From: Escherichia coli | GTDB lineage: Bacteria; Pseudomonadota; Gammaproteobacteria; Enterobacterales; Enterobacteriaceae | Direction: 5' to 3' (one strand) | DNA length: 64,000 nucleotides | Assembly: GCF_036507355.1 (NCBI RefSeq) | Contig: NZ_AP027877.1 | Shown: positions 1 through 64,000 of the stretch, piece after piece | How positions within the stretch are numbered: position 1 is the first letter of the stretch | Layout of the letters: each line of letters opens with the position of its first letter | Translations under genes and position numbers: made by a program | Notes under the pieces: generated by a model | Databases searched by the model: none | Told to the model about the DNA's origin: nothing | The model's input: only the letters and a program-made list of their open reading frames with translations

Positions 1-11247: not shown

Positions 11248-12438
11248 GTGACCACCCGACAGCATTCATCGTTTGCTATTGTTTTTATCCTTGGCCTGCT
11301 GGCCATGTTGATGCCGCTGTCGATTGATATGTATCTGCCCGCGCTACCGGTAATTTCAGCGCAGTTTGGCGTACCGGCGGGCAGTACGCAGATGACCCTC
11401 AGTACTTATATTCTGGGCTTTGCGTTGGGGCAGTTAATCTACGGGCCGATGGCAGACAGCTTCGGGCGTAAGCCGGTGGTTCTTGGCGGTACGCTGGTGT
11501 TTGCCGCCGCCGCGGTGGCGTGTGCGTTGGCACAAACCATCGATCAGCTGATTGTGATGCGTTTCTTCCACGGGCTGGCGGCGGCTGCGGCCAGCGTGGT
11601 TATCAACGCTTTGATGCGTGATATCTACCCGAAAGAAGAGTTCTCGCGGATGATGTCGTTTGTCATGCTGGTGACAACCATTGCACCGCTGATGGCACCG
11701 ATAGTTGGCGGCTGGGTGCTGGTGTGGCTGAGCTGGCATTACATCTTCTGGATCCTCGCCGTGGCGGCGATTCTGGCTTCGGCAATGATCTTCTTTCTGA
11801 TCAAAGAAACCTTACCACCGGAGCGTCGCCAGCCTTTTCACATTCGTACCACTATTGGTAACTTTGCGGCGCTGTTCCGTCATAAGCGTGTCCTGAGTTA
11901 TATGCTGGCCAGTGGTTTCAGCTTTGCCGGGATGTTCTCGTTCTTAAGCGCCGGACCGTTTGTCTACATTGAAATTAACCACGTCGCGCCGGAAAACTTT
12001 GGTTATTACTTTGCACTAAACATTGTTTTCCTGTTCGTGATGACCATCTTTAATAGCCGCTTCGTCCGCCGTATTGGCGCGTTAAATATGTTCCGCTCGG
12101 GGTTGTGGATACAATTTATTATGGCAGCGTGGATGGTCATCAGTGCGCTGCTGGGGCTGGGATTTTGGTCGCTGGTGGTTGGCGTTGCGGCGTTTGTGGG
12201 CTGCGTGTCGATGGTGTCATCCAATGCGATGGCGGTCATTCTTGATGAGTTTCCCCATATGGCGGGAACGGCATCTTCGCTGGCAGGAACCTTCCGTTTT
12301 GGCATAGGGGCAATTGTTGGCGCATTGCTTTCTCTTGCGACCTTTAACTCTGCATGGCCGATGATTTGGTCAATTGCATTCTGCGCAACCAGCTCCATTC
12401 TCTTCTGTCTGTACGCCAGTCGGCCGAAAAAACGGTGA
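11248..12438 (+). CDS. bcr: Bicyclomycin/multidrug efflux MFS transporter Bcr (396 aa), GTG start
   Basis: 12-[29 protein letters not shown]...; 27 bp downstream of rsuA. Confidence 0.9.
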
Positions 12439-12772
12439 TCTATTGCACAACGAGGAAGCTAAAAGGCTTCCTTTGTTGATGCATGTCAACCACAAATCTA
12501 TCATTCCCCCCCGATATATGTTTATTTTATGTAAAATCAATTTATGTAAAAAGTCACATCATTGTAGTTAAAAAGGTTGAGTTAGATCGCAGAAACGGGT
12601 ACATATAGCCCCGCAAACGTGACCACGCCCGCAGATATTACTTAAATCAGAGCCATAGAGGCCACGCAGGCGAGGCATCAATCTTTACGATCTGTATAAA
12701 GACGGATTGTTGATGATGTGTTAAAATTGATGTAAATAAATTGTGAAGTAAATGTGCTTCCGGGGAAAATAA

Positions 12773-13117
12773 GTGACTTCATTACAACTCTCAATCGTCC
12801 ATCGACTGCCGCAGAACTATCGCTGGTCTGCTGGTTTCGCAGGTTCGAAGGTTGAACCGATTCCGCAAAATGGACCGTGCGGTGACAACAGCCTGGTGGC
12901 GCTTAAATTGCTTAGCCCGGATGGTGATAATGCATGGTCGGTGATGTATAAACTAAGCCAGGCGTTAAGCGACATCGAAGTTCCATGTTCGGTGCTGGAG
13001 TGTGAAGGTGAGCCGTGCCTGTTTGTAAATCGCCAGGACGAGTTTGCTGCAACATGCCGATTGAAAAATTTTGGTGTGGCAATTGCCGAACCCTTTTCAA
13101 ACTACAATCCTTTTTAA
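12773..13117 (+). CDS. yejG: Uncharacterized protein YejG (114 aa)
   Basis: ORF of the expected length at the expected position; function not inferable from sequence. Confidence 0.75.
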
Positions 13118-13120
13118 GCG

Positions 13121-14710
13121 TCAGCTCAACGCCAGTAGCTGACGCGTATACTCCTGCTGCGGTGTGGCAAACACGCGCGCGCACGGTCCTTGTTCCACTA
13201 CTTCCCCTTGTCGCAGTACGATAACCTGATGACATAACGCGCGGACAACGTGCAAATCGTGGCTGATAAACAAATAGGCCAGTTGATGCTTTTGTTGCAA
13301 TGATTTCAATAGCGTCAATATTTGCGCCTGTACCGTTTTGTCGAGTGATGATGTCGGTTCATCAAGTATGATCAGCGAGGGCTTAAGAATTAATGCCCTG
13401 GCAATCGCAATACGTTGTCGCTGACCACCAGAGAACTCCGCCGGATAACGCTGGCGTGTTTCAGGATCTAATCCCACTTCATGCATCACGGCTATCACTT
13501 GTTGTTCGCGTTGTGCGGCAGAAAGCGTCGGCTGGTGAACCCGTAAGCCTTCCTCAATAATCTGCAAAACGTTGAGTCGTGGGTTGAGCGAGGAGTTTGG
13601 ATCCTGAAATACCACCTGAATGCGATGACGAATAGGTAACAGCTGGCGGCGATTTAAATTTTGCAGTGGCTGACCGTCAAAGACGATGCTGCCCTGAGAG
13701 TTAATCAGTCGCAGCAGCGCCAGTCCCGTCGTGCTTTTCCCGGAACCAGACTCGCCCACTAAACCCAGTGTTTCACCCGCTCGTAGCGTAAAACTGATGT
13801 TTTTCACCACCACATTATGATCCACAATGCGCTTCAAAATCCCTTTGCGAATGGGGAAGGCAACCTGAAGCTGTTCAACATCCAGCAACGTTGAGGCAGG
13901 TTCTGGCAACGGCACTGGATCGCCTGACGGTTCACTGTTGAGTAGCTTTTGTGTGTAAGGATGAGTGGGTGAGGCAAATAGCGTAGCGGCGTTATTTTGC
14001 TCGACACAGCGACCGTTTTGCATTACCGCCACGCGGTGGGCCAGTTTTCTGACAATGCTGAGGTTATGAGTAATAAACAGCATGCCCATATTCAGCTCGC
14101 CTTGCAGTTCGCGCAACAGCTGTAAAATCTGCGCCTGGACAGAGACGTCCAGTGCGGTGGTCGGTTCATCGGCAATTAATAATTCCGGTCGCGTTAACAG
14201 CGCCATCGCAATCATCACCCGCTGGCGTTCGCCGCCGGAGAGCTGATGCGGATAATCTGTCAGCCGTTTTGCCGCCTGGCGGATACCAACGCGATCAAGG
14301 CAGTTAAGAATTTCGCCACGAGCCGCTTCCCGACGCATCCCGCGGTGGAGTGAAAGCACTTCATAAAGCTGTTTTTCCAGGGTATGCAATGGATTTAACG
14401 ACACCATCGGCTCCTGAAAAATCATGGCGATCTTATTACCGCGTACACCGCGCAACGTTTGATCGCTGGCATGAAGCAGCGATTCGCCATGAAAACGAAT
14501 ATCGCCGGAGAGATATTCAACCGGCGGGGAAGGGAGCAGGCGTAAAATTGACAGCGCGGTAACGCTTTTGCCTGAACCTGACTCACCCACCAGCGCCAGC
14601 GTTTCGCCAGCCTCAATCTGTAGTGAAACATCATTGACTACTGTACGTACGGTTTGCTGATGGCGAAAACCCACCGATAAATCTTCAATCGCTAACAGAG
14701 TTTGCGTCAT
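13121..14710 (-). CDS. yejF: Peptide/microcin C ABC transporter ATPase YejF, two fused ABC domains (529 aa)
   Basis: Two Walker A motifs (GESGSGKS twice) and two LSGGQ-type signatures; start trimmed to [13 protein letters not shown]. Confidence 0.9.
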
Positions 14711-14711
14711 G

Positions 14712-15737
14712 CTACACCGCCTTATTAGGATCAAATGCGTCGCGGACGGCTTCACCAATAAAGATCAGCAAAGACAATAATATCGCCACCGACAAGAAGG
14801 CGGTGATCCCAAGCCACGGAGCCTGAAGGTTATTTTTCCCTTGTAACAGCAGTTCACCGAGTGACGGTGAACCGAGCGGCAGACCGAAGCCGAGGAAATC
14901 GAGTGAGGTCAGGGTGGTAATCGAACTACATAAAATAAACGGTAAAAAGGTGAGGGTCGCGACCATGGCATTTGGCAACATATGACGCAGGATGATACTG
15001 CGATCGCTGACGCCAAGCGCCTGCGCCGCACGAATGTAGTCGAAATTACGGGTACGTAAAAACTCCGCCCGCACCACGCCGACCAGGCTCATCCAGCCAA
15101 ACAAGACAGTAATTGCCAGCAGCCACCAGAAGTTAGGCTGTACGACGCTGGAAAGTAAAATAATCAAAAACAGCGTCGGCATCCCCGACCATACTTCAAT
15201 AAAGCGTTGCCCCCAGAGATCGACTTTACCGCCGTAATAGCCTTGTAGCGCCCCCGCCAGCACGCCCATCACGCTGGAACAGAGAGTCAGCATCAGGCCA
15301 AACAGAACCGAGATCCGCGTGCCATAGAGAATACGTGCCAGCACATCGCCGCCGTTGGCATCCGTTCCCAGCCAGTTTTGCCGGGAAGGTGGGGAAGGGA
15401 AGGGCTTATCGGTAGCAAAGTTGATACTGGTAGCACCAAAGCGAATCGGTGCCCACAGTACCCAGCCGTTATTTTCCAGCCGCTCTTTCAGCCACGGGTC
15501 CTGATAATCAGCCTTACTTGCCAACGGGCCGCCAAAATCGCTTTCGCTGTAGTTTTTCAACAACGGGAAATACCAACTGCCGTCATAACGCACCAGCAAC
15601 GGTTTATCGTTGGCGATAAGTTCAGAACATAAACTCAAACCAAACAAGACGAGGAAAATCCATAACGACCAGTAGCCGCGACGGTTATGACGAAAACGCG
15701 CCCAACGGGCCTGGTTGACGGGGCTGAGTCGCGACAT
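14712..15737 (-). CDS. yejE: Peptide ABC transporter permease YejE (341 aa)
   Basis: Polytopic membrane ORF of the BPD-transporter type; start overlaps the yejB stop by 1 nt. Confidence 0.9.
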   Translation of the reverse strand: MSRLSPVNQARWARFRHNRRGYWSLWIFLVLFGLSLCSELIANDKPLLVRYDGSWYFPLLKNYSESDFGGPLASKADYQDPWLKERLENNGWVLWAPIRFGATSINFATDKPFPSPPSRQNWLGTDANGGDVLARILYGTRISVLFGLMLTLCSSVMGVLAGALQGYYGGKVDLWGQRFIEVWSGMPTLFLIILLSSVVQPNFWWLLAITVLFGWMSLVGVVRAEFLRTRNFDYIRAAQALGVSDRSIILRHMLPNAMVATLTFLPFILCSSITTLTSLDFLGFGLPLGSPSLGELLLQGKNNLQAPWLGITAFLSVAILLSLLIFIGEAVRDAFDPNKAV

Positions 15738-16831
15738 TAACGTCCCTCAAAATCTATACGCGGATCGACCAGCGTATAGCTGATATCACTGACAATATTC
15801 AGCAGCAGGCCAATCAGGGTGAAAATATACAAGGTACCAAACATTACAGGATAATCGCGCGAGACGGTCGCTTCGTAGCCCAGTAAGCCAAGACCATTGA
15901 GTGAAAACATCACCTCAATCAGCAGCGAGCCGGTAAAAAACATGCTGATAAACGTCGCCGGAAAACCGGCAATCACCAGCAGCATGGCGTTGCGGAACAC
16001 ATGTTTCCAGAGAATATTTTTTTCACTTACCCCTTTCGCACGCGCAGTCACCACGTATTGCTTGCGCACTTCATCAAGGAATGAGTTTTTGGTCAGCATG
16101 GTCAGCGCCGCAAAGCCACCAATCACTGTCGCCAGCACCGGCAGCGTGATATGACACAGATAATCGGTGATTTTCTGATACCACGGCAGCGAATCAAAGT
16201 TAGCGGAAACCAGGCCGCGTAGAGGGAACAGGTCGAAATAGCTGCCGCCTGCGAAGAAGACAATCAGCAGGATGGCAAACAAAAAGGCCGGAATAGCGTA
16301 GCCGATGATGATAAATGCGCTACTCCAGACGTCAAAGCGGCTCCCATTATAAACAGCTTTGCGAATGCCTAACGGAATCGACACCAGATAGATAATCAGC
16401 GTGCTCCACAATCCGAGGATGATGGAAACCGGCAGACTGTCTTTAATCAGCGTCAGCACCGAGGCGCTGCGAAACAGGCTATCGCCAAAATCAAAGCGGA
16501 TATAGTCCCAGAGCATTTTGAAGTAACGTTCGTGGATCGGCTTATCGAAACCGTAGCGATGAGTGATCTCGGCGATCACTTCTGGATCTAATCCGCGTCC
16601 GCCACGGTAATTACTGTCGCTGATATTACCGACGCCCGTTTGCGCATGGCTGGCGCGAACGCCTTCACCGCCTGCGCCGGGTAATACTCCGGCATTACCA
16701 AACTCAATGGCGGCGATGGCCTGGTCGACCGGACCGCCAGGCGCAATTTGCACGATGAAAAAGTTGATAGTGATAATCGCCCATAACGTTGGGATCACCA
16801 GCAACAGACGGCGAATCAGATAAGCGCCCAT
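15737..16831 (-). CDS. yejB: Peptide ABC transporter permease YejB (364 aa)
   Basis: Polytopic membrane ORF directly downstream of yejA. Confidence 0.9.
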
Positions 16832-18652
16832 CTACTCTCCCTGTTGTCTGGCTGACGGCAGTTTGGCCGCTTTATTAACATCATACCACCAGGTATCGAT
16901 ACCCAGACTGTAAACAGGGCGCACAGCGGGTTGGGAGAATTTATCCCACCAGGCGAGACGGTCTTCCGCCATGTACCACATTGGCAGCATGTAATAATTC
17001 CACGTTAATACGCGATCCAGTGCTCGCCCTAACGGTAGTAATTTTTCTTTATTTCCCTGCGCGGCAATAATTTGGTTGATCAGCGAGTCGATAACCGGGC
17101 TTTGCACGCCGGGGGCATTATAAGTGGAATTGATATATTCCGATGACCAGGAAATCTGTAAATCGGAACTGGGCCACGGCATCGCCCGCCATAGGCGCGG
17201 CATCATGTCATAGTCGCGACTGCGCATGCGGTTGGTGATTTGCGAGTTATCCACCTTGTGAATGTCCATGTTGATACCCAGCCGTTGCAGGCTGTGCTGG
17301 AACGGCAATACCCACTGACTATTGCTGCTTGCGGGAAGCAATAATTCAAAGCTGAGCGGCTGACCCGTTGTGGCATTAACGCGTTGCTGACCCTTCAGCA
17401 CCCAGCCCGCTTCGTTGAGAAGTTTGTCGGCTTTTAACAGGTTGTCACGATCGTAGCCATCGCCTTTGGATACCGGCGGCTGGTAGATTTGTGTGAAGAC
17501 TTCTGGCGGTAGATCTTTTTTCATTGGTGCCAGAAGCACCAGCTCCGCGGCGTCGGGGTAATTTCTGGCCGCGTATTCGGTATTCTGAAAATAACTGTTC
17601 GTGCGACTCCAGGCATTGTAAAACAACGCCTTGTTCATCCATTCAAAGTCAAAGGCGAGAGTGATTGCTTCCCGCACCCGGCGATCGCTGAATACTGGAC
17701 GTTGGATATTAAACGCCAGCCAGCGCGTATCCTGGGCTGATTCGTTCTTTTGCTCATCTTTGATGATGTATTTTTTATCGAAATTTTTACCGGTATAACG
17801 CGTGGCCCAGTTTTTAGCGTCGTTTTCCATACGCAAATCAAAAGCACCTGCTTTAAACGCTTCAAAGGCGACATTATCATCGAGGTAATAATCGTAGCGA
17901 ATGGTGTCGAAATTCCAGCGTCCACGGTTTACCGGTAAGTTTGCTGCCCAGTAATCTTTCACGCGGGAATAGACAATATTTTGCCCCATTTTCCAGGACG
18001 TAATTCGGTACGGACCACTGGCAAGCGGAGGCGTGGCGAGTGGATCGCTAAGTTTGTGATCCTTCCAGTACTTTTCTGGAAATACCGGCAGCGAAAACAG
18101 ACTTAACATATCTTCTTTGCCGGGTTTAGCTAACTCAATGCGCACGGTTAACGGCGCAATGGCTTTGACGGTGGTGCCTTTGTAGACCAGACGAAATTGC
18201 GGCACGCCTTCGGTCATAAATTTTTGAAAAGTAAACTCTACATCGCGGGCAGTAATGGGCGAACCATCATGAAAACGGGCGCGCGGATTAATAGCGACCT
18301 CCACCCAGGAATAATCGTCAGCATAGCGTGCACTTTCAGCAATCAGCGGGTAATAACTGCCTGGTTCGTCATCGGAAGTCGTAAATAGCGTGTCGTACAG
18401 CTGCTCGGTGCGTGCGCCCGGGTTGCCGCGCAGTGCATAGCGGTTGAAATTATCGAAGGTGCCGAGGGCTGACAACGTTATCTGCCCACCTTTTGGCGCG
18501 GCGGGGTTCACATAATCAAAATGGTTGAAATTAAACGCGTACCGGGGTTCGCCCAGCACGGCAAAGGCATAGCTTTCCTTGATAGCCTGCGCCTGCGCAT
18601 CAAAGGTGAACAGAGCGATAAACAGCAGCAGTATGCGCACAATCATCTGCAA
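16832..18652 (-). CDS. yejA: Periplasmic peptide-binding protein YejA (about 604 aa; true start may be the Met at 18646)
   Basis: Signal peptide MIVRILLLFIALFTFDAQA followed by a family-5 solute-binding fold; first gene of yejABEF. Confidence 0.88.
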   Translation of the reverse strand: MQMIVRILLLFIALFTFDAQAQAIKESYAFAVLGEPRYAFNFNHFDYVNPAAPKGGQITLSALGTFDNFNRYALRGNPGARTEQLYDTLFTTSDDEPGSYYPLIAESARYADDYSWVEVAINPRARFHDGSPITARDVEFTFQKFMTEGVPQFRLVYKGTTVKAIAPLTVRIELAKPGKEDMLSLFSLPVFPEKYWKDHKLSDPLATPPLASGPYRITSWKMGQNIVYSRVKDYWAANLPVNRGRWNFDTIRYDYYLDDNVAFEAFKAGAFDLRMENDAKNWATRYTGKNFDKKYIIKDEQKNESAQDTRWLAFNIQRPVFSDRRVREAITLAFDFEWMNKALFYNAWSRTNSYFQNTEYAARNYPDAAELVLLAPMKKDLPPEVFTQIYQPPVSKGDGYDRDNLLKADKLLNEAGWVLKGQQRVNATTGQPLSFELLLPASSNSQWVLPFQHSLQRLGINMDIHKVDNSQITNRMRSRDYDMMPRLWRAMPWPSSDLQISWSSEYINSTYNAPGVQSPVIDSLINQIIAAQGNKEKLLPLGRALDRVLTWNYYMLPMWYMAEDRLAWWDKFSQPAVRPVYSLGIDTWWYDVNKAAKLPSARQQGE

Positions 18653-18727
18653 CGGATTTCCTTTTACTCATCATTAGCCGCAATCCGGCATGCTTTCACT
18701 ATGAATAATAAGGGACGTAAGCACACC

Positions 18728-20284
18728 TTACCACTGCGGCGTATACGGTTTCTTCAGCCAGCGGACAAAATCGTCCAGCGGTAACGGGCGACTAATCCAG
18801 TAGCCTTGCATGAAATTAACGCCGCGTTCGCTTAGCCATCGCGCCTGTTCCGGCGTTTCGACCCCTTCAGCAACCGTCAGCATATTGAGGCGTTTCGCCA
18901 GCGTCAGCACCGCGTCAAGTACGGGTGAAGTGATCGTTTCCGTACCGATGGCGTTGATAAATCCACGGTCAATTTTCAGATAATCGAGCGTAAAACGCTC
19001 AAGATAGATAAGCGCGCTGTGCCCGGTGCCGAAGTCATCAATAGCAATTTCTATGCCGACCGAGTGCAGCCAGGCGAAGAGTTGTGTGGCTTCTTGCTCT
19101 TTCAGCATATCGCGCTCGGTAATTTCCAGCACAATCTGGAAATGGTGTGCGGGCAGGGAAGTGAGCAGTTTCTGGATATCTGCTTTAAAGCTTTCGCTGT
19201 GCAGATGGTCCGGCGCAATGTTAATACCAAATTTGACGCCTACCGGCAGCACTTTTTCTAATTCTGCGGCATCGCGGGCAATTAACTCAAACAGGTGCTG
19301 AGTCAGCGGCACAATCATCTTTTGCGATTCGGCAAAGTTAATGAAGGCATCCGGGGGAATTTCTCCCGCGACAGGATGCCGCCAGCGTAGCAGTACTTCC
19401 AGGCCCGTTACTCGCAAAGCTTGTGTATCCACCACCGGTTGATACGCCACGTAAAATTGTTCGCGCTTGATGGCGGTCATGATTTCTCTGCCGGGGCGCA
19501 TACGTACGCTCATCAGGTAATAGCAGAGCAGGCCAACGACAGTTCCACTCATGCCGCCCAGTAAAAATGCGTACCACACATCGTTCCATGTCCAGTCATC
19601 TGCATAAAGCCGAACGGTCAGAGGAATGCCCGCAATTTTAGTTTCACGGACTGGCATGTCGGTTAATTCGTTAACGTTCATCAAACGTGAAGAAAAGGTA
19701 GATAGAGCAGTATTGCCAATAATGAGGGCGACGCCATCGTAATCTTCCTGCCGTGAACTATAAAAGAGTGAGGGCGTCAGGTTGAGATTCAGAGCGGCAA
19801 AGACGCCGCTGTTTTTCAGCAAAGGGTTGCGATACCAGATGACGATTGCGGGTTTGTTCGGCACCATCGGCGTGCCGGGTAAGATCGCCATATCGACATT
19901 TTTATTAATGTCGAGCGCCGGAATCAATTCATTGAGTGGAATGTCCATCTCACCGGTCGCAGATGAACAGAATGTTTTTTTATCTTTCACCAGCACAAAC
20001 GTACGGACATTCATGCTAAACGCCGCTCGGGCGGTCAGTTCGGGGTTAGCCTGCTGGCAGGTATCTAAGGTCAGCGGCTGAAGCCGGTCAGTAGTGGATT
20101 TCAGGTCGGCAAAATAGGTATCGAGATACTTTTGTACGTCGGTAATCAGTGTGTCGTATTTGACTTCGTGCTTATGCCAGGCCACCAAAAACTGAAGGCA
20201 GCTCACCAGTATCGCAATCATCACGCCTGCAACAATGCAGGTAAGCAGGAGCTTACGTCCAGAATTGGGAGCGCGTATGAACAT
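18728..20284 (-). CDS. pdeN: c-di-GMP phosphodiesterase PdeN/Rtn (518 aa)
   Basis: N-terminal TM and periplasmic domain, C-terminal EAL domain (EVLLRWRHP..., ELTE motifs). Confidence 0.88.
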   Translation of the reverse strand: MFIRAPNSGRKLLLTCIVAGVMIAILVSCLQFLVAWHKHEVKYDTLITDVQKYLDTYFADLKSTTDRLQPLTLDTCQQANPELTARAAFSMNVRTFVLVKDKKTFCSSATGEMDIPLNELIPALDINKNVDMAILPGTPMVPNKPAIVIWYRNPLLKNSGVFAALNLNLTPSLFYSSRQEDYDGVALIIGNTALSTFSSRLMNVNELTDMPVRETKIAGIPLTVRLYADDWTWNDVWYAFLLGGMSGTVVGLLCYYLMSVRMRPGREIMTAIKREQFYVAYQPVVDTQALRVTGLEVLLRWRHPVAGEIPPDAFINFAESQKMIVPLTQHLFELIARDAAELEKVLPVGVKFGINIAPDHLHSESFKADIQKLLTSLPAHHFQIVLEITERDMLKEQEATQLFAWLHSVGIEIAIDDFGTGHSALIYLERFTLDYLKIDRGFINAIGTETITSPVLDAVLTLAKRLNMLTVAEGVETPEQARWLSERGVNFMQGYWISRPLPLDDFVRWLKKPYTPQW

Positions 20285-20464
20285 GATTCCGTTAATTTCC
20301 TGAAATTACGACAACATTTAAAAGATAACAATGACCGGACTATAGCCTGGATCAAGACGCGGAAACATCATTTTCTCTGATGAATGAAAACAAAAAAGCA
20401 CTGCCTAAGCAGTGCTTTTAGTTAACTCGTCAGGATAGCCAAGGGATTGCATCCAAACGGTTTA

Positions 20465-21031
20465 TTAGCTGCGGCTGAGAACCCGGCGTGCTTCGTTGTA
20501 ACGCTTCTTCCAGTACGGTTCATTCATGCTGGAAATAATAACACCACTGCTGGTGGAAGCATGGACAAACTGATTGTTGCCGATATAAATACCGACATGG
20601 CGTCCCGTTGAACCGGCACGGAACAGAACTAAATCACCCGTACGCAAATTACTGCGAGAAACAGATTTACCCATTTCCTGCTGTTCGTAAGTCGAACGCG
20701 GAAGTTCTAAGCCAAATTGCTCACGGAATGTACGCTGTACGAAACCAGAACAATCGATACCTTTTTTAGTGCTGCCGCCCAGACGATAACGTACGCCTTT
20801 CCAGTCAGCATACTGATCCATAATTCGCGATTTTACGTCGACATTACGAACCAGGTTTTCAAATTCATCCTGAGAAGCTTGCAGTGATGATGTTTCACTA
20901 CCCACTGCACGTGTCTCAGGATGCATATTCTTTGCGGTGTTATTTGCACTACATGCAGAAAGCAGAACCGCTACTGCAATCGCGGGAATCCCGCGCAAGA
21001 TATATCTCAAAATCGGTTGAGATTTGACCAT
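20465..21031 (-). CDS. mepS: Murein endopeptidase lipoprotein MepS/Spr, NlpC/P60 family (188 aa)
   Basis: Lipobox LLSAC, then NlpC/P60 catalytic region with conserved Cys (DCSGFV) and His. Confidence 0.92.
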
Positions 21032-21442
21032 GTTGTTTGTTTTCCCTTGAAGTCCTTAACGACAAATATCGTTATAAAAAAATGCCAAGCGACACGAGAC
21101 TAATTACCTGGGCATGTTGAAACAATTCCTTAAGGCCAAATCTGTGGACTAACGCACAAAATTATATGCTGTGAGGATAATCTACCGCCGAGGCAAAACG
21201 AGTTCGAGATTACCCGATTGGTGCGGTCTTGGCGAGCGGTTTTACATGATTTTTTATAAGAAAAAGTGATACAGAAAGTTAATAAGCGGGATTGGTCAAT
21301 TAAAGTACGATTGAGTGAAACGCATGCAATCCATTCATTTACTTAGAGAATGATTTTTGCTTTCGATGGATGAAAGCACGGTGCGCATCATCAGGATTAT
21401 CCTCACTATAAAAATAAACCTGATGATGTTAATTACTGTGAG

Positions 21443-22156
21443 TTATTTGTTTTGGAAATGTTTGTTTTTTCCCGGTAGTGATTTGTCAAAAAAGGTGATT
21501 AATCGATCACTTAATGGCGTCAGCAACACCCAGGGCAAACCGATCAATATCACGGTCATCGAACCGACAATGATGTCAGTAAACCAGTGTGCGCCAATCA
21601 TTACTCTGGGAAACGCAAAAACCACAAAAATAATAAGGGCGATAAGACCTGCAACTTTGCCGAAATAACGCCACATGAATGCCGAAAAAATAAGCAGCAT
21701 CATGCCGTGATCGCCGGGAAAGCTATCTCGTGAGGCATCTTTCGTGGGGACAGAGAGCAGTTCGCTGACGCGGTTAATATCGGTAAAAGTCAATGTTGGG
21801 CTGGCCCGTTTTACAGGAATTAATGCCTGACCCAGCTGGTTTAATACCACTGCAGTTAATAGCATGACCAGACCAATAATCACGATACGTCGTCTGCCTG
21901 GGGCGTTTTCTTTCAGCCAGAAACTCAGCATCAACATTCCCATCGCCAGCAGTGAACAACCGTCGAAAGCGCGATTGTTGGTCAATGCAACCAGCCACAA
22001 AAAGGCCTTACTTTCGACCAGTTTCTGATTAAAGAAATAAAAAATATCCGCATCAATCGGCAACCAGAATCCATGATTAACGGGAATATACCAGGAAAGA
22101 AACAGCGCGAGGCCGACAATATTCAACAACACTATTTGCGGCAAATTTTTAATCAT
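21443..22156 (-). CDS. lpxT: Lipid A 1-diphosphate synthase LpxT/YeiU, PAP2 family (237 aa)
   Basis: PAP2 phosphatase motifs in a polytopic membrane protein; start trimmed to MIKNLPQIVLL. Confidence 0.88.
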   Translation of the reverse strand: MIKNLPQIVLLNIVGLALFLSWYIPVNHGFWLPIDADIFYFFNQKLVESKAFLWLVALTNNRAFDGCSLLAMGMLMLSFWLKENAPGRRRIVIIGLVMLLTAVVLNQLGQALIPVKRASPTLTFTDINRVSELLSVPTKDASRDSFPGDHGMMLLIFSAFMWRYFGKVAGLIALIIFVVFAFPRVMIGAHWFTDIIVGSMTVILIGLPWVLLTPLSDRLITFFDKSLPGKNKHFQNK

Positions 22157-22194
22157 ATTTTCTCTAATTATCTTACTGAAAAACGCAGGCAACC

Positions 22195-23181
22195 TTACGC
22201 GGTTGTCGCTAAACGAAGCTTCAACAGCGCGCTCTGCAAGGCATTCCAGTCAGCTTCGCTGCTGGAAATCAGCTCAATACGGCTGTCCGGTGGCGCAACG
22301 TTTTGCGTTTCAATGTGCAGGTCATCGCCCTGACGGTTGATTCGCACCAGCCCTTCGGGAATACGCAGCACGCCTTTGACGCGTTCCACCGGTGCAAGTC
22401 GCGCCCATTCCAGAATGCCAATGGTGTCGAATACCGTATCAGCGTCGAATATCCAGCCGCAGGCCTGATATCCTTGCCCGCTGTTCAGACTGCGACGCCA
22501 GCGTTGATGCTCTGGCAGGCTTAACGCTGCTAACCCTTTTTTCACGACATGCTGATGAGAATGCGCGGCGCTGACGGGCAACTCGGCTAAATTGCGACGC
22601 GGCAAATCCAGAAGATGACCGTCAACTTTCCCATGCTCACTGTGAATTAATTGCCGATCGCCACCATTTTGCTGCCACCAGCGCTGTAGCGCTTGCTCGC
22701 TTTCAGGTGTCGCACGGTCGGATTTATTGGCGACAATGATGTCTGCGGCAGCCAGCTGGTCACGGAAGTTTTCATTGCTGGCGCTTTTTTCGTCCAGCAG
22801 CAGGCGTGGATCGAGAATGCACAAGGTGGCGCGCAGATCTATCCACGGTTCATAGACTGGTGCGGTTAACAGATCGAGGATCTGTTTCGGATGGCCCAGC
22901 CCAGTCGGCTCTATCAACAAGCGGTCTGGTTTTCCCTGACGCAGTAAGGTATTCAACCCTACCTGCATGGGTAAACCATTAACGCAGCACATGCAGCCGC
23001 CGGGGATCTCTTTCAGCAGTGCGCCGCTATCGGCGAGCAAAGCACCATCAATTCCGACTTCCCCAAATTCATTAACCAGTACCGCCCATTTTTCGTTGGG
23101 ATCTTTATGGGCTAACAGATGAAGAATCGACGTGGTTTTCCCGCTGCCGAGAAAACCGGTGATGAGGTTGGTCCTGGTCAC
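22195..23181 (-). CDS. yeiR: COG0523-family zinc-associated GTPase YeiR (328 aa)
   Basis: P-loop GFLGSGKTT, CxCC motif (GGCMCC), His-rich C-terminal region. Confidence 0.88.
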   Translation of the reverse strand: MTRTNLITGFLGSGKTTSILHLLAHKDPNEKWAVLVNEFGEVGIDGALLADSGALLKEIPGGCMCCVNGLPMQVGLNTLLRQGKPDRLLIEPTGLGHPKQILDLLTAPVYEPWIDLRATLCILDPRLLLDEKSASNENFRDQLAAADIIVANKSDRATPESEQALQRWWQQNGGDRQLIHSEHGKVDGHLLDLPRRNLAELPVSAAHSHQHVVKKGLAALSLPEHQRWRRSLNSGQGYQACGWIFDADTVFDTIGILEWARLAPVERVKGVLRIPEGLVRINRQGDDLHIETQNVAPPDSRIELISSSEADWNALQSALLKLRLATTA

Positions 23182-23298
23182 AACGGCTCCGCAATACTCT
23201 GGTAAGTTAACTGAGCGTTAATCCTGGCTAAAAACGGCAGAAAAGAGAAGGGGAGAGCGGACGAAGGCGAGCTTCATCCGCTTTAACCGCAGAAATCG

Positions 23299-24765
23299 TT
23301 AAATTTTGAGGGTGTTTAATAGCGCCTGATGCGCGCCGAATTGTACGATTTGTTGCCAGGCTTGTTCGATGGCCTGCACAAAATGCGGGTTATCTGGCAG
23401 ATCATCACCGAAAACTTCACGCAGGGAAAGCAGGGCGGTGACGCGTTGTTCACTGCTGCTGCCCGCAACAAGTTCGCGAATTTTATCGCTAAGCGGATCG
23501 CGAACATCAATGGCATTTCCGGCATCATCAACGCCGCTGACGTAACGCATCCAGCCAGCAACGCCTAATGCCAGCAACGACCAGTCCGTTTCACGCCCCA
23601 GATGTATGCGAATACCTGCCAGCATACGTTGCGGTAATTTCTGGCTGCCATCCATCGCGATTTGCCAGGTCTTATGTTTCAGCGACGGATTAGCAAAACG
23701 TGCAATTAACTTATCCGCATATTGTGTTAAATCGACATCTTTAATTTGCAGTGTCGGCGCTTGCTCATCCAGCATTAATGTTCTGGCGGCATGGCGAAAT
23801 GCGCGATCCTGCATGCAATCACTGATGTGGGCGAATCCTGAGAGGTAACCCAGATAAGCGAGAAAAGAGTGGCTGCCATTAAGCATCCGCAGTTTCATCT
23901 CTTCCCATGGCAGGACATCATTCACCATTTGTACACCTGCGACTTCCCAGGCAGGACGCCCAGCGACGAAGTTATCTTCAACCACCCACTGGATAAACGG
24001 TTCGCAGCTAATCGCGCAGGGATCATTTACCCCCAGATGCTGGCTGATTTCTGCCAGTGATTCGTCGGTTGCAGCCGGAACAATGCGGTCGACCATGGTT
24101 CCCGGAAAACTGACGTGTTCTTTTATCCACCCGGCGAGTTCTGGCGAACGTTTTTCTGCCATTCCCAGCACCGCGTTTTTCACCACATGGCCATTGTCGG
24201 GAATATTGTCGCAGGAGAGCACGGTAAACGGTGTAAGGCCGCGCTCACGGCGGCGTTTCAGTGCTTCGACTAGAATACCTGGCGCGGAGTGAGGTTCTTC
24301 AGGGTTTTGTAGATCGTGAATAATCCGCGGATTGCTGGTGTCGAGTGCACCGGTGGCCGGGTCAATACAATAGCCTTTTTCGGTAATCGTCAGGGAAACA
24401 ATTGCCACCTGTGGCTCGCAAAACTTCTCAATAATTGCCGCTAAGGAATCCAGTTTTGCATTCAGGCATTCGTGAACGGCACCGACAATTATCGCCTGAT
24501 TGCCGTCCGCCCCTTTCTCCAGCACGGTGTATAAATGGTTCTGTGCGCGGAGCTGGCTCATCAGTTGATCACCGCTGAACAAGCTGATTTCACAGATCCC
24601 CCAGTCACCGCCCTGGGCATTCAGCACACGATCGGTCAGTAACGCCTGATGTGCGCGGTGAAAGGCTCCAAAGCCAAAATGAACGATACGTGATTGCAAC
24701 TGCTGGCGATCGTAGCGTGGAGCGTGTACATGATGCGGGAGCGTAACGGAGGCGATTGTATTCAT
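23299..24765 (-). CDS. yeiQ: Mannitol/altronate-type polyol dehydrogenase-family oxidoreductase YeiQ (488 aa)
   Basis: Rossmann motif HFGFGAFHRAHQ near the N-terminus; start trimmed to MNTIASVTLP. Confidence 0.85.
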   Translation of the reverse strand: MNTIASVTLPHHVHAPRYDRQQLQSRIVHFGFGAFHRAHQALLTDRVLNAQGGDWGICEISLFSGDQLMSQLRAQNHLYTVLEKGADGNQAIIVGAVHECLNAKLDSLAAIIEKFCEPQVAIVSLTITEKGYCIDPATGALDTSNPRIIHDLQNPEEPHSAPGILVEALKRRRERGLTPFTVLSCDNIPDNGHVVKNAVLGMAEKRSPELAGWIKEHVSFPGTMVDRIVPAATDESLAEISQHLGVNDPCAISCEPFIQWVVEDNFVAGRPAWEVAGVQMVNDVLPWEEMKLRMLNGSHSFLAYLGYLSGFAHISDCMQDRAFRHAARTLMLDEQAPTLQIKDVDLTQYADKLIARFANPSLKHKTWQIAMDGSQKLPQRMLAGIRIHLGRETDWSLLALGVAGWMRYVSGVDDAGNAIDVRDPLSDKIRELVAGSSSEQRVTALLSLREVFGDDLPDNPHFVQAIEQAWQQIVQFGAHQALLNTLKI

Positions 24766-24941
24766 AGGAGTCACGTCTTAGTAACGATTAATTAACAATG
24801 ACAGTGTAAAGTTATATGACAGCAATTGAAATTGGTCTGGATTGTTAATGCGATGAAGTGTGAGGGCGATCAATCAACGAGTGAAAATTGCGGGCATAAG
24901 GTGTTCAGGAAGCGCAAAATAGAAGATTGGTATAATAAATT

Positions 24942-24975
24942 AAAAAAGGGACAGCCTGAGCTATCCCTTTTCTGC
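24942..24975 (-). terminator. Rho-independent terminator downstream of efpL
   Basis: Minus strand reads gggatagctcaggctgtccc followed by TTTTTT. Confidence 0.6.
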
Positions 24976-24987
24976 ATGCGGCTGAAG

Positions 24988-25560
24988 TTAGTCAGCACGC
25001 CCCATATAACGGCGTTCTTCGATATGGATACGAATTTTTTCGCCCGGGCTTAAGTATTCTGGTACCTGAATCACCAGACCAGTGCTCAATGTCGCCGGTT
25101 TGTTACGGGCGCTGGCAGATGCCCCTTTGATGCCTGGTGCGGTTTCAACGATTTCCAGATCAACGGTCTGCGGCAGCTCAAGCGCCAGCAGTTGACCGTC
25201 CCAGGTCAGCACCTGCATGTCCGGCATGCCGCCTTCTGGCATAAACAGCAACTCTTCTTCAATCTGATCTTTGGTGAAGGTATACGGGGTATAGTCTTCT
25301 TTATCCATAAAGACATATTCGTTACCATCGACATAGGAGAAGTCAACGTAACGGCGGGTCAGCGTCACGGTGTCAACGATATCATCACCTTTGAAACGCT
25401 CTTCTACTTTCAGCCCGGTACGGACATCAGAAAAACGCATTTTGTACAGCGTAGCGGCACCGCGGGCAGTGGGCGACTGAATATCAATGTCCTTAACCAG
25501 CAGCAGTTTGCCGTTGTAATTCAGTACCATACCTTTTTTAATTTCGTTCGCTCTTGGCAT
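24988..25560 (-). CDS. efpL: Elongation factor P-like protein EfpL/YeiP (190 aa)
   Basis: [30 protein letters not shown]... EF-P-like fold; start trimmed from the 275-aa track ORF. Confidence 0.9.
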
Positions 25561-25714
25561 CGAAAAATTCCTGTAGTCGAAAATGTCAAAAATATCGCGA
25601 CAAAGTACTCGCGACGGGCCTTTCGGGCAAGTGGTATTCGCACTTTTGCTGGTGCAAAAAAGGTGGTACTGTGCGCGCTCATCAATCCGGTGGTTAACCT
25701 TAAGAGAACAACGT

Positions 25715-25969
25715 ATGGAATGCCGTCCGGGTTGCGGGGCGTGTTGCACTGCCCCTTCAATTTCCAGCCCTATTCCCGGTATGCCAGATGGCAAGCCCGC
25801 CAATACGCCCTGCATTCAGCTTGATGAACAGCAACGCTGTAAAATTTTCACCTCGCCACTGCGGCCGAAAGTCTGTGCAGGCTTACAAGCCAGCGCTGAA
25901 ATGTGCGGTAACTCGCGTCAGCAGGCAATGACCTGGCTTATCGATCTGGAAATGCTGACCGCGCCTTAA
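25715..25969 (+). CDS. yeiW: Cysteine-rich UPF0153 protein YeiW (84 aa)
   Basis: [27 protein letters not shown]... with conserved Cys cluster; divergent from efpL. Confidence 0.8.
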
Positions 25970-27147
25970 ACATCTTTAATCCGCAGTAAGCAAAACAGAG
26001 TGGCGATAATCATCACCATCGCAAACCAGAACACAGCGTGATAATTCCAGATCTCGGCGACGATGCCCGCTACAGATCCTGCGATGATCCAGCCCACGCG
26101 CGACGTGTTGGTATAGAGCGTGGTGGCTGAACCTGCCTGACCGGGCATCAAATCCTGAAAATAGAGCATCCCGATGCCGCCCAGAATGCCAATAAAAATA
26201 GCATTTAGCAGTTGCAAGCCCAACAGAATGGCAGGTGAATGCGCCATCAGCATTCCTGCGTAAAAACAGACGCCACCCACGGCAGCAACGCGCATTAAGA
26301 AACGCTTACCCAGACGTTTGGCAAAATATCCGGCAATCAACATGGTCGGGATTTCCAGCCCGGCGGCGGTCCCCATCATTACGCCTGCCAGTTTCTCGGG
26401 AAGATGCAGTTCGTTGATTATAAATAGCGGCATGTTGATGATGTACAGACTGTTCGAGCCCCACATCAATGTACAAATGACAAACAGCAGCAGCGTATCG
26501 CGACGGTTACGGCGCGGCGCTTCAAGCGTGCCGGTCGCCAGCGGAAGCTCTTTTTGCATCGACGGTAAAAACAGCCACACCATCACGCCGCAAACAATAA
26601 ATGCTACCGCTGCGCTCAGATACATTACCGTAAAGCTGAACCCCATCGCTAAGGCATAAGCCAGCGGTGGGCCAATGACCCATGCCAGTGAAACCTGAGC
26701 GCGTAAAAAAGAGCTGAACATCACCGCCTCACGTCCGGTTTTGTCGGCATGTTCACGGGCAAGGGCAAACATTTGCGGGTTAGCGGTCGAGCCAAAGCTG
26801 CTAAGAAAGACGCCAACGAATAGCAAAACAAAGTAGTTGCGATTCCAGGCAAAAAGGGTGCAGGCCAGCACGCCTAACAGGCAGCAAAAGACAATCAGCG
26901 ATTTGCGATCGCCGCGCTTATCAGAGCGCCCGGCGAGAAACTGACTCACCAGAATCCCAATGACAGCGCTGCCGGTAAAGAAGAATCCCACCATCGCCGG
27001 ACGGGCATGTACTTCATCGGTAAGAAAAATACTGAGTGTCGGGGTTTGCAGAGCGCCCGCAATACCGGTGAGAAAGGCAACGATTAAAAACGCCGTCGAG
27101 GTCAGGTCAAACGATTTCGCGCTGGAGACTGCGGGGGAGTTATGCAT
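25966..27147 (-). CDS. setB: Sugar efflux MFS transporter SetB (393 aa)
   Basis: 12-TM MFS ORF; its stop codon overlaps the yeiW stop on the opposite strand. Confidence 0.9.
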
Positions 27148-27413
27148 GCTGGTCGATCACTGGAAGAGGAAGACGCGGAGTTTACGCTGCTTGTCAGAAA
27201 ATAAACAGACAGCGAAATCAAAAGCGCCACGAATAATCAAAATGCCATTTCACTGTTGCTGATTGGCTGCTGACGCTGCTGAAATGAAATTGCTGATAAC
27301 GGATTTTCCCATCAGCAATTAGGAAAAATGACAAAAAATTGTGCAGCACATCAAACTTTTGCTCATAACTTTACGGCTTTCCTTGCGTGCTGAAACAGAA
27401 GTATTATGCTTTC

Positions 27414-27427
27414 TTGAAACGTTTCAG
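27414..27427. promoter_or_regulatory. Cra (FruR) operator in the fruBKA promoter
   Basis: TTGAAACGTTTCAG, a near-perfect palindrome matching the Cra consensus, about 90 bp upstream of fruB. Confidence 0.75.
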
Positions 27428-27479
27428 CGCGATCTTGTCTTTAACCCTAAGCCAGGTTGGCGCTTTTTTTCTCATAGAA

Positions 27480-27493
27480 GCTGAATCGTTTCA
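27480..27493. promoter_or_regulatory. Second Cra (FruR) operator in the fruBKA leader
   Basis: GCTGAATCGTTTCA matches the Cra consensus, about 25 bp upstream of the fruB start. Confidence 0.75.
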
Positions 27494-27514
27494 ATTCAGC
27501 AAGAGAGGAGAACT

Positions 27515-28645
27515 ATGTTCCAGTTATCCGTACAGGACATCCATCCGGGCGAAAAGGCCGGAGACAAAGAAGAGGCGATTCGCCAGGTCGCTGCGGCGCT
27601 GGTGCAGGCCGGTAATGTAGCAGAAGGCTACGTCAATGGCATGCTGGCGCGCGAACAGCAAACCTCAACGTTCCTCGGCAATGGTATTGCTATTCCACAC
27701 GGCACTACCGACACCCGCGATCAGGTGCTGAAAACCGGCGTTCAGGTATTTCAGTTCCCGGAAGGCGTCACCTGGGGTGACGGTCAGGTAGCGTACGTAG
27801 CGATCGGTATTGCTGCCAGCTCGGATGAGCATCTGGGCCTGCTACGCCAGCTGACCCACGTACTGAGCGATGATTCCGTTGCTGAACAACTGAAGTCAGC
27901 AACAACAGCAGAAGAACTTCGCGCATTGCTGATGGGCGAAAAGCAGAGTGAGCAGTTGAAGCTCGACAACGAAATGCTGACGCTGGATATCGTCGCCAGC
28001 GATCTGCTGACTCTTCAGGCGCTGAACGCTGCGCGTCTGAAAGAAGCGGGGGCAGTTGACGCCACTTTCGTCACCAAAGCCATCAATGAACAACCGCTGA
28101 ACCTCGGACAGGGCATCTGGCTGAGCGATAGCGCCGAAGGCAATCTGCGTAGCGCGATTGCGGTAAGCCGTGCGGCAAATGCTTTTGATGTGGACGGCGA
28201 AACGGCAGCCATGCTGGTGAGTGTGGCGATGAATGACGATCAGCCCATTGCGGTTCTTAAGCGTCTCGCTGATTTGTTGCTCGACAATAAAGCTGACCGC
28301 TTGCTGAAAGCGGATGCGGCAACGTTGCTGGCGCTGCTGACCAGCGATGATGCGCCGACCGACGACGTGTTAAGCGCGGAGTTTGTGGTGCGCAATGAAC
28401 ACGGCCTGCATGCTCGTCCAGGTACCATGCTGGTCAACACCATTAAACAATTTAACAGTGATATTACCGTGACAAACCTTGATGGCACCGGCAAACCGGC
28501 AAACGGACGTAGTCTGATGAAAGTTGTGGCACTTGGCGTTAAGAAAGGTCATCGCCTACGCTTTACCGCCCAGGGTGCAGATGCTGAACAGGCGCTGAAA
28601 GCAATCGGCGACGCTATCGCTGCTGGTCTTGGGGAGGGCGCATAA
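27515..28645 (+). CDS. fruB: Fructose PTS fused IIA/FPr diphosphoryl transfer protein FruB (376 aa)
   Basis: N-terminal EIIA-Fru domain and C-terminal HPr-like domain ([11 protein letters not shown]). Confidence 0.93.
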
Positions 28646-29583
28646 TGAGCAGACGTGTTGCTACTATCACCCTTAATCCGGCTTATGACCTTGTTGGTTT
28701 CTGTCCGGAAATTGAACGCGGCGAAGTGAACCTGGTGAAAACCACCGGTCTGCATGCGGCGGGTAAAGGCATCAACGTGGCCAAAGTATTAAAAGACTTG
28801 GGAATTGATGTCACCGTTGGCGGCTTCCTCGGTAAAGACAATCAGGATGGTTTTCAGCAACTGTTCAGCGAGCTGGGCATTGCCAACCGTTTCCAGGTTG
28901 TACAGGGGCGCACCCGAATTAACGTTAAGCTGACGGAAAAAGACGGCGAAGTGACCGACTTCAACTTCTCGGGTTTTGAAGTCACCCCCGCCGACTGGGA
29001 ACGCTTTGTGACTGATTCTCTGAGCTGGCTCGGTCAGTTCGATATGGTCTGTGTCAGCGGAAGCTTACCGTCAGGCGTCAGCCCGGAAGCGTTCACCGAC
29101 TGGATGACTCGCCTGCGTAGTCAGTGTCCTTGCATTATCTTTGATAGTAGCCGTGAAGCGTTAGTAGCAGGTTTGAAAGCGGCACCGTGGCTGGTGAAAC
29201 CTAACCGCCGCGAGCTGGAAATCTGGGCAGGCCGTAAACTGCCTGAAATGAAAGATGTGATTGAAGCTGCGCATGCGCTGCGTGAACAAGGTATTGCGCA
29301 TGTCGTTATTTCACTGGGTGCCGAAGGCGCGCTTTGGGTTAATGCCTCCGGCGAATGGATCGCCAAACCACCGTCAGTCGATGTCGTAAGCACCGTTGGC
29401 GCAGGGGATTCTATGGTTGGTGGCCTGATTTATGGCTTGCTAATGCGTGAATCCAGTGAACACACACTGCGTCTGGCGACTGCTGTTGCAGCCCTGGCGG
29501 TAAGTCAAAGCAATGTGGGTATTACCGATCGTCCGCAGTTGGCCGCAATGATGGCGCGCGTCGACTTACAACCTTTTAACTGA
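28645..29583 (+). CDS. fruK: 1-phosphofructokinase FruK, pfkB family (312 aa)
   Basis: pfkB kinase motifs including GAGDSMVGG near the C-terminus. Confidence 0.93.
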   Translation: MSRRVATITLNPAYDLVGFCPEIERGEVNLVKTTGLHAAGKGINVAKVLKDLGIDVTVGGFLGKDNQDGFQQLFSELGIANRFQVVQGRTRINVKLTEKDGEVTDFNFSGFEVTPADWERFVTDSLSWLGQFDMVCVSGSLPSGVSPEAFTDWMTRLRSQCPCIIFDSSREALVAGLKAAPWLVKPNRRELEIWAGRKLPEMKDVIEAAHALREQGIAHVVISLGAEGALWVNASGEWIAKPPSVDVVSTVGAGDSMVGGLIYGLLMRESSEHTLRLATAVAALAVSQSNVGITDRPQLAAMMARVDLQPFN

Positions 29584-29599
29584 CAGCAGGAGAGGCATA

Positions 29600-31291
29600 A
29601 TGAAAACGCTGCTGATTATTGACGCTAATCTCGGTCAGGCACGCGCCTATATGGCGAAGACCCTGCTGGGCGCGGCGGCGCGAAAAGCAAAACTGGAAAT
29701 CATCGACAATCCGAACGACGCAGAAATGGCGATTGTTCTCGGTGATTCCATCCCGAATGACAGCGCGCTGAACGGTAAAAATGTCTGGCTGGGCGATATT
29801 TCCCGGGCAGTTGCGCACCCTGAGCTGTTCCTGAGTGAAGCCAAAGGCCATGCGAAACCTTACACTGCGCCGGTCGCTGCGACAGCACCGGTTGCCGCCA
29901 GCGGTCCGAAACGCGTAGTTGCGGTGACTGCTTGCCCGACTGGCGTAGCACACACCTTTATGGCGGCTGAAGCCATTGAAACCGAAGCGAAAAAACGTGG
30001 CTGGTGGGTGAAAGTTGAAACCCGTGGTTCTGTTGGTGCGGGTAATGCAATCACCCCCGAAGAAGTAGCCGCAGCGGATCTGGTGATTGTGGCGGCAGAT
30101 ATCGAAGTGGATCTGGCGAAATTTGCTGGTAAACCGATGTATCGTACCTCTACCGGTCTGGCGCTGAAGAAAACCGCGCAGGAACTGGATAAAGCGGTTG
30201 CTGAAGCAACGCCGTATGAACCGGCGGGCAAAGCTCAAACGGCGACCTCTGAAGGTAAGAAAGAGAGTGCAGGCGCATACCGTCACTTGCTGACGGGCGT
30301 CTCTTACATGCTGCCGATGGTCGTTGCAGGTGGTCTGTGTATCGCGCTTTCTTTTGCTTTTGGTATCGAAGCGTTTAAAGAGCCGGGTACGTTGGCAGCG
30401 GCGCTGATGCAGATTGGTGGTGGTTCAGCCTTTGCGCTGATGGTGCCGGTACTGGCAGGTTACATTGCCTTCTCCATTGCCGATCGTCCGGGTCTCACGC
30501 CGGGTCTGATTGGCGGTATGCTGGCGGTCAGCACCGGTTCTGGCTTCATTGGCGGTATTATTGCGGGCTTCCTGGCTGGTTACATTGCGAAGTTAATCAG
30601 TACGCAACTGAAACTGCCACAGAGTATGGAGGCGCTGAAACCGATCCTGATCATTCCGCTAATTTCCAGTCTGGTGGTCGGTCTGGCGATGATCTACCTG
30701 ATCGGTAAACCGGTTGCTGGCATTCTCGAAGGGTTGACTCACTGGCTGCAGACCATGGGGACTGCGAATGCGGTTCTGCTGGGGGCGATCCTCGGTGGCA
30801 TGATGTGTACTGACATGGGCGGTCCGGTAAATAAAGCAGCGTACGCATTCGGTGTGGGTCTGCTGAGTACTCAAACCTATGGCCCGATGGCGGCGATTAT
30901 GGCGGCAGGTATGGTGCCACCGCTGGCAATGGGTCTGGCAACAATGGTGGCGCGTCGCAAATTCGACAAAGCGCAGCAGGAAGGTGGCAAAGCCGCTCTG
31001 GTTCTTGGTCTGTGCTTTATTTCGGAAGGTGCAATTCCGTTTGCTGCTCGTGATCCGATGCGTGTGCTGCCGTGCTGTATCGTGGGTGGGGCGCTGACTG
31101 GCGCAATCTCAATGGCGATTGGTGCGAAACTGATGGCACCGCACGGTGGTCTGTTTGTTCTGCTGATCCCTGGCGCTATTACGCCGGTACTGGGTTACCT
31201 GGTAGCAATTATTGCCGGTACGCTGGTGGCGGGTTTGGCCTATGCCTTCCTGAAACGTCCGGAAGTGGACGCAGTAGCGAAAGCCGCGTAA
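29600..31291 (+). CDS. fruA: Fructose PTS IIB'BC component FruA (563 aa)
   Basis: Duplicated IIB domains followed by IIC membrane domain; CPTGVAHT phosphorylation-site motif. Confidence 0.93.
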   Translation: MKTLLIIDANLGQARAYMAKTLLGAAARKAKLEIIDNPNDAEMAIVLGDSIPNDSALNGKNVWLGDISRAVAHPELFLSEAKGHAKPYTAPVAATAPVAASGPKRVVAVTACPTGVAHTFMAAEAIETEAKKRGWWVKVETRGSVGAGNAITPEEVAAADLVIVAADIEVDLAKFAGKPMYRTSTGLALKKTAQELDKAVAEATPYEPAGKAQTATSEGKKESAGAYRHLLTGVSYMLPMVVAGGLCIALSFAFGIEAFKEPGTLAAALMQIGGGSAFALMVPVLAGYIAFSIADRPGLTPGLIGGMLAVSTGSGFIGGIIAGFLAGYIAKLISTQLKLPQSMEALKPILIIPLISSLVVGLAMIYLIGKPVAGILEGLTHWLQTMGTANAVLLGAILGGMMCTDMGGPVNKAAYAFGVGLLSTQTYGPMAAIMAAGMVPPLAMGLATMVARRKFDKAQQEGGKAALVLGLCFISEGAIPFAARDPMRVLPCCIVGGALTGAISMAIGAKLMAPHGGLFVLLIPGAITPVLGYLVAIIAGTLVAGLAYAFLKRPEVDAVAKAA

Positions 31292-31445
31292 TAAAAGGTG
31301 TGTTACAGGGCAGAATTTTACTGCCCTGTATCATTGGATGAGCGCAAAGAGAATGACCGGTTTGTGAATGTAATTTTATGAATTTAAATGGTTTTATCTT
31401 TCAGTAGAAACCTGAAACGTTCATCAAACACTAAGGTTATTTCCT

Positions 31446-31476
31446 CAAGGGCAGATTCTTTTCTGCCCTTTTTTAG
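31446..31476 (+). terminator. Rho-independent terminator downstream of fruA
   Basis: aagggcagattcttttctgccctttttt: GC stem followed by a T-run. Confidence 0.7.
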
Positions 31477-31714
31477 TGTTCATGTTCTGTGCATCCCGTC
31501 ACAAATTCCTCGCTTTTGTAATTCTGGCATTTAATCGCATTTTGTGAGCCTGCTCAAATCTGCCCGCTTTGCCTCTCTGGCGGCAATTTACTTTACGTAA
31601 AACATGCATACTATGAGCACATGTTTAAATATGAACACATGTTTAAACTGTCTTTGCAGTATCTATATTCTTGTGGATTGACAGGGTTGGTAATTTTTTA
31701 CCAGAGGACGTGCT

Positions 31715-32656
31715 ATGCGCGAAAAGGATTATGTCGTAATTATAGGCTCGGCGAATATTGATGTCGCCGGATATTCACATGAATCATTAAATTATGCGGA
31801 TTCAAATCCAGGTAAAATAAAATTTACGCCTGGTGGGGTAGGGCGCAATATTGCACAAAACCTGGCGTTGCTGGGTAATAAAGCCTGGCTACTGAGCGCC
31901 GTAGGCAGTGATTTTTATGGCCAATCGCTGCTAACGCAAACCAATCAATCTGGCGTTTATGTCGATAAATGCCTGATTGTGCCGGGAGAAAATACGTCGA
32001 GCTATTTATCATTACTCGATAATACCGGTGAAATGCTGGTTGCTATAAATGACATGAATATTAGCAACGCTATTACAGCTGAATATCTCGCACAGCACCG
32101 TGAATTTATTCAGAGGGCAAAGGTCATTGTCGCGGACTGTAATATCAGTGAAGAGGCACTGGCATGGATTCTGGATAATGCTGCCAACGTACCCGTATTT
32201 GTCGATCCGGTTTCAGCGTGGAAATGTGTCAAAGTGCGCGACCGTCTAAATCAGATCCACACTCTGAAGCCAAACCGCCTTGAAGCGGAAACACTGAGTG
32301 GGATTGCGCTGTCAGGGCGTGAAGATGTGGCAAAAGTTGCTGCCTGGTTCCATCAACATGGCCTGAACCGACTGGTATTGAGCATGGGCGGCGATGGCGT
32401 TTATTACAGCGATATCAGCGGTGAAAGTGGCTGGTCTGCGCCGATCAAAACCAATGTTATTAATGTTACCGGAGCGGGCGATGCCATGATGGCGGGACTT
32501 GCTTCGTGTTGGGTAGACGGAATGCCGTTTGCCGAATCTGTTCGTTTCGCACAGGGATGTTCGTCAATGGCGCTCTCCTGTGAATACACCAATAACCCCG
32601 ATTTATCGATTGCCAACGTTATATCGTTAGTGGAGAACGCAGAATGTCTGAATTAA
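31715..32656 (+). CDS. psuK: Pseudouridine kinase PsuK/YeiC, pfkB family (313 aa)
   Basis: pfkB sugar kinase with GGVGRNIA and GAGDAMMAG motifs; first gene of psuKGT. Confidence 0.9.
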   Translation: MREKDYVVIIGSANIDVAGYSHESLNYADSNPGKIKFTPGGVGRNIAQNLALLGNKAWLLSAVGSDFYGQSLLTQTNQSGVYVDKCLIVPGENTSSYLSLLDNTGEMLVAINDMNISNAITAEYLAQHREFIQRAKVIVADCNISEEALAWILDNAANVPVFVDPVSAWKCVKVRDRLNQIHTLKPNRLEAETLSGIALSGREDVAKVAAWFHQHGLNRLVLSMGGDGVYYSDISGESGWSAPIKTNVINVTGAGDAMMAGLASCWVDGMPFAESVRFAQGCSSMALSCEYTNNPDLSIANVISLVENAECLN

Positions 32657-33582
32657 AAATTTCCCCTGAATTATTACAAATTTCCCCGGAAGTGCAGGAC
32701 GCTTTAAAAAACAAAAAACCGGTTGTGGCGCTGGAATCGACCATTATTTCTCACGGGATGCCGTTCCCACAAAATGCCCAGACCGCAATTGAAGTTGAAG
32801 AAACTATTCGTAAACAGGGCGCAGTACCTGCCACTATCGCCATTATTGGTGGCGTGATGAAAGTGGGTTTAAGCAAAGATGAAATTGAATTACTGGGTCG
32901 TGAAGGGCATAACGTGACCAAAGTTAGTCGTCGCGATTTACCTTTTGTTGTTGCCGCCGGAAAAAATGGCGCAACCACTGTGGCTTCAACGATGATTATT
33001 GCGGCGCTTGCCGGAATTAAAGTATTTGCCACCGGGGGAATTGGTGGTGTTCATCGCGGGGCGGAACATACCTTCGATATTTCTGCCGATTTGCAAGAAC
33101 TGGCAAATACTAATGTCACCGTTGTTTGTGCCGGGGCGAAATCTATTCTCGATTTAGGATTAACCACTGAGTATTTAGAAACCTTCGGTGTGCCGTTAAT
33201 TGGCTATCAGACTAAAGCGCTGCCTGCGTTTTTCTGCCGCACCAGCCCGTTTGACGTCAGCATTCGTCTCGACAGCGCCAGCGAAATTGCCCGTGCAATG
33301 GCGGTGAAATGGCAAAGCGGGCTGAACGGTGGCCTCGTGGTAGCGAACCCGATCCCGGAACAGTTTGCTATGCCGGAACACACTATCAATGCGGCGATCG
33401 ATCAGGCGGTAGCTGAAGCTGAAGCGCAGGGTGTTATTGGTAAAGAAAGTACGCCATTCCTGCTGGCGCGCGTTGCTGAGCTGACCGGCGGTGACAGCCT
33501 GAAATTCAACATCCAGCTGGTGTTCAACAACGCCATTCTGGCGAGCGAAATTGCCAAAGAATATCAGCGTCTCGCGGGTTAA
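32644..33582 (+). CDS. psuG: Pseudouridine-5'-phosphate glycosidase PsuG/YeiN (312 aa)
   Basis: Indigoidine-synthase-A-like ORF; 13-nt overlap with psuK. Confidence 0.9.
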   Translation: MSELKISPELLQISPEVQDALKNKKPVVALESTIISHGMPFPQNAQTAIEVEETIRKQGAVPATIAIIGGVMKVGLSKDEIELLGREGHNVTKVSRRDLPFVVAAGKNGATTVASTMIIAALAGIKVFATGGIGGVHRGAEHTFDISADLQELANTNVTVVCAGAKSILDLGLTTEYLETFGVPLIGYQTKALPAFFCRTSPFDVSIRLDSASEIARAMAVKWQSGLNGGLVVANPIPEQFAMPEHTINAAIDQAVAEAEAQGVIGKESTPFLLARVAELTGGDSLKFNIQLVFNNAILASEIAKEYQRLAG

Positions 33583-33675
33583 TTTCTGACGGGCAGAAAG
33601 CCGTCGCCCGTACTGATCATACATACCGAAACCTGGCGCTGACGCCGGGTTTACTGGCATGAAGGGAAAATCATT

Positions 33676-34926
33676 ATGGATATAATGAGAAGTGTTGTGG
33701 GGATGGTGGTGTTACTGGCAATAGCATTTCTGTTGTCGGTAAATAAAAAGAGCATCAGTTTGCGCACGGTTGGAGCCGCACTGCTGCTGCAAATCGCTAT
33801 TGGTGGCATCATGCTCTATTTTCCGCCGGGAAAATGGGCAGTAGAACAGGCGGCATTAGGCGTTCATAAAGTGATGTCTTACAGTGATGCCGGTAGCGCC
33901 TTCATTTTTGGTTCGCTGGTTGGGCCGAAAATGGATGTCCTCTTTGACGGTGCGGGTTTTATCTTCGCCTTTCGCGTACTTCCGGCGATTATCTTCGTCA
34001 CTGCGCTCATTAGTCTGCTGTACTACATTGGCGTGATGGGGCTGCTGATTCGCATCCTTGGCAGCATTTTCCAGAAAGCCCTCAACATCAGCAAAATCGA
34101 ATCTTTTGTCGCAGTCACCACTATTTTCCTCGGGCAAAATGAGATCCCGGCGATCGTTAAACCGTTTATCGATCGCATGAATCGAAACGAGTTGTTTACC
34201 GCAATTTGTAGCGGGATGGCGTCCATTGCTGGTTCGATGATGATTGGTTATGCCGGAATGGGCGTACCAATTGACTACCTGTTAGCGGCATCGCTGATGG
34301 CGATCCCCGGCGGTATTTTGTTTGCACGAATTCTTAGTCCAGCAACCGAGCTTTCGCAGGTCACGTTTGAAAATCTGTCGTTCAGCGAAACGCCGCCAAA
34401 AAGCTTTATCGAAGCAGCGGCGAGCGGTGCGATGACCGGGCTGAAAATCGCCGCCGGTGTGGCGACGGTGGTCATGGCGTTTGTCGCAATTATTGCGCTG
34501 ATTAATGGCATTATTGGCGGAATTGGCGGCTGGTTTGGTTTTGCCAATGCCTCTCTGGAAAGTATTTTTGGCTATGTGCTGGCACCGCTGGCGTGGATCA
34601 TGGGTGTGGACTGGAGTGATGCCAACCTTGCGGGTAGCCTGATTGGGCAGAAACTGGCGATTAACGAATTCGTCGCTTACCTGAGTTTCTCCCCATACCT
34701 GCAAACGGGCGGCACGCTGGAAGTGAAAACCATTGCGATTATCTCCTTTGCGCTTTGTGGTTTTGCTAACTTTGGTTCTATCGGTGTTGTCGTTGGGGCA
34801 TTTTCGGCTATTTCGCCAAAACGTGCTCCGGAAATCGCCCAGCTTGGTTTACGGGCGCTGGCAGCAGCAACGCTTTCCAACCTGATGAGCGCGACCATTG
34901 CCGGGTTCTTTATTGGTTTAGCTTGA
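33676..34926 (+). CDS. psuT: NupC-family nucleoside transporter PsuT/YeiM (416 aa)
   Basis: Concentrative nucleoside transporter fold; close paralog of the nupX product in this window. Confidence 0.9.
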   Translation: MDIMRSVVGMVVLLAIAFLLSVNKKSISLRTVGAALLLQIAIGGIMLYFPPGKWAVEQAALGVHKVMSYSDAGSAFIFGSLVGPKMDVLFDGAGFIFAFRVLPAIIFVTALISLLYYIGVMGLLIRILGSIFQKALNISKIESFVAVTTIFLGQNEIPAIVKPFIDRMNRNELFTAICSGMASIAGSMMIGYAGMGVPIDYLLAASLMAIPGGILFARILSPATELSQVTFENLSFSETPPKSFIEAAASGAMTGLKIAAGVATVVMAFVAIIALINGIIGGIGGWFGFANASLESIFGYVLAPLAWIMGVDWSDANLAGSLIGQKLAINEFVAYLSFSPYLQTGGTLEVKTIAIISFALCGFANFGSIGVVVGAFSAISPKRAPEIAQLGLRALAAATLSNLMSATIAGFFIGLA

Positions 34927-34993
34927 GTTTCATTGCCGGATGTACTCGCTTATTAAGCGTTGCATCCGGCAATCGCGCTATTGCAAATAATTT

Positions 34994-35653
34994 TTACTGC
35001 ATCATCCCGGAGAATTTATTCTCCGGGTCCATCTCCAGCGCCAGTCCTGACAACTGCTTTCTGTTTTTAATGAGATATCCTTTCTTGCTTTTAATTAATA
35101 AACCGTCGTGAATGAATTGCGCGAGAACATATAAAAGATGTCGATAAGAAACGCCTAAATACTCTGCCGCTTGCGTATGCTTTTCGTGATAAAGATCACC
35201 TTCTTGTGAGAGTAATATAAATGCTGCCAGGCGATTCACTAACGGAAATGATTGATTCTGAGTTAAAGAAACAATATTACGATAATTTTTATGACTTAAG
35301 GTGACGCAAAGTTTTCGTAAAAATAGGGTGTCGTTTAATAACAGCGGACGGTAATGTTTCATAGGGAGCGCAAGGCACCAACACTCTTCAATCGCCTGTA
35401 CTGCACGTGGTTCATGGTCTTTATCGATTAACTCAATCTCGCCAATAAAACAGGGGGCGGCAAAGAAATCGATCAGCGACACGCAACCATTAGCTAGCGT
35501 GGCGTAAAGCCTGGCGCGGCCTCGCGTCAGGTAAAACAGCCAGGACGGCTGTTGCCCTTCCTGCACAATGTAGTCACGCGCTAAAAAATGAAACAGCCGC
35601 GTATCGGCTGAAACATCCGTTAAAAAGCAATCCTTAAACGCGGATTCACTCAT
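34994..35653 (-). CDS. yeiL: Crp/Fnr-family transcriptional regulator YeiL (219 aa)
   Basis: cNMP-binding-like N-terminal domain and C-terminal HTH; start trimmed to MSESAFKD. Confidence 0.85.
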
Positions 35654-35821
35654 CAATTGCTGCTTAAGATCATTATTGTGGATTTCTTTCACGATGTTTA
35701 TCCGCTATGAGATTTCTCATATTTAGCATACGTACGCTGTTGTTAAGATTCAATCATCGGCCCGGTCGAATTTTCTTTGCTGTAGAAAAAATAACGCAAC
35801 TGGAAACAGAGGAAATAAACA

Positions 35822-36763
35822 ATGGAAAAGAGAAAAATTATTCTGGATTGTGATCCGGGTCATGATGATGCTATTGCAATGATGATGGCAGCGAAACATC
35901 CGGCAATAGATTTATTAGGCATCACTATTGTAGCGGGTAATCAGACGCTTGATAAAACATTAATTAATGGCCTGAATGTTTGCCAGAAACTGGAGATTAA
36001 TGTTCCGGTTTATGCGGGGATGCCGCAACCCATTATGCGTCAACAAATCGTTGCCGATAATATTCACGGTGAAACCGGACTGGATGGCCCGGTATTCGAG
36101 CCGCTGACCCGCCAGGCAGAAAGTACCCACGCGGTGAAATACATCATTGATACCCTGATGGCAAGCGATGGCGATATCACTCTGGTGCCGGTTGGTCCGT
36201 TGTCAAATATCGCGGTGGCAATGCGTATGCAATCCGCAATCCTGCCCAAAATCCGTGAAATTGTGCTAATGGGCGGCGCTTACGGTACAGGCAACTTCAC
36301 GCCATCTGCCGAGTTCAACATCTTTGCTGACCCGGAAGCCGCACGCGTGGTGTTCACCTCCGGCGTTCCATTAGTGATGATGGGCCTCGATCTTACCAAC
36401 CAGACCGTTTGCACCCCGGACGTAATTGTTCGGATGGAAAGGGCAGGCGGCCCTGCCGGAGAGCTATTCAGCGACATCATGAACTTCACTCTCAAAACGC
36501 AGTTCGAAAACTACGGCCTGGCTGGCGGCCCGGTGCACGACGCCACCTGCATCGGTTATCTGATTAACCCTGATGGCATTAAAACCCAGGAGATGTACGT
36601 CGAAGTGGACGTCAACAGTGGCCCTTGCTATGGGCGTACCGTCTGCGACGAGCTGGGCGTTCTTGGCAAGCCCGCTAATACCAAAGTCGGCATCACTATT
36701 GATACCGACTGGTTCTGGGGCTTAGTCGAAGAGTGCGTGCGCGGCTACATCAAAACCCATTAA
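35822..36763 (+). CDS. rihB: Pyrimidine-specific ribonucleoside hydrolase RihB/YeiK (313 aa)
   Basis: Nucleoside hydrolase N-terminal Asp cluster [11 protein letters not shown]. Confidence 0.92.
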
Positions 36764-36777
36764 GTGTTGATAACAAG

Positions 36778-36815
36778 CCGGGTCAGTATCGCAAAATGCA
36801 GGCCCGGCTATTTCT
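36778..36815 (+). terminator. Candidate rho-independent terminator downstream of rihB
   Basis: gccgggtcagtatcgcaaaatgcaggcccggc followed by tatttctg; long loop and weak U-tract. Confidence 0.45.
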
Positions 36816-36973
36816 GAGGGGCAGAAAGCCGTCGCCCAATATGACATGAAGAGATAATAACTATGGATGTCATGAGAAGTGTTCTGGGAATGGTGGTATT
36901 GCTGACGATTGCGTTTTTGGTGATGCTGCCAACTTACTGATTTAGTGTATGATGGTGTTTTTGAGGTGCTCCA

Positions 36974-37249
36974 GTGGCTTCTGTTTCTATCAGCTGTCCC
37001 TCCTGTTCAGCTACTGACGGGGTGGTGCGTAACGGCAAAAGCACCGCCGGACATCAGCGCTATCTCTGCTCTCACTGCCGTAAAACATGGCAACTGCAGT
37101 TCACTTACACCGCTTCTCAACCCGGTACGCACCAGAAAATCATTGATATGGCCATGAATGGCGTTGGATGCCGGGCAACAGCCCGCATTATGGGCGTTGG
37201 CCTCAACACGATTTTACGTCACTTAAAAAACTCAGGCCGCAGTCGGTAA
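36974..37249 (+). CDS. insA: IS1 transposition inhibitor InsA
   Basis: 91-aa ORF identical to the insA at 1926-2201. Confidence 0.9.
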
Positions 37250-37671
37250 CCTCGCGCATACAGCCGGGCAGTGACGTCATCGTCTGCGCGGAAATGGACG
37301 AACAGTGGGGCTATGTCGGGGCTAAATCGCGCCAGCGCTGGCTGTTTTACGCGTATGACAGGCTCCGGAAGACGGTTGTTGCGCACGTATTCGGTGAACG
37401 CACGATGGCGACGCTGGGGCGTCTTATGAGCCTGCTGTCACCCTTTGACGTGGTGATATGGATGACGGATGGCTGGCCGCTGTATGAATCCCGCCTGAAG
37501 GGAAAGCTGCACGTAATCAGCAAGCGATATACGCAGCGAATTGAGCGGCATAACCTGAATCTGAGGCAGCACCTGGCACGGCTGGGACGGAAGTCGCTGT
37601 CGTTCTCAAAATCGGTGGAGCTGCATGACAAAGTCATCGGGCATTATCTGAACATAAAACACTATCAATAA
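37168..37671 (+). CDS. insB: IS1 InsB reading frame (InsAB' transposase by frameshift)
   Basis: 167-aa ORF identical to the insB at 1504-2007. Confidence 0.9.
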
Positions 37672-38945
37672 GTTGGAGTCATTACCTGCGTTTTTACTGT
37701 CAGTAAACAAGAAGAAGATCAGCCTGCGTACCGTTGGCGCGGCGTTAGTGTTACAGGTTGTGATTGGCGGGATTATGCTTTGGTTACCGCCAGGGCGTTG
37801 GGTCGCTGAAAAAGTCGCTTTTGGCGTGCATAAAGTGATGGCGTACAGCGATGCAGGTAGCGCATTTATCTTCGGTTCGCTGGTCGGGCCGAAAATGGAC
37901 ACGCTGTTTGATGGCGCAGGATTTATCTTTGGTTTCAGGGTGTTACCGGCAATTATCTTCGTCACCGCGCTGGTGAGTATTCTCTATTACATCGGTGTGA
38001 TGGGGATCTTAATTCGCATTCTCGGCGGTATATTCCAGAAAGCATTAAATATCAGCAAGATCGAGTCATTCGTCGCGGTCACTACCATTTTCCTCGGGCA
38101 AAACGAAATTCCGGCGATCGTCAAACCCTTTATCGATCGTCTGAATCGCAATGAATTATTTACAGCGATTTGTAGTGGCATGGCCTCGATTGCTGGTTCG
38201 ACAATGATTGGTTACGCCGCACTGGGCGTGCCTGTGGAATATTTGCTGGCGGCATCGTTAATGGCGATCCCAGGCGGGATCTTGTTTGCCCGCCTGCTAA
38301 GCCCGGCTATGGAATCTTCGCAGGTTTCTTTTAATAACCTCTCTTTCACCGAAACACCGCCAAAAAGCATTATTGAAGCTGCCGCGACAGAGGCAATGAC
38401 CGGGCTGAAAATCGCCGCAGGTGTGGCGACAGTAGTGATGGCATTTGTCGCCATCATTGCGTTAATTAACGGTATTATCGGCGGCGTTGGCGGCTGGTTT
38501 GGTTTTGAACATGCCTCGCTGGAATCCATTTTAGGTTACCTGCTGGCCCCACTGGCGTGGGTGATGGGTGTTGACTGGAGTGATGCGAATCTTGCCGGGA
38601 GTTTGATTGGTCAGAAACTGGCAATAAATGAATTTGTCGCTTATCTCAATTTCTCACCCTATCTGCAAACGGCTGACAAGCTGGATGCTAAAACCGTGGC
38701 GATTATTTCCTTCGCGTTGTGCGGTTTCGCTAACTTTGGTTCTATCGGGGTGGTGGTGGGGGCGTTTTCTGCGGTTGCGCCACACCGTGCGCCGGAAATC
38801 GCCCAACTTGGTTTACGCGCGCTGGCGGCGGCGACACTTTCTAATCTGATGAGTGCCACCATTGCCGGGTTCTTTATTGGTTTAGCGTAGTGTGCGATTT
38901 ATGAGCCGGATAATATGCGGTCAAGCGTCGAATCCGGCAACATTG

Positions 38946-40034
38946 TTACACCATTGGCATTAATGAAAGCGCGTTATCGGCAGACAAGGTAGGGTTATTT
39001 AAGCTGCCGCTGGCGCGTGAAATTGCCGCGCAGGCCATCGCAAAACGGGCGCTGTCACGGAAATTGTTTCCTTCCAGAAAGCTATATACCAGGCCCGCCA
39101 TAAAACCATCGTCAGCACCAAAACTGTCTACTGTCGTATGCGCTGGTGCGGTCAGCAAAAATTGTTCTCCATCCTTTTCGCTGCAATAAACTGACTCATC
39201 GGGCAAATAAACAAACAGTTGCTGAACACCTTGCTGATGCAACGCATTCACTGCAGCATTACGGTCAGCATCGCTGGTGATCGCCTGTCCCCATAAAATT
39301 TCCAGCTCCGGTAAAGTGGGTTTCAGGGTGTGAATATGCGCCAGCCAGTGTTTGATTTTGCCCGCTTTGAATTCTGAAACGGTATCGACAAACACCGGGA
39401 TCTCATCAGCGAGGGTAAAGACCCATTCCAGCGCCTCGGCTGTCAGGTTGCAATCAGCCAGTACCACGCCCGCATGACGAAGTAAATCGCGCGACCCGTT
39501 CAGTAGTTGCGGTGTCAACTGTTCCAGCAGATGGGTATCGTTAATCGCCAGCACGGTTTGATCGTCTCGATTGGCAATTGCCAGATACGTCGATGTGCTT
39601 TGACCATGCAAACGAACGCAGCCGGAGACATTCACGCCGGCACGGCGCGTTTCTTCCAGGAGCATTTCGCCATAAAAGTCATCGCCAATCACTGAAAGCA
39701 AATGGACGTCGCGGCCTAACAGCGCCAGATTGTGGGCGATATTGCGTCCAACGCCGCCTGCCGAGCAATGAATTGTACCGGGATGAGAAGCCGATTGCGG
39801 GTAACGGATATCCGCCATCCCGCGAATATCCATATTGATTGTCCCCACCACTACGCAGTATTCCTGCTCGGTGAGAATGTAACCTTTGCCTTTAATCCGG
39901 CCTTTGCGCATTAAATCCATAATATGCGCCGCAACGCGCGAACGGCTGATTTGCAGCATGTCCGCAATTTCGTTCTGCTGAATCAGCGGGTTACGCCGTA
40001 AAATTGCAAGGATCTCCTTTTCCCGGTTATTCAT
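38946..40034 (-). CDS. yeiI: HTH-domain / pfkB-family sugar kinase fusion protein YeiI (362 aa)
   Basis: N-terminal about 55 aa resemble a winged-helix DNA-binding domain (EILAILRRNPLIQQNEIADMLQISRSRVAAHIMDL); the remainder is a PsuK-like kinase (GGVGRNIAHNLALLG). Confidence 0.85.
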   Translation of the reverse strand: MNNREKEILAILRRNPLIQQNEIADMLQISRSRVAAHIMDLMRKGRIKGKGYILTEQEYCVVVGTINMDIRGMADIRYPQSASHPGTIHCSAGGVGRNIAHNLALLGRDVHLLSVIGDDFYGEMLLEETRRAGVNVSGCVRLHGQSTSTYLAIANRDDQTVLAINDTHLLEQLTPQLLNGSRDLLRHAGVVLADCNLTAEALEWVFTLADEIPVFVDTVSEFKAGKIKHWLAHIHTLKPTLPELEILWGQAITSDADRNAAVNALHQQGVQQLFVYLPDESVYCSEKDGEQFLLTAPAHTTVDSFGADDGFMAGLVYSFLEGNNFRDSARFAMACAAISRASGSLNNPTLSADNALSLMPMV

Positions 40035-40036
40035 CT

Positions 40037-40894
40037 TCAGGCTACCGCTTTTTCAGTTTGTTGCGCTTTCAGCCAGGCGATCTCTTCTGCCCAGATATCC
40101 GGGTTGATGGTTTCGAGGATCAGCGGAATGCCGTCGAAACGGTCGTCCTGCATGATCCAGCGGAACGCATCATGACCGATATTGCCTTCACCGAGGCTAT
40201 GATGGCGGTCAACGCGGCTGCCAAAGGTGCTTTTCGCATCGTTAAGGTGCATCCCGCGCAGATACTTAAAGCCGACAATACGGGCAAAATCAGCGAACGT
40301 TTTCTCGCATTCGGCTGGAGTACGCAAATCATACCCGGCAGCGAAAGCATGGCAGGTATCAATGCAGACGCCGACACGGGATTTATCTTCCACGCCGTCG
40401 ATAATCGCCGCGAGATGTTCGAATTTAAACCCTAAGTTACTGCCCTGACCGGCGGTGTTTTCAATCACCGCGGTCACACCTTGAGTTTTATCCAGCGCAA
40501 TGTTGATGGATTCGGCAATACGCGCAAGGCAATCCTCTTCTGAAATCTGCATCAGATGGCTGCCAGGGTGGAAGTTGAGCAAAGAAAGCCCCAGCTGTTC
40601 GCAACGCTGCATTTCATCTATAAAGGCATCGCGCGATTTTTCCAGAGCTTCAGTGACCGGATGTCCGAGGTTAATCAGATAGCTGTCGTGGGGAAGAATT
40701 TGCGCCGATGTGTAGTGATATTTTTCACAGGCGGCTTTGAATTCATCGATGGTTTGCGTCGTGAGCGGTGCGGCACGCCACTGACGTTGGTTTTTGGTGA
40801 ACAAGGCAAACGCGGTTGCGTCGATTTCGGCGGCGCGAATTGCGGCATTTGCCAGACCGCCAGCAGCACTAACGTGCGCTCCAATGTATTTCAT
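40037..40894 (-). CDS. nfo: Endonuclease IV (285 aa)
   Basis: [39 protein letters not shown]... AP-endonuclease family 2. Confidence 0.93.
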
Positions 40895-40967
40895 GCGAGG
40901 ACTCCTGTTAAACCCGCTGGAGGAAAACGGTAATGATAGCGGGTTAACAGGAGCAAGATGTAGTGGT

Positions 40968-42017
40968 TTATGCGATGACGCTTTGAATCACATAGTTAAT
41001 CGCACCACCACCAACAATCAGCCAGGCAAACAGTACCAGTGCCATCAGCAGAGGTTTCGCCCCGGCTTTTTTCAGCGCGCTGACGTGAGTGGTCAGACCC
41101 AGCGCCGCCATCGCCATTGCCAGCAGGAAGGTATCCAGCGTTACCAGCATGTTCACCACGCTCTGCGGTAACAGGTGGAACGAGTTAAAGATGGCAACTA
41201 CGATGAACAAGATGGCAAACCACGGAATAGTGATTTTGCTTTTCTCGCCGCTGTTCGCCCCAGACAGCTGTTTAACACGCGCCGCCAGCAGGATGAGGAA
41301 CGGAGCCAGCATCATCACGCGCAGCATTTTGGAAATAACTGCTGCGTTTTCCGCATCCGGGCTGATGGCATGACCTGCCGCCACCACCTGCGCCACTTCG
41401 TGCACAGTAGAACCAATGTAGATACCGAAAGTTTCCGGACTAAACCATTGAGACATCAGCGGATATATCGCCGGGTAGAGGAAAATCGCGACGGTCCCGA
41501 AGATAACAACGGTTGCAACAGCCACGGTTACTTTACTGGCTTCCGCTTTCACTACCGGCTCAGTCGCCAGTACCGCGGCAGCACCACAAATACTGCTACC
41601 GGCACCGATCAACCAGCTGGTGTGCTTATCCAGACCAAACACTTTCTGCCCCAGGAAGCAAGCCAGCAGGAAGGTACTGGACAGCGTCAGCACGTCAATG
41701 ATGATCCCACTGATACCGACATCGGCAATTTGCGAGAACGTCAGACGGAAGCCATAAAGAATGATACCCAGACGTAATAAATATTGCTTGGCAAACAGCA
41801 CACCACCGTCACAGCTTTTCCAGATGTGCGGATAGATGGTGTTGCCTAAAACCATCCCCAACAAGATTGCGAGGGTGAGGGCACTAAACCCGGCACCCGC
41901 AACCGCGGGAATGGAACCACCCCACAGGGCGACCCCGGTGATAACTGCACTCAGGGCTAACCCCGGAATAAAATGCCACAGTGTACGATGTTGTTTCTGT
42001 AAGGTGATATTCGTCAT
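40968..42017 (-). CDS. yeiH: UPF0324 inner membrane protein YeiH (349 aa)
   Basis: Polytopic membrane ORF divergent from yeiE. Confidence 0.85.
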
Positions 42018-42115
42018 AACCCTCTCCTTTAACCGGGCATAAGGTTACGACTAACTGGTTTAAAAATAAAATTGATTATATATTTATAATTAATCTTTAT
42101 AAGTGGTAAGCGACT

Positions 42116-42997
42116 ATGCACATCACCCTCCGGCAGTTGGAAGTTTTTGCAGAAGTATTGAAAAGTGGATCAACCACCCAGGCGTCGGTGATGCTGGCGT
42201 TGTCGCAATCAGCAGTGAGCGCAGCCTTGACCGACCTGGAAGGGCAACTTGGCGTGCAACTGTTTGATCGCGTGGGGAAAAGACTGGTTGTTAATGAACA
42301 CGGGCGGCTGCTCTATCCGCGTGCGTTGGCATTGCTTGAACAGGCGGTTGAAATCGAACAACTGTTTCGCGAAGACAACGGCGCGATTCGTATCTATGCC
42401 AGTAGTACCATCGGTAACTACATTCTGCCTGCAGTTATCGCCCGTTATCGCCATGATTATCCGCAGTTGCCGATTGAACTTAGCGTTGGGAACAGCCAGG
42501 ACGTGATGCAAGCGGTGCTGGATTTCCGCGTTGATATTGGCTTTATTGAAGGACCGTGCCACAGCACTGAAATCATTTCTGAACCGTGGCTGGAAGACGA
42601 GCTGGTGGTTTTCGCCGCGCCGACTTCGCCGTTGGCCCGTGGTCCGGTCACCTTAGAACAGCTGGCCGCTGCGCCGTGGATCCTGCGTGAACGCGGCTCC
42701 GGCACGCGGGAGATTGTCGATTATCTGTTGCTGTCACATTTACCGAAGTTTGAGATGGCGATGGAATTAGGTAACTCCGAGGCAATCAAACATGCGGTGC
42801 GTCATGGGTTGGGAATTAGTTGCCTGTCGCGACGGGTGATTGAAGACCAATTGCAGGCAGGCACATTAAGTGAAGTTGCGGTCCCTCTGCCGCGCCTGAT
42901 GCGTACGTTGTGGCGTATACATCATCGGCAAAAACACCTTTCCAACGCGCTACGGCGCTTTCTGGACTATTGCGATCCCGCGAATGTACCGTGTTAA
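42116..42997 (+). CDS. yeiE: LysR-type transcriptional regulator YeiE (293 aa)
   Basis: N-terminal LysR HTH ([38 protein letters not shown]) and C-terminal substrate-binding domain. Confidence 0.88.
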
Positions 42998-43201
42998 GTT
43001 GCTGTACAAGAACATGCTGGTGCTGTGTCGATTTCGTGACGCAGCGCCCTCAGCATGCATTCGCCAGAAAAGAGATTGGCTGCTTTACTTATAATCCCTG
43101 GGCGATCATGAAGGTGTCTTATAACCGTGTATTTCTGCCGGAAGGATTGCCAATCGTCTGCTACAATCGCGCCTCATTTTTTAGATGGATAGCATTTTTG
43201 T

Positions 43202-44671
43202 ATGGTTTCCGAAACTAAAACCACAGAAGCGCCGGGCTTACGCCGTGAATTAAAGGCGCGTCACCTGACGATGATTGCCATTGGCGGTTCCATCGGTACA
43301 GGTCTTTTTGTTGCCTCTGGCGCAACGATTTCTCAGGCAGGTCCGGGCGGGGCATTGCTCTCGTATATGCTGATTGGCCTGATGGTTTACTTCCTGATGA
43401 CCAGTCTCGGTGAACTGGCTGCATATATGCCGGTTTCCGGTTCGTTTGCCACTTACGGTCAGAACTATGTTGAAGAGGGCTTTGGCTTCGCGCTGGGCTG
43501 GAACTACTGGTACAACTGGGCGGTGACTATTGCCGTTGACCTGGTTGCAGCTCAGCTGGTCATGAGCTGGTGGTTCCCGGATACACCGGGCTGGATCTGG
43601 AGTGCGTTGTTCCTCGGCGTTATCTTCCTGCTGAACTACATCTCTGTTCGCGGCTTTGGTGAAGCGGAATACTGGTTCTCACTGATCAAAGTCACGACAG
43701 TTATTGTCTTTATCATCGTTGGCGTGCTGATGATTATCGGTATCTTCAAAGGCGCGCAGCCTGCGGGCTGGAGCAACTGGACAATCGGCGAAGCGCCGTT
43801 TGCTGGTGGTTTTGCGGCGATGATCGGCGTAGCTATGATTGTCGGCTTCTCTTTCCAGGGAACCGAGCTGATCGGTATTGCTGCAGGCGAGTCCGAAGAT
43901 CCGGCGAAAAACATTCCACGCGCGGTACGTCAGGTGTTCTGGCGAATCCTGTTGTTCTATGTGTTCGCGATCCTGATTATCAGCCTGATTATTCCGTACA
44001 CCGATCCGAGCCTGCTGCGTAACGATGTTAAAGACATCAGCGTTAGTCCGTTCACCCTGGTGTTCCAGCACGCGGGTCTGCTCTCTGCGGCGGCGGTGAT
44101 GAACGCAGTTATTCTGACGGCGGTGCTGTCAGCGGGTAACTCCGGTATGTATGCGTCTACTCGTATGCTGTATACCCTGGCGTGTGACGGTAAAGCGCCG
44201 CGCATTTTCGCTAAACTGTCGCGTGGTGGCGTGCCGCGTAATGCGCTGTATGCGACGACGGTGATTGCCGGTCTGTGCTTCCTGACCTCCATGTTTGGCA
44301 ACCAGACGGTATACCTGTGGCTGCTGAACACCTCCGGGATGACCGGTTTTATCGCCTGGCTGGGGATTGCCATTAGCCACTATCGCTTCCGTCGCGGTTA
44401 CGTATTGCAGGGACACGACATTAACGATCTGCCGTACCGTTCAGGTTTCTTCCCACTGGGTCCGATCTTCGCATTCATTCTGTGTCTGATTATCACTTTG
44501 GGCCAGAACTACGAAGCATTCCTGAAAGATACCATTGACTGGGGCGGCGTAGCGGCAACGTATATTGGTATCCCGCTGTTCCTGATTATTTGGTTCGGCT
44601 ACAAGCTGATTAAAGGAACCCACTTCGTACGCTACAGCGAAATGAAGTTCCCGCAGAACGATAAGAAATAA
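43202..44671 (+). CDS. lysP: Lysine-specific permease LysP, APC family (489 aa)
   Basis: MVSETKTTEAPGLRRELKARHLTMIAIGGSIGTGLF... amino acid permease signature. Confidence 0.93.
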   Translation: MVSETKTTEAPGLRRELKARHLTMIAIGGSIGTGLFVASGATISQAGPGGALLSYMLIGLMVYFLMTSLGELAAYMPVSGSFATYGQNYVEEGFGFALGWNYWYNWAVTIAVDLVAAQLVMSWWFPDTPGWIWSALFLGVIFLLNYISVRGFGEAEYWFSLIKVTTVIVFIIVGVLMIIGIFKGAQPAGWSNWTIGEAPFAGGFAAMIGVAMIVGFSFQGTELIGIAAGESEDPAKNIPRAVRQVFWRILLFYVFAILIISLIIPYTDPSLLRNDVKDISVSPFTLVFQHAGLLSAAAVMNAVILTAVLSAGNSGMYASTRMLYTLACDGKAPRIFAKLSRGGVPRNALYATTVIAGLCFLTSMFGNQTVYLWLLNTSGMTGFIAWLGIAISHYRFRRGYVLQGHDINDLPYRSGFFPLGPIFAFILCLIITLGQNYEAFLKDTIDWGGVAATYIGIPLFLIIWFGYKLIKGTHFVRYSEMKFPQNDKK

Positions 44672-44685
44672 GTTTCTCCCTTCCT

Positions 44686-44716
44686 TGCTAAGCCCTCTCA
44701 ACCGAGAGGGCTTATT
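44686..44716 (+). terminator. Rho-independent terminator downstream of lysP
   Basis: aagccctctcaaccgagagggcttatt: GC stem with a short U-tract. Confidence 0.65.
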
Positions 44717-44768
44717 CAATTCCATTTCCCTGACAAATCATGTGGATATAAAATTTAACATTTGGATT

Positions 44769-44797
44769 GATAATTGTTATCGTTTGCATTATCGTTA
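44769..44797. promoter_or_regulatory. Fur box in the cirA promoter
   Basis: gataattgttatcgtttgcattatcgtta closely matches the Fur consensus GATAATGATAATCATTATC. Confidence 0.75.
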
Positions 44798-44962
44798 CGC
44801 CGCAATCAAAAAAGGCTGACAAATCAGAGGCTGGTCCGGTTTTCTGGGATGATCACCTGCATACAAATAAGTCCACCGCGATGCTGCCGTACGCAAGGGG
44901 ACGTGAAGAAGATGTGAGCGATAACCCATTTTATTTTCGTAGTTACCTCATGGAGATATGGA

Positions 44963-46954
44963 ATGTTTAGGTTGAACCCTTTCGTACGGGTCGGGCTGTG
45001 TTTGTCCGCTATTTCTTGTGCATGGCCTGTGTTAGCGGTCGATGATGATGGCGAAACGATGGTTGTCACTGCATCTTCCGTTGAACAAAACCTTAAAGAT
45101 GCACCCGCCAGTATCAGCGTCATTACCCAGGAAGACCTGCAGCGAAAACCGGTACAGAATCTGAAGGATGTCCTCAAAGAAGTGCCTGGCGTACAACTGA
45201 CGAACGAAGGGGATAACCGTAAGGGCGTTAGTATTCGTGGTCTTGACAGCAGCTACACCCTGATTCTCGTCGACGGTAAACGCGTTAACTCCCGCAATGC
45301 CGTCTTCCGCCACAATGATTTCGATCTGAACTGGATCCCGGTCGATTCCATCGAACGTATTGAAGTGGTCCGTGGCCCGATGTCGTCGCTGTACGGTTCC
45401 GATGCGCTCGGCGGTGTAGTGAATATCATCACCAAAAAAATCGGTCAGAAATGGTCGGGTACCGTTACCGTCGATACCACCATTCAGGAACATCGCGATC
45501 GCGGTGATACCTATAACGGTCAGTTCTTTACCAGTGGACCATTAATTGATGGTGTGCTGGGAATGAAAGCTTACGGCAGCCTGGCAAAACGTGAAAAGGA
45601 TGACCCGCAAAACTCAACGACCACCGATACCGGAGAAACGCCGCGTATTGAAGGATTCTCCAGCCGCGACGGCAATATCGAATTTGCCTGGACACCGAAT
45701 CAAAATCACGATTTTACTGCCGGATACGGTTTCGACCGTCAGGATCGTGATTCCGACTCGTTGGACAAAAACCGCCTGGAACGCCAGAACTACTCCGTCA
45801 GCCATAATGGGCGTTGGGATTACGGCACCAGCGAACTGAAATACTACGGTGAGAAAGTCGAGAACAAAAACCCTGGCAACAGCAGCCCGATAACTTCCGA
45901 AAGCAATACGGTCGACGGCAAATACACCTTGCCGCTGACGGCGATTAATCAGTTTCTCACGGTTGGCGGTGAATGGCGTCACGACAAACTTAGCGATGCG
46001 GTGAACCTGACCGGGGGAACCAGCTCCAAAACGTCTGCCAGCCAGTACGCGCTGTTTGTGGAAGATGAATGGCGGATCTTCGAGCCGCTGGCGCTGACGA
46101 CCGGCGTACGTATGGACGATCATGAAACCTACGGTGAACACTGGAGTCCGCGTGCCTACCTGGTTTATAACGCCACCGACACCGTAACGGTGAAAGGGGG
46201 CTGGGCGACGGCATTTAAAGCACCTTCTCTGTTGCAACTTAGCCCTGACTGGACGAGCAATTCCTGCCGTGGCGCATGTAAGATTGTGGGTAGCCCGGAT
46301 CTGAAACCAGAAACCAGCGAAAGTTGGGAGCTGGGGCTGTACTACATGGGTGAAGAAGGCTGGCTGGAAGGGGTTGAATCCAGCGTTACCGTTTTCCGTA
46401 ACGATGTGAAAGATCGCATCAGCATCAGCCGTACGTCTGACGTCAATGCTGCACCGGGCTACCAAAACTTTGTCGGTTTTGAGACGGGCGCTAACGGACG
46501 GCGCATACCGGTATTTAGCTACTACAACGTTAACAAAGCTCGTATTCAGGGCGTGGAAACCGAACTGAAAATTCCGTTCAACGATGAATGGAAACTGTCA
46601 CTCAACTACACCTACAACGATGGTCGTGATGTCAGCAACGGCGAAAACAAACCGCTATCCGATCTGCCGTTCCATACCGCTAACGGTACGCTGGACTGGA
46701 AACCGCTGGCGCTGGAAGACTGGTCATTCTATGTTTCTGGTCACTATACCGGGCAGAAACGAGCCGACAGCGCGACGGCTAAAACACCGGGCGGTTATAC
46801 CATCTGGAATACCGGCGCGGCCTGGCAGGTGACTAAAGACGTCAAACTGCGCGCAGGCGTGCTGAACCTTGGCGACAAGGATCTCAGTCGTGACGACTAC
46901 AGCTATAACGAAGACGGACGTCGTTACTTTATGGCAGTGGATTATCGCTTCTGA
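44963..46954 (+). CDS. cirA: TonB-dependent catecholate siderophore / colicin I receptor CirA (663 aa)
   Basis: Signal peptide, TonB box (ETMVVTAS), plug and beta-barrel ending ...FMAVDYRF. Confidence 0.93.
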
Positions 46955-46985
46955 TGAGAAGATGCCCGGCGAACCGGGCGGACTT

Positions 46986-47855
<870 letters not shown>

Positions 47856-48079
47856 TCATCATACCGTTTATTCAATGTGCTGTGAGTAACTTTCACTTCC
47901 GTATTTGCATAACGATGTTTTAACATCTGCTGATGAAAGGCAGCGGCAATTACAATAATTATCGCTGTGAATACTGGATTATGTGCGCCGCCTCACGCAC
48001 AATAATCAGGCTGTAAATCAGCTTAATAACTTTGCCCCCACGCAGGGCGGAGGCGTCACACCTGCAGGAGAAATCATAA

Positions 48080-48748
48080 ATGCCATCACTCAGTAAAGAA
48101 GCGGCCCTGGTTCATGAAGCGTTAGTTGCGCGAGGACTGGAAACACCGCTGCGCCCGCCCGTGCATGAAATGGATAACGAAACGCGCAAAAGCCTTATTG
48201 CTGGTCATATGACCGAAATCATGCAGCTGCTGAATCTCGACCTGGCTGATGACAGTTTGATGGAAACGCCGCATCGCATCGCTAAAATGTATGTCGATGA
48301 AATTTTCTCCGGTCTGGATTACGCCAACTTCCCGAAAATCACCCTCATTGAAAACAAAATGAAGGTCGATGAAATGGTCACCGTGCGCGATATCACTCTG
48401 ACCAGTACCTGTGAACACCATTTTGTTACCATCGATGGCAAAGCGACGGTGGCTTATATCCCGAAAGATTCGGTGATCGGTCTGTCAAAAATTAACCGTA
48501 TCGTGCAGTTCTTTGCCCAGCGTCCGCAGGTGCAGGAACGTCTGACGCAGCAAATTCTTATTGCGCTACAAACGCTGCTGGGCACCAATAACGTGGCTGT
48601 CTCGATCGACGCGGTGCATTACTGCGTGAAGGCGCGTGGCATCCGCGATGCAACCAGTGCCACGACAACGACCTCTCTTGGTGGATTGTTCAAATCCAGT
48701 CAGAATACGCGCCACGAGTTTCTGCGCGCTGTGCGTCATCACAACTGA
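48080..48748 (+). CDS. folE: GTP cyclohydrolase I (222 aa)
   Basis: Conserved CEHH motif region ([21 protein letters not shown]). Confidence 0.93.
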
Positions 48749-48764
48749 TTAAAAGGCAGGAACC

Positions 48765-49922
48765 ATGGAGCGCAACGTCACGCTCGATTTTGTTCGCGGC
48801 GTCGCCATTCTGGGGATCCTGCTATTAAACATCAGCGCCTTTGGGCTACCAAAGGCGGCTTATCTTAATCCCGCCTGGTACGGCGCTATTACGCCGCAGG
48901 ATGCATGGACCTGGGCATTTCTCGATCTCATCGGCCAGGTGAAATTCCTCACGCTTTTTGCGCTGCTGTTTGGTGCTGGCCTGCAAATGTTGCTGCCCCG
49001 TGGCAGACGCTGGATCCAGTCGCGGTTAACGCTGTTAGTCTTGCTGGGCTTTATTCACGGTTTATTGTTCTGGGACGGCGATATTCTGCTGGCTTACGGG
49101 CTGGTGGGCTTAATCTGCTGGCGGCTGGTGCGCGATGCGCCATCGGTAAAAAGCCTGTTTAATACCGGCGTCATGCTTTATCTGGTGGGGCTTGGCGTTT
49201 TGCTGTTATTGGGGTTGATTTCCGACAGCCAGACCAGCCGCGCCTGGACGCCGGATGCATCGGCTATTTTGTATGAAAAATACTGGAAGCTTCACGGCGG
49301 CGTTGAAGCGATCAGTAATCGTGCCGATGGTGTTGGCAACAGTTTACTGGCACTGGGCGCACAGTATGGCTGGCAACTGGCTGGGATGATGCTCATTGGT
49401 GCCGCATTGATGCGCAGTGGCTGGCTGAAAGGGCAGTTCAGCTTACGTCACTATCGTCGTACTGGTTTTGTGCTGGTGGCGATTGGGGTGATCATTAACC
49501 TTCCTGCCATCGCCCTGCAATGGCGGCTGGACTGGGCATATCGCTGGTGCGCCTTCTTACTTCAGATGCCGCGGGAACTGAGTGCGCCGTTTCAGACGAT
49601 TGGCTATGCGTCGCTGTTTTATGGCTTCTGGCCGCAATTGAGCCGCTTTAAGCTGGTGCTTGCGATCGCCTGCGTCGGACGGATGGCGCTGACCAACTAT
49701 CTATTGCAAACGCTGATTTGTACCACGCTTTTTTACCACCTCGGTTTGTTTATGCATTTTGACCGCCTGGAGCTGCTGGCGTTTGTTATTCCGGTATGGC
49801 TGGCGAATATCCTCTTCTCTGTTATCTGGCTGCGTTACTTCCGCCAGGGGCCGGTGGAATGGCTCTGGCGTCAGTTAACTTTGCGTGCTGCCGGACCGGC
49901 AATATCTAAAACATCAAGATAA
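48765..49922 (+). CDS. yeiB: DUF418-family inner membrane protein YeiB (385 aa)
   Basis: Polytopic membrane ORF 16 bp downstream of folE. Confidence 0.85.
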   Translation: MERNVTLDFVRGVAILGILLLNISAFGLPKAAYLNPAWYGAITPQDAWTWAFLDLIGQVKFLTLFALLFGAGLQMLLPRGRRWIQSRLTLLVLLGFIHGLLFWDGDILLAYGLVGLICWRLVRDAPSVKSLFNTGVMLYLVGLGVLLLLGLISDSQTSRAWTPDASAILYEKYWKLHGGVEAISNRADGVGNSLLALGAQYGWQLAGMMLIGAALMRSGWLKGQFSLRHYRRTGFVLVAIGVIINLPAIALQWRLDWAYRWCAFLLQMPRELSAPFQTIGYASLFYGFWPQLSRFKLVLAIACVGRMALTNYLLQTLICTTLFYHLGLFMHFDRLELLAFVIPVWLANILFSVIWLRYFRQGPVEWLWRQLTLRAAGPAISKTSR

Positions 49923-49950
49923 CGATCTGGATCACATTCGTTAACAAAAC

Positions 49951-49987
49951 GGCTGTAACCGTTTCCATTGCTGTGACTCGATTCACG
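49951..49987. promoter_or_regulatory. galS promoter elements: gal-type operator half-sites plus CRP site
   Basis: gctgtaaccgtttccattgc is gal-operator-like; TGTGActcgatTCACG (49972-49987) fits the CRP consensus. Confidence 0.6.
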
Positions 49988-50063
49988 AAGTCCTGTATTC
50001 AGTGCTGACAAAATAGCCGCCAGCAAGCAGTCATTTACTGCAATCTCATAACAGGTAGTGAAT

Positions 50064-51104
50064 ATGATCACCATTCGTGATGTAGCGCGTCAGGCTGGCG
50101 TCTCTGTGGCAACGGTTTCCCGGGTGCTCAATAACAGCACGCTGGTCAGTGCCGATACGCGTGAAGCAGTAATGAAAGCCGTGAGTGAGCTGGATTATCG
50201 GCCAAACGCCAATGCCCAGGCGCTGGCAACTCAGGTTAGCGACACCATTGGCGTGGTGGTGATGGACGTTTCTGATGCGTTTTTCGGCGCGCTGGTAAAA
50301 GCGGTGGATCTGGTCGCTCAGCAGCATCAGAAATACGTGCTAATCGGCAATAGCTATCATGAAGCGGAAAAAGAGCGTCACGCCATTGAGGTGTTAATTC
50401 GCCAGCGTTGTAATGCGTTGATTGTTCACTCAAAAGCATTGAGTGACGATGAACTGGCGCAATTTATGGATAACATTCCCGGTATGGTGTTAATCAACCG
50501 CGTTGTGCCGGGGTACGCCCATCGTTGCGTTTGCCTGGATAATCTCAGCGGTGCCCGAATGGCGACGCGCATGTTGCTGAATAACGGTCATCAACGTATT
50601 GGTTATCTTTCTTCCAGCCACGGCATTGAAGATGACGCCATGCGTAAAGCAGGCTGGATGAGTGCGTTGAAAGAGCAGGATATTATTCCGCCGGAAAGCT
50701 GGATTGGCACTGGTACGCCGGACATGCCGGGCGGTGAGGCGGCGATGGTTGAACTGCTGGGGCGCAATCTACAACTTACCGCTGTATTTGCTTATAACGA
50801 CAATATGGCTGCTGGCGCACTGACAGCATTAAAAGATAATGGCATTGCGATTCCGTTACATCTCTCAATCATCGGTTTCGATGATATTCCCATCGCCCGT
50901 TACACCGACCCGCAATTAACGACCGTGCGTTATCCCATTGCTTCAATGGCGAAATTAGCCACCGAACTGGCCTTGCAGGGGGCAGCAGGCAATATTGATC
51001 CTCGTGCCAGCCACTGTTTTATGCCGACGTTAGTGCGTCGCCATTCTGTCGCAACACGCCAGAATGCGGCGGCGATCACTAACTCAACAAATCAGGCGAT
51101 GTAA
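50064..51104 (+). CDS. galS: Galactose isorepressor GalS, LacI family (346 aa)
   Basis: [28 protein letters not shown] followed by periplasmic-binding-protein-like domain. Confidence 0.92.
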
Positions 51105-51132
51105 CCGCTTTCAATCTGTGAGTGATTTCACA
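51093..51132. promoter_or_regulatory. mglBAC control region: gal/mgl operator overlapping the galS stop codon, plus CRP site
   Basis: atGTAACCGcTTTCAa operator-like sequence at 51099-51114; TGTGAgtgatTTCACA (51117-51132) is a perfect CRP consensus. Confidence 0.7.
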
Positions 51133-51384
51133 GTATCTTAACAATGTGATAGCTATGATTGCACCGTTTTAACGTTGTAACCCGTATGTAACAGTGAATA
51201 ATCACTTTCACCGAGGTAATAGCGTCATAACAACAATTAAAGCCGTTTTCTGGAGCGTTACCGGGCATGGAAGAACGAATTTTTAAAAAGTGAGCTTCGG
51301 CGTTCAGTAACACTTCATTAACTCTACTGCCCCGCCGAGCATTTATCTCAAGCACTACCCTGCATAAGAAAAACCGGAGATACC

Positions 51385-52383
51385 ATGAATAAGAAGGTGT
51401 TAACCCTGTCTGCTGTGATGGCCAGCATGTTATTCGGTGCCGCTGCACACGCTGCTGATACTCGCATTGGTGTAACAATCTATAAGTACGACGATAACTT
51501 TATGTCTGTAGTGCGCAAGGCAATTGAGCAAGATGCGAAAGCCGCGCCAGATGTTCAGCTGCTGATGAATGATTCTCAGAATGACCAGTCCAAGCAGAAC
51601 GATCAGATCGACGTATTGCTGGCGAAAGGGGTGAAGGCACTGGCAATCAACCTGGTTGACCCGGCAGCTGCGGGTACGGTGATTGAGAAAGCGCGTGGGC
51701 AAAACGTGCCAGTGGTTTTCTTCAACAAAGAACCGTCTCGTAAGGCGCTGGATAGCTACGACAAAGCCTACTACGTTGGCACTGACTCCAAAGAGTCCGG
51801 CATTATTCAAGGCGATTTGATTGCTAAACACTGGGCGGCGAATCAGGGTTGGGATCTGAATAAAGACGGTCAGATTCAATTCGTACTGCTGAAAGGTGAA
51901 CCGGGCCATCCGGATGCAGAAGCACGTACCACTTACGTGATTAAAGAGCTGAACGACAAAGGCATTAAAACTGAACAGTTACAGTTAGATACCGCTATGT
52001 GGGATACCGCTCAGGCGAAAGATAAGATGGACGCCTGGCTGTCTGGCCCGAACGCCAACAAAATCGAAGTGGTTATCGCCAACAACGATGCGATGGCAAT
52101 GGGCGCGGTTGAAGCGCTGAAAGCACACAACAAGTCCAGCATTCCGGTGTTTGGCGTCGATGCGCTGCCAGAAGCGCTGGCGCTGGTGAAATCCGGTGCA
52201 CTGGCGGGCACCGTACTGAACGATGCTAACAACCAGGCGAAAGCGACCTTTGATCTGGCGAAAAACCTGGCCGATGGCAAAGGTGCGGCTGATGGCACCA
52301 ACTGGAAAATCGACAACAAAGTGGTCCGCGTACCTTATGTTGGCGTAGATAAAGACAACCTGGCTGAATTCAGCAAGAAATAA
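51385..52383 (+). CDS. mglB: Periplasmic D-galactose/glucose-binding protein MglB (332 aa)
   Basis: Signal peptide [23 protein letters not shown] followed by a type I periplasmic binding fold. Confidence 0.93.
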
Positions 52384-52443
52384 GACTGATTGGGCGCAGT
52401 CTATTACTGCGCCCTTATTGTATGGCCAACAAGGTAAAATTAT

Positions 52444-53964
52444 ATGGTCAGCTCAACGACTCCGTCTTCCGGGGAATACTTGTTGGAAATGAGCGGTATC
52501 AACAAGTCTTTTCCTGGTGTTAAGGCACTGGATAACGTTAATTTAAAAGTCCGGTCACATTCTATCCATGCATTAATGGGGGAAAACGGTGCAGGAAAAT
52601 CAACATTATTAAAATGCCTGTTTGGTATTTATCAAAAAGACTCCGGCACCATTTTATTCCAGGGTAAAGAGATCGATTTCCATTCTGCAAAAGAAGCCCT
52701 GGAAAATGGTATTTCGATGGTACACCAGGAGTTAAACCTGGTATTACAACGTTCGGTGATGGATAACATGTGGCTGGGGCGATATCCCACCAAAGGCATG
52801 TTTGTCGATCAGGACAAAATGTACCGCGAAACCAAAGCGATTTTTGATGAACTGGATATTGATATCGATCCGCGTGCGCGCGTCGGCACATTATCTGTTT
52901 CGCAAATGCAGATGATCGAAATCGCCAAAGCGTTTTCCTATAACGCGAAAATTGTGATTATGGATGAACCGACTTCTTCGTTAACCGAAAAAGAGGTCAA
53001 TCATCTGTTCACTATTATTCGTAAATTAAAAGAGCGCGGCTGCGGTATTGTTTATATCTCGCATAAAATGGAAGAAATCTTCCAGTTATGTGATGAAGTT
53101 ACCGTATTGCGCGACGGTCAGTGGATCGCCACCGAACCGCTGGCAGGGCTGACGATGGACAAGATTATCGCCATGATGGTTGGGCGTTCTCTTAACCAGC
53201 GTTTTCCTGACAAAGAAAACAAGCCGGGCGAAGTCATCCTCGAGGTGCGTAACCTGACGTCACTGCGCCAGCCGTCGATTCGCGATGTCTCGTTTGATCT
53301 GCATAAAGGGGAGATCCTCGGTATTGCCGGTCTGGTGGGGGCGAAACGTACCGATATTGTTGAGACGTTATTTGGTATTCGCGAGAAATCGGCTGGCACC
53401 ATTACGTTGCACGGCAAAAAGATCAATAACCATAATGCCAATGAAGCCATAAACCACGGATTTGCACTGGTAACTGAGGAGCGCCGCTCAACGGGAATTT
53501 ATGCCTATCTGGATATTGGTTTTAACTCGTTAATTTCCAATATTCGCAACTACAAAAATAAAGTTGGTTTACTGGATAACTCGCGGATGAAAAGCGATAC
53601 CCAGTGGGTGATTGATTCGATGCGGGTAAAAACACCGGGGCATCGGGCGCAAATTGGTTCGCTCTCAGGTGGTAATCAGCAAAAGGTGATTATTGGGCGC
53701 TGGCTACTAACGCAACCGGAAATATTAATGCTCGATGAACCGACGCGCGGTATTGATGTCGGGGCGAAGTTTGAGATCTATCAGTTAATTGCCGAACTGG
53801 CGAAGAAAGGCAAAGGGATTATTATTATCTCCTCTGAAATGCCTGAGTTGTTAGGGATAACAGACCGTATTCTGGTCATGAGCAATGGTCTCGTTTCCGG
53901 AATTGTCGACACAAAAACAACAACGCAAAACGAAATTCTGCGTCTTGCGTCTTTGCACCTTTAA
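52444..53964 (+). CDS. mglA: Galactose ABC transporter ATPase MglA, two ABC domains (506 aa)
   Basis: Walker [10 protein letters not shown] and LSGGNQQK signature. Confidence 0.93.
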
Positions 53965-53979
53965 GATTAGGGGCTTCCC

Positions 53980-54990
53980 ATGAGTGCGTTAAATAAGAAA
54001 AGTTTTCTTACTTACCTGAAAGAGGGCGGTATTTACGTCGTTCTTTTAGTTTTGCTGGCGATTATTATTTTCCAGGACCCAACATTTTTAAGTCTGTTGA
54101 ACTTAAGTAATATTCTCACCCAGTCATCGGTGCGTATTATTATCGCGCTCGGCGTGGCAGGGTTAATTGTCACCCAGGGGACCGACCTTTCTGCAGGTCG
54201 CCAGGTGGGGCTGGCGGCAGTAGTAGCGGCGACGTTATTGCAGTCCATGGATAACGCCAACAAAGTGTTCCCGGAAATGGCGACGATGCCGATTGCGCTG
54301 GTTATTCTGATTGTCTGTGCCATTGGTGCGGTGATCGGTTTGATCAACGGTCTGATTATCGCTTATCTCAACGTTACGCCGTTCATTACCACGCTCGGCA
54401 CGATGATCATCGTCTATGGCATCAACTCGCTCTATTACGACTTTGTCGGGGCGTCGCCAATTTCTGGTTTTGACAGTGGCTTCTCTACCTTTGCTCAGGG
54501 CTTTGTCGCGCTGGGGAGTTTCCGTCTCTCTTACATCACCTTCTACGCGTTGATTGCGGTGGCGTTCGTCTGGGTGTTGTGGAACAAAACCCGCTTCGGT
54601 AAGAACATTTTTGCCATTGGCGGTAACCCGGAAGCGGCAAAAGTATCTGGTGTCAACGTCGGCCTGAACCTGCTGATGATCTACGCGTTGTCTGGTGTGT
54701 TCTATGCCTTCGGCGGGATGTTAGAAGCCGGACGTATCGGCTCTGCCACCAACAACCTCGGCTTTATGTATGAACTGGATGCTATCGCGGCGTGCGTGGT
54801 AGGCGGTGTATCGTTCAGCGGCGGTGTGGGGACGGTGATTGGCGTGGTGACCGGGGTAATTATTTTTACCGTCATCAACTATGGCCTGACGTACATCGGC
54901 GTAAACCCATACTGGCAGTACATCATCAAAGGGGCGATTATTATCTTCGCCGTGGCACTGGATTCACTGAAGTACGCGCGTAAGAAGTGA
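53980..54990 (+). CDS. mglC: Galactose ABC transporter permease MglC (336 aa)
   Basis: Polytopic membrane ORF directly downstream of mglA. Confidence 0.92.
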   Translation: MSALNKKSFLTYLKEGGIYVVLLVLLAIIIFQDPTFLSLLNLSNILTQSSVRIIIALGVAGLIVTQGTDLSAGRQVGLAAVVAATLLQSMDNANKVFPEMATMPIALVILIVCAIGAVIGLINGLIIAYLNVTPFITTLGTMIIVYGINSLYYDFVGASPISGFDSGFSTFAQGFVALGSFRLSYITFYALIAVAFVWVLWNKTRFGKNIFAIGGNPEAAKVSGVNVGLNLLMIYALSGVFYAFGGMLEAGRIGSATNNLGFMYELDAIAACVVGGVSFSGGVGTVIGVVTGVIIFTVINYGLTYIGVNPYWQYIIKGAIIIFAVALDSLKYARKK

Positions 54991-55039
54991 TATGATTGTG
55001 GTCCGCATTCGGTCATAAACGCACATAACATCATGATCT

Positions 55040-55215
55040 GTGTGGTTTTGTAGGCCGGATAAGGCGTTCACGCCGCATCCGGCGACAGGAGCCAAATGCC
55101 GGATGCAACGCTGGCGCGTTTTATCCGGCCTACAATGAGCTCAACATACTGATTTGTATGGTTTTGTAGGCCGAATAAGGCGTTCAAGCCGCATCCGGCG
55201 ACAGGAACCAAATGC
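55040..55215. repeat. BIME cluster: tandem pairs of REP units
   Basis: gtaggccggataaggcgttcacgccgcatccggcgacagg and ...gccggatgc... repeated twice, about 110-bp period. Confidence 0.85.
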
Positions 55216-55232
55216 CGGATGCGTCTCTGGTT

Positions 55233-56468
55233 TTACAACGTTACCGGGTGTTCTTTCTCGCCTTTCTTAAACTTCACTTCCCCGAGCTCAATACAACCCA
55301 CCGGGCAGACGTGACCACAAAGCAGGCAACCAACACATTTCTCGGTATTACAATACGGTGTACGGGTTTTCTCGCTCCATTCCATCGCCTGGTGACCGCC
55401 GTCGTAACAGGAAATATAACAGCGTCCACAGCCAACACATTTATCAAGATTGATACGGGGATAGACAATATAACTGCGGTCTAAATCTTCCGCCGGGACA
55501 ATATTGTTATTCGCCAGACCTACCATCTCCTGCAACGAATCAAATCCCTGATCGGCGAGATAATGCGACAACCCGCTCGCCATATCTTCCACTATCCGAT
55601 AGCCGTACTGCATAATGCCGGTGGTGACCTGTAACGTTGCTGCGCCGAGCAATAAAAACTCCGCCGCATCCTCCCAGGTTTCAATGCCGCCGATACCGCT
55701 GATTGGGAAATCGCGCAGTTCTGGATGGGTGCGCATTTGCTGAATGAAGCGCAGGGCGATCGGTTTTACCGCTTTACCGGAATATCCGGAAATACTCGAT
55801 TTTCCGTTAACGATCGGCATACCGATTTTCTGATTAAGATCGATATTGGTGATGGATTTAACGGTGTTAATCGCCGCAATGCCATCTGCGCCGCCGCGCT
55901 TCGCCGCCAGCGCCACTTCGCACATATCACCGATATTCGGCGTCATCTTCGCCAGCATTGGCAGCGTGGAACCCCGTTTCACTGCCCGACAATATTTTTC
56001 TACTAGCTCCGGGCTTTGCCCGACATCGCTACCCATCGCATGAGAAGTCATTTGCGGACAGGAGAAGTTACACTCGATCATATCCGCGCCAGCTTCTTGC
56101 ACCAGGCGCGCCAGCTCCTCCCATTGCTGCTCATTTTCCCCCATGATCGAAGCGATCAATACTTTGTCCGGGTAATCTTCCTTCAGCCGACGCAGGGCGG
56201 CCAGATTCTCTTCCAACGGATGTTCAGCAATCTGCTCCATATTTTTGAAGCCGATAAAACCGGTATCTTCTTTCACCAGATGATCAAAACGCGGCGAGAC
56301 TTCGTTGGCGATAAAAAAGCCGATCGTTTTAAACACCACACCGCCCCAACCTGTGTCGTAGGCTTTGGCACACATCTCATAGCAGTTGCCTACCGGCGAA
56401 GAAGAGAGGCAGAATGGGTTGGGAAACTTCACGCCGCAAAAAGTAATCGAAAGATCTTTCGTTAACAT
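55233..56468 (-). CDS. preA: NAD-dependent dihydropyrimidine dehydrogenase subunit PreA (411 aa)
   Basis: Dihydroorotate-dehydrogenase-like TIM barrel plus C-terminal 2x[4Fe-4S] ferredoxin cysteines. Confidence 0.9.
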
Positions 56469-57700
56469 GAGCAAGCTCCCTCTAAATAGTAATGAATCGC
56501 CTCGGCGGCTTCTTTCCCGGTTTTCACGGCATAGACCACGGTTTTGTCACCCTCAACAATATCGCCAGCAGCAAAGACTTGCGGATCGCGGGTCTGATAA
56601 TTTTGTGTTTTGATGGTGTTACGCTGCGGCTCTAACTCCGCAAAGGCATCCAGTCTGGCATGCTGACCGACGGCGAGAATAATTTTATCTGCCACCATCG
56701 TCAGTTCGCCCGATAACCGTACATGCTTAAACGTGACTTTATTGCCTTCCACGGCTACTGGCGTGAATCCATCGATGATCGAAACGCCCAGCTCCCGGGC
56801 GCTGGCAAACTCTTTTTCGCTTGCCGGAAACTCATCTAACTCTTCACGCGCTACGCAAGTTACCGCCTGACAGCCGAGAACTTTCAGCGTGCTGGCTACG
56901 TCCATCGCGACATCACCGCCGCCGATAATTAATGCGCTTTGTGGAATGCTGATATCGCCTTGCACCTGTCGTGCACGTTGCAGGAAGTCCACGGCAATCT
57001 CAACGTCGCTATGCTCAAACAGCGGTAGCCCGGAACCGCTTGATAACCCCACGGTGACCAGTACCGCGCGGTTTTCCGCTTTCAGTTGCTCCAGGGTTAG
57101 TGTTTTACCGACTTCGTTGTTGCACTTAATGGTCACGCCCATTTTTTCAATACGGGCGATCTCTGCATCCAGTACTGATTGCGGTAACCGGAATTGCGGA
57201 ATGCCGTTACGCAACCAGCCACCGGGTTGTGCTTCTTTCTCATAGATCGTGACGTCATAACCCTGGTTTGTCAGTGTCACACTGGCCTGCAATCCGGCAG
57301 GACCTGCGCCAATAATCGCGACTTTGCCGAGCGTTTTAGTACCGGGCTGATAAATTTCCATCCCGGTTTGTTGTTCAAAATCAGTAACAAAACGCTGTAA
57401 GCGGCCGATATCAATGGGAGCATCAACACCGGCACGGGTACAACCGCTTTGGCATAATTTCTCCGTCGGGCACACTCTGGCACAAACGGCACCGAGGGCA
57501 TTATTTTCGCGAATTGTCTCGGCAGCGCCTTTAAAATTACGAAAGTAGATTGAGCGAATAAATTTCCCCGGATCGGTCTGTGCCGGGCAAGCCTGACTAC
57601 AGGGAGCGTCGTGACATAATAAACAGCGAGAGGCTTCTTTAATCGCCAGTAACGGCGTAAAAGCCGGAGTGAGTTCATCCAGATAATTTTGTTGCGGCAT
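56462..57700 (-). CDS. preT: NAD-dependent dihydropyrimidine dehydrogenase subunit PreT (412 aa)
   Basis: N-terminal Fe-S cysteines and GltD-like FAD/NAD-binding domain (IIGAGPAG); 7-nt overlap with preA. Confidence 0.9.
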
Positions 57701-57737
57701 GTGATCTTCCTTAATGCTATGAGTAATTAAGGCGAAC

Positions 57738-57872
57738 GCTAATATACTCGTCATACTTCAAGTTGCATGTGCTGCGTCTGCGTTCGCTCACCCCAGTCAC
57801 TTACTTATGTAAGCTCCTGGGGACTCACTCACTTGTCGCCTTCCTGCAACTCGAATTATTTAGAGTATAAAT
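57738..57872. repeat. ERIC (IRU) enterobacterial repetitive intergenic element
   Basis: Contains cgctcaccccagtcacttactt and atgtaagctcctggggactcac, matching the ERIC2 and ERIC1R consensus cores, within an imperfect palindrome. Confidence 0.75.
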
Positions 57873-57916
57873 ATTGCGTGCTGATATTAAGGCTATGCGC
57901 GTGGGGAAATTTAAAC

Positions 57917-57932
57917 TGTGAAAGGATTCACA
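57917..57932. promoter_or_regulatory. Perfect CRP consensus site upstream of preT
   Basis: TGTGAaaggatTCACA, about 217 bp upstream of the preT start. Confidence 0.5.
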
Positions 57933-58017
57933 AATAGCTGCGGTTCAGAATGTTATATCCGCAGCTTATTGAGTGAAGTAATAATTATTCTCAATAATTA
58001 ACAGAAAAGAGAAAATA

Positions 58018-60013
<1,996 letters not shown>

Positions 60014-60142
60014 GGCGTTGCCTCATAATCATGTAATGGGATAACAGTTTACGAACCCGTTATGGCTTTATATGTGATCTGAATCTCATTAATTATGCAA
60101 CGCGTGAAACTTACATCAAAAATGCGCGACGCATCGCAAATT

Positions 60143-61269
<1,127 letters not shown>

Positions 61270-61363
61270 TTAATTCGTAAAACGTGCTACCGATCACATT
61301 AAGAATTCTCAGCATAGTTGAATTTTAGGGAGGTAACCTCGGGCGAGCGCCCCGTTCAGCACA

Positions 61364-64000: not shown

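Follow-up and report, generated by a model that had tools for sequence, protein, structure and literature searches.

The genes yejG and yejF run toward each other and end almost on top of one another, which raises the question of where transcription of either gene stops and whether yejG affects the importer to which yejF belongs. In the 64,000-nucleotide stretch of Escherichia coli DNA analysed here (the window), yejG lies on the plus strand at 12773-13117 and encodes a YejG family protein of 114 amino acids, ending with a TAA stop at 13115-13117. The yejF gene lies on the minus strand at 13121-14710 and encodes 529 amino acids, ending with a TGA stop at 13121-13123 (tca on the plus strand). 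This tail-to-tail arrangement was seen in both the open reading frame list and the K-12 annotation (yejG as b2181, yejF as b2180). YejG matches Pfam PF13989 (E 5.8e-51), and YejF, the ATP-binding subunit of the YejABEF peptide/microcin C importer, has two ABC_tran domains (Pfam). Only the spacer GCG (13118-13120) separates the two stop codons, and the coordinates and spacing given in a preliminary description of this DNA were exact. K-12 has the same 3-bp spacer, with the end of yejF at 2277889 and the start of yejG at 2277893, and the junction was present as a single copy in 5425 of 5426 complete E. coli genomes. A gap this small is not unusual. The 13 convergent junctions in 103 kb of K-12 sequence around the locus had gaps of -4, 3, 31, 70, 73, 102, 106, 138, 199, 210, 242, 372, and 714 bp, so that two of the 13 were at or below 3 bp. 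A second such junction, setB/yeiW, lies within the same window.

The preliminary description had also stated that no hairpin lies between the stops. This is trivially true for 3 bp, but wrong in substance since a conserved stem-loop straddles the junction. Its arms, GCGTCAGCT (13118-13126) and AGCTGACGC (13137-13145), form a perfect 9-bp stem around a 10-nt loop (13127-13136), and the structure can form on both strands. The stem-loop (13118-13145) spans the spacer, which supplies the three outermost pairs, the yejF stop codon, and the last eight yejF codons, T-R-Q-L-L-A-L-S. The predicted fold was -16.6 kcal/mol on the plus strand (z -5.0, with none of 200 shuffles equally stable) and -16.2 kcal/mol on the minus strand (z -2.7). 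With six G-C pairs in nine, the stem is G+C-rich, like that of an intrinsic terminator. No U-run follows it on either strand, where the flanks are GUAUACUC (plus) and UUAAAAAG (minus), and U-runs after the stem were also missing in the other 67 loci with a 3-bp gap. Because the stem has no U-tract, it is not a canonical terminator, and a consensus scan of 12300-13700 returned no terminator-like sites, which together rule out a canonical intrinsic terminator at the junction. Searched against Rfam with E values up to 1 allowed, 12300-14000 matched only a human lncRNA model, by chance.

Next, the conservation of the junction was examined. The tail-to-tail arrangement is conserved across Enterobacteriaceae, and the 3-bp gap was retained in 68 of 81 loci. 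Across 62 distinct sequences, 93% of the cells in the stem were paired. Cells in which both partners had changed numbered 22, compared to 6.4 +/- 2.2 in shuffles, and none of 500 shuffles reached this value, with the covariation amounting to about three independent events among related sequences. At pair 10-37 (GC/CG/AU), changes in the first base of the spacer go together with changes at the third position of the yejF Thr codon, and at pair 13-34 (UA/CG), a TGA-to-TAG stop change is coupled with a CGT-to-CGC change in the Arg codon. Synonymous diversity was 0.06-0.42 in the codons of the arms versus 0.69-0.77 in those of the loop. The mean energy of the junction was -15.7 kcal/mol versus -9.2 kcal/mol in control windows inside yejF (genus-level Wilcoxon p 2e-5). 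The stem of the present sequence was also more stable than its synonymous recodings (p 0.017 on the plus strand and 0.011 on the minus strand). All 20 representatives fell below the recoded mean energy on the plus strand; in many of them, p was only 0.1-0.3. Lineages with other gap sizes keep a hairpin after the yejG stop, and some of these, in Mangrovibacter, Erwinia, and a distant locus, L087, are unrelated in sequence. Together, these comparisons show that the stem-loop is maintained by selection across Enterobacteriaceae.

The G·U pairs of the stem lean to the yejG-sense RNA. Wobble pairs that only the yejG-sense RNA could form were more frequent than those of the opposite type, at 32 versus 17 over the whole stem and 27 versus 5 in central pairs 2-7. 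This asymmetry was significant against controls (p 0.003), with 17 genera favoring the plus strand and 4 the minus strand. The tolerance of G·U pairs on one strand and the unrelated hairpins in other lineages make a protein-binding palindrome acting at the DNA level unlikely. It is very improbable, in our judgment, that there is no functional element at all, with codon bias and the conserved YejF C-terminus (..YTRQLLALS) producing the palindrome incidentally, and the unvarying gap reflecting no more than a small indel target. Some pairing potential does exist because the YejF protein sequence itself supplies it: the Gln-Leu codons CAG CTG read as a palindrome, and energies of -9 to -15 kcal/mol remain in the recoded controls. 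A 3-bp spacer would also rarely be hit by indels, and no 3' end has been mapped at the hairpin. Against this reading stand a noncoding spacer base that compensates a synonymous-site change and a stop codon change that is compensated in an Arg codon. The low diversity of the arm codons beside that of the loop codons, the uniform result for the 20 representatives, and the unrelated hairpins at the same place also argue against it.

The preliminary description had expected transcription of each gene to read into the other, and published K-12 data bear this out in both directions. In the Term-seq data of Adams et al. (2021, PMC7815308), a single yejG-sense 3' end is curated in the vicinity of the junction. 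It maps to K-12 2277685(-), equal to window position 13325, and lies 208 nt inside yejF (Supplementary file 1). The published 61-mer maps to 13275-13335, with its 3' end at 13325. This end was found in all three growth conditions, with average reads of 212,916 and 168,450. The read-through RNA (13118-13325, plus strand) is untranslated and lies antisense to the final ~68 codons of yejF. Further on, a Rho-dependent, bicyclomycin-sensitive termination region peaks at K-12 2277275(-), or 13735 on the plus strand, ~618 nt inside yejF (Supplementary file 2; Rho score 3.76, p 2.2e-10). Reads upstream and downstream of it were 128 and 27 without bicyclomycin (BCM) and 343 and 272 with BCM. On the opposite strand, the only curated yejF-sense 3' end is K-12 2278567(+), window position 12441 on the minus strand, which lies beyond yejG and ~676 nt past the junction, with average reads of 1,086 and 3,147 (PMC7815308). 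It is carried by the reverse face of the bcr terminator hairpin GGAAGC/GCTTCC (12454-12471). Any yejF-sense RNA extending to this hairpin would thus have traversed the whole of yejG as antisense. The pair yejF-yejG is also one of 165 convergent excludons found in at least 50% of 58 MG1655 transcriptomes (ExcludonFinder, NAR 2025, PMC12288877, Table 1). Read-through was thus already on record in the published Term-seq and ExcludonFinder data, and the overlap was already catalogued; the supplements of SMRT-Cappable-seq have no entry for yejG or yejF.

These data show that in K-12 the yejG-sense RNA passes the stem-loop and runs on untranslated as antisense through the 3' part of yejF. The main 3' end at steady state falls 208 nt into yejF, immediately after a second U-less hairpin, and Rho-dependent termination occurs at ~620 nt. 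The RNA with its 3' end at 13325 may derive from yejG read-through or from a promoter inside yejF. The curated Term-seq lists have no 3' end at the junction hairpin itself on either strand in the three conditions (K-12 22778xx). Because these lists are thresholded (in one part of Supplementary file 1 of Adams et al., the lowest minus-strand entries have ~23,000 reads), minor 3' ends could escape them, and yejABEF 3' ends may fall below the listing threshold. The second stem-loop, GUUGAUGCU/AGCGUCAAU (13282-13319, plus strand), has no U-tract, and the Term-seq 3' end follows it after 6 nt (predicted fold -17.9 kcal/mol, z -2.7). All 18 of its pairs are kept in Escherichia, and 11-17 of the 18 are kept elsewhere, where different folds are predicted. 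Conservation only in Escherichia rules it out as a family-wide yejG terminator.

Distant relatives offer a view of what the junction may have been. The distant loci came from a search of representatives, as the best 120 matches of the homologue search were only close relatives. The distant yejG homologues keep rsuA/bcr upstream, and their convergent partner is an NlpC/P60 gene or a methyltransferase rather than yejF; yejG is present in distant lineages without yejABEF. Two of the loci, L085 and L089, have spacers of 82-132 nt with canonical A-tract/hairpin/U-tract bidirectional terminators between yejG and the convergent gene. In L087, the genes overlap by 4 bp and a hairpin covers the stops. 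The distant yejG loci without yejF weaken any synteny-based argument that yejG and yejABEF have a dedicated functional link.

The account that we consider probable is a compressed tail-to-tail junction of two independent transcription units, which share one conserved stem-loop without U-tracts, where a reduced terminator is combined with clearance by Rho. The junction hairpin would be the reduced equivalent of the bidirectional terminator of the longer-spacer relatives, its A- and U-tracts having been removed by coding sequence on both sides. With these tracts lost, the hairpin would no longer stop RNA polymerase efficiently. It could still act as a pause site or as a barrier to 3' exonucleases, protecting the yejG reading frame after the antisense tail decays, and perhaps also protect the end of the yejABEF mRNA. 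Such a barrier or 3'-end role is not seen directly in Term-seq, whose thresholded lists have no curated 3' end there. Rho would then dispose of the untranslated read-through, as usually happens to antisense transcripts in E. coli. Both elements of this account have precedents: Rho-dependent transcripts ending just past stable U-less stem-loops with rut sites downstream are described by Dar and Sorek (2018, NAR, PMC6061677), and U-less hairpins at convergent pairs were reported by Wang et al. (bioRxiv 2022.10.23.513370). If the Yej importer is affected at all, this is probably a minor side effect of the overlap and not dedicated control.

The preliminary description had proposed that yejG could modulate the importer by antisense transcription. 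In such a regulatory excludon, transcription of yejG would lower yejABEF, or the reverse, through interference by RNA polymerase and cutting of the sense/antisense duplex by RNase III, and uptake of peptides and microcin C would depend on the yejG promoter. The overlapping transcripts documented by Term-seq and ExcludonFinder, the antisense coverage of at least 208 nt and up to ~620 nt of yejF, and the gene order conserved across Enterobacteriaceae are all in its favor. There is also one RNase III product captured by p19, a 22-bp sense/antisense duplex inside yejF at 13848-13869 (Huang et al. 2020 mBio, Table S3), which is the sole duplex evidence for the yejG-yejF overlap. However, this duplex lies beyond the Rho region and is one of thousands listed, at a low abundance of 2.2 and 4.2 RPM, and p19 reads were on average ~38-fold less dense at convergent than at divergent overlaps in the same study. 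The literature searched contained no paper that mentions yejG together with yejABEF and no experiment connecting yejG with the importer. Tables derived from Hfq RIL-seq show only yejG.5UTR, with no node for a yejG 3' UTR or yejF antisense, which speaks against regulation of this kind and also against a stable Hfq-bound sRNA from the yejG 3' UTR. The persistence of yejG without yejABEF in distant lineages, the lack of conservation of the E. coli-specific hairpin at +208, and the existence of 165 such convergent pairs in E. coli weigh against it as well. We therefore regard this kind of regulation as possible but unlikely.

Another possible explanation is a collision-type bidirectional terminator (Ju et al. 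2019; Wang et al. 2022), in which the hairpin would pause polymerase from either side and head-on collision would end both transcripts, and weak transcription of yejABEF would be the sole cause of the read-through in K-12. This class is matched by a U-less hairpin that can fold on either strand between convergent genes; the preprint (bioRxiv 2022.10.23.513370) describes the class as unlike intrinsic terminators, Rho-independent, and more efficient as the expression of both genes rises; relatives also carry true bidirectional terminators at the same position. Collision would leave 3' ends that flank the element with a short overlap, but the curated ends at 13325 (plus) and 12441 (minus) are far outside it, 208 nt and ~676 nt past the junction, and the read-through is Rho-sensitive further downstream. 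This makes collision a doubtful explanation for the K-12 data, one to which we give a low probability. Even less credence is given to a switch gated by translation. Here, the 5' arm of the hairpin directly follows the yejG stop, and a terminating ribosome would melt the stem and let antisense RNA extend into yejF, while yejG RNA that is not translated would fold into the stem, pause, and end early. Selection on the stem, its lean to the yejG-sense strand, and its position against both stops are compatible with such a switch but do not support it directly. If true, the translation status of yejG would set the level of antisense RNA across an importer gene, and the element would be kept in coding sequence for that purpose.

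The junction is thus real, ordinary, and largely known. The reduced-terminator account, if correct, implies that a junction without a visible terminator is not free of signals, since a terminator common to two genes pressed tail-to-tail can be retained as nothing more than a hairpin within codons, with Rho clearing the read-through. For annotation, 3' elements should be looked for inside the neighboring coding sequence. In the case of the Yej importer, the 3' end of yejF is indeed covered by antisense RNA. Current understanding is unchanged. Similar junctions are common, with 165 convergent excludons in MG1655.

The concept of the convergent excludon is reportedly that of Sesto and colleagues, from 2013. 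Like other members, yejG/yejF is a tail-to-tail pair with overlapping transcripts and an antisense tail of at least 208 nt, and it is listed as such (PMC12288877). The functional consequence that defines the class is mutually exclusive expression, and what is documented for yejG/yejF is the overlap of transcripts. The pair differs in that Rho terminates the overlap and in having a conserved stem-loop at the junction. The Rho-dependent 3' stem-loops described by Dar and Sorek (2018, PMC6061677) are similar in that the 13325 end lies 6 nt past the U-less stem at 13282-13319, with the Rho region downstream. Both a bicyclomycin-sensitive drop and a precise end were found here, the latter after the second hairpin and not the junction hairpin. 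Unlike in that class, the curated end is not at the conserved stem (13118-13145), and the stem before the end is conserved only in Escherichia. The overlapping bidirectional terminators of Ju et al. (2019), as recounted in bioRxiv 2022.10.23.513370, resemble the palindromic yejG/yejF hairpin in that it folds on both strands, looks unlike an intrinsic terminator, and could pause polymerase either way. The yejG/yejF hairpin differs from them in that the 3' ends are far past it, Rho acts on the read-through, it lies inside coding sequence, and its wobble pairs favor one strand. The canonical bidirectional intrinsic terminator, of which the neighboring bcr terminator in the window is an example, has the A- or U-tracts that the yejG/yejF junction lacks, but the junction hairpin occupies the same position as the canonical terminators of L085 and L089 and probably shares their ancestry.

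The yejG and yejF genes end 3 bp apart, as the preliminary description had stated. yejG (12773-13117, plus strand), an ORF of 114 amino acids, ends in TAA at 13115-13117, and yejF (13121-14710, minus strand), which encodes the ATP-binding subunit of the YejABEF peptide/microcin C importer, ends in TGA, seen as tca on the plus strand at 13121-13123, leaving a GCG spacer at 13118-13120. Both genes were confirmed by Pfam. The window is E. coli chromosome with up to 99.7% identity to many strains, and the K-12 orientation is its reverse. In the K-12 annotation, yejF ends at 2277889 and yejG lies at 2277893-2278237 on the opposite strand and, therefore, the 3-bp gap is present in the reference annotation. 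Of 5426 complete E. coli genomes, 5425 carry this junction as a single copy.

The same description had reported no hairpin here; a conserved stem-loop without a U-run, embedded in yejF codons, was found. An inverted-repeat search gave the arms GCGTCAGCT (13118-13126) and AGCTGACGC (13137-13145) around a 10-nt loop, with the stem starting at the spacer. Since the yejF strand reads ACG CGT CAG CTA CTG GCG TTG AGC TGA CGC, one arm spans the Thr-Arg-Gln-Leu codons, and the other runs from the final Ser codon through the stop and spacer. Folding energies of the 40-nt junction segment are -16.6 kcal/mol for the plus strand (z -5.0, with 0 of 200 shuffles as stable) and -16.2 kcal/mol for the minus strand (z -2.7). 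No U-run follows the stem on either strand (plus, GUAUACUC; minus, UUAAAAAG), a consensus scan of 12300-13700 detected no terminator-like sites, and no Rfam family matched at the junction.

Conservation was examined in 81 loci, 80 from a YejG scan with one genome per species plus the window. Of these, 68 (window counted) have a gap of exactly 3 bp; they span Escherichia, Salmonella and Citrobacter to Klebsiella, Kluyvera, Kosakonia, Enterobacter and Leclercia. The remaining gaps are -21, -12, -12, 0, 1, 1, 1, 2, 5, 9, 22 and 23 bp, and one locus lacks yejF. Where the gap is not 3 bp, a hairpin is still present 3' of the yejG stop; those of Mangrovibacter and Erwinia are unrelated in sequence. 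In an ungapped alignment of the 68 gap-3 junctions, 93% of stem cells are paired, compared to just 20-57% at slid control positions, and 22 cells are changed on both sides, a count that none of 500 shuffles reached (6.4 +/- 2.2). Pair 10-37, between the first spacer base and the Thr codon's third position, occurs as GC, CG and AU; pair 13-34 occurs as UA and CG, a TGA-to-TAG stop change being coupled with a CGT-to-CGC Arg change. Synonymous diversity, which averages 0.50 over the last 150 yejF codons, is low in the stem codons (Thr 0.42, Arg 0.40, Gln 0.06, Ser 0.07, stop 0.24), with CGT and CGC the only Arg codons used, and high in the three loop Leu codons (0.69-0.77).

Some of this pairing derives from the palindrome CAG CTG, and hence from the YejF protein sequence. 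When the last 12 yejF codons and the stop were synonymously recoded, the recodings folded at -9.7 +/- 2.9 kcal/mol, compared to -16.6 kcal/mol for the window stem (p 0.017 on the plus strand, 0.011 on the minus strand). All 20 of 20 representatives were more stable than their own recoded mean on the plus strand, with individual p values from 0.000 to 0.31. Mean folds of the 44 nt from the yejG stop were -15.7 (plus) and -14.5 (minus) kcal/mol, and those of control windows inside yejF were -9.2 and -9.7 kcal/mol (genus-level Wilcoxon, p 2e-5 and 5e-5). In Escherichia, Salmonella, Citrobacter, Klebsiella and Kluyvera, either strand forms a good stem. Among distinct sequences, 32 wobble pairs are yejG-sense-only and 17 yejF-sense-only (27 and 5 in central pairs 2-7), an asymmetry that leans toward the yejG-sense strand but is not proof. 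Relative to control windows, the plus strand is favored in 17 genera and the minus strand in 4 (p 0.003).

Transcription across the junction, also proposed in the preliminary description, is borne out by Term-seq ends, a Rho region and an excludon listing that were already published. Among the curated MG1655 3' ends from three conditions in the Adams et al. (2021; PMC7815308) data used here, just two lie near the junction: 2277685(-) (average reads 212,916 and 168,450), listed as yejF antisense, and 2278567(+) (1,086 and 3,147), listed as bcr antisense. The published 61-mers, with the 3' end at position 51, match window 13275-13335 and 12431-12491, placing these ends at 13325 (plus) and 12441 (minus). 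Therefore, by these data, yejG-sense RNA reaches at least 208 nt into yejF. Its end lies 6 nt past a second U-less stem (13282-13319, plus strand; -17.9 kcal/mol, z -2.7), whose conservation is limited to Escherichia. Supplementary file 2 of the same study reports a Rho-termination region peaking at 2277275(-), window 13735 (Rho score 3.76, p 2.2e-10), with coverage of 128 reads upstream and 27 downstream without bicyclomycin and 343 and 272 with it. yejF-yejG is also one of 165 convergent excludons in at least 50% of 58 MG1655 transcriptomes (ExcludonFinder, PMC12288877), and a 22-bp p19-captured duplex in yejF (13848-13869; 2-4 RPM) is one among thousands (Huang et al. 2020).

The bcr terminator hairpin, GGAAGC/GCTTCC at 12454-12471 and then TTTGTTGATG (region 12441-12481), acts on both faces, and the Term-seq end at 12441, as matched from the published 61-mer, is on the yejF-sense strand at its reverse face. 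yejABEF RNA, if the source of this end, would be antisense to the whole of yejG. The bcr-yejG spacer (12439-12772) is long, at 334 nt (2 nt shorter in K-12), and holds a promoter-like site at 12476-12504. A "5' UTR-yejG" RNA was enriched with Hfq in a published co-IP study, and yejG.5UTR is the only node at this locus in the RIL-seq-derived tables.

Could yejG control the importer? Such putative control is possible, but is disfavored by how commonplace overlaps of this kind are. Gaps at the 13 convergent junctions in K-12 2,227-2,330 kb are -4, 3, 31, 70, 73, 102, 106, 138, 199, 210, 242, 372 and 714 bp; the two of 3 bp or less are both in the window and both excludon-listed (PMC12288877). The other is yeiW (plus)/setB (minus), whose stops overlap by 4 bp within TTAA at 25966-25969; K-12 is annotated with the same overlap. 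An imperfect hairpin adjoins this junction (z -2.4, minus strand). Independence of yejG from yejABEF in other lineages also disfavors control. YejG belongs to a very small family: among 1.84 billion proteins, 63 representatives reach E <= 1e-3. Its overexpression is described as raising aminoglycoside MICs in a screen from 2026 and in an older study that the screen cites (PMC12924614). Distant loci usually keep rsuA upstream, often with bcr (L084, L085, L087); L086 has a tyrosyl-tRNA synthetase gene there. The downstream gene differs: yejF in L087 (4-bp overlap) and L086 (50-nt gap), an NlpC/P60 (mepS-like) gene in L085 (132 nt, 2843-2974) and L089 (82 nt, 431-512), and a co-directional methyltransferase in L084. 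Thus, yejG can do without yejABEF. L085 and L089, which lack yejABEF and whose spacers leave room, carry a textbook A-tract/hairpin/U-tract bidirectional terminator between the two genes, and L087 has a hairpin over its overlapping stops. Because of these structures after yejG, the Enterobacteriaceae stem looks, from sequence comparison, like a reduced form of a shared terminator.

The preliminary description was right in its observation and half right in its interpretation: transcription crosses the junction, but the junction is not bare. The arrangement is ordinary and was catalogued before, and one small detail of it is undescribed. The best-supported account is that a compressed shared terminator would have turned leaky, with the junction stem retained as a pause site or exonuclease barrier, chiefly for yejG RNA, and that read-through RNA would be ended by Rho and trimmed back to the downstream hairpin. 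Dar and Sorek (2018), in the findings drawn on here, describe precise 3' ends that lie directly past stable, U-less stem-loops and are followed by rut sites, and the yejG-sense end after a U-less stem, with a Rho region downstream, fits that pattern.

Follow-up and report, generated by a model that had tools for sequence, protein, structure and literature searches.

The sequence analysed here is a window of 64,000 nucleotides of Escherichia coli DNA (contig NZ_AP027877.1), in which the genes yeiW and setB converge and share their last bases (Table 1). The YeiW protein belongs to the Pfam CxxCxxCC family (PF03692, E = 7e-8); its score of 33.5 bits exceeds the gathering cut-off of 23, and the CxxCxxCC motif is present as CRPGCGACC. 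SetB matches the Pfam family MFS_1 at E = 8e-44. The labels 'small cysteine-rich protein' and 'sugar efflux pump', which had been given to the two products from the DNA letters, are consistent with both Pfam and RefSeq. For YeiW, 3399 homologues lie at E <= 1e-10. From Enterobacterales to Betaproteobacteria its amino acids are kept and the third codon positions vary. The C-terminus of SetB, ...RIKDV, is kept up to the stop codon in 39 species. In RefSeq, yeiP (-) is divergent from yeiW, and fruBKA (+) is divergent from setB. The setB-yeiW locus is found in 5408 of 5426 complete E. coli genomes, and NZ_CP048605 is 99.7% identical to the window across 2.6 kb.

Table 1. Coordinates of the genes, junction elements and terminator-like sites around setB and yeiW
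Feature	Position in window	Strand	Basis
Strong terminator-like hairpin after yeiP, 14 pairs and a T run	24942..24973	-	Terminator scan
yeiP, EF-P-like protein; co-oriented with setB, divergent from yeiW	24988..25560	-	RefSeq, Pfam
Hairpin GTCGCGAGTACTTTGTCGCGAT followed by ATTTTT, with palindromic TCGCGA arms, about 30 nt upstream of the yeiP start	25594..25615	-	Terminator scan
Full antisense of yeiW, downstream of the setB stop; G >= C throughout	25715..25965	-	Composition
yeiW coding sequence, 84 aa, YkgJ/CxxCxxCC cysteine-cluster protein	25715..25969	+	ORF, RefSeq, Pfam
Hairpin GGGGCGTGTTGCACTGCCCC followed by TTCAATTT, within yeiW	25736..25760	+	Terminator scan and published 3' ends
Interrupted 15-bp palindrome/hairpin straddling both stops	25953..25992		Folding, z -1.2 (+), -1.8 (-)
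TTAA containing both stop codons	25966..25969		Sequence, ORF frames, RefSeq; orthologous tetramers in 41 other species
setB coding sequence, 393 aa, MFS sugar efflux transporter	25966..27147	-	ORF, RefSeq, Pfam
Antisense to the setB 3' end, first ~120 nt past the yeiW stop; C-rich, G-poor	25970..26089	+	Composition

The shared tetramer closes the segment cgcgccttaa (25960-25969). Read on the plus strand, yeiW starts with ATG at 25715, and its 84 codons are followed by the stop TAA at 25967-25969. Read on the minus strand from 27147, setB has 393 codons, and its stop TAA is the reverse complement of 25966-25968. With their stops included, the two coding sequences have four nucleotides in common, and the stop codons themselves have two (25967-25968). 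The RefSeq annotation of the best-matching genome (L001) has the identical geometry, with yeiW at 3716..3970 (+) and setB at 3967..5148 (-). The overlap of stops on opposite strands, as first reported with gene names and coordinates, is right by the letters, the ORF frames and RefSeq.

When a converging ORF lies in the matching phase, a pyrimidine followed by TAA or TAG is a stop for both ORFs. The setB-yeiW junction is a 4-nt convergent overlap of this YTAR type, in which two genuine coding sequences lie tail to tail on opposite strands and both stops fall in one YTAR. The four sequences CTAA, TTAA, CTAG and TTAG make up the modal class of convergent overlaps and cause the jump seen at length 4 (Lillo and Krakauer 2007, PMC2174442). 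That census holds 1890 convergent overlaps in 58 genomes, 1218 of them longer than 4 bp (PMC2174442). The window contains ten convergent junctions, with spacings of 210, 101, 138, 3, -4, 67, 55, 31, 242, and 387 nt. The pair yejG (+) and yejF (-), at 13117/13121, is a second near-abutting convergent pair with 3 nt between the stops, and is also on the ExcludonFinder list (PMC12288877). As a pattern, the setB-yeiW overlap is not beyond chance and represents a common mode of abutment of tail-to-tail bacterial genes. It is also already known from the RefSeq annotation, from the tetramer class described in 2007, and from ExcludonFinder in 2025.

The conservation of the junction was followed in 80 fetched yeiW loci, one genome per species, with yeiP, yeiW and setB located in each. 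A convergent setB is present in 52 species, and the exact -4 geometry occurs in 42 of these, spanning Escherichia, Citrobacter, Kluyvera, Enterobacter, Kosakonia, Buttiauxella, Cedecea, Pluralibacter and others. Once the near-identical copy of the window (L001) is left out, the tetramers of the other 41 loci are TTAA (20), CTAA (18), CTAG (2), and TTAG (1). All substitutions within the tetramer are transitions at positions 1 and 4, and they are silent for both genes. Position 1 pairs a third-position change in Pro CCY with TAA/TAG on the other strand, and position 4 pairs TAA/TAG with Val GTY. Beside the tetramer, the third position of the yeiW Ala codon takes all four bases. The restriction to silent transitions is the signature of ordinary stop-codon constraint. 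Without its stop SetB would be 16 amino acids longer, and YeiW without its own would be 24 longer, with the mutated stop counted as a sense codon. Conservation of the exact junction across the family could also mean selection on the overlap itself, and sequence cannot separate the two.

Outside this geometry, outgroup species have setB/yeiW spacings of 2, 6, 22, 47, and 322 nt, a 13-nt overlap (-13), and also -4. In Rahnella, the SetB ORF extends 13 codons beyond the homologous region, up to the complement of the yeiW stop. A tally of the listed stops in loci lacking the -4 overlap gives TGA as the yeiW stop in 26 of 38; TGA is incompatible with a YTAR junction. Within the family, the stops are separated by 19 nt in Citrobacter sp. 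MGH106 (L035, 3253-3277), where the filler is a small palindrome, GAGCC...GGCTC, by 25 nt in K. oxytoca (L079, 3250-3280), and by 32 nt in Klebsiella indica (L060, 3253-3290). In Entomohabitans (L041), yeiW ends in TGA and an extended setB gives a 28-nt overlap. The exact overlap is dispensable: it is gone, with both genes retained, in Klebsiella, one Citrobacter, Entomohabitans, and Salmonella.

Salmonella: the phase-variable, horizontally acquired opvAB operon sits between setB and yeiW in this genus (PMC12902445). Salmonella YeiW is absent among the best 120 protein matches to E. coli YeiW because its identity is just 63%; SetB and YeiP are 90% and 98% identical. Four loci (L083-L086, Salmonella-like metagenome contigs) were instead recovered with a published setB primer sequence. 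Their setB and yeiW stops are 1241-1245 nt apart with opvAB between them (e.g. L084, 2250-3495), and yeiW stops at TGA. The setB end reads ...ATTAAAGATGTTTAA and is followed by a 64-nt spacer that contains a hairpin, GCGCAGAG-tttat-CTCTGCGC, then by opvB and opvA on the opposite strand, and then by a region of 19-40% G+C. L083 has an extra partial yeiW fragment (amino acids 1-28) upstream of yeiW.

In Enterobacter (E. cloacae complex), the literature places the EcloIMEX carbapenemase islands between setB and yeiP. Ten E. cloacae contexts of one YeiW protein all have the plain 4-nt overlap, and none has an island. The terminator-less junction may be a preferred landing place for acquired DNA, with opvAB, EcloIMEX and the short Klebsiella and Citrobacter fillers as examples. 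A dif-like XerC/D site was considered as the cause of EcloIMEX insertion and rejected: the E. coli dif 28-mer has no match at <=3 mismatches in the window, and none at <=7 in window positions 24-28 kb and the 81 fetched loci.

The palindrome around the two stops consists of the last codons of SetB (LLRIKDV) and YeiW (LTAP). It is flanked by UGUUUU and AUUUCC on the minus strand and by GGAAAU and AAAACA on the plus strand, with neither an A-tract nor a U-tract, and the terminator scan did not report it. Across 39 species, 74.2% of the cells pair, compared with 74.4% in column shuffles, and there is no covariation; the covariation score is reached by 96 of 500 shuffles. As a conserved RNA element, the hairpin is rejected on its modest folding z-scores (Table 1), on pairing that equals the shuffled control, and on covariation that is not significant. 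It does not qualify as a bidirectional intrinsic terminator either, as it has no A-tract/U-tract flanks and no 3' ends mapped on both strands (Adams 2021).

The terminator scan found no terminator-like site downstream of the yeiW stop or the setB stop. On the plus strand, the first ~120 nt beyond yeiW have a C/G ratio of 1.62 in both 80-nt windows, with GC skews of -0.23 and -0.20, and Rho might load here onto the yeiW transcript. From its base composition, the yeiW 3' UTR is probably short and Rho-limited. On the minus strand, the C/G ratio past the setB stop is 0.68-1.00 as far as ~25726 and reaches 1.44 only at 25725-25646, which is yeiP-yeiW intergenic DNA. No terminator-like site was found by the scan on this strand between 25966 and 25616. 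Since G equals or exceeds C across yeiW, which is poor for Rho, read-through from setB probably covers all of yeiW. The hairpin that follows, upstream of yeiP, could halt read-through from setB or belong to the yeiP leader; the Term-seq data give yeiP no 3' end (Adams 2021, PMC7815308). The hairpin after yeiP is the first convincing intrinsic terminator downstream of setB on the minus strand.

RNA 3' ends have been published for a position inside yeiW. The curated Term-seq data of Adams 2021 cover three conditions (PMC7815308). They place 3' ends at window positions 25759/25760, which are +44/45 from the yeiW ATG and MG1655 2265251/2265250(-) (PMC7815308). These ends lie 4 nt past the hairpin GGGGCGTGTTGCACTGCCCC, which the terminator scan had flagged. 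Their intrinsic terminator score is 6.97 and their Rho score 1.36 ('No'), so they are not Rho-dependent (PMC7815308). They apparently occur in all three conditions, as the gene name is found three times in the table. The ends could mark early termination of transcription or the point where an exonuclease halts. Some of the RNA from the yeiW strand thus stops short of the overlap.

The internal hairpin lies over the CGACCTAP codons, and its outer pairs are set by the Gly-Ala...Ala-Pro codons. The centre pair of the +21..+41 hairpin is canonical in 39 of 81 sequences, compared with 33 +/- 3.3 in shuffles (P ~0.06), and covariation is absent. Its T-rich tail is allele-specific and missing even from another E. 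coli; CTCAATCT is an alternative allele of the tail. A conserved attenuator at this site is unsupported, given the codon-dictated pairs, the P of ~0.06 and the unshared tail; the published K-12 3' end stands.

Expression of the locus appears weak, as indicated by DirectRNA-seq coverage of 26-27 reads per 800 nt (PMC7815308). Vanillin raises yeiW RNA 9-fold and the activity of its promoter region 4.3-fold (PMC5291986). The same study names setB neither in its text nor in its supplementary list of top induced genes. The promoter scan of 24800-27600 gave no sigma-70-like site at the scan threshold.

What published transcript data say on the junction is indirect and covers a small number of laboratory conditions. 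In ExcludonFinder (2025), setB-yeiW is one of 165 convergent excludons that occur in no fewer than 50% of 58 MG1655 RNA-seq sets (PMC12288877); this listing is nearly automatic because the two coding sequences already overlap. On either strand and in all conditions, the Term-seq data of Adams 2021 are without a 3' end between positions 2263539 and 2265250 of MG1655, and they have none for setB or full-length yeiW (PMC7815308). The Rho-region table of that study has nothing in 2263800-2264199 and 2264600-2265299, which cover about two-thirds of setB plus yeiW. The p19 dsRNA-capture list includes fruK, yeiP and yeiQ and has neither setB nor yeiW, which may come down to low expression. None of setB, yeiW and yeiP is named in the SMRT-Cappable-seq supplements. 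The absent Term-seq and dsRNA signals may just reflect low expression.

The original prediction held that the two mRNAs must have complementary 3' ends and that the arrangement permits mutual antisense interference or transcriptional collision. The first part applies to full-length mRNAs, given the geometry, the lack of a terminator downstream of either gene and the ExcludonFinder listing; it does not apply to the part of the yeiW RNA that stops at +44/45. The second part is permitted by the geometry, but it gains no support and is weakened by the Term-seq data, the dsRNA list, the losses of the overlap and the lack of covariation. As for the 3' ends that were to be defined, published Term-seq places none at the junction, and by the +44/45 end part of the yeiW transcripts stop before setB.

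The junction is probably an ordinary YTAR tail-to-tail overlap, a product of compaction held in place by stop-codon constraint. Most likely, convergent setB and yeiW lost the spacer between them in an ancestor of the Enterobacteriaceae. The outgroups hint at such an ancestral state, as they keep spacers of 2-322 nt and yeiW there mostly stops at TGA. Purifying selection on the two stops and on both conserved C-termini would then have kept the junction. As there is no longer a base between the two genes, an indel or a transversion alters the length of one protein. There is also no room for a terminator, and full-length transcripts of each gene therefore enter the partner gene. Judged by base composition, their ends are presumably set diffusely by Rho, decay, or polymerase encounters; the yeiW transcript would meet C-rich, Rho-friendly sequence at once, and the setB transcript would meet G-rich sequence across yeiW. 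The transcript overlap is therefore probably a by-product of compaction and not a dedicated switch. Interference between setB and yeiW is possible. Its extent is probably minor, given that expression of both genes appears weak in laboratory cultures and part of the yeiW RNA ends at +44.

A functional excludon is an unlikely alternative. Here the terminator-less junction would itself be selected, and transcription of one gene would lower the other via collision and/or RNase III, making SetB sugar efflux and the stress-induced YeiW mutually exclusive. The pair is catalogued as a convergent excludon in at least half of the 58 RNA-seq sets (PMC12288877), no terminator separates the genes, and the -4 junction is kept in 42 of 52 species, but stop-codon constraint by itself can account for that conservation, and lineages have repeatedly shed the overlap while keeping both genes. 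The induction of yeiW by vanillin fits an excludon, and is set against the absence of setB from the text and top-induced list of that study. Termination driven by collision is on record for convergent pairs in E. coli; the collision model, however, needs a defined stem-loop with flanking tracts, which this junction lacks, and there is neither a Term-seq 3' end nor structural covariation at the site. There is also no p19 dsRNA hot spot at setB-yeiW, although low expression could explain this.

Slightly less probable still is a working asymmetric excludon, in which antisense RNA from setB silences YeiW and transcription of yeiW truncates setB by collision. The setB RNA would in that case form a full-length yeiW antisense through the Rho-unfavourable G-rich sequence, perhaps reaching into the yeiP leader, and stress-induced transcription of yeiW (e.g. 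by vanillin) would collide with transcription of setB. If interference of this kind were true, a sugar efflux pump would be linked to an aldehyde-stress-induced cysteine-cluster protein.

The chances are slim that setB and yeiP form a noncontiguous operon, in which the setB transcript crosses yeiW in antisense into yeiP, co-transcribing setB and yeiP and silencing yeiW. The two genes are co-oriented and flank the opposite-strand yeiW, as the gene order of such an operon demands. The minus strand past setB is G-rich with no terminator-like site until 25615, and the first strong terminator comes after yeiP. Against this, a hairpin with a U5 tract lies on the minus strand between yeiW and yeiP. 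ExcludonFinder gives three noncontiguous operons in MG1655, and setB-yeiP is not among them (PMC12288877). The adjacency of yeiP and yeiW is kept in many taxa that lack setB, and yeiP therefore has its own promoter. The SMRT-Cappable-seq supplements, in which the genes go unmentioned, do not help this reading.

An annotation artefact, in which one ORF is miscalled (a wrong stop or a non-gene) and there is no true overlap, is effectively refuted: yeiW is short and the ORF list also has a 128-aa version with an upstream start, but the yeiW stop is unchanged whichever start is used, YeiW has a Pfam domain and keeps its protein sequence from Enterobacterales to Betaproteobacteria under synonymous variation, and SetB is conserved through ...RIKDV to its stop in 39 species.

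Elsewhere in the window, the plus strand carries a hairpin, AGCCAGGTTGGCGC followed by T7, at 27446-27471, 44 nt upstream of the fruB ATG (27515). It is flanked by the palindromes TGAAACGTTTCA and GCTGAATCGTTTCAATTCAGC, which are presumably the Cra/FruR operators upstream of fruB. It coincides with a very strong 'orphan' Term-seq 3' end at MG1655 2263539(-) (PMC7815308). Its read counts are 218,310 and 431,335, its intrinsic terminator score is 9.6, and no characterised element is noted for it (PMC7815308). The hairpin resembles a leader terminator of fruBKA. Rfam gives matches that exceed the gathering score for naRNA4, a REP-derived nucleoid-associated RNA, at 55053-55130 (+), for the L25 ribosomal-protein leader upstream of rplY at 8513-8538 (-), and for tRNA-Pro at 4724-4797 (-).

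The ordinary stop/stop overlap of setB and yeiW has little weight as a discovery. It is a clean and conserved teaching case of how abutting stops lock a junction. Natural controls for regulation by such overlaps are at hand in the Klebsiella spacers and the Salmonella opvAB insertion.

Compared with the 4-bp convergent stop/stop overlaps of the 2007 census (PMC2174442), the setB-yeiW junction is exactly alike in geometry, and its orthologues use all four tetramers. Its origin is consistent with the stop-codon-mutation model of that study, as illustrated by the extensions in Rahnella and Entomohabitans. There is no difference in kind; setB-yeiW is an example that is well conserved in one bacterial family. 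Bidirectional terminators and programmed RNAP collisions (Wang, Watters, Ju and Liu, bioRxiv 10.1101/2022.10.23.513370) likewise involve a convergent pair with a palindromic stem-loop at the gene boundary. In contrast to those elements, the setB-yeiW hairpin lies inside coding sequence, and it has no A-/U-tracts, no covariation, and no Term-seq 3' end on either strand. Among the convergent excludons (PMC12288877), setB-yeiW is itself an entry and has a very short intergenic distance, as most entries do. Excludons are defined by mutual exclusion and RNase III dependence, whereas setB-yeiW is known by its transcript-overlap listing and is without a p19 dsRNA entry. Like the noncontiguous operons (PMC12288877), the locus has two co-oriented genes, setB and yeiP, around the opposite-strand yeiW. 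It falls outside the three reported E. coli cases, and the likeness is one of gene order alone.

Follow-up and report, generated by a model that had tools for sequence, protein, structure and literature searches.

Why does the fructose operon of Escherichia coli end in two related hairpins, only one of which is followed by a U-tract, and what is the function of the other one? The question was raised by a sequence-only reading of a 64,000-nucleotide stretch of E. coli DNA, which is called the window in the following. That reading had pointed to two related hairpins downstream of fruA, and both are indeed present, with coordinates that had to be corrected by 1–3 nt. Our analyses make it very probable that the hairpins are paralogous copies of one terminator that was duplicated around an insertion, with the downstream copy (H2) terminating transcription. 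For the upstream copy (H1), a 3' barrier in the mRNA is the likeliest of the roles considered, though a tentative one.

The hairpins and the end of the fruBKA transcript

In the window, fruB, fruK and fruA are followed by a 423-bp intergenic region and then by psuK (31715-32656), psuG and psuT. The elements of this region are the following:

29600-31291, plus strand: fruA (PTS fructose IIBC), last gene of fruBKA, with the stop codon at 31289-31291 (open reading frame list and RefSeq annotation of matching E. coli records).
31303-31331, plus strand: H1, upstream copy of the ancestral fruA terminator hairpin, base of the stem lengthened, U-tract lost.
31332-31446, plus strand: insert between the hairpin copies, AU-rich, single-copy and fast-evolving, with self-complementary ends (GATGAGCG / CGTTCATC).
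31447-31474, plus strand: H2, downstream copy and working intrinsic terminator of fruBKA, with a 9-bp stem, a 6-nt loop and a T-run at 31469-31474.
31475-31714, plus strand: psuK upstream region, the ancestral right flank of the terminator, containing a tandem 18-nt repeat (TATGARCACATGTTTAAA) at 31612-31647.

H1 begins 11 nt past the fruA stop codon and lacks a T-run, as the sequence-only reading had described it. Its stem is formed by TTACAGGGCAG (31303-31313) and CTGCCCTGTA(T) (31321-31331), which enclose the loop AATTTTA (31314-31320). The letters that follow the stem are ATCATTGGATG / ATCATTGG in the window and AACATTTGATG in K-12, and a terminator scan makes no call at H1, which thus lacks the U-tract immediately 3' of the stem that characterizes intrinsic terminators. 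In H2, AAGGGCAGA (31447-31455) pairs with TCTGCCCTT (31462-31470) around the loop TTCTTT, the stem contains five G-C pairs, and six T residues are found at 31469-31474; H2 is called by the terminator scan and has the sequence features of an intrinsic terminator. The predicted RNA folds have energies of -19.7 kcal/mol for H1 (z -5.6) and -15.5 kcal/mol for H2 (z -5.2), and none of 200 shuffled sequences folded as well. The fruA 3' UTR as a whole also folds better than its shuffles (z -5.3). The pattern GGGCAG-N4-10-CTGCCC matches twice in the 64-kb window, namely at H1 and H2, with 0.01 matches expected from shuffles, and the hairpins are direct repeats with a spacing of 141-142 nt and the common sequence AGGGCAGA..CTGCCCT. 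A search of both strands of the fruA 3' region against Rfam gave nothing near a gathering score. The possibility that H1 is a terminator of the opposite strand was rejected, as that strand has no T-run and no convergent gene.

That the second hairpin is the fruA terminator, as had been proposed from the sequence, is supported by published Term-seq data of K-12 MG1655, in which a dominant 3' end is placed at 2259536 on the minus strand, with the sequence ...CCTCAAGGGCAGATTATTTTCTGCCCTTTTTT / ...GGGCAGATTATTTTCTGCCCTTTTTT (Adams et al., 2021; PMC7815308, Supplementary file 1). This position corresponds to position 31474 of the window and lies exactly in the U-tract of H2; the coordinate had been predicted beforehand from the window, and H2 thus forms 3' ends at its U-tract in vivo, as expected for an intrinsic terminator. 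The end is listed once across the three growth conditions, and it was classed as "orphan" because it is more than 50 bp away from the stop codon (PMC7815308). A Rho-termination region peaks at 2259533 on the minus strand, about window position 31477 (Rho score 3.5, p=3e-5; Adams et al., 2021; PMC7815308), and this position just after H2 suggests that some transcription may pass H2 and be stopped by Rho before psuK.

Further downstream, about 70 nt 5' of psuK, two 18-nt units are arranged in tandem (TATGAGCACATGTTTAAA / TATGAACACATGTTTAAA, window 31612-31647). This repeat is kept in Citrobacter, Enterobacter, Klebsiella and Kosakonia wherever psuK comes after fruA, and it looks like a putative operator for a regulator of psuKGT.

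Descent from a single terminator, and the inserted DNA

The origin of the hairpins became clear from a comparison of the fruA loci of 80 species, which were gathered via the FruA C-terminus and of which 75 are not Escherichia. Exactly one GGGCRG..CYGCCC hairpin, 16-45 nt past the fruA stop codon and followed by a T-run, is present in 33 of these 75 species, and 19 of the 33 hairpins are identical to GGGCAGAGATTTCTCTGCCC, with Citrobacter, Enterobacter and Klebsiella among the carriers. The two-hairpin state was found in none of the 75. The ancestral hairpin has the form GGGCAGAG-ATTT-CTCTGCCC plus U-tract, and where psuK is the next gene, as in Citrobacter amalonaticus, C. sedlakii, Enterobacter soli, E. 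asburiae, Klebsiella michiganensis and Kosakonia, the psuK promoter region with its tandem AACACATGTT repeats lies directly 3' of the single terminator. Two copies, 115-145 bp apart, occur only in Escherichia loci, namely in E. coli, E. albertii, E. whittamii and two further species. The H1 form of K-12 and ST2747 (GGGCAGAAATTTCCTGCCC) differs by two changes from the outgroup consensus 20-mer GGGCAGAGATTTCTCTGCCC, and H1 of the window strain (GGGCAGAATTTTACTGCCC) has two further loop substitutions. The right flank of H2 is orthologous to the right flank of the single Citrobacter terminator. Direct repeats thus flank the insert, both copies trace back to one 20-mer, and an empty site with a single copy exists, in the case of fruA only in other genera. 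The sequence-only reading had offered a decayed terminator duplication as one explanation, and the duplication is borne out by the one hairpin of the outgroup genera and the two of Escherichia, whereas decay applies to the lost U-tract of H1 but not to its core stem, which was kept.

On this basis, about 115-145 bp of DNA would have been inserted at the terminator in the Escherichia lineage, and the entire palindrome would have been duplicated, with one copy on each side. The downstream copy would have kept the ancestral right flank and the U-tract and still terminates fruBKA transcription, and the upstream copy would have lost the U-tract at the insertion junction and with it the ability to terminate. 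One observation counts against this explanation: ATTTCCTCA, the left flank of the single terminator in C. sedlakii, adjoins H2 rather than H1, which is not predicted by a simple duplication model.

E. coli carries two alleles at this position. Allele A, the allele of the window and of K-12, is present in 4,232 of 5,426 complete genomes (78%), and allele B in all the others (1,194, 22%). Allele B also has two related hairpins, CATCATCGGGGCTGAGACATCTCTGCCCCGATGATG directly after the stop codon and GGGCAGAGACATCTCTGCCC followed by T5, and the insert that is flanked by GGGGCTGAGACATCTCTGCCCC and GGGCAGAGACATCTCTGCCC+T5 is a complete BIME-1 with two inverted REPs, the long linker and the terminal motifs. 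BIME-1 elements, also termed RIP or RIB, consist of paired REPs with a long IHF-binding linker and are typically located at the 3' ends of transcription units. A profile of 16 other copies detects the element of allele B with E=1e-44 and the E. albertii version with 4e-43, and the inserts of allele B and of narP (see below) belong to BIME-1 by sequence match as well as by their multi-copy nature, with about 40 places per E. coli genome. The alleles differ in a block of about 1.15 kb (31265-32410) that shows 28-85% identity, with flanks of about 100% outside; the block spans the last eight fruA codons (PEVDAVAKAA versus PETQIVEKNA) and most of psuK. The allele-B block resembles E. albertii, and psuK is frameshifted in the allele-B strain examined (L003). 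The divergence reflects either an ancient polymorphism or an import. The loop states are allele-specific and common to both hairpins, ATTTC in A and CATC in B, and within each allele the hairpins are more alike than either is to its counterpart in the other allele, which calls for gene conversion between the copies or else for two insertions that hit the same terminator independently.

The allele-A insert is more difficult to classify. It is missing from all non-Escherichia fruA loci, and the four Escherichia species-level sequences share 73% identity, with 49% variable columns. It is no multi-copy family, as blastn in distant mode finds it at one place per genome, and a profile of the insert matches only fruA intergenic regions in 1.4 Mb of loci. 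The profile HMM of the 16 BIME-1 copies has no match at E<=50 in the A-type region of the window, K-12 and three further loci (L005, L007, L008), and a position-specific junction test for BIME-1 likeness was non-significant (p 0.15-0.8); a global alignment to the BIME-1 of allele B was marginal (z 2.1-2.5, p 0.01-0.03). A decayed BIME-1 was considered, as the termini and a central TGAATTT look alike by eye, yet nhmmer in both directions, the junction test and blastn were negative. With a negative profile, a non-significant junction test and a single copy, nothing marks the allele-A insert as a mobile element. A BIME-1 of great age that has since decayed is one possible source among others, and we do not assign the insert to BIME-1.

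No promoter was detected inside the insert on the plus strand. Coding potential of a 48-aa open reading frame at 31388-31534 was rejected because of 1-nt indels in A-type alleles of other species. In one genome, the PGAP annotation contains a 48-aa hypothetical protein (WP_001300063.1) on the minus strand, across the insert and H2 (window 31384-31530, L002 1635-1781), which is probably spurious, given the indels in other Escherichia species. In Escherichia sp. MOD1-EC7003 (L006, 3100-3560), a deletion that starts midway in the insert and reaches into psuG has taken away H2 together with psuK and its promoter; H1 is kept, and the fruA 3' UTR is joined to the interior of psuG.

BIME-1 elements between copies of local hairpins

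A second example lies within the window, at the narP-ccmH locus (narP, 286-963, minus strand), where the stop codon is followed by a U-less hairpin, a BIME-1, and a hairpin with a T-run, an architecture that spans positions 70-288:

257-281, minus strand: upstream hairpin copy AGCCCGATGGatttatCATCGGGCT, no T-run (from alignment with empty-site alleles).
106-256, minus strand: BIME-1 with REP pair, long linker and terminal motifs (profile E=1.4e-48), 81% identical to the element of fruA allele B.
70-105, minus strand: downstream hairpin copy GGCCTGATGGaatcaCCATCGGGCC, followed by a T-run at 78-70.

Of the E. coli genomes, 1,504 have this BIME-1, whereas about 3,900 are without it and show a single hairpin (AGCCCGATGGcatcaCCATCGGGCC) with a T-run at the empty site. 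Other partial BIME-1 profile matches in the window are a multi-REP cluster at 55036-55211 and single REPs at 8077-8133 and 59088-59123.

The same arrangement recurs at further loci. Between yqjF and yqjG, AAAAACGAGGAGcttcCTCCTCGTTTTTT occurs once in the empty allele and on both sides of the element in the filled allele (L091 460-690), and as the latter is found in only 78 of 5,426 genomes, recent activity is suggested. At yqeB-arcC, 1,649 genomes are filled, and the 27-bp hairpin TGGCCGGATGGTATTACCCACCCGGCC is single in the empty allele and flanks the element in the filled one (L124 727-1031). At mgtA-ridA, BIME-1 lies between two copies of the local hairpin (L101 8481-9075). Empty sites with a single copy are thus seen within E. 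coli for narP, yqjF and yqeB, and in the filled alleles of all three the hairpin on the far side of the BIME-1 is the one with the T-run. The junctions at narP and in allele B had suggested a fold-back mechanism, by which the arms of the new copy would be synthesized with the same strand as template, but yqeB-arcC led us to reject it, since the new 5' arm there reproduces the original arm instead of complementing the 3' arm. The new copy even retains the A of an A.C mismatch, and the event at yqeB was therefore a true direct duplication and not a fold-back synthesis.

A metagenome scan for the left end of BIME-1 yielded 15 flank configurations, 11 of which are robust sites. Direct copies of a local hairpin are found on both sides at five of the 11 (p=0.002 each), a strong hairpin abuts the left terminus only at four, and there is none at two. 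In a single metagenome contig, which may be an assembly artefact (L211 2112-2715), the hairpin AGGCCGCTCAgAAAGCGGCCT and BIME-1 occur twice in tandem, followed by a third hairpin copy; such a tandem unit is expected from unequal exchange between flanking repeats. The BIME-1 ends look like imperfect terminal inverted repeats (TGAGAyTGATGACAAACGC ... GCGCACTTTGTCAACAATCTk), and the sequence implicates no enzyme for staggered cuts. The duplicated length tracks the palindrome, with about 20-22, 23-24, 25-26 and 27 bp, and this suggests structure-guided cuts at the base of the hairpin.

Judged from these sequence comparisons, the fruA arrangement is a target-duplication footprint of the kind that flanks BIME-1 at several other E. 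coli loci. The sequence-only reading had correctly noted a spacer, of about 120 bp; what it had missed is that this spacer (about 115 bp) is an insertion, and that the duplication is a footprint that recurs with BIME-1 elsewhere. As to how such footprints arise, we tentatively propose that BIME-1 may insert at extruded terminator hairpins via cuts at both stem feet, by which the whole palindrome of 20-27 bp would be duplicated. This process would be recurrent and recent in E. coli, and fruA would represent an old case, with an insert too decayed to be recognized. Should this hold, insertion would convert a single terminator into a module of U-less hairpin, BIME and terminator, and it would leave a concrete footprint by which REP/BIME insertion can be tested, a process whose mechanism in vivo the literature still treats as not established.

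The role of H1 and comparison with known systems

Which function, then, could a terminator copy without U-tract have? Not one of the 5,426 E. coli genomes has lost the core stem of H1, which exists in two allelic forms, and the sister species have it as well; the stem base is longer than that of the ancestor in both alleles, with 12 bp in K-12 (GTTACAGGGCAG / CTGTCCTGTAAC) and 12 bp plus 3 in allele B. In the H1 core, 2 of 16 positions are variable, versus 56 of 115 in the insert (Fisher p=0.005), and in H2 4 of 28 (p=0.0006). The stem varies among A-type sequences by wobble-compatible single changes only, and no double compensatory changes were found among them, so that the structural argument rests on conservation, which could also reflect gene conversion with H2. 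REP and 3' stem-loops are described to serve as terminators and as stabilizers (bioRxiv 10.64898/2026.03.23.713779), and H1, with its -19.7 kcal/mol (z -5.6), is a stable stem-loop in a 3' UTR. In the mRNA, it would act as a barrier against 3'-to-5' exonucleases that shields the coding region of fruA after cleavage of the long AU-rich 3' UTR. By its likeness to REPs and other 3' stem-loops, we consider such a barrier a plausible but tentative assignment, and it is the most likely reason that we can infer for a stem that was not only kept but lengthened at its base. A decay intermediate at H1 is not contained in the curated Term-seq list, which comprises dominant ends from media without fructose.

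We had to consider also that H1 is a functionless relic of the duplication, persisting because little time has passed or because of gene conversion with H2. This is rather unlikely, though only somewhat less likely than the barrier, and deserves to be taken seriously, as no 3' end maps at H1, its stem has no double compensatory substitutions, the conserved part of H1 is exactly the part common to H2, and the loss of H2 by deletion in the MOD1-EC7003 lineage shows that the region tolerates change. Neutral decay, however, does not predict that the stem base became longer than in the ancestral terminator in both alleles, nor does it fit well with an H1 core that is far less variable than the adjoining insert with its 49% variable columns (p=0.005).

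It is improbable that H1 is a pause site or a weak or conditional terminator, which would give fruBKA two tandem termination points. Such a role would agree with an H1 fold that is more stable than that of H2 (-19.7 versus -15.5 kcal/mol), with the moderately U-rich stretch AACAUUUGAU that follows H1 in K-12, and with the Rho-termination region in the fruA-psuK intergenic region (2259533, Rho score 3.5), but there is no U-tract after H1, the terminator scan passes it over, and Term-seq argues against it. An end linked to H1 would be expected at about 2259680, but the tables, which give dominant ends from media without fructose, have no entry from 2259600 to 2259799 for any of the three conditions (PMC7815308); in these cultures, H1 thus shows no sign of terminating transcription. 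An RNA-processing site, another suggestion of the sequence-only reading, finds no support in these tables either, as no processing 3' end is listed at H1. That reading was to be given up if all fruA transcripts ended at the second hairpin and the first one was not conserved across strains; the listed 3' ends do all fall at H2, yet H1 has been conserved among the strains.

The segment from H1 to H2 could further be a regulatory sRNA derived from the 3' UTR, with H1 as 5' processing boundary and H2 as terminator and Hfq site. The read score of the "orphan" 3' end of H2 is considerable in a fructose-free medium, and the good folding of the 3' UTR (z -5.3) would be in line with this idea. We nevertheless regard it as very improbable, as there is no Rfam match and no promoter-like site inside, the segment evolves fast and with indels (73% identity) and has no conserved single-stranded seed, and BIME-1 takes its place in 22% of E. 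coli. Finally, that GGGCAG/CTGCCC represents paired binding sites of a sequence-specific protein is hardly conceivable: the inner 7 bp are invariant in sequence and not just in their pairing, but many genera have this very sequence as their normal, single fruA terminator, and the duplicated hairpins elsewhere have unrelated sequences (CCCGATGG, ACGAGGAG, GGCCGGATGG), which indicates that structure and duplication recur, and not a motif. Nothing else pointed to the protein-binding site that the sequence-only reading had also considered.

For fruBKA itself, the gain is modest: the terminator hairpin is fixed, and a 180-nt 3' UTR, absent from the relatives, is seen to set Escherichia apart and to exist there as two deeply divergent alleles. 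With the footprint, there is also an explanation for a class of "orphan" hairpins that lack a U-tract and lie just past stop codons. Compared with known intrinsic terminators, H2 is a typical case, with its GC-rich stem, short loop, U-tract and mapped 3' end. H1 descends from the same terminator but has neither U-tract nor mapped 3' end and is therefore a terminator-derived hairpin. In being stable, U-less, placed just past the coding region and followed by further 3' UTR, H1 resembles the REPs and 3' stem-loops that stabilize mRNAs, such as REP325 in yjdMN or the REP between malE and malF; it differs in that it is not a REP, and its stabilizing role is inferred.

With regard to BIME-1, the likeness is that a complete element lies between the fruA hairpins in 22% of E. 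coli and in E. albertii, and between two local hairpin copies at narP, yqjF, yqeB and mgtA; the difference is that the insert of the window allele is single-copy and without profile match. As with the target-site duplications of transposons and MITEs, direct repeats surround the element, empty alleles have one copy, and the A.C mismatch at yqeB was copied, but the duplicated length is not fixed and follows the size of the palindrome (about 20-27 bp). Unusually long target duplications of about 27 bp are made by the IS1202 group. By published description, the Y1 transposases associated with REPs, like their IS200/IS605 relatives, leave no duplications of this kind (PMC2817692).

We found no account of terminator-hairpin duplication at BIMEs in Ton-Hoang (2012), Delihas (2011), Nunvar (2010), Bertels and Rainey (2011) or the 2026 REP preprint, and Gilson (1991) or Bachellier (1997) may hold an earlier account. 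As such, a terminator and a U-less paralogue of it are nothing unusual. What is apparently new, as we could not find it described, is a BIME-1 between duplicated host terminator palindromes, with empty alleles that have a single hairpin. Five loci with BIME-1 between copies of a host terminator, three of them with such an empty allele, show that terminator hairpins are the landing site, and the footprint shows that the effect of insertion on the DNA is a direct duplication sized to the structure. The pairs of filled and empty alleles now permit a genome-wide census and a biochemical test of REP/BIME movement.

Follow-up and report, generated by a model that had tools for sequence, protein, structure and literature searches.

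The region is a known E. coli and Shigella gene cluster for the salvage of pseudouridine and pyrimidine nucleosides. Within the window, i.e., the whole 64-kb stretch of DNA that was analysed, it comprises psuK-psuG-psuT, yeiL, rihB-nupX and yeiI (Table 1), identified by Pfam, NCBIfam and the RefSeq annotation of the collinear E. coli locus; these sources uphold the gene placements of a preliminary description of this DNA. Genes, order and orientation are those of E. coli K-12 (yeiI-nupX-rihB-yeiL-psuT-psuG-psuK), with 96-100% protein identity, but nupX carries an IS1 here. According to the accounts of Preumont 2008 given in PMC9061257 and PMC9247573, PsuK phosphorylates pseudouridine and PsuG splits the product into uracil and ribose-5-P. 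NupX and PsuT have been assayed, NupX showing weak import of uridine and cytidine (PMC11241209); the name "pseudouridine transporter" for PsuT rests on operon association only. In the literature YeiI appears as uncharacterised (PMC9061257, PMC12506659) or as a hypothetical TF (PMC6055005). The gene yeiI faces nupX convergently and begins 2 nt past the nfo stop, and so lies outside any rihB-nupX operon.

Table 1. Genes and sequence elements of the locus, numbered from the first position of the window.
Feature	Position	Strand	Evidence or remark
CRP-like site TGTGA-N6-TCAAA, upstream of psuK	31543-31558	+	read from sequence; candidate function
Putative psuK promoter	31587-31614	+	-35 TTTACT 31587-31592, 16-nt spacer, -10 TACTAT 31609-31614
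Tandem operator, GAGCACATGTTTAA (31615-31628) and GAACACATGTTTAA (31633-31646)	31615-31646	+	starts 18 bp apart; proposed YeiI wHTH site
psuK, pseudouridine kinase, PfkB without HTH	31715-32656	+	NCBIfam PRK09850 equivalog, 716 bits (cut-off 540)
psuG, pseudouridine-5'-phosphate glycosidase	32644-33582	+	Pfam PF04227 (Indigoidine_A), E = 7e-132; RefSeq annotation
P1 hairpin, psuT leader, CGGGC-AGAAAGCCGTC-GCCCG	33590-33610	+	directly 3' of psuG stop
P2 GC-rich hairpin, CCTGGCG-CTGA-CGCCGGG then TTT	33632-33652	+	putatively terminator- or attenuator-like
psuT, CNT-family (NupC-type) transporter	33676-34926	+	TIGR00804, 514 bits (cut-off 442); Pfam
yeiL, Crp/Fnr-family regulator, 232-aa ORF	34994-35692	-	Pfam cNMP_binding + HTH_Crp_2; NF007707, 415 bits (cut-off 180)
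Perfect palindrome TATGA-GATTTC-TCATA, yeiL/rihB divergent region	35706-35721		candidate YeiL site
rihB, ribosylpyrimidine nucleosidase (named by annotation)	35822-36763	+	Pfam PF01156 (IU_nuc_hydro); NF007417, 722 bits (cut-off 459)
P1 hairpin copy, nupX leader	36818-36838	+	core 19/19 identical to psuT copy; 96% over 28 nt
nupX, interrupted by IS1	36863-38890	+	two parts
nupX 5' fragment, nt 1-56 of CDS	36863-36918	+	
IS1, 768 bp, insA/insB ORFs	36919-37686	+	9-bp target-site duplication
nupX 3' part, nt 57-1251 of CDS	37696-38890	+	
yeiI, wHTH (residues 1-52) + PfkB kinase-like domain	38946-40034	-	Pfam HTH_24 + PfkB; NF007416, 812 bits (cut-off 561)

One transporter arm had been described as broken by IS1. 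Indeed, a complete element follows nt 56 of the nupX coding sequence and is flanked by the 9-bp target duplication TGCGTTTTT (36910-36918 and 37687-37695). Rejoining the two nupX parts restores a 416-aa ORF that is 99% identical to E. coli NupX, and the insertion, at codon 19, has inactivated the gene in this genome. A second, identical IS1 copy is present in the window at 1489-2256. Insertional gene inactivation by IS1 is familiar in Shigella and in IS-rich E. coli, and nothing is unusual here: as in known cases, a 768-bp element bounded by terminal inverted repeats has hit a non-essential transport gene and duplicated 9 bp of its target. None of 5,426 complete E. coli genomes shares the nupX-IS1 junction itself.

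The two transporter genes form the only DNA repeat between positions 31200 and 40200, a direct repeat whose unit of ~1.35 kb consists of a 28-nt leader and the transporter coding sequence. The copies share 78% of nucleotides and 88% of amino acids. They had been called near-identical at the N-terminus, but the identity is spread over all 416 residues with no N-terminal excess. PsuT and NupX are closer to each other than either is to outgroup PsuT (~73%), and the Enterobacteriaceae copies of both form one clade against the outgroups (100% bootstrap). Within-genome third-codon identity between psuT and nupX is raised in three lineages (64-73% versus ~50% between genera), so that gene conversion blurs both how old the transporter duplication is and whether it arose only once. 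Both leaders carry the P1 hairpin, with a stem of 5 pairs and compensatory changes at 2 of them. The P2 hairpin, which the E. coli nupX leader lacks, is conserved in Enterobacteriaceae psuG-psuT spacers.

The kinases are, like the transporters, true paralogs, as the preliminary description held, yet their relationships run the opposite way. PsuK and YeiI are 39% identical (40% in the kinase domain), and each is closer in that domain to the outgroup wHTH-kinase (58% for PsuK, 48% for YeiI). The Serratia wHTH-kinase reaches equivalent scores on the NCBIfam models for PsuK (439 bits) and for YeiI (424 bits), below the cut-off of each, while YeiI fails the PsuK equivalog (254 versus 540). The GGVGRNIA motif reported as shared is present in both proteins, but it says little about close kinship: G41, V42 and N45 are invariant in 113/113 PsuK-family kinases, and the motif is therefore family-wide. 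In an NJ tree with simple distance correction, PsuK and YeiI were sisters in 0/300 bootstraps, and YeiI sat on a long branch, weakly (39%) grouped with Chromobacteriaceae kinases; this tree is poorly resolved, and in-situ duplication and acquisition of a second copy are indistinguishable in it.

Synteny was compared across 80 loci centred on YeiI relatives, a set that genomes with psuKGT and without yeiI would escape. All 45 outgroup loci have a single wHTH-kinase gene immediately followed by psuG. Such operons persist in Serratia, Yersinia, Morganella, Hafnia, Pasteurellaceae, Gilliamella, Chromobacteriaceae and Shewanella, where they are preceded by two tandem RAACA-NN-TGTTY operators, a promoter and a CRP-like site. 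Among the 35 informative Enterobacteriaceae loci, 27 read yeiH-nfo-yeiI> <psuT-psuG-psuK-fruA, with yeiI adjoining psuT and without rihB, nupX and yeiL, which identifies nupX-rihB-yeiL as a patchy three-gene cassette. Its carriers are Escherichia (except E. albertii), one C. amalonaticus strain, Phytobacter diazotrophicus and Entomohabitans. The palindrome between yeiL and rihB is invariant in all four cassette-bearing lineages and has no other exact match in the window.

In the model proposed here, the ancestral unit would have been an operon of a wHTH-kinase gene followed by psuG and, in many taxa, by psuT. In the Enterobacteriaceae two kinase paralogs would have arisen: PsuK, which shed its wHTH and remained the operon's enzyme, and YeiI, which kept the wHTH and took a convergent position just beyond psuT, behind nfo. 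A separate duplication of the ~1.35-kb unit (P1 leader plus psuT) would have given nupX, which together with rihB, a non-homologous nucleoside hydrolase gene, and yeiL would form the cassette between yeiI and psuT, old and patchily retained. Synonymous-site identity of rihB between genera (51-55%) is the same as that of flanking genes, which indicates that the cassette is old and was not recently transferred. It is nonetheless possible, if rather unlikely, that the cassette was not ancestral and repeatedly lost, and instead passed horizontally between a few Enterobacteriaceae, entering by homologous recombination within the yeiI and psuT genes on either side. C. amalonaticus S646 has the cassette and other C. 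amalonaticus strains lack it, as P. ursingii does next to P. diazotrophicus; moreover, divergence between E. albertii and E. coli is far greater in yeiI, psuK and psuT than in the neighbouring nfo and yeiH, a pattern suggestive of allelic replacement at the locus. However, the rihB values imply that any transfer is about as old as the genera, and the psuT/nupX direct repeats flanking rihB-yeiL offer an easy route to repeated deletion.

That yeiI itself is instead a xenolog, gained horizontally from a wHTH-kinase lineage outside the enterobacteria in a form that had diverged beforehand and placed beside the psu operon, is improbable. The missing PsuK-YeiI clade and the Chromobacteriaceae grouping would fit it, but the YeiI clade has a long branch, a setting in which NJ readily produces artefacts. 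Raw identity is highest to Enterobacterales kinases (48%; 55% over full length for Morganella) versus 44% for Chromobacteriaceae. The position of YeiI is also constant across all the Enterobacteriaceae loci, and its recognition helix matches that of the operator-linked wHTH of Enterobacterales outgroups.

As to function, the sequence evidence suggests that YeiI is a repressor or sensor of psuKGT. The operator consensus, RAACA-NN-TGTTY, occurs twice, 18-19 bp apart. With a PWM trained on the same upstream regions that it later scored, the two sites are the top two matches in the window and its sole tandem pair (shuffles: mean 0.04). In 72/77 loci the psu kinase gene is preceded by this pair, always at a spacing of 18 or 19 bp; each ~21-kb locus has no other such site, and the pair is retained upstream of the HTH-less psuK. 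The adjacent promoter hexamers are conserved across loci; their 8/12 consensus match is under the generic scan threshold, and the promoter call is therefore a putative one. Enterobacteriaceae and outgroup promoters alike keep a TGTGA-N6-TCAnA or TCACA element at the corresponding position.

The protein points in the same direction. Its wHTH is the most conserved part (93%, versus 79% for the kinase-like domain), and an AlphaFold model (pLDDT 87.6) superposes the kinase-like domain on PsuK with a TM of 0.94-0.96. The 11 pseudouridine-contact residues taken from PMC9247573 are all invariant in YeiI, PsuK and outgroup kinases. Both catalytic motifs, intact in PsuK (n=33) and in outgroup kinases (n=45), are altered in YeiI, NXXE to TxxE and GAGD to GADD; N187T is fixed in 34/35 sequences and G255D, T252F and M114T in 35/35 each. 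G255D and N187T might alter rather than abolish catalysis. If, as a review table has it (PMC12506659, citing Preumont 2008), a psuK mutant cannot use pseudouridine, YeiI is no substitute for PsuK.

That YeiI is instead an active kinase for another modified nucleoside, with a wHTH that is incidental or controls genes other than psuKGT, seems doubtful. Its PfkB fold is confidently predicted, the catalytic Asp309 is kept, and purifying selection acts on the kinase-like domain (77-79% identity within Enterobacteriaceae); with M114T situated in the base-clamping pocket (PMC9247573), specificity could differ. These points are countered by the replaced NXXE Asn and GAGD anion-hole Gly, by the unchanged contacts, by the conservation of the wHTH and by an ancestral operator kept before a psuK that lacks an HTH, with no second tandem site in the loci. 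Very improbable, finally, is the preliminary description's single ancient segmental duplication, in which one kinase-glycosidase-transporter block was duplicated as a mirror image around yeiL and the two arms later diverged, a reading on which rihB would have taken the place of a psuG-like gene: the kinases and transporters are genuine paralog pairs and the kinases do stand at both outer ends, but of the supposedly mirror-image modules, psuKGT runs on the + strand and so does rihB-nupX, with only the kinase genes opposed, the transporter repeat is direct and short, PsuG (Indigoidine_A) and RihB (IU_nuc_hydro) lack similarity and have unrelated folds, the two paralog pairs relate oppositely to outgroups, and yeiI, which abuts nfo, is not co-distributed with rihB-nupX.

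The reuse of an enzyme proposed for YeiI has parallels. In the ROK family, NagC and Mlc use a sugar-kinase fold as the ligand sensor of a repressor with an N-terminal wHTH. BirA, NadR and B. subtilis PurR join a wHTH to a domain that is, or resembles, an enzyme and whose ligand occupancy governs operator binding; PurR has a phosphoribosyltransferase fold with a ligand pocket and no catalysis. As with NagC/Mlc and the ROK sugar kinases, enzyme and regulator paralogs coexist here as PsuK and YeiI, although the fold is ROK/ASKHA there and PfkB/ribokinase here, and DNA binding and catalytic loss of YeiI are predicted. YeiI is proposed to retain a ligand pocket without catalysis, like PurR, whereas the outgroup wHTH-PsuK, with its motifs intact, resembles the bifunctional BirA (reviewed in PMC5640590). 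Enzyme folds and effectors of BirA, NadR and PurR differ from those of YeiI, and a search for a solved structure combining a wHTH and a PfkB domain found none.

Altogether, it appears likely that the region was built up in layers, through two separate single-gene duplications and no block duplication, and that YeiI acts as the repressor or sensor of psuKGT. The locus is already known; the repressor hypothesis is new within the literature searched. YeiI would bind the tandem operator overlapping the psuK transcription start, and pseudouridine (or its phosphate) in the kinase-like pocket would release the operator.

The locus between fruBKA (upstream) and nfo, yeiH, yeiE and lysP (downstream) holds seven genes within 31715-40034, for all of which Pfam and NCBIfam are concordant; it is collinear with E. 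coli chromosomes by megablast, and their RefSeq annotation gives the identical gene set. [quoted passage not shown] PsuK scores 716 bits on the pseudouridine-kinase equivalog PRK09850 of NCBIfam (cut-off 540) and passes it. PsuT and NupX both pass TIGR00804 (514 and 500 bits, cut-off 442) and contain all three CNT Pfam domains (Nucleos_tra2_N, Gate and Nucleos_tra2_C), YeiL reaches 415 bits on NF007707 (cut-off 180) with the two-domain Crp/Fnr architecture, and RihB is called a ribosylpyrimidine nucleosidase by NCBIfam and the RefSeq annotation. NupX imports uridine and cytidine with low efficiency; PsuT owes its name of pseudouridine transporter to its operon association, and its uptake of uridine, cytidine and xanthosine is absent (PMC11241209). 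Both the cluster with its paralogies and the biochemistry of PsuK, PsuG and NupX are established, and the locus is already known.

Genes and candidate elements of the psuK-yeiI region, with the IS1 copies
Feature	Coordinates	Strand	Assignment
second IS1	1489-2256		IS1 copy
candidate operator	31615-31646		tandem RAACA-NN-TGTTY pair before psuK
psuK	31715-32656	+	PfkB (Pfam + NCBIfam)
psuG	32644-33582	+	Indigoidine_A (Pfam)
P1, psuT leader	33590-33610		hairpin CGGGC-AGAAAGCCGTC-GCCCG
P2	33632-33652		hairpin CCTGGCG-CTGA-CGCCGGG, then TTT
psuT	33676-34926	+	CNT transporter (Pfam + NCBIfam)
yeiL	34994-35692	-	cNMP_binding PF00027 + HTH_Crp_2 PF13545
palindrome	35706-35721		TATGAGATTTCTCATA (TATGA-N6-TCATA)
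rihB	35822-36763	+	IU_nuc_hydro (Pfam)
P1, nupX leader	36818-36838		second copy of the P1 hairpin
nupX	36863-38890	+	CNT transporter, IS1-interrupted
IS1 in nupX	36919-37686		IS1, 768 bp
yeiI	38946-40034	-	HTH_24 + PfkB (Pfam)

The preliminary description took psuK-psuG-psuT and rihB-nupX-yeiI for mirror-image modules derived from a single ancient segmental duplication. Its genes and the IS1 break in one transporter are as described, and the observation is largely correct; the evolutionary reading is largely wrong. A sensitive self-comparison of 31200-40200 yields one repeat only, psuT against nupX, which spans ~1.35 kb (78.6% identity over the CDS and 96% over 28 nt of leader) and is direct, both copies lying on the + strand as do psuKGT and rihB-nupX, so that the arms are not mirror images. 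The glycosidase and the hydrolase, supposed to be homologous middle genes, show no significant similarity (PsuG vs RihB, best BLASTP E = 5.6) and belong to different Pfam families. The near-identity of the transporters, said to concern the N-terminus, extends at 88% across all 416 residues. The GGVGRNIA motif is indeed shared by the two kinases, but since its G41, V42 and N45 are invariant in 113/113 family members compared, it is uninformative on how recently they diverged. Each pair does consist of related families, but the histories of the two pairs differ: they are of different age, their middle genes are unrelated, and the arms are not co-distributed. The outcome that the preliminary description named as refuting its reading is thus only half borne out. 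The corrected history is one of two independent single-gene duplications and a patchily distributed three-gene cassette, nupX-rihB-yeiL, inserted between yeiI and psuT.

The relative ages of the pairs can be read against outgroup loci, i.e., loci outside Enterobacteriaceae in which one wHTH-fused kinase heads kinase-psuG(-psuT). PsuT and the NupX-like proteins of Enterobacteriaceae form one clade apart from outgroup PsuT (100% bootstrap), and the outgroup protein is ~73% identical to both alike; third-codon identity between psuT and nupX is 52% in E. coli, near saturation. PsuK and YeiI are 39% identical (40% over the kinase domain), and their kinase domains share 58% and 48% identity, respectively, with those of other Enterobacterales kinases. 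PsuK (97% bootstrap) and YeiI (100%) are each monophyletic by NJ, and they are sisters in none of 300 bootstraps, supports being computed as bipartitions. YeiI (254 bits) and the Serratia wHTH-kinase (439 bits) both fail the PRK09850 cut-off of 540; the Serratia protein reaches similar scores on the NCBIfam models of PsuK and of YeiI without passing either one, which would be expected of a pre-split ortholog. The NJ kinase tree does not resolve where the long YeiI branch attaches, and YeiI could have arisen by in-situ duplication with acceleration or as an acquired second copy, both being possible. Whichever origin holds, one block duplication does not fit.

Protein NJ trees did not settle whether the nupX-like genes, carried by four lineages, are monophyletic (24-35% support). 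Within-genome third-codon identity between psuT and nupX reaches 73% in C. amalonaticus S646, 66% in P. diazotrophicus and 64% in Entomohabitans, which is above the 46-60% found between genera and indicates gene conversion between the two genes in the three genomes; such conversion would account for the unresolved monophyly. In addition, the 3′ end of psuT (last ~24-35 nt) and the downstream REP-like sequence here match their counterparts at nupX of E. coli HCP17S3_I4, and vice versa (window 34903-34975 and 38867-38945; fetched locus L001 4898-5040 and 8865-9000), which suggests ectopic exchange between the 3′ ends of psuT and nupX.

Synteny was examined in 80 loci with 10-kb flanks, one genome per species, fetched via an alignment of YeiI relatives and onto which ten reference proteins were mapped. 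The arrangement yeiH-nfo-yeiI> <psuT-psuG-psuK-fruA, in which yeiI and psuT are direct neighbours, is found at 27 of the 35 informative Enterobacteriaceae loci, which lack rihB, nupX and yeiL despite the presence of yeiI and which include Citrobacter, Enterobacter, Klebsiella, Kluyvera, Buttiauxella, Leclercia, Pseudocitrobacter and E. albertii. Among the synteny loci, the cassette is restricted to Escherichia (E. albertii excepted), Entomohabitans, Phytobacter diazotrophicus, with P. ursingii lacking it, and strain S646 of C. amalonaticus, being absent from three further loci under the name of C. amalonaticus or Citrobacter sp. At all 45 outgroup loci, drawn from Morganella, Serratia, Yersinia, Hafnia, Photorhabdus, Xenorhabdus, Gilliamella, Pasteurellaceae, Chromobacteriaceae and Shewanella, one kinase gene aligns with YeiI from residue 1 on, across the wHTH as well, and is directly followed on the same strand by psuG, with psuT next in about half. 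On this pattern, yeiI goes with the psu genes, and rihB-nupX-yeiL is a cassette intercalated next to it. A recent transfer of these three genes is rejected on the evidence of rihB, whose synonymous-site identity between cassette-bearing genera (51-55%) equals that of the flanking core genes; the cassette is thus of about the age of these genera, and loss or old exchange lies behind its patchy occurrence. The direct psuT/nupX repeats that bracket rihB-yeiL offer a simple route for deletion. Between E. albertii, which has no cassette, and E. coli, yeiI and psuK are 84% and 88% identical in amino acids and psuT 87% in nucleotides (locus L006, 6618-11000), and the adjoining nfo and yeiH are 98% identical in amino acids; judged from these identities, the E. 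albertii segment looks like a foreign-allele replacement and not a simple deletion.

The insertion in nupX is a typical IS1: it is 768 bp long, ends in the inverted repeats GGTGATGCTGCCAACTTACTGAT / GGTAATGACTCCAACTTATTGAT, contains insA/insB ORFs and is bracketed by a 9-bp target duplication, TGCGTTTTT; RefSeq annotation assigns it to the IS1A family. The element lies after nt 56 of nupX, and its in silico excision restores a 416-aa ORF. The junction occurs in none of 5,426 complete E. coli genomes, and the hit is ordinary, a case of routine genome decay. It would abolish NupX-mediated uptake here and leave RihB without a dedicated transporter. A second IS1 in the window is 100% identical to the nupX copy and oppositely oriented; the presence of two such copies in 64 kb suggests that the genome is rich in IS1, like that of Shigella, and that inversion between them is possible. 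Other lesions were met among the fetched loci: yeiL is split by IS1 in E. coli HCP17S3_I4 (L001, 4992-6467), and psuT, psuK and the psuK operator are missing from Escherichia sp. MOD1-EC7003 (L004, 13564-15589), and the cluster appears prone to decay. In Citrobacter koseri (L036, 10001-13900), the YeiI match is broken, with the query at full length and a much lower score, and psuT is not detected at a coverage of at least 50% between yeiI and psuG; this locus may have decayed.

Hairpins occur in the leaders of the transporter genes. P1, a small and conserved one, stands directly past the psuG stop and recurs before nupX; the two copies have the same 19-nt core although the CDSs are only ~78% identical. 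The pair that closes the stem covaries, being C-G in leaders of psuT and U-A in those of nupX, and compensatory changes are found in Leclercia and E. sichuanensis. P1 occurs at just two sites in an E. coli genome, the leaders of psuT and of nupX, and is ruled out as a dispersed repeat. An Rfam scan of 31200-40200 at E<=10 returned sub-threshold chance matches only, none of them at these leaders. P2, a GC-rich hairpin followed by TTT between psuG and psuT, is conserved across Enterobacteriaceae and has been lost from the E. coli nupX leader through a 41-nt deletion; outgroup psuG-psuT spacers have different hairpins at its position. RNAalifold recovered the P1 stem only, P2 being visible by eye but misaligned. 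In its sequence, P2 resembles a weak terminator or attenuator. Between yeiL and rihB, where their promoters diverge, lies a perfect 16-bp palindrome, TATGAGATTTCTCATA, with CRP-like spacing, which is invariant in 4/4 cassette-bearing lineages and is probably the site at which YeiL acts; exact copies are absent upstream of psuK, nupX and yeiI.

YeiI combines a wHTH (HTH_24, E = 1e-10) with a PfkB domain (PF00294, E = 4e-68) in which the GG...N motif is present as GGVGRN. Fixed substitutions in both catalytic motifs are confined to YeiI. The Asn of NXXE, kept in 33/33 PsuK and 45/45 outgroup kinases, is replaced in YeiI by Thr (34/35) or Ala (1/35), and GAGD has become GADD in 35/35, which keeps the catalytic Asp and replaces the anion-hole Gly; T252F and M114T are also fixed (35/35 each). 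The 11 pseudouridine contacts tabulated from PsuK crystal structures (N14, D16, S30', G41, V42, N45, Y97, N143, V166, S167 and K170; PMC9247573) are all invariant in the 33 PsuK, 35 YeiI and 45 outgroup kinases. In YeiI, these residues speak for a conserved pocket, not for activity. The wHTH is the most conserved part of the protein, a sign of selection on this DNA-binding domain, with 93% identity within Enterobacteriaceae vs 79% for the kinase-like domain, and 68.5% vs 47% against outgroups. In the AlphaFold model of YeiI (pLDDT 87.6), three helices and a wing make up the wHTH, and the PfkB domain behind it superposes on E. coli PsuK with TM 0.94-0.96; sequence and fold searches found no solved structure that unites wHTH and PfkB. 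The start codon of yeiI lies 2 nt past the nfo stop on the same strand (window 40032-40039), and yeiI is convergent with nupX. Given this spacing from nfo, yeiI is probably co-transcribed with the endonuclease IV gene and not with any nucleoside gene.

In the literature, YeiI figures as an uncharacterised protein (PMC9061257) and among hypothetical TFs (PMC6055005), and a published table gives the inability of a psuK mutant to use pseudouridine as a reason against calling it a pseudouridine kinase (PMC12506659). Our literature search found no function or operator assigned to YeiI, no characterised wHTH-PfkB regulator and no description of how E. coli regulates pseudouridine recycling.

A candidate target lies at the psuK promoter. 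Tandem RAACA-NN-TGTTY pseudo-palindromes occur before psuK in Enterobacteriaceae and directly before the wHTH-kinase gene in every outgroup family. The strict pattern AACANNTGTT-N8-14-AACANNTGT matched nothing in the operator search because the first copy here begins GAGCA, and a PWM built from these upstream regions was used instead. The tandem pair is present at the psu kinase promoter of 72/77 loci, the spacing of its two sites being exactly 18 bp in 61 and 19 bp in 11, all of the latter Chromobacteriaceae or Shewanella, and no ~21-kb locus has another tandem PWM match. Across the 64-kb window, 31615 and 31633 are the two best single PWM sites and form its only tandem pair, and dinucleotide shuffles of the window give a mean of 0.04 tandem pairs. 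The candidate operator directly follows a conserved promoter-like TTTACT-N16-TACTAT, and a CRP-like TGTGA-N6-TCAAA lies ~70 bp upstream of it. The kinase's own wHTH is the one DNA-binding domain that outgroup loci encode nearby; PsuK of Enterobacteriaceae has no HTH, and the candidate operator is nevertheless kept.

On balance, we lean slightly towards a model in which YeiI is the regulator of pseudouridine catabolism, a kinase-derived and probably catalytically impaired sensor of pseudouridine or its phosphate that binds the tandem operator over the psuK start and represents the regulator half of a split bifunctional wHTH-kinase, the fused form then being BirA-like. In this model, an ancestral bifunctional wHTH-pseudouridine kinase would have split in Enterobacteriaceae into the enzyme PsuK and the regulator YeiI. 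YeiI dimers would sit on both operators over the psuK start site and dissociate once pseudouridine or its phosphate occupies the kinase-like pocket, and CRP would contribute catabolite control.

The fused architecture is widespread: 744 clusters (50% identity) match at E<=1e-30, and ~110 of the best 150 are fused wHTH-PfkB proteins, most of which keep NXXE and GAGD. The pseudouridine-contact signature is found in 111 of ~146 full-length sequences. If the proposed reading is true, the fused, apparently intact wHTH-kinase would be an enzyme-repressor of the BirA type for a modified-nucleoside pathway. Among distant wHTH-PfkB representatives (P0121-P0266), ~15-20 have independently degenerate GAGD and/or NXXE, e.g., SxxE with GAAS, GTSG, GASS or GIDN, and from these motifs catalysis may have been lost more than once in the family.

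The repressor/pseudokinase hypothesis for YeiI, together with the predicted operator, is the one new, testable product of the analysis, and its useful outcome is the corrected history and this concrete hypothesis. The comparison points to YeiI as a candidate regulator, with a predicted operator of 32 bp and four substitutions that are diagnostic, all of them open to standard assays. A possible use lies in the engineering of pseudouridine-producing strains, now built around psuG and psuT. Pseudouridine is an abundant RNA modification, and the YeiI hypothesis concerns how its recycling would be regulated in E. coli.

Follow-up and report, generated by a model that had tools for sequence, protein, structure and literature searches.

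The leaders of the paralogous transporter genes psuT and nupX share a predicted RNA stem-loop, designated here H1, whose pairing has very probably been maintained by selection as a cis-acting RNA structure. H1 comprises a 6-bp stem, ACGGGC/GCCCGU (33589-33594 with 33606-33611 upstream of psuT), enclosing a loop of exactly 11 nt, and it was present in 27 of the 28 psuG-psuT and rihB-nupX leaders that we sampled across about ten genera, the one exception being the psuT leader of Entomohabitans. It is a stable stem-loop with conserved pairing that lies on the sense strand of an untranslated spacer, and, judged from its distribution and from covariance searches, it appears to represent a conserved leader element new to Rfam.

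Genomic context of the repeated block

The window analyzed here, a 64,000-nt stretch of Escherichia coli DNA, carries psuK, psuG and psuT on the plus strand, yeiL on the minus strand, and rihB and nupX again on the plus strand, an order that is the reverse complement of the MG1655 arrangement. The initial annotation of this DNA had drawn attention to a 27-nt block recurring almost exactly before psuT and nupX, and this recurrence was borne out, coordinates included: the block occurs twice in the window, with 26 of 27 bases identical (Table 1), and shuffled versions of the window yielded zero matches even when 3 mismatches were allowed. Nearly every complete E. coli genome contains it (5,424 of 5,426), at a median of 2 places per genome that are always the psuG-psuT and rihB-nupX spacers. 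This low copy number rules out a REP/BIME or other dispersed repeat. The MG1655 annotation holds no feature in either spacer.

Homology between the psuT and nupX loci begins exactly at ATTTCTGA, and the nupX leader lacks 41 nt that are present in the psuT leader. The annotation had also described the block as followed in both copies by ATGAAG; the hexamer is indeed found in both, but its spacing from the block differs, at 49 nt for psuT and 8 nt for nupX. ATGAAG forms part of the Shine-Dalgarno neighborhood (AAGGGA or AAGAGA), for which the psuT equivalent in Klebsiella and Enterobacter is GTAAGGA or TAAGGAA. An upstream open reading frame starting at ATGAAG was considered and rejected, the Klebsiella and Enterobacter leaders having no ATG there. 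Where the window has a hairpin following rihB, other genera have unrelated hairpins.

Table 1. Positions of leader elements and neighboring features in the window.
Feature	Position	Strand	Remarks
Block copy 1, TTTCTGACGGGCAGAAAGCCGTCGCCC	33583-33609		Adjoins psuG stop codon (33580-33582)
TTTCTG flank	33583-33588	+	Palindrome with CAGAAA, 33594-33599
H1, psuT copy	33589-33611	+	Loop AGAAAGCCGUC, 33595-33605; starts 7 nt past psuG stop
Linker	33612-33628	+	Single-stranded, C/A-rich; consensus ..AUAUCARACAUACCRAAA
H2 hairpin	33629-33652	+	AAACCUGGCG / loop CUGA / CGCCGGGUUU; alifold consensus
ATGAAG, psuT	33659-33664
psuT Shine-Dalgarno region, ATGAAGGGA	33659-33667	+	Read from sequence
H3 hairpin	33671-33688	+	AU-rich; UCAUUAU / loop GGAU / AUAAUGA; holds psuT start codon, 33676-33678
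Post-rihB hairpin	36776-36809	+	AGCCGGG / 20-nt loop / CCCGGCU; directly upstream of nupX H1
Block copy 2, TTTCTGAGGGGCAGAAAGCCGTCGCCC	36811-36837		Between rihB ORF end (36763) and nupX start (36863)
H1, nupX copy, weakened	36817-36839	+	Only GGGC (36819-36822) pairs with GCCC (36834-36837)
ATGAAG, nupX	36846-36851
nupX Shine-Dalgarno region (ATGAAGAGA) and spacer	36846-36862	+	Start codon at 36863
IS1 in nupX codon 19	36919-37686	+	9-bp duplication TGCGTTTTT, 36910-36918 and 37687-37695

With the IS1 element removed, PsuT and NupX are 87% identical as proteins, 78% identical in nucleotide sequence and 48% identical at four-fold degenerate sites, and a block match of 26/27 far exceeds the neutral level given by the four-fold sites. 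It had been argued that the coding paralogs have diverged more than the block. This holds on average (78% nucleotide identity) but not throughout, as the coding sequences agree at 26 or more of 27 positions in 16 windows, and their longest exact run is 29 nt. Because the coding sequence itself holds near-identical windows, the comparison within one genome is not decisive alone.

Sampling of leaders and database searches

Loci were gathered by protein similarity and not by motif, through a species-representative scan plus twelve contig look-ups for homologues, and several of the 28 leaders were chosen by protein similarity only. The psuG-psuT spacers came from Escherichia, E. albertii, three Citrobacter, Klebsiella michiganensis, Kluyvera, Enterobacter, Leclercia and Entomohabitans, and the rihB-nupX spacers from E. 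coli, Superficieibacter, two Buttiauxella, Kluyvera, Klebsiella spallanzanii, Enterobacter, Entomohabitans and Leclercia. H1 is thereby represented in Escherichia, Citrobacter, Klebsiella, Kluyvera, Enterobacter, Leclercia, Buttiauxella, Superficieibacter and Entomohabitans. In a neighbor-joining protein tree, the nupX-type transporters form one cross-genus clade with the psuT-type transporters outside it, and copies from one genome never group together, meaning that the duplication predates the genera and that no wholesale homogenization has taken place. The ancestral transporter leader thus appears to have carried H1 before psuT and nupX were duplicated.

A search of Rfam 15 gave no match on either leader at E up to 10 (window positions 30000-41000), nor did H1-type leaders from four further genera (L011, L083, L084, L086 and L087) give one at E up to 1. 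A single leader region was hit, that of Serratia (L006), which is without H1, by a sub-threshold match to a microRNA family (28.5 bits vs a gathering threshold of 66). A covariance model built from 19 copies of H1 recovered all further psuT and nupX leaders at E < 1e-5 and found no other H1 copy in 859 kb of related loci. Upstream of nupC-like genes from Vibrio, Pasteurellaceae, Burkholderia, Halomonas and others, the model gave no convincing match, the best (E = 0.009, in L065) lying about 900 nt off. In a metagenome scan with GGGCAGTNNGCGGTCGCCC, 119 of 120 matches were random occurrences in high-GC DNA, the only genuine one being a Superficieibacter-like sequence (L139). For neither spacer does the literature searched describe a regulator, a leader, a transcription start or a 3' end, and one study that mapped 3' ends shows no signal in the two spacers.

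Pairing evidence for H1

The 27-nt block corresponds to the 5' flank, the 5' arm, the loop and most of the 3' arm of H1, the end of which (GT, 33610-33611) falls just outside it. In an ungapped alignment of 27 sequences, the six-pair stem is 95.1% paired, as compared with 33-53% for controls in which the partner arm was slid. Compensatory changes are seen in three of the six pairs (C:G to U:A, G:C to A:U and A:U to G:C). Double changes fill 11 sequence-by-pair cells, vs 3.4 +/- 1.4 in shuffled alignments, with 0 of 500 shuffles reaching 11; these sequences are related by descent, and the independent compensatory events behind the 11 cells are few, roughly 4-6. At four-fold sites, the window psuT is 36-61% identical to the genes sampled, which is near saturation.

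The predicted energy of H1 is -8 to -12 kcal/mol, and the stem lies in the minimum-free-energy fold of almost every copy as well as in the alifold consensus. In the nupX leaders of Enterobacter and Leclercia, where the loop also pairs, the energy reaches -20 kcal/mol. Different versions of the stem can be found side by side: E. hormaechei has ACAGGC/GCCUGU before psuT and GACGGGC/GCCCGUC before nupX, and the E. coli genome L001 has ACGGGC/GCCCGU and AUGGGC/GCCCAU, that is, two compensated versions in one genome. The loop measures 11 nt in all 27 copies and follows the consensus A-G-N-N-N-G-C-S-G-U-C, in which only G2, G9 and U10 are near-invariant. A candidate extension of the stem into the loop (G.U, U.G and C:G pairs around a triloop) was set aside, being kept in only about half of the sequences.

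These comparisons argue that selection for base pairing has preserved H1 in the psuT as well as the nupX lineage, and that it is tied to the transporter and not to the upstream gene. The initial annotation had read the block as a constrained noncoding element, either cis-regulatory or leader RNA, and had proposed orthologous leaders from other species as a check. Conservation was indeed found in them, across about ten genera; the part of the proposal that survives is cross-genus constraint on an RNA structure, whose fold and boundaries differ from those first suggested.

Competing folds

The fold first suggested for psuT, GACGG/CCGTC with an 8-nt loop, did not stand up to comparison. Over 19 leaders it is 68% paired, without a single compensatory change, and shuffles or a +3 slide score at least as well. 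Its energy is competitive only in Escherichia psuT (-8.5 vs -10.1 kcal/mol for H1), amounts to about 0 to -3 kcal/mol across most of the remaining genera, and a G in the window nupX copy breaks the stem. The GACGG/CCGTC and H1 stems overlap and are mutually exclusive, and when the whole leader of the window is folded, the minimum-energy structure contains the GACGG/CCGTC stem and the centroid contains H1. The two are predicted to be real alternatives in the window sequence, between which the comparative data decide in favor of H1.

We also considered and rejected a TTTCTG/CAGAAA palindrome, or an H-type pseudoknot pairing UUUCU with AGAAA, which is found in Escherichia only and is 59% paired over 19 sequences. 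Both-side changes occur at 3 of its pairs, no more than in shuffles (3.6 +/- 0.7), and its paired fraction and covariation score, while above those of shuffles, are only marginally above those of slid registers. Of the 27-nt block, the TTTCTGA portion is specific to Escherichia. An apparent parallel to this palindrome in Superficieibacter, CTGACT/AGTCAG, has another spacing and does not generalize. Two long-range pairings, of the loop sequence GCGGU with the Ile16-Ala17 codons (+45) and of GCCGUC with GGUGGU (+29), are short, GU-rich and non-compensatory; both were treated as chance, even though the positions recur.

The rest of the leader

Downstream of H1, psuT-type leaders hold a single-stranded linker, a second hairpin (H2), the Shine-Dalgarno region and a hairpin around the start codon (H3). 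The linker is conserved in psuT-type and some nupX-type leaders, is lost from most nupX leaders and is truncated in that of E. coli. H2 is found in psuT leaders and is absent from the window nupX leader; its stem is conserved and its loop varies (CUGA, UUGA, CUAA, UUAG, AUAA), with no compensatory change. The U run behind it is just 3-4 nt long (UUUU in Klebsiella and Enterobacter). From most nupX leaders H2 has disappeared through a deletion between CCTGGC repeats, and nupX leaders of the E. coli K-12 type have lost part of the linker as well and kept H1. H1 is the persistent core of the leader. H3 belongs to the alifold consensus, is invariant in psuT-type leaders and uses an ATA Ile codon, and it is not kept in the nupX leaders of E. 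coli, Enterobacter or Leclercia.

The sequence after H1 is GUACUGAU, without a U-tract. A terminator scan found no site in the E. coli/Shigella, Enterobacter or Klebsiella leaders, H1 and H2 both failing it, and a promoter scan of leaders from three genera found no sigma-70-like promoter. With neither a promoter nor a canonical terminator in the leader, we infer that the transporter is most likely expressed from a polycistronic transcript.

Position relative to the upstream gene differs between the two leader types. In psuT leaders H1 starts a short way past the psuG stop codon, at 7 nt in Escherichia and at 5-12 nt elsewhere, and in nupX leaders it lies 40-70 nt from the rihB stop codon. In the exceptional psuT leader of Entomohabitans, a different hairpin of 14 bp occupies the H1 position, before the conserved linker, and the psuG-psuT spacers of Serratia and Hafnia, whose transporters are 72-73% identical, carry another unrelated conserved hairpin. 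This pattern of replacement suggests that what counts may be the presence of some stable hairpin at that position.

Possible modes of action

We tentatively propose a mechanism based on mRNA stability and translation, each step of which we infer. H1 would act in cis and post-transcriptionally, through the general RNA machinery. The stem-loop would delimit the transporter segment of the mRNA and protect it against decay by RNase E and exonucleases, and it would insulate the C/A-rich linker and the ribosome-binding site from the upstream coding sequence. The outcome would be a transporter output set relative to that of the enzymes, and in psuT leaders H2 and H3, the hairpin around the start codon, would work alongside H1. 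That unrelated hairpins stand in for H1 in other lineages fits such a role for a hairpin as such.

The loop offers a hint of something more, as a fixed length of 11 nt with near-invariant G2, G9 and U10 goes beyond what a plain stabilizer would need and may point to specific recognition. H1, alone or with the linker and H2, could then be the recognition site for an RNA-binding protein, a small RNA or a ligand, the last as a minimal riboswitch, coupling transporter expression to nucleoside, pseudouridine or pyrimidine status. We consider this possible if unlikely. The invariant loop length, the conservation of several loop positions and of unpaired nucleotides in the linker between H1 and H2, and the fact that the literature searched gives no regulator for the psuT and nupX genes are all in keeping with it. 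H1 is, however, only about 23 nt long with few invariant unpaired bases, only about half of the sequences preserve its inner loop pairs, and deletions have removed the linker and H2 from most nupX leaders. Nor did we find the expression platform that a riboswitch would use: no competing pairing is conserved, the long-range complements of the loop look like chance, H2 is missing from most nupX leaders and there is no canonical terminator. The unrelated hairpin in place of H1 in Entomohabitans psuT, the lack of an Rfam match and the lack of a linked RNA-binding-protein gene that tracks H1 weigh against recognition as well. That H1 and the linker together form an undescribed signal-responsive cis RNA tuning the uptake of pseudouridine and pyrimidine nucleosides in Enterobacteriaceae seems to us quite improbable.

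The location of H1 so near the psuG stop codon also brings to mind an attenuator, in which H2 would be a leaky terminator and H1 would be opened by the ribosome terminating at psuG, coupling read-through to translation. The conserved stem and variable loop of H2 and the 3-4 U that follow would suit this arrangement, but H2 fails the terminator scan in three genera, no alternative pairing between H1 and H2 is conserved, and nupX leaders keep H1 without H2 and at 40-70 nt from the rihB stop. As these nupX leaders do without H2, the function shared by the two H1 copies must be independent of both H2 and the upstream stop codon, and we regard attenuation as distinctly improbable.

RNA structure or DNA site

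In CFT073, in E. albertii and in about a fifth of E. coli genomes, the 5' arm of H1 carries a change of AC to GU, which produces G.U and U.G pairs in the sense RNA and A.C mismatches on the other strand. Such wobbles keep the sense RNA paired and spoil the DNA palindrome, which argues for pairing in the sense mRNA, and H1 is accordingly predicted to act as sense-strand RNA.

The sequence of H1 is nevertheless an inverted repeat, in Leclercia a nearly perfect 12+1+12 palindrome, and genes for the regulators YeiL and YeiI (the latter an HTH domain fused to a PfkB kinase) are nearby, so that one could picture a DNA palindromic operator (GGGC-N-GCCC, or in Escherichia TTTCTG-N5-CAGAAA) bound by YeiL, YeiI, DeoR or CytR. 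We hold this to be highly improbable. The arms of the repeat co-vary, so the sequence of the half-site is unconserved; the G.U wobbles break DNA symmetry while the RNA still pairs; and differing compensated versions coexist within one genome. The gene yeiI accompanies psuKGT and yeiL accompanies rihB-nupX, and H1 is found with either set in the absence of the other. Because H1 occurs with both gene sets, no linked regulator tracks it, and there is no specific co-occurrence with yeiL or yeiI. There is no nearby promoter, a search for the DeoR operator gave no match at up to 3 mismatches, and the TTTCTG/CAGAAA repeat is confined to Escherichia. In a separate search for the RfaH ops/JUMPstart element GGCGGTAGNNTG, neither copy of H1 was among the matches at up to 2 mismatches.

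The Escherichia nupX copy

The nupX gene of the window is a pseudogene, as it is split by IS1, and this IS1/nupX junction occurs in 0 of 5,426 complete E. coli genomes, so that Shigella or a different IS1-rich lineage is the probable source of the window. Its copy of H1 is weakened, with G36818/A36838 and A36817/A36839 unpaired and a stem energy of -5.1 kcal/mol, vs -8.7 kcal/mol for AUGGGC/GCCCAU in the nupX leader of E. coli L001. Position 36818 is G in the window and U in other E. coli, and the MG1655 version, UGGGC/GCCCA, still pairs. This weakening is consistent with relaxed selection on the leader of a pseudogene. E. coli lineages tolerate the loss of nupX, through IS1 in the window and through a deletion in CFT073, so that selection on their nupX copy of H1 may be weak.

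The near-identity of the two Escherichia blocks may also have a history of its own. Within a single Kluyvera or Enterobacter genome, no more than 20-24 of 37 positions agree between the H1 region before psuT and that before nupX. The Escherichia nupX copy, by comparison, has a 5' flank and loop that match psuT at 23 of 24 positions, with features otherwise found only in the psuT lineage of Escherichia and Citrobacter, and its 3' side matches Buttiauxella nupX at 11 of 13 positions. It is possible that a short patch of gene conversion, judged from about five informative sites, is partly behind the near-identity in Escherichia. The near-perfect identity of the Escherichia copies is thus not a clean gauge of constraint.

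Taken to its limit, this mosaic (23/24 and 11/13), together with exact runs of up to 29 nt in the coding sequences and the dispensability of nupX in several lineages, could be read as a block without function, a duplication remnant kept alike by gene conversion between paralogs 3 kb apart, but such a reading is scarcely tenable: genera with a single gene at the loci sampled keep H1 (Citrobacter and Klebsiella michiganensis psuT; Buttiauxella and Leclercia nupX), the Kluyvera and Enterobacter copies both fold despite sharing so few positions, and compensatory changes have accumulated where neutral sites are 36-61% identical. Cross-genus conservation appears already to have largely refuted it.

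Comparison with known systems

Intercistronic stem-loops are known to give unequal expression within an operon, as with the REP hairpins of malE-malF and the hairpins of pap and puf. Like these, H1 is stable, GC-rich and without a U-tract, lies in a spacer between genes for an enzyme or soluble protein and a membrane protein, and has no dedicated regulator linked to it. Unlike REP, it has only 2 copies per genome, and unlike the malE-malF, pap and puf hairpins generally, it travels with the downstream transporter gene and has a fixed 11-nt loop with conserved bases.

Stem-loops in 5' untranslated regions, such as the ompA 5' hairpin, stabilize mRNA or set translation. H1 resembles the ompA hairpin in preceding a membrane-protein gene, with a C/A-rich single-stranded stretch and the ribosome-binding site in between; it differs in that no known start or processing site places it at a 5' end and no promoter-like site lies upstream. 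The rph-pyrE intercistronic attenuator couples read-through to translation, and the psuT copy shares with it a hairpin a few nucleotides past the upstream stop codon in a pyrimidine-related operon. In contrast to that attenuator, H1 has no U-tract, the nupX copies are far from the stop, and nupX leaders can do without H2, which is the only terminator-like hairpin. Minimal one-hairpin riboswitches are exemplified by preQ1-I, which H1 resembles in being a small hairpin, in having a conserved A/C-rich tail behind it and in preceding a transporter gene whose substrate is a modified nucleoside or base. Unlike preQ1-I, H1 has no conserved pairing between loop and tail, its tail is deleted in many copies, it has no Rfam match, and an unrelated hairpin stands in its place in one lineage.

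Significance

In the literature searched, the substrates and physiological roles of psuT and nupX are only partly known. Present before both paralogs, H1 would offer a small mutable handle on the amount of transporter relative to the catabolic enzymes, and it is small enough for disruption-and-compensation tests. The corrected fold matters to any such experiment, as mutations aimed at GACGG/CCGTC would also damage the overlapping H1 stem and the result would be misread. H1 is likewise a candidate for addition to RNA family databases. If it is a generic stabilizing hairpin only, the finding is an ordinary one; if the signal-responsive reading is true, the psu and rihB-nupX operons would have their first regulator.

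Results and discussion

Besides H1, the conserved leader stem-loop found upstream of the paralogous transporter genes psuT and nupX, the psuT leader can form other hairpins (see table). H2, the second hairpin of the leader, is conserved across psuT leaders with a variable loop; most nupX leaders lack it, apparently because a deletion between CCTGGC direct repeats removed it. The hairpin around the psuT start codon relies on the use of ATA for isoleucine at codon 3. Most psuT-type leaders carry this hairpin unchanged, but nupX of E. coli, Enterobacter, and Leclercia does not retain it. The H1 loop is also complementary, in its 3' half, to stretches of coding sequence: GCGGU (33600-33604) can pair with the Ile16-Ala17 codons AUCGC/AUUGC at CDS +45 in nine leaders from other genera, and GCCGUC (33600-33605) with GGUGGU or GGCGGU at +29 (window 33705-33710) in Escherichia, Enterobacter FS01, and Leclercia. 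Because they are short and GU-rich, these pairings probably reflect chance.

Palindromes in the window and in comparison loci, with nupX lesions
Feature	Location	Sequence or size	Context
H2	window 33629-33652	AAACCUGGCG-CUGA-CGCCGGGUUU	second psuT leader hairpin
Start-codon hairpin	window 33671-33688	UCAUUAU-GGAU-AUAAUGA, perfect 7 bp	around psuT start codon
REP-like palindrome	window 34934-34971	TGCCGGATG...CATCCGGCA	convergent psuT/yeiL spacer
Post-rihB hairpin	window 36776-36809	AGCCGGG...CCCGGCU	3' of rihB, adjoining nupX H1 copy
IS1	window 36919-37686 (36910-37695 with duplication)	768 bp; 9-bp target duplication TGCGTTTTT	inside nupX codon 19
Serratia/Hafnia-type hairpin	L006 3880-3930; L007 3925-3972; also L008, L009	CCUGAAAGG...CCUUUCAGG	psuG-psuT spacer
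Entomohabitans hairpin	L087 97-208 (psuT leader)	AGCGCUGUUCCCGG / CCGGGAAACAGCGCU, 14 bp	in place of H1
CFT073 nupX remnant	L211 6885-7050	66 nt, annotated	internal deletion

Unrelated hairpins occupy the psuG-psuT spacer in other lineages. Serratia, Hafnia, and "Klebsiella sp. BIGb0407" share a different conserved long hairpin there, preceded by AAAUAAAAACGCC and, when read on the opposite strand, followed after a 6-nt spacer by a T-run; it belongs to no Rfam family, its sole match being a sub-threshold one to a microRNA family. The Entomohabitans hairpin, likewise unrelated to H1, takes the same position upstream of the conserved linker AUAUCAGGCAUAC. On the nupX side, the hairpin following rihB, with AUUUCUGA after it, might act as a weak terminator for rihB, and other genera carry unrelated hairpins at this position.

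Gene content at the site also differs among genera, as judged from loci L003, L081-L089, and L212-L215, where the site is flanked by fruA and nfo-yeiH in every case. Citrobacter, K. michiganensis, and Enterobacter FS01 have only psuKGT and yeiI, Buttiauxella and Leclercia (L088) only yeiL-rihB-nupX, and Escherichia, Kluyvera, Entomohabitans, and E. hormaechei both sets; throughout, yeiI goes with psuKGT and yeiL with rihB-nupX.

In the window, nupX itself is disrupted, and PsuT is 100% identical to that of K-12. Not one of 5,426 complete E. coli genomes contains the IS1-nupX junction, so the window probably derives from Shigella or a different lineage rich in IS1. In CFT073, an internal deletion fuses codon ~22 of nupX to its last codons, and the leader with H1 is retained despite this deletion. 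With nupX reduced to a remnant in CFT073, the gene therefore seems to have been lost repeatedly among E. coli lineages.

What the first reader, a model, noticed from the sequence alone, without database searches (positions are those of the whole stretch)
36863..38890. IS1 splits the nucleoside permease gene nupX at codon 19
Nineteen codons of nupX (MDVMRSVLGMVVLLTIAFL) precede the IS1 and the frame continues immediately after the 9-bp duplication. The upstream rihB stays intact. The insertion separates the nupX coding body from its promoter and start codon, so it is a likely null allele unless an outward-reading promoter in IS1 drives a truncated product. The close paralog psuT, 3 kb upstream, is intact.
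Basis: seen in the sequence. Interest (0 to 1): 0.35.

Follow-up and report, generated by a model that had tools for sequence, protein, structure and literature searches.

The report
IS1 insertion knocks out nupX
A 768-bp IS1 jumping gene has landed inside codon 19 of the E. coli pyrimidine-nucleoside transporter gene nupX, almost certainly inactivating it; this is a recent, strain-private and ordinary gene knockout, although public annotation lists the leftover reading frame as an intact transporter.

Summary
An intact 768-bp IS1 (36919-37686, + strand) lies inside codon 19 of nupX. It is flanked by a perfect 9-bp target duplication, TGCGTTTTT. Removing IS1 and one duplicate restores a 416-aa NupX.

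rihB (313 aa) and the paralog psuT (416 aa, 87% identical to NupX) are intact.

The insertion is simple and recent. Two near-identical E. coli genomes carry the empty site and differ from the window by 3 substitutions and no gaps over 13.1 kb and 20.9 kb. The junction is absent from 5,426 complete E. coli genomes, from GTDB representative genomes and from JGI metagenome contigs.

No usable hybrid promoter or ribosome-binding site was found at the IS1-nupX junction. The only in-frame restart, a TTG inside the IS1 right end, would give a protein without transmembrane helix 1. The allele is therefore most likely null. That is inferred, not measured.

Three further points:
- GenBank and RefSeq list this TTG-initiated 405-aa frame as a normal transporter (BED21752.1 / WP_338388253.1).
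- The window has two private missense changes, nupX G251E at a conserved glycine and rihB A203V. This fits relaxed selection on the rihB-nupX pair, on very small counts.
- O157:H7 carries an independent nupX pseudogene.

This is an ordinary IS knockout of low novelty.

The parts
33676..34926 (+). psuT, the intact CNT-family paralog of nupX (416 aa)
   Evidence: All three CNT Pfam domains match over their full length. It differs from K-12 PsuT by 1 aa. It is 87% identical (363/416) to the repaired NupX.
35822..36763 (+). rihB, pyrimidine ribonucleoside hydrolase, intact (313 aa). It carries the window-private missense A203V (C>T at 36429).
   Evidence: Pfam IU_nuc_hydro, E 1.1e-96, profile positions 1-296 of 297. 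The K-12 CDS has the same length and there is no internal stop. The private substitution was polarised against nine other loci that gave a base at this site and recurs against L012. This exact RihB protein is recorded on only one contig.
36776..36809 (+). Stable hairpin just after the rihB stop, followed by AUUUCU. It may be a terminator or attenuator between rihB and nupX.
   Evidence: strand folding gives -29.8 kcal/mol for the 109-nt intergenic stretch, z = -1.6. The terminator scan did not report it. Its function is unknown.
36863..36918 (+). nupX 5' stub: the start codon, 18 complete codons and two bases of codon 19. As it stands it reads into IS1 and encodes a 25-aa peptide, MDVMRSVLGMVVLLTIAFLVMLPTY, ending at TGA 36938-36940.
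   Evidence: The start agrees with the annotated K-12 b2161 CDS.
36910..36918 (.). Left copy of the 9-bp target-site duplication TGCGTTTTT
   Evidence: the repeat finder family D3, 100% identical, spacing 777 = 768 + 9.
36919..37686 (+). Complete IS1 element (768 bp), in the same orientation as nupX
   Evidence: Length and ends are and the 23-nt inverted repeats. The IS1 half of each junction query finds annotated 'IS1-like element IS1A family transposase' features, and thousands of records have a best match at >=99% identity. It is 100% identical to the second copy in the window at 1489-2256.
36926..36953 (+). Promoter-like site inside the IS1 left end (CTGCCA, 16 nt, TATGAT), reading inward towards insA
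   Evidence: It is the only sigma-70-like site found in 36700-37900. Its position matches IS1's own left-end promoter, which is established knowledge and was not tested here.
36974..37249 (+). insA (91 aa, GTG start)
   Evidence: Pfam Zn_ribbon_InsA (1.3e-21) and HTH_Tnp_IS1 (4.7e-31).
37168..37671 (+). insB' frame (167 aa), with the AAAAAAC -1 frameshift motif at 37225-37231 in the insA/insB' overlap
   Evidence: Pfam DDE_Tnp_IS1, 2.3e-78, profile positions 1-131 of 131.
37687..37695 (.). Right copy of the 9-bp target-site duplication TGCGTTTTT
37673..38890 (+). Chimeric open frame of 405 aa. It starts at a TTG inside the IS1 right inverted repeat, with one base between it and the insB' stop codon. 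It reads MESLP and then NupX residues 17-416. Public records annotate it as an intact transporter.
   Evidence: the ORF listing and the translation. Pfam Nucleos_tra2_N matches only from profile position 10. The exact sequence is GenBank BED21752.1 / RefSeq WP_338388253.1 and is recorded on one contig of 4,643,937 bp.
37696..38890 (+). nupX coding body downstream of the duplication: the third base of codon 19 through codon 416 and the stop. It carries the window-private missense G251E (G>A at 38391).
   Evidence: G251E is private among the 11 nupX alleles compared, and the ancestral base is confirmed. The glycine is conserved in PsuT, CNTNW and vcCNT.

Best explanation
A single, simple transposition put an intact IS1 inside codon 19 of nupX in the recent ancestry of this one E. 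coli strain. nupX encodes a CNT-family transporter that takes up uridine and cytidine at low efficiency. It lies next to rihB, which encodes a pyrimidine nucleoside hydrolase.

The insertion cuts nupX codons 1-18, its start codon and everything upstream away from the rest of the gene. Translation from the native start now ends after 25 residues inside IS1.

The 3' body can only be transcribed by read-through out of or across IS1. It could only be translated from start codons that have no ribosome-binding site, and the product would lack transmembrane helix 1. The allele is therefore a null or near-null.

The loss is probably tolerated because NupC, NupG and the intact paralog PsuT remain, and because nupX appears dispensable in other lineages.

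What is shown: the structure, the empty site in near-identical genomes, the privacy of the insertion, and the absence of consensus expression signals. What is inferred: loss of expression and loss of function.
For: **IS1 anatomy.** The element is 768 bp with 23-nt inverted repeats, insA, insB' and the A6C frameshift motif.

**Simple transposition.**
- There is a perfect 9-bp duplication.
- Precise removal restores a 416-aa frame that differs from K-12 NupX by 4 aa.
- With IS1 and one duplicate removed, the window aligns without gaps to L006 (GCA_905398635.1) over 13,089 bp with 3 mismatches.
- It likewise aligns to L012 (GCA_016660925.1) over 20,939 bp with 3 mismatches.
- In both relatives nupX is an intact 416-aa gene.

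**Privacy of the insertion.**
- 0 of 5,426 complete E. coli genomes cover either junction.
- There is no exact junction match in the GTDB representative genomes or in the JGI metagenome contigs.
- The 405-aa junction-derived protein is recorded on one contig only.

**No expression signals.**
- No sigma-70-like site lies at the right junction.
- No -35/-10 pair across the junction reaches the 7-of-12 cut-off of the script, and no Shine-Dalgarno-like match lies at a usable distance before any in-frame start.
- The mean hydropathy of the first 19-residue window drops from about 1.9-2.2 in native NupX to 0.2-0.7 in the IS1-initiated frame.

**Function of NupX.** The K-12 protein expressed from a plasmid transports uridine and cytidine with low efficiency (PMC11241209).

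**Dispensability.** O157:H7 TR01 nupX is annotated as a pseudogene and has a stop at codon 350.

**Signs of decay in this lineage.** The window-private substitutions G251E (nupX) and A203V (rihB) are both missense and both lie in the rihB-nupX pair.
Against: - No expression or transport data exist for this strain.
- IS1 is oriented so that its own transcription runs into the nupX body, and no convincing terminator lies between them. The only candidates, at 37724-37744, have weak T tracts, and the scan found 3 sites against 1.2 expected by chance.
- An in-frame TTG follows the insB' stop codon with one base between them, so a trace of an N-terminally remodelled protein cannot be excluded.
- The relaxed-selection argument rests on two substitutions.
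Confidence: 0.85

Rival explanations
1. The allele is not null. IS1 supplies the expression signals, either read-through from the IS1 promoter or a hybrid promoter, together with the TTG at 37673 in the right inverted repeat. These signals produce a 405-aa NupX variant (MESLP + residues 17-416) that still inserts in the membrane and transports nucleosides, as the public annotation implies.
For: - The frame is open from TTG 37673 to the native stop and keeps 400 of 416 residues.
- It lies in the same orientation as insA/insB', with one base between the insB' stop codon and the TTG. Transcriptional read-through and translational re-initiation are therefore conceivable.
- GenBank and RefSeq annotate it as a transporter.
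- IS1 ends are known to carry an outward -35 box that can form hybrid promoters (PMC8764528; PMC9330008).
Against: - The right-end -35-like hexamer TTGGAG matches 3 of 6 positions. The best -10 in the flank, TACTGT at 16 nt, also matches 3 of 6. The scan reports no promoter there (hexamer matches counted by hand).
- No Shine-Dalgarno-like sequence precedes the TTG.
- InsAB' translation is rare by design, since it needs a frameshift (established knowledge).
- The product lacks the first transmembrane helix, which is conserved in the solved homologs that align from residue 2.
- The body also carries G251E at a glycine conserved in PsuT, CNTNW and vcCNT.
- An annotation pipeline accepting a 97%-length ORF is not evidence of function.
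Confidence: 0.07
2. The loss of nupX was selected rather than neutral. For example, it might reduce uptake of a toxic nucleoside analogue or remove a costly membrane protein. The IS1 allele would then be adaptive.
For: - nupX is independently inactivated in O157:H7.
- Both window-private substitutions that could be polarised fall in rihB-nupX, which is about 10% of the 20.9 kb compared. My own binomial arithmetic gives about 0.01-0.03, and the test is post hoc.
Against: - The insertion is private to one genome and is absent from its nearest relatives, so there is no sign of spread.
- NupX is identical in amino-acid sequence between K-12 and O145 despite 43 nucleotide differences. That indicates purifying selection elsewhere in the species.
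- Repeated loss fits dispensability equally well.
- The counts are too small for a test.
Confidence: 0.06
3. The IS1 copy at this site is an assembly artefact, a repeat misplaced during assembly.
For: IS1 is multicopy. A second, 100% identical copy lies in the same window, and repeats of this kind are what assemblers misplace.
Against: - A perfect 9-bp target duplication sits exactly at both ends. Misassembly does not create one.
- The flanks are colinear with two relatives, base for base.
- The source record is a single 4.64-Mb contig.
Confidence: 0.02

Closest known systems
Classical IS1 insertional inactivation of a chromosomal gene (as in gal/lac polar mutants and the many IS1-split genes of E. 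coli B and Shigella; from general knowledge)
   Same: A complete 768-bp IS1 with 23-nt inverted repeats, insA/insB' and a 9-bp target duplication, inserted in a T-rich target inside a coding sequence and separating the gene body from its start.
   Different: Nothing mechanistic differs. This site (nupX codon 19) was not found in any other genome searched. nupX is the last gene before the convergent yeiI, so no downstream gene is subject to polarity.
IS1-generated hybrid promoters (Prentki et al. 1986, cited in PMC9330008; afaA in ST131, PMC8764528)
   Same: An IS1 end abuts a gene body in an orientation where its outward -35-like box faces the gene.
   Different: Here the insertion is inside the coding sequence, not upstream of it. 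The flank has no adequate -10 at 16-18 nt. The PMC8764528 authors likewise found that IS1 raises transcription only when it is optimally placed relative to a -10.
nupX pseudogene of E. coli O157:H7 (PGAP annotation 'internal stop', strain TR01)
   Same: The same gene is inactivated in another lineage while rihB and psuT stay intact.
   Different: The lesion is different and independent. It is a run of altered residues at 346-358 with a stop at codon 350, not an IS insertion.
K-12 NupX (b2161, P33021), CNT family, vcCNT/CNTNW clade
   Same: Orthologous by synteny (rihB upstream, yeiI downstream). The repaired gene differs by 53 of 1251 nt and 4 of 416 aa and has all three CNT Pfam domains. It matches solved CNTNW and vcCNT structures with E-values of 1e-128 and 4e-123.
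   Different: The window allele is interrupted. It also carries T224M, G346D and T347K, which are shared with its close relative L006, and the private G251E.

Membership tests
IS1 family insertion sequence | Element of about 768 bp bounded by imperfect terminal inverted repeats of about 23 bp that begin GGTGATGCTGCCAACTTACTGAT | tested here: met
   36919-37686 is 768 bp. The inverted repeats are 23 nt and 78% complementary. The left-end 23-mer matches exactly.
IS1 family insertion sequence | insA and insB' frames overlapping at an A6C -1 frameshift motif, with InsA zinc-ribbon/HTH and DDE_Tnp_IS1 domains | tested here: met
   Pfam PF03811, PF12759 and PF03400 all score far above their cut-offs. 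AAAAAAC lies at 37225 in the overlap.
IS1 family insertion sequence | Target-site duplication of 8-9 bp | tested here: met
   A perfect 9-bp TGCGTTTTT lies on both sides. The second copy in the window has an 8-bp duplication, GAAATTAA.
IS1 family insertion sequence | Near-identity to curated IS1 copies | tested here: met
   The IS1 halves of the junction queries match features annotated 'IS1-like element IS1A family transposase'. The best match is >=99% identical in 6,371 records (left junction) and 5,599 records (right junction).
IS1 family insertion sequence | Transposition activity of this copy | not testable with these tools
   All sequence features are intact and the copy is identical to a second one. 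Activity needs an experiment.
nupX (E. coli b2161), CNT/NupC family transporter | Nucleos_tra2_N, Gate and Nucleos_tra2_C domains | tested here: met
   All three are found in the downstream frame. The N-terminal domain is truncated, starting at profile position 10.
nupX (E. coli b2161), CNT/NupC family transporter | Orthology with K-12 nupX: conserved neighbours and high identity over the full length | tested here: met
   Gene order is psuK-psuG-psuT-yeiL-rihB-nupX-yeiI-nfo, as in K-12, O145 and O157. The repaired gene has the same length, with 53 nt and 4 aa differences from K-12.
nupX (E. coli b2161), CNT/NupC family transporter | Uninterrupted 416-codon reading frame from the native start | tested here: not met
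   The frame from ATG 36863 stops after 25 codons inside IS1. The locus is a disrupted allele of the gene.
nupX (E. coli b2161), CNT/NupC family transporter | Nucleoside transport activity | not testable with these tools
   The only data are for the K-12 protein: uridine and cytidine uptake at low efficiency (PMC11241209).
IS1 hybrid (fusion) promoter | Outward -35 box in the IS1 end followed at 16-18 nt by a functional -10 hexamer in the flank | tested here: not met
   The best candidate is TTGGAG, 16 nt, TACTGT, which matches 6 of 12 positions by hand count. It was not reported by the scan, which needs 9 of 12, or by the custom scan, which needs 7 of 12.

The most novel reading that the evidence does not exclude
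The right end of IS1 acts as a portable translation start. Its TTG at 37673 follows the transposase stop codon with one base between them and is in frame with nupX. Ribosomes finishing InsAB' or InsB-frame translation would re-initiate there and make a helix-1-less NupX. That protein might still insert, because the KKK loop stays cytoplasmic, and might still transport nucleosides. Transporter output would then be coupled to IS1 expression.
Probability: 0.04. Interest if true: 0.3.

Novelty: new member of a known kind. Interest (0 to 1): 0.12.

Why it matters
The biological significance is small. One strain has lost one of three CNT-family nucleoside transporters through a textbook IS1 hit.

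Two practical points follow.

1. GenBank and RefSeq list the leftover frame as an ordinary 405-aa 'NupC/NupG family nucleoside CNT transporter', initiated from a TTG inside the IS1 inverted repeat. This shows how an IS-split gene escapes pseudogene flagging when the IS end happens to offer an in-frame start. Pan-genome and metabolic-model pipelines would then count a dead gene as present.

2. Three observations suggest that the rihB-nupX pyrimidine-nucleoside module is dispensable in E. coli and decays repeatedly. They are the independent O157:H7 pseudogene, the private missense changes in rihB and nupX, and other split genes in this locus in related assemblies. This bears on what the module is for, which is still poorly defined.

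Tried and rejected
1. **Source contig look-up.** I tried to fetch the source contig by exact protein match for RihB and for the 405-aa frame. Nothing was on record. The source could only be identified through the cluster table, as an E. coli record with proteins BED21747-BED21753 on a contig of 4,643,937 bp.

2. **Shigella origin.** I first suspected a Shigella origin, because no E. coli genome carried the junction and nupX was only 98.5% identical to the best complete genome. I rejected this. The proteins are filed under E. coli, and E. coli assemblies 99.98-99.99% identical over 13-21 kb exist.

3. **Pseudogene decay of nupX.** I considered whether the 1.5% divergence of nupX from the best complete genome reflected decay. 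It mostly does not. The close relative L006 has an intact nupX that differs from the repaired window gene by only 2 nt. The divergence is therefore allelic, and only G251E is private.

4. **Junction searches.** Exact junction searches of the GTDB representative genomes and of metagenome contigs found nothing.

5. **Expression signals.** The promoter and terminator scan and a custom hexamer and Shine-Dalgarno scan found no expression signals at the right junction.

6. **rihB-nupX hairpin.** The hairpin folds stably, but its z-score is only -1.6. I did not pursue it.
Full report
**1. What is in the sequence**

The nupX start codon is at 36863. Eighteen complete codons follow, MDVMRSVLGMVVLLTIAF. 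After the first two bases of codon 19 a 768-bp element begins at 36919 and ends at 37686.

The element has all the features of IS1:
- The 23-nt imperfect terminal inverted repeats are GGTGATGCTGCCAACTTACTGAT and ATCAATAAGTTGGAGTCATTACC.
- A 91-aa frame carries the InsA zinc-ribbon and HTH domains, and a 167-aa frame carries the complete DDE_Tnp_IS1 domain.
- The AAAAAAC frameshift motif lies at 37225 in the overlap of the two frames.

The element is flanked by a perfect 9-bp direct repeat, TGCGTTTTT, at 36910-36918 and 37687-37695. The IS1 left-end 23-mer occurs only twice in the 64-kb window, against none in shuffles.

Deleting IS1 and one repeat copy gives a 1251-nt open frame of 416 codons. 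As the sequence stands, the native start yields a 25-residue peptide that ends at a TGA inside IS1. The break lies inside codon 19.

**2. Identity of the genes**

The gene order is psuK-psuG-psuT-yeiL-rihB-nupX-yeiI-nfo-yeiH, which matches K-12, O145:H28 and O157:H7.

- The repaired nupX has the same length as K-12 b2161 and differs from it by 53 nt and 4 aa.
- It has the three CNT Pfam domains.
- It matches the solved CNTNW and vcCNT transporters from residue 2 to the C-terminus, with E-values of 1e-128 and 4e-123.
- rihB is full length at 313 aa.
- psuT is full length at 416 aa, differs from K-12 PsuT by 1 aa, and is 87% identical to NupX.

From the literature, K-12 NupX expressed from a plasmid transports uridine and cytidine with low efficiency and does not transport gemcitabine (PMC11241209). 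RihB is a cytidine/uridine-preferring nucleoside hydrolase (PMC10526354). rihB-nupX therefore looks like a module for uptake and hydrolysis of pyrimidine ribonucleosides. That last step is my inference.

**3. A simple, recent and private insertion**

*Absence elsewhere*
- Neither 300-bp junction query is covered at 80% or more in any of 5,426 complete E. coli genomes. Every hit stops at the IS1 boundary or at the nupX boundary.
- Exact junction 37-mers are absent from the GTDB representative genomes and from the JGI metagenome contigs.

*Source genome.* Exact-sequence look-up shows that the window comes from an E. coli record with proteins BED21747-BED21753 on a 4,643,937-bp contig. The junction-derived 405-aa protein and this RihB variant are each recorded on that one contig only.

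*Empty site in close relatives.* I recovered relatives through the shared YeiI and PsuG alleles.
- In all eight loci shown for the YeiI allele, nupX is an intact 416-aa gene.
- For the PsuG allele, 10 contigs carry it. One locus is shown, with an intact nupX, and nine similar places are not shown.
- With IS1 and one duplicate removed, the window aligns without any gap to L006 (GCA_905398635.1), with 3 mismatches in 13,089 bp.
- It aligns in the same way to L012 (GCA_016660925.1), with 3 mismatches in 20,939 bp.

This is the empty-site control. It shows a clean transposition with no deletion or rearrangement. It also shows that the insertion is younger than a divergence of about 1.4-2.3 substitutions per 10 kb. 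The duplication and the base-for-base colinearity argue strongly against an assembly artefact.

**4. Consequences for nupX**

IS1 has the same orientation as nupX, so its right end abuts the gene body.

*Transcription*
- The sigma-70 scan of 36700-37900 finds only the inward-reading site in the IS1 left end, at 36926-36953.
- IS1 ends are known to carry an outward -35 box that forms a hybrid promoter when a -10 lies at the right distance (PMC8764528; PMC9330008 citing Prentki 1986).
- Here the right-end hexamer is TTGGAG (3 of 6). The best flank hexamer is TACTGT (3 of 6) after 16 nt. These matches are my hand count from the sequence.
- The custom scan required at least 7 of 12 matches and found no pair that spans the junction.

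*Translation*
- None of the eight in-frame ATG/GTG/TTG codons in the first 80 codons after IS1 has a Shine-Dalgarno-like match at a usable distance.
- The longest frame starts at TTG 37673, inside the inverted repeat, with one base between it and the insB' stop codon.
- That frame replaces NupX residues 1-16 with MESLP.
- The mean Kyte-Doolittle hydropathy of the first 19-residue windows falls from 1.9-2.2 to 0.2-0.7. The first transmembrane helix is therefore lost.

Classical work describes IS1 insertions as strongly polar. This is from my own knowledge and was not checked here.

Taken together, the allele is most likely a null or a severe hypomorph. That is an inference from the absence of signals, not a measurement. 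nupX is the last gene before the convergent yeiI, so no downstream gene is affected.

**5. Additional findings**

(a) *Annotation.* GenBank (BED21752.1, 'nucleoside permease') and RefSeq (WP_338388253.1, 'NupC/NupG family nucleoside CNT transporter') list the TTG-initiated 405-aa frame as a normal protein.

(b) *Private substitutions.*
- Against L006 the three mismatches are rihB A203V (36429), nupX A194V (38220) and nupX G251E (38391).
- Polarisation against other loci makes A203V and G251E private to the window and A194V private to L006.
- Against L012 the same two window-private changes recur, together with one unpolarised difference at 26641.
- Gly251 is conserved in PsuT, CNTNW and vcCNT.
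- By contrast, NupX has no amino-acid differences between K-12 and O145 despite 43 nucleotide differences.
- Two private missense changes both falling in the roughly 10% of the compared DNA that is rihB-nupX suggests relaxed selection on the module after the knockout. My own binomial estimate is about 0.01-0.03. The test is post hoc and rests on two events.

(c) *Independent loss.* O157:H7 TR01 carries an independent nupX pseudogene with a stop at codon 350.

**6. Comparison with known systems and verdict**

This is a textbook IS1 insertional knockout. Every defining feature of IS1 that could be tested was met, and the hybrid-promoter criterion was not met. The specific allele has apparently not been described and is mis-annotated. 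The kind of event is thoroughly known.

The most novel reading that the evidence leaves open is a functional, IS1-initiated NupX lacking helix 1. It has no positive support beyond the open frame, and I give it about 4%.

Novelty: a new member of a known kind. Interest is low.

Noticed in passing
window 1489-2256 (- strand); flanks 1481-1488 and 2257-2264: A second IS1 copy, 768/768 identical to the nupX copy, with an 8-bp duplication GAAATTAA. Removing it and one duplicate restores an 863-aa open frame running from ATG 1253 to 4620, the yejO autotransporter. This IS1 therefore also splits a gene, near codon 79. Ten complete E. coli genomes have an IS1 in or next to yejO, but the record spans differ, so the site is apparently not the same.
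   Followed up: partly
window 37673-38890: GenBank BED21752.1 and RefSeq WP_338388253.1 annotate the frame left after the IS1 insertion as an intact 405-aa CNT transporter. Its start codon is a TTG inside the IS1 right inverted repeat. This is an annotation artefact that hides a disrupted gene.
   Followed up: yes
window 36429 (rihB codon 203) and 38391 (nupX codon 251): The two window-private substitutions that could be polarised against near-identical relatives are both missense (A203V and G251E), and both lie in the rihB-nupX pair. L006's own private change (A194V, 38220) is also a missense change in nupX. This may reflect relaxed selection on the module, but the numbers are very small.
   Followed up: partly
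L002 6741-7991 (E. coli O157:H7 TR01): nupX is annotated as a pseudogene ('internal stop'). Residues 346-358 are altered and codon 350 is a stop, while rihB and psuT are intact. This is an independent loss of the same gene.
   Followed up: partly
L008 8495-9436 and 11812-12615; L011 10331-11570: Other assemblies that share the window's YeiI allele show split or shortened genes in the same cluster. In the metagenome scaffold L008, rihB is called as two pieces (128 + 171 aa) and psuG is shortened to 267 aa. In L011, psuT is called as two pieces (150 + 272 aa). These could be real decay or assembly and sequencing errors.
   Followed up: no
window 36776-36809: A stable GC-rich hairpin, AGCCGGGUC...GGCCCGGCU, lies 13 nt after the rihB stop and is followed by AUUUCU. 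It may be a terminator or attenuator between rihB and nupX. The terminator scan did not report it.
   Followed up: partly
window 26641: A single difference (C in the window, A in L012) inside the 393-aa minus-strand ORF at 25966-27147. L012 calls the matching product an MFS_1 protein, probably setB. It was not polarised.
   Followed up: no

Follow-up and report, generated by a model that had tools for sequence, protein, structure and literature searches.

The yeiI locus

The window analysed here is a stretch of 64,000 nucleotides (64 kb) of E. coli DNA in which yeiI, its neighbour nfo and the pseudouridine genes psuK, psuG and psuT lie as follows.

38946..40034, minus strand: yeiI, 362 aa, winged helix-turn-helix (wHTH) plus PsuK-like PfkB domain (ORF, annotation, Pfam; NCBIfam PRK09954, 812 bits)
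40037..40894, minus strand: nfo, immediately upstream of yeiI, 2 nt apart (TGA-AG-ATG)
31715..32656, plus strand: psuK, HTH-less (ORF, E. coli annotation)
32644..33582, plus strand: psuG (ORF, E. coli annotation)
33676..34926, plus strand: psuT (ORF, E. coli annotation)

The region with yeiI is present in 5,419 of 5,426 complete genomes, and the gene is annotated as yeiI, 'sugar kinase', in E. coli genomes. An earlier sequence-only reading had described the ORF at exactly 38946-40034 as a DNA-binding domain joined to a PfkB kinase, and this was confirmed by Pfam matches to HTH_24 and PfkB. It had also regarded the function as not established, which agrees with the literature searched, where YeiI is still uncharacterised: the two-domain architecture had been annotated before and the function was called unknown. 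Searches on yeiI and on repression of psuK-psuG returned nothing on regulation; ChIP, SELEX or expression data on the gene were likewise not found.

The spacing between nfo and yeiI is identical in E. coli, E. albertii, Citrobacter, Enterobacter and Leclercia. No terminator was found at the junction in a promoter and terminator scan of positions 38800-42200, which was otherwise unremarkable, and the two genes are probably co-transcribed. In two other loci (L085 and L086) a yeiI-like gene has no nfo upstream. yeiI is convergent with nupX and with the psuKGT operon; nupX is interrupted by IS1 in this window. In E. albertii, Citrobacter, Enterobacter, Leclercia, Affinibrenneria and one metagenomic relative, yeiI lies right beside psuT and there is no nupX-rihB-yeiL block. 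The gene order yeiI> <psuT<psuG<psuK (HTH-less) was found in every YeiI-type locus, including the two without nfo.

The N-terminal winged helix

39873..40034, minus strand: winged helix-turn-helix domain, YeiI residues 1-54 (Pfam HTH_24, AF2)
39906..39944, minus strand: predicted recognition helix RSRVAAHIMDLMR, YeiI residues 31-43 (AF2 helix)

Pfam matched residues 1-48 of YeiI to HTH_24 (PF13412; E=1.2e-10, 41.2 bits against a cut-off of 21.9). Structure prediction had been suggested as a check on this domain, and in the AlphaFold2 (AF2) model of YeiI (mean pLDDT 91.8) residues 3-54 form three helices (3-14, 20-27 and 31-43) and a beta-hairpin wing (47-54). The label 'MarR/winged-helix' given from the sequence therefore holds for the winged helix (HTH_24, AF2) but not for MarR, as both Pfam models scored below their cut-offs (MarR 16.7 bits against 24.6, MarR_2 19.0 against 27) and the domain, of about 54 residues, has no flanking dimerisation helices. 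The best match is HTH_24, of Lrp/AsnC type. The Lrp/AsnC family was also rejected; of its domains YeiI has the HTH alone, and the C-terminus is PfkB, with no RAM (AsnC_trans_reg) domain. Pfam gave no match to ROK (PF00480) in YeiI even at E<=1. With the isolated HTH as query, all PDB sequence matches were weak (E at least 0.04). A profile search with YeiI returned a weak match to the N-terminus of BirA.

The HTH is the best-conserved part of the protein. Within the YeiI clade its mean identity is 94%, versus 81% for the kinase domain, and the same holds family-wide, for instance with 67% identity between E. coli and Alkaliphilus in the HTH versus 33% in the remainder. The recognition helix is invariant within the YeiI clade and differs from that of the fused PsuKs described below; R33, A36 and D40 are specific to the clade.

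The PsuK-like kinase domain

38991..39863, minus strand: PfkB (PsuK-like) domain, YeiI residues 58-348, predicted nucleoside sensor (Pfam, Foldseek)
39108..39119, minus strand: GADD in place of the PfkB anion-hole/catalytic GAGD, YeiI residues 306-309 (alignment)
39306..39317, minus strand: T240-L-P-E243 in place of the NxxE Mg2+/phosphate motif (alignment)
39192..39203, minus strand: P278-D-E-S281 in place of the GxxG small ATP loop (alignment)

The remainder of YeiI matched PfkB (PF00294; residues 58-348, E=4e-68), and among solved structures E. coli PsuK is the nearest to it (E=2e-66 over YeiI residues 55-359, 38% identity). The AF2 model without the HTH superimposed on E. coli PsuK with a TM score of 0.96 and an rmsd of 1.5-2.0 Å in Foldseek, which matched YeiI to PsuK and to ribokinases with a probability of 1.0. 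These values bear out the paralogy to PsuK that had been proposed. The accompanying description as a complete pfkB kinase fits the domain match but not the motifs, with GADD and TxxE in place of the canonical residues and GxxG lost across the YeiI clade.

All three motif changes are fixed across the YeiI clade, and none of them occurs in 161 canonical homologs; the change G255D (PsuK numbering), which gives GADD, was found in 100% of the clade and 0% of these homologs. The roles of PsuK residues were taken from PMC9061257 and PMC9247573; the latter places PsuK Asn187 at a putative Mg2+ site and describes the GxxG loop. Across the canonical homologs 54 columns are conserved, of which YeiI keeps 37, every nucleoside contact among them, and switches 8, including N187T, A191L, G225 and G228 (GxxG), and G255D. 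The N-terminal GG (G93-G94), the catalytic Asp309, Lys238, Asp217 and Glu243 are retained. The ribose contacts N14, D16, G41 and N45 (PsuK numbering) are kept, as are the pseudouridine-recognition residues S30', N143, K170, Y97 and N112, with M114 changed to T167. Thr167 and Ala82 (Met114 and Asp29 in PsuK) touch the base pocket and the substrate loop, therefore the effector may not be pseudouridine itself.

wHTH-PsuK fusions in other bacteria

The fusion family was defined here by HTH_24 followed by a PsuK-like PfkB domain, a length of about 360 aa and a recognition helix of the form SRSxVAxHIxxL, all of which are found in YeiI. Fusions account for 213 of the 244 collected homologs. They are annotated as 'PfkB family carbohydrate kinase' or 'winged helix-turn-helix transcriptional regulator', and no paper characterising them was found in the literature search. 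Outside the YeiI clade, psuG lies directly 3' of the fusion gene on the same strand in about 67 of 70 loci, and the fusion-psuG loci span Proteobacteria, Firmicutes, Actinobacteria, Spirochaetes and Bacteroidetes. As the fusion gene is first in a psuK-psuG operon in these loci outside the Enterobacteriaceae, it is therefore taken to encode the pseudouridine kinase there. The Enterobacteriaceae have an HTH-less psuK plus a separate yeiI.

In a neighbour-joining (NJ) tree, HTH-less PsuK clusters with the fused PsuKs of other Enterobacterales (bootstrap 100%). YeiI forms a sister lineage on a long stem (0.20 versus 0.11), and its basal position has 73% bootstrap in this simple NJ analysis. A relic of HTH-coding sequence was looked for upstream of E. 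coli-type psuK (tblastn of positions 30800-32000 and three-frame translation) by using the HTHs of Serratia, Yersinia, Photorhabdus and YeiI as queries, and only the start of the kinase domain was matched.

A predicted tandem operator at the psuK promoter

The fusion genes have an operator made of two tandem palindromes with the core ARCA-NN-TGYT, 18-19 bp apart, which is almost absent from flanking DNA. In 29 of 69 loci a tandem AACAnnTGTT pair with this spacing lies between -29 and -68 relative to the start of the fusion gene, versus a single pair in 1.25 Mb of flanks. With the generalised core, pairs were found in 39 of the 69 fused loci versus 16 pairs in the flanks, with about 30 loci below the thresholds used. 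Only spacers of 4 and 0 are enriched, the Aeromonas operator being a spacer-0 variant, and the half-sites co-vary with the class of recognition helix.

The corresponding sites in E. coli were found upstream of psuK by phylogenetic footprinting together with the core AACAnnTGTT.

31587..31614, plus strand: psuK promoter, -35 TTTACT at 31587-92, 16-nt spacer, -10 TACTAT at 31609-14 (conserved; TTTACT as in fused psuK promoters)
31615..31626, plus strand: predicted YeiI operator site 1, GAGCACATGTTT, overlapping -10/+1 of the psuK promoter (tandem-pair scan, alignment)
31633..31644, plus strand: predicted YeiI operator site 2, GAACACATGTTT, 18 bp downstream of site 1 (tandem-pair scan, alignment)
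31488..31503, plus strand: CRP-like box, TGTGCATCCCGTCACA (conserved block in the psuK upstream alignment)
31543..31558, plus strand: CRP-like box, TGTGAGCCTGCTCAAA (conserved block in the psuK upstream alignment)

The predicted operator at 31615-31644 is the sole tandem pair in the 64-kb window, with 0 mismatches and 0.06 pairs expected. It is kept in the 8-sequence alignment used for footprinting and in every YeiI-type locus, those of E. coli, E. albertii, three Citrobacter, Enterobacter, Leclercia, Affinibrenneria and one metagenomic relative included; the K-12 copy is identical. All 11 loci with a YeiI-type gene thus have the predicted operator, which is absent at L078, the single HTH-less psuK that lacks a YeiI-like gene beside it. 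The psuKGT operon (31715..34926; pseudouridine kinase, glycosidase and transporter) is thus the predicted target of YeiI.

The promoters of psuK, rihB, nupX and yeiI itself had been named as candidate targets. Of these only psuK has the operator pair in front of it: no operator was found upstream of nfo, yeiI, yeiH/yeiE, yeiL/rihB, rihB/nupX or psuG/psuT, and the yeiL-rihB, rihB-nupX and psuT-yeiL intergenic regions have neither single nor paired sites. Single 12-mer sites number 13 in the window versus 8.9 expected, which is not significant, therefore the case rests on the tandem arrangement, the position and the conservation of the pair. Sites at 15995 and 42356, which lie inside coding sequences, and a weak, non-conserved pair within yeiE were rejected as chance occurrences. 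The pattern CAAAC-N4-GTTTG, with up to one mismatch, had no promoter match in the window, and the E. coli sites differ from it at the flanking bases.

The position of the psuK promoter is supported by a published recurrent SNP at -126, which corresponds to window position 31589 and converts TTTACT to TTGACT, a -35 up-mutation; the same paper lists the SNP as a parental difference. An operator mutation was considered and rejected, because the change falls in the -35 box. Being a -35 change and a parental difference, the SNP is therefore uninformative on YeiI. The two boxes upstream resemble the CRP consensus and are putative CRP sites.

Discussion

The architecture of YeiI, the family-wide operator, the presence of this operator at the promoter of an HTH-less psuK, the synteny and the residue pattern lead us to propose that YeiI, a product of duplication and subfunctionalisation, senses pseudouridine and represses psuKGT in trans, which we consider probable, with some reserve. 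The earlier idea of a one-component regulator is thereby supported, with the predicted target moved to psuKGT. From these features we infer that YeiI binds DNA, in which direction it regulates, what its effector is and that its kinase activity is weak or absent.

The ancestor could have been a bifunctional wHTH-PsuK, as would still exist in many phyla, acting as a pseudouridine kinase that autoregulates psuK-psuG via tandem palindromes at its own promoter. This gene may have been duplicated in the lineage leading to the Enterobacteriaceae and a few relatives. One copy would have lost the HTH and remained the enzyme, PsuK. The other, YeiI, would have kept the HTH and evolved faster, with its ATP, Mg2+ and phosphoryl-transfer site remodelled and its pseudouridine pocket kept. 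In PsuK, pseudouridine, not uridine or cytidine, closes the dimer from about 66 Å to about 51 Å via Ser30 (PMC9061257). YeiI would likewise dimerise via the beta-clasp, and dimers occupying both operators, from -10/+1 to about +22 of the psuK promoter, could block transcription. Bound pseudouridine may be read via Ser83 of the partner subunit, the counterpart of Ser30, so as to close the dimer, and closure could re-orient the N-terminal winged helices and release the DNA. The upstream CRP-like sites could add catabolite control. yeiI itself is apparently expressed with nfo and would have no autoregulatory site.

Another possibility is that YeiI is still a bifunctional enzyme-repressor, with a kinase for pseudouridine or a related modified or C-nucleoside, so that E. 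coli would have two kinases of differing substrate range. Kinase-domain identity is 81% for YeiI versus 82% for PsuK, an equal evolutionary rate under equally strong purifying selection; together with the retention of D309, K238, D217, E243 and GG, it follows that YeiI may have kept kinase activity, though by a changed mechanism or on a different substrate. M114T and D29A in the base pocket could retune specificity, and the invariant D308 could have taken a new catalytic or metal-binding role. However, three independent nucleotide-site motifs (GAGD, NxxE and GxxG) have been changed and fixed, and one YeiI-like ortholog carries GIDN and therefore has no catalytic Asp, the residue whose replacement in PsuK (D256A) cuts kcat 3,280-fold. 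YeiI scores 254 bits with the PsuK equivalog model (NF007355), far below the cut-off of 540 and the 812 bits of its own model, PRK09954. Moreover, a psuK mutant is unable to use pseudouridine (PMC12506659), therefore YeiI is no substitute for PsuK. A second kinase is unlikely on this evidence. A role of the N-terminal domain as an oligomerisation or substrate-lid module of a metabolic kinase, with no DNA binding, is far less likely again. Winged helices are occasionally reused for protein contacts, which is all that speaks for such a module, whereas the HTH is the most conserved part both in the YeiI clade and family-wide, the family is accompanied by a cognate palindrome that varies together with the helix, and PsuK works and dimerises with no HTH.

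The choice of target was weighed in the same way. Local regulation of rihB-nupX, or of general ribonucleoside catabolism, in answer to the substrate or product of the kinase domain would suit the proximity of these genes in E. coli and their common nucleoside theme, and was the suggestion of the sequence-only reading. It is contradicted by the convergent arrangement of yeiI and nupX, by the lack of the block in most YeiI-containing genera, by the lack of an operator in the yeiL-rihB, rihB-nupX and psuT-yeiL intergenic regions, rihB and nupX having none upstream, and by the disruption of nupX by IS1 in the window; we regard it as very improbable. The tandem operator at psuK might instead be bound by another protein or be a non-functional relic, with YeiI acting elsewhere in the genome or being inert as a regulator. 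The operator scan covers 64 kb of the genome, and the recognition helix of YeiI differs from those of the fused PsuKs at three positions, both of which leave room for this explanation. A relic, however, would not persist in about six genera with both half-sites changing in step. The operator accompanies a YeiI-type gene in all 11 loci and the L078 locus lacks both, and across phyla the motif occurs only beside genes encoding a wHTH of the fusion family. Binding by another protein, or a relic, is therefore improbable, and repression of psuKGT by YeiI is the explanation we prefer.

On a wider scale, wHTH-PsuK may be a large multi-phylum family of enzyme-repressors in which phosphorylation of pseudouridine is coupled to autoregulation through conserved tandem operators, and which in the Enterobacteriaceae has split into the enzyme PsuK, without the HTH but with the operator, and the pseudo-kinase repressor YeiI. 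This is put forward tentatively, as a serious possibility.

If the proposed role is true, a specific and testable function would be given to an E. coli y-gene, and the missing regulator of pseudouridine catabolism would be named, together with its operator, promoter and likely effector. E. coli would have a dedicated sensor for a modified nucleoside from RNA turnover. It would also be a well-resolved case of a bifunctional enzyme-repressor giving rise to an enzyme and a pseudo-enzyme sensor, and the PfkB fold would join the short list of enzyme-derived one-component regulators (ROK repressors, BirA, NadR and PutA). Machine-learning annotations of YeiI as a second pseudouridine kinase would be corrected. 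The repressor/operator pair could be used as a pseudouridine biosensor in production strains, which several groups engineer via psuG and psuK.

Comparison with known systems

YeiI has the same PfkB fold, nucleoside contacts, catalytic Asp, Lys185 and locus as E. coli PsuK (YeiC; PDB 7VKP, 7VTD, 7VVA), and the beta-clasp dimer of PsuK is expected in YeiI too. It differs in the added N-terminal wHTH, in GADD for GAGD, TxxE for NxxE and PDES for GxxG, and in M114T and D29A. yeiI also lies outside the psuKGT operon, in which the separate, HTH-less psuK overlaps psuG.

With the wHTH-PsuK fusions YeiI has in common the two-domain layout and length, an HTH that is 55-74% identical, and the operator type with its 18-19 bp tandem geometry; the promoters of fusions in Enterobacterales have the TTTACT -35 box, as at E. 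coli psuK. The fusions keep the canonical GxGD, NxxE, GxxG and DSNPG, whereas the motifs of YeiI are altered. A fusion gene is first in psuK-psuG(-psuT) with the operator at its own promoter, in cis, whereas yeiI is separate from the operon and its product would act in trans.

The HTH_24 model and the three helices plus wing are common to YeiI and the Lrp/AsnC-type regulators, but YeiI has neither the RAM/AsnC effector domain nor the dimerisation helices of MarR-type proteins. The ROK repressors (NagC, Mlc and XylR) combine an N-terminal winged helix with a ligand sensor of sugar-kinase fold and have active enzyme paralogs in their family. Their kinase fold is the ROK/actin-like ATPase and that of YeiI is PfkB/ribokinase, so the relation is one of functional analogy and not of membership. 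BirA, NadR, PutA and archaeal RbkR are enzymes with an N-terminal (w)HTH that repress their own pathway according to occupancy by substrate or product. Their catalytic folds are different, and their likeness is to the inferred ancestral wHTH-PsuK state, whereas YeiI looks like the regulatory half left after duplication rather than a bifunctional protein.

YeiI architecture and gene context

An ORF of 362 aa lies exactly where the sequence-only reading had placed YeiI, and E. coli genomes annotate it as 'sugar kinase', with nfo and nupX as neighbours. The proposed fusion of a winged helix to a PsuK-like kinase was confirmed by Pfam, with HTH_24 over residues 1-48 (E=1.2e-10, exceeding the gathering score) and PfkB over residues 58-348 (E=4e-68), and by the AlphaFold2 fold. 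In this model (pLDDT 91.8), the N-terminus, for which a structure prediction had been proposed, forms three helices (3-14, 20-27 and 31-43) and a beta-hairpin wing (47-54). A short linker connects it to the first strand of the core, and the rest is a PsuK-like domain (superposition 1.5-2.0 A). The winged helix therefore stands but its MarR label does not, as MarR models were below cut-off and HTH_24 was the best label. Among solved structures, E. coli PsuK was the closest (E=2e-66, 38% identity); residues 1-54 were not covered by any chain in the structure search.

The two-domain architecture is already present in databases: YeiI has its own NCBIfam equivalog model (PRK09954, 812 bits) and has been listed in print among the hypothetical transcription factors of E. 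coli (PMC6055005). Its function was termed unknown in PMC9061257 (2022) and PMC12506659 (2025), in agreement with the earlier statement that it was not established.

Only 2 nt separate the nfo stop from the yeiI start, and no terminator was found between the two genes, so they are probably co-transcribed. This gap is kept in five genera, which makes translational coupling of yeiI to the DNA-repair endonuclease gene nfo likely.

Features of the yeiI locus
38946-40034, minus strand, yeiI (ORF, 362 aa)
40034-40040, nfo-yeiI junction, TGA-AG-ATG
33676-34926, psuT
37673-38890, nupX

The remodelled kinase site

The kinase domain had been read as a complete paralog of PsuK. The paralogy holds (38% identity), but the kinase is non-canonical. 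Fused PsuKs, the winged-helix fusions outside the YeiI clade, retain the canonical PfkB/PsuK motifs (GxGD, NxxE, DSNPG, xxDM). In the narrow YeiI clade (Escherichia, Salmonella, Citrobacter, Enterobacter, Leclercia and relatives) the corresponding motifs are always GADD, TxxE, (A/S)S(H/N)PG and INDT. YeiI fails three defining PfkB nucleotide-site motifs and also the PsuK equivalog threshold (254 bits; cut-off 540).

Columns were compared over the whole alignment without hand-picked positions, and 37 of the 54 columns with conservation of 80% or more among 161 canonical sequences are unchanged in YeiI. All described ribose/pseudouridine contacts of PsuK are kept (N14, D16, G41, N45, Y97, N112, S30', N143 and K170), as are D164, K185, E190 and D256 (PsuK numbering). 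Eight residues are switched from PsuK to YeiI (D29A, G105D, M114T, N187T, A191L, G225, G228 and G255D), with G225 and G228 belonging to the small ATP loop, GxxG, which is lost. With residue roles taken from PMC9061257 and PMC9247573, this pattern indicates a preserved nucleoside pocket beside a remodelled ATP/Mg2+/phosphoryl-transfer site. One YeiI-like protein that branches early carries GIDN and therefore lacks the catalytic Asp; in PsuK, D256A lowers kcat 3,280-fold (PMC9061257).

A psuK mutant is unable to use pseudouridine (PMC12506659), consistent with YeiI not acting as a redundant kinase. Between the same species pairs, kinase-domain conservation is 81% for YeiI versus 82% for PsuK, and the HTH is even better conserved within the YeiI clade (94%); the kinase domain is not decaying.

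A family of fused PsuK-like kinases and its predicted operator

Full-length wHTH-PfkB fusions made up 213 of the 244 homologs collected, and most alignments of the best 150 representatives at 50% identity begin at residue 1; judged by its sequences, the fusion is a large family. Genomic loci were fetched from Proteobacteria, Firmicutes, Actinobacteria, Spirochaetes and Bacteroidetes (77 in total, 70 outside the YeiI clade). In ~67 of these 70, psuG is directly 3' of the fusion gene on the same strand, with psuT also following psuG in Serratia and Hafnia, and in organisms with such loci the fusion is predicted to be the pseudouridine kinase.

A palindrome, CAAACA-NN-TGTTTG, is common to the DNA upstream of the fused genes, usually in two copies 18-19 bp apart beside a TTTACT -35-like box. 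In the 200 nt upstream, CAAAC-N4-GTTTG is enriched 62-fold, and 4 and 0 are the only enriched spacers between these half-sites. Tandem AACAnnTGTT pairs at -29 to -68 were found in 29 of 69 loci versus one pair in 1.25 Mb of flanks, and with the core generalised to ARCAnnTGYT, which covers the TAAGCA half-sites of Firmicutes and Atopobium, in 39 of 69 versus 16 in flanking DNA. Half-site composition tracks the class of recognition helix.

Recognition helices and their half-sites
...VAGHIMNL, YAAACA
...VAVHI(S/T)NL, TAA(A/G)CA
YeiI ...RVAAHIMDL, T(G/A)A(A/G)CA with a Y-R centre

One fusion, P0179, has dead kinase motifs (GAAS, SxxE, Asn196 lost), and in its locus (L082) a tandem pair at 1381-1414 precedes the adjacent downstream operon (unknown protein, PRAI-like, Fe-ADH, IU nucleoside hydrolase). 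Within this family, P0179 may have become a pseudo-kinase regulator independently. The enrichment, the tracking by the helix and the P0179 case together indicate that the motif marks targets of this wHTH.

Seven Aeromonas fused loci (L030, L033, L035, L038, L041, L044 and L075) have CAAAC-GTTTG half-sites with a spacer of 0 and not 4, e.g. GACAAACGTTTGCAATTGGATGTTTGTC, and their proteins have a divergent recognition helix (SRSALASHISSL); the site may represent another geometry of the operator or a PurR-box-like element. Yersiniaceae fused PsuKs (Serratia and Hafnia loci L002, L013, L016 and L018; P0065, P0073) carry 9 additional N-terminal residues in their annotation (MFKNKQVS-). The DNA under this extension (ATGTTTAAAAACAAACAAGTG) is the operator itself, therefore the downstream ATG (363 aa) is probably the true start.

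The psuK promoter

The window contains exactly one operator pair (0.06 expected), with zero mismatches to the generalised core. psuK, which encodes a protein with no HTH, starts 70-100 nt downstream of the pair.

Features upstream of psuK
31488-31503, CRP-like box, TGTGCATCCCGTCACA
31543-31558, CRP-like box, TGTGAGCCTGCTCAAA
31587-31592, promoter element TTTACT
31609-31614, promoter element TACTAT, with the operator pair just downstream
31615-31626, predicted operator site 1, GAGCACATGTTT
31633-31644, predicted operator site 2, GAACACATGTTT

The K-12 pair is identical, and a pair is present in 8 of 8 YeiI-clade loci as well as in Affinibrenneria and a metagenomic relative. In an upstream alignment of E. 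coli, E. albertii, three Citrobacter, Enterobacter and Leclercia, the conserved blocks are the operator pair, the -35 box and the two CRP-like boxes. Both boxes resemble the CRP consensus, and their conservation across genera suggests catabolite control of pseudouridine catabolism.

A psuK promoter SNP at -126, published for E. coli lineages evolved in long-term stationary phase (PMC7858067), maps to 31589. It alters base 3 of the -35 hexamer, turning TTTACT into TTGACT, and is likely a promoter-up change. As it falls in the -35 box, it supports the promoter assignment. On this assignment the operators span -10/+1 to about +22, which fits a repressor. The same SNP is also given as a parental difference in PMC7858067, and it is uninformative on YeiI.

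In the metagenomic relative (L086), a second operator pair (CTAACACTTGACCACAAAAGAACAAGTGTTTA) occurs at 919-950, close to a LysR gene and an ORF of 112 aa, a hint that the regulon of this organism may be wider than psuKGT.

Synteny and origin

Every YeiI-type locus has yeiI convergent with an HTH-less psuK operon (yeiI> <psuT<psuG<psuK), and psuT adjoins yeiI in E. albertii, Citrobacter, Enterobacter and Leclercia. Among the YeiI-type loci (L005-L011 compared), nupX-rihB-yeiL lies between yeiI and psuT only in E. coli and the window; with NupX and PsuT 88-89% identical, this block therefore looks like a recent insertion including a psuT duplicate. Affinibrenneria and the metagenomic relative have the psuTGK partner and lack the upstream nfo. 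The sole HTH-less psuK examined without a YeiI-like neighbour (L078) had no operator.

The earlier proposal of rihB-nupX as the target is not supported: this block is absent in E. albertii and in other genera, and no operator site, single or paired, was found upstream of nfo, yeiI, rihB, nupX or yeiL. The idea of a one-component regulator of local nucleoside genes survives with psuKGT as its predicted target.

In a kinase-domain NJ tree, HTH-less PsuK and the fused PsuKs of other Enterobacterales form one group (100% bootstrap), and YeiI is sister to it (73%), with a stem almost twice as long and an internal topology matching that of PsuK. No HTH relic survives upstream of psuK.

In the window strain, nupX is disrupted at around codon 17 by an IS1 (36919-37686) that has insA/insB ORFs and terminal inverted repeats, with a 9-bp target duplication (TGCGTTTTT); nupX is intact (416 aa) in the E. 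coli locus L001. A second IS1 copy lies at about 1489-2256. Together with a best identity to E. coli of 99.3%, the IS1 load points to a Shigella-like genome.

Proposed regulation of psuKGT

An ancestral bifunctional wHTH-PsuK gene could have been duplicated, with the PsuK copy losing the HTH and keeping promoter and operators, and the YeiI copy keeping the HTH and pseudouridine pocket with a changed nucleotide site. YeiI dimers would bind both palindromes and repress psuKGT until pseudouridine releases them. We consider it reasonably probable that psuKGT is repressed by YeiI bound to the predicted psuK operators; that pseudouridine is the effector, and that kinase activity has been lost, are each less certain. 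Breitman, in 1970, reportedly tied elevated pseudouridylate synthetase activity in mutants to growth on pseudouridine, which would fit a normally repressed operon. The release by pseudouridine has a precedent in PsuK, the dimer of which closes on pseudouridine, not on uridine or cytidine, from ~66 A to ~51 A via Ser30 of the partner subunit (PMC9061257), a residue conserved as Ser83 in YeiI. No paper on psuKGT regulation, a YeiI role or the fused family was found in the openly searchable literature.

YeiI would be an enzyme-derived one-component regulator on a PfkB scaffold. By fold it belongs to the PfkB family, with PsuK as its closest paralog. Its HTH is of the HTH_24 type, but YeiI is not a member of the Lrp/AsnC or MarR families. 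ROK repressors also combine a winged helix with a kinase-fold sensor, and BirA, NadR and PutA are enzyme-repressors; the former resemble YeiI in function and the latter its fused relatives, in both cases by analogy and not by membership.
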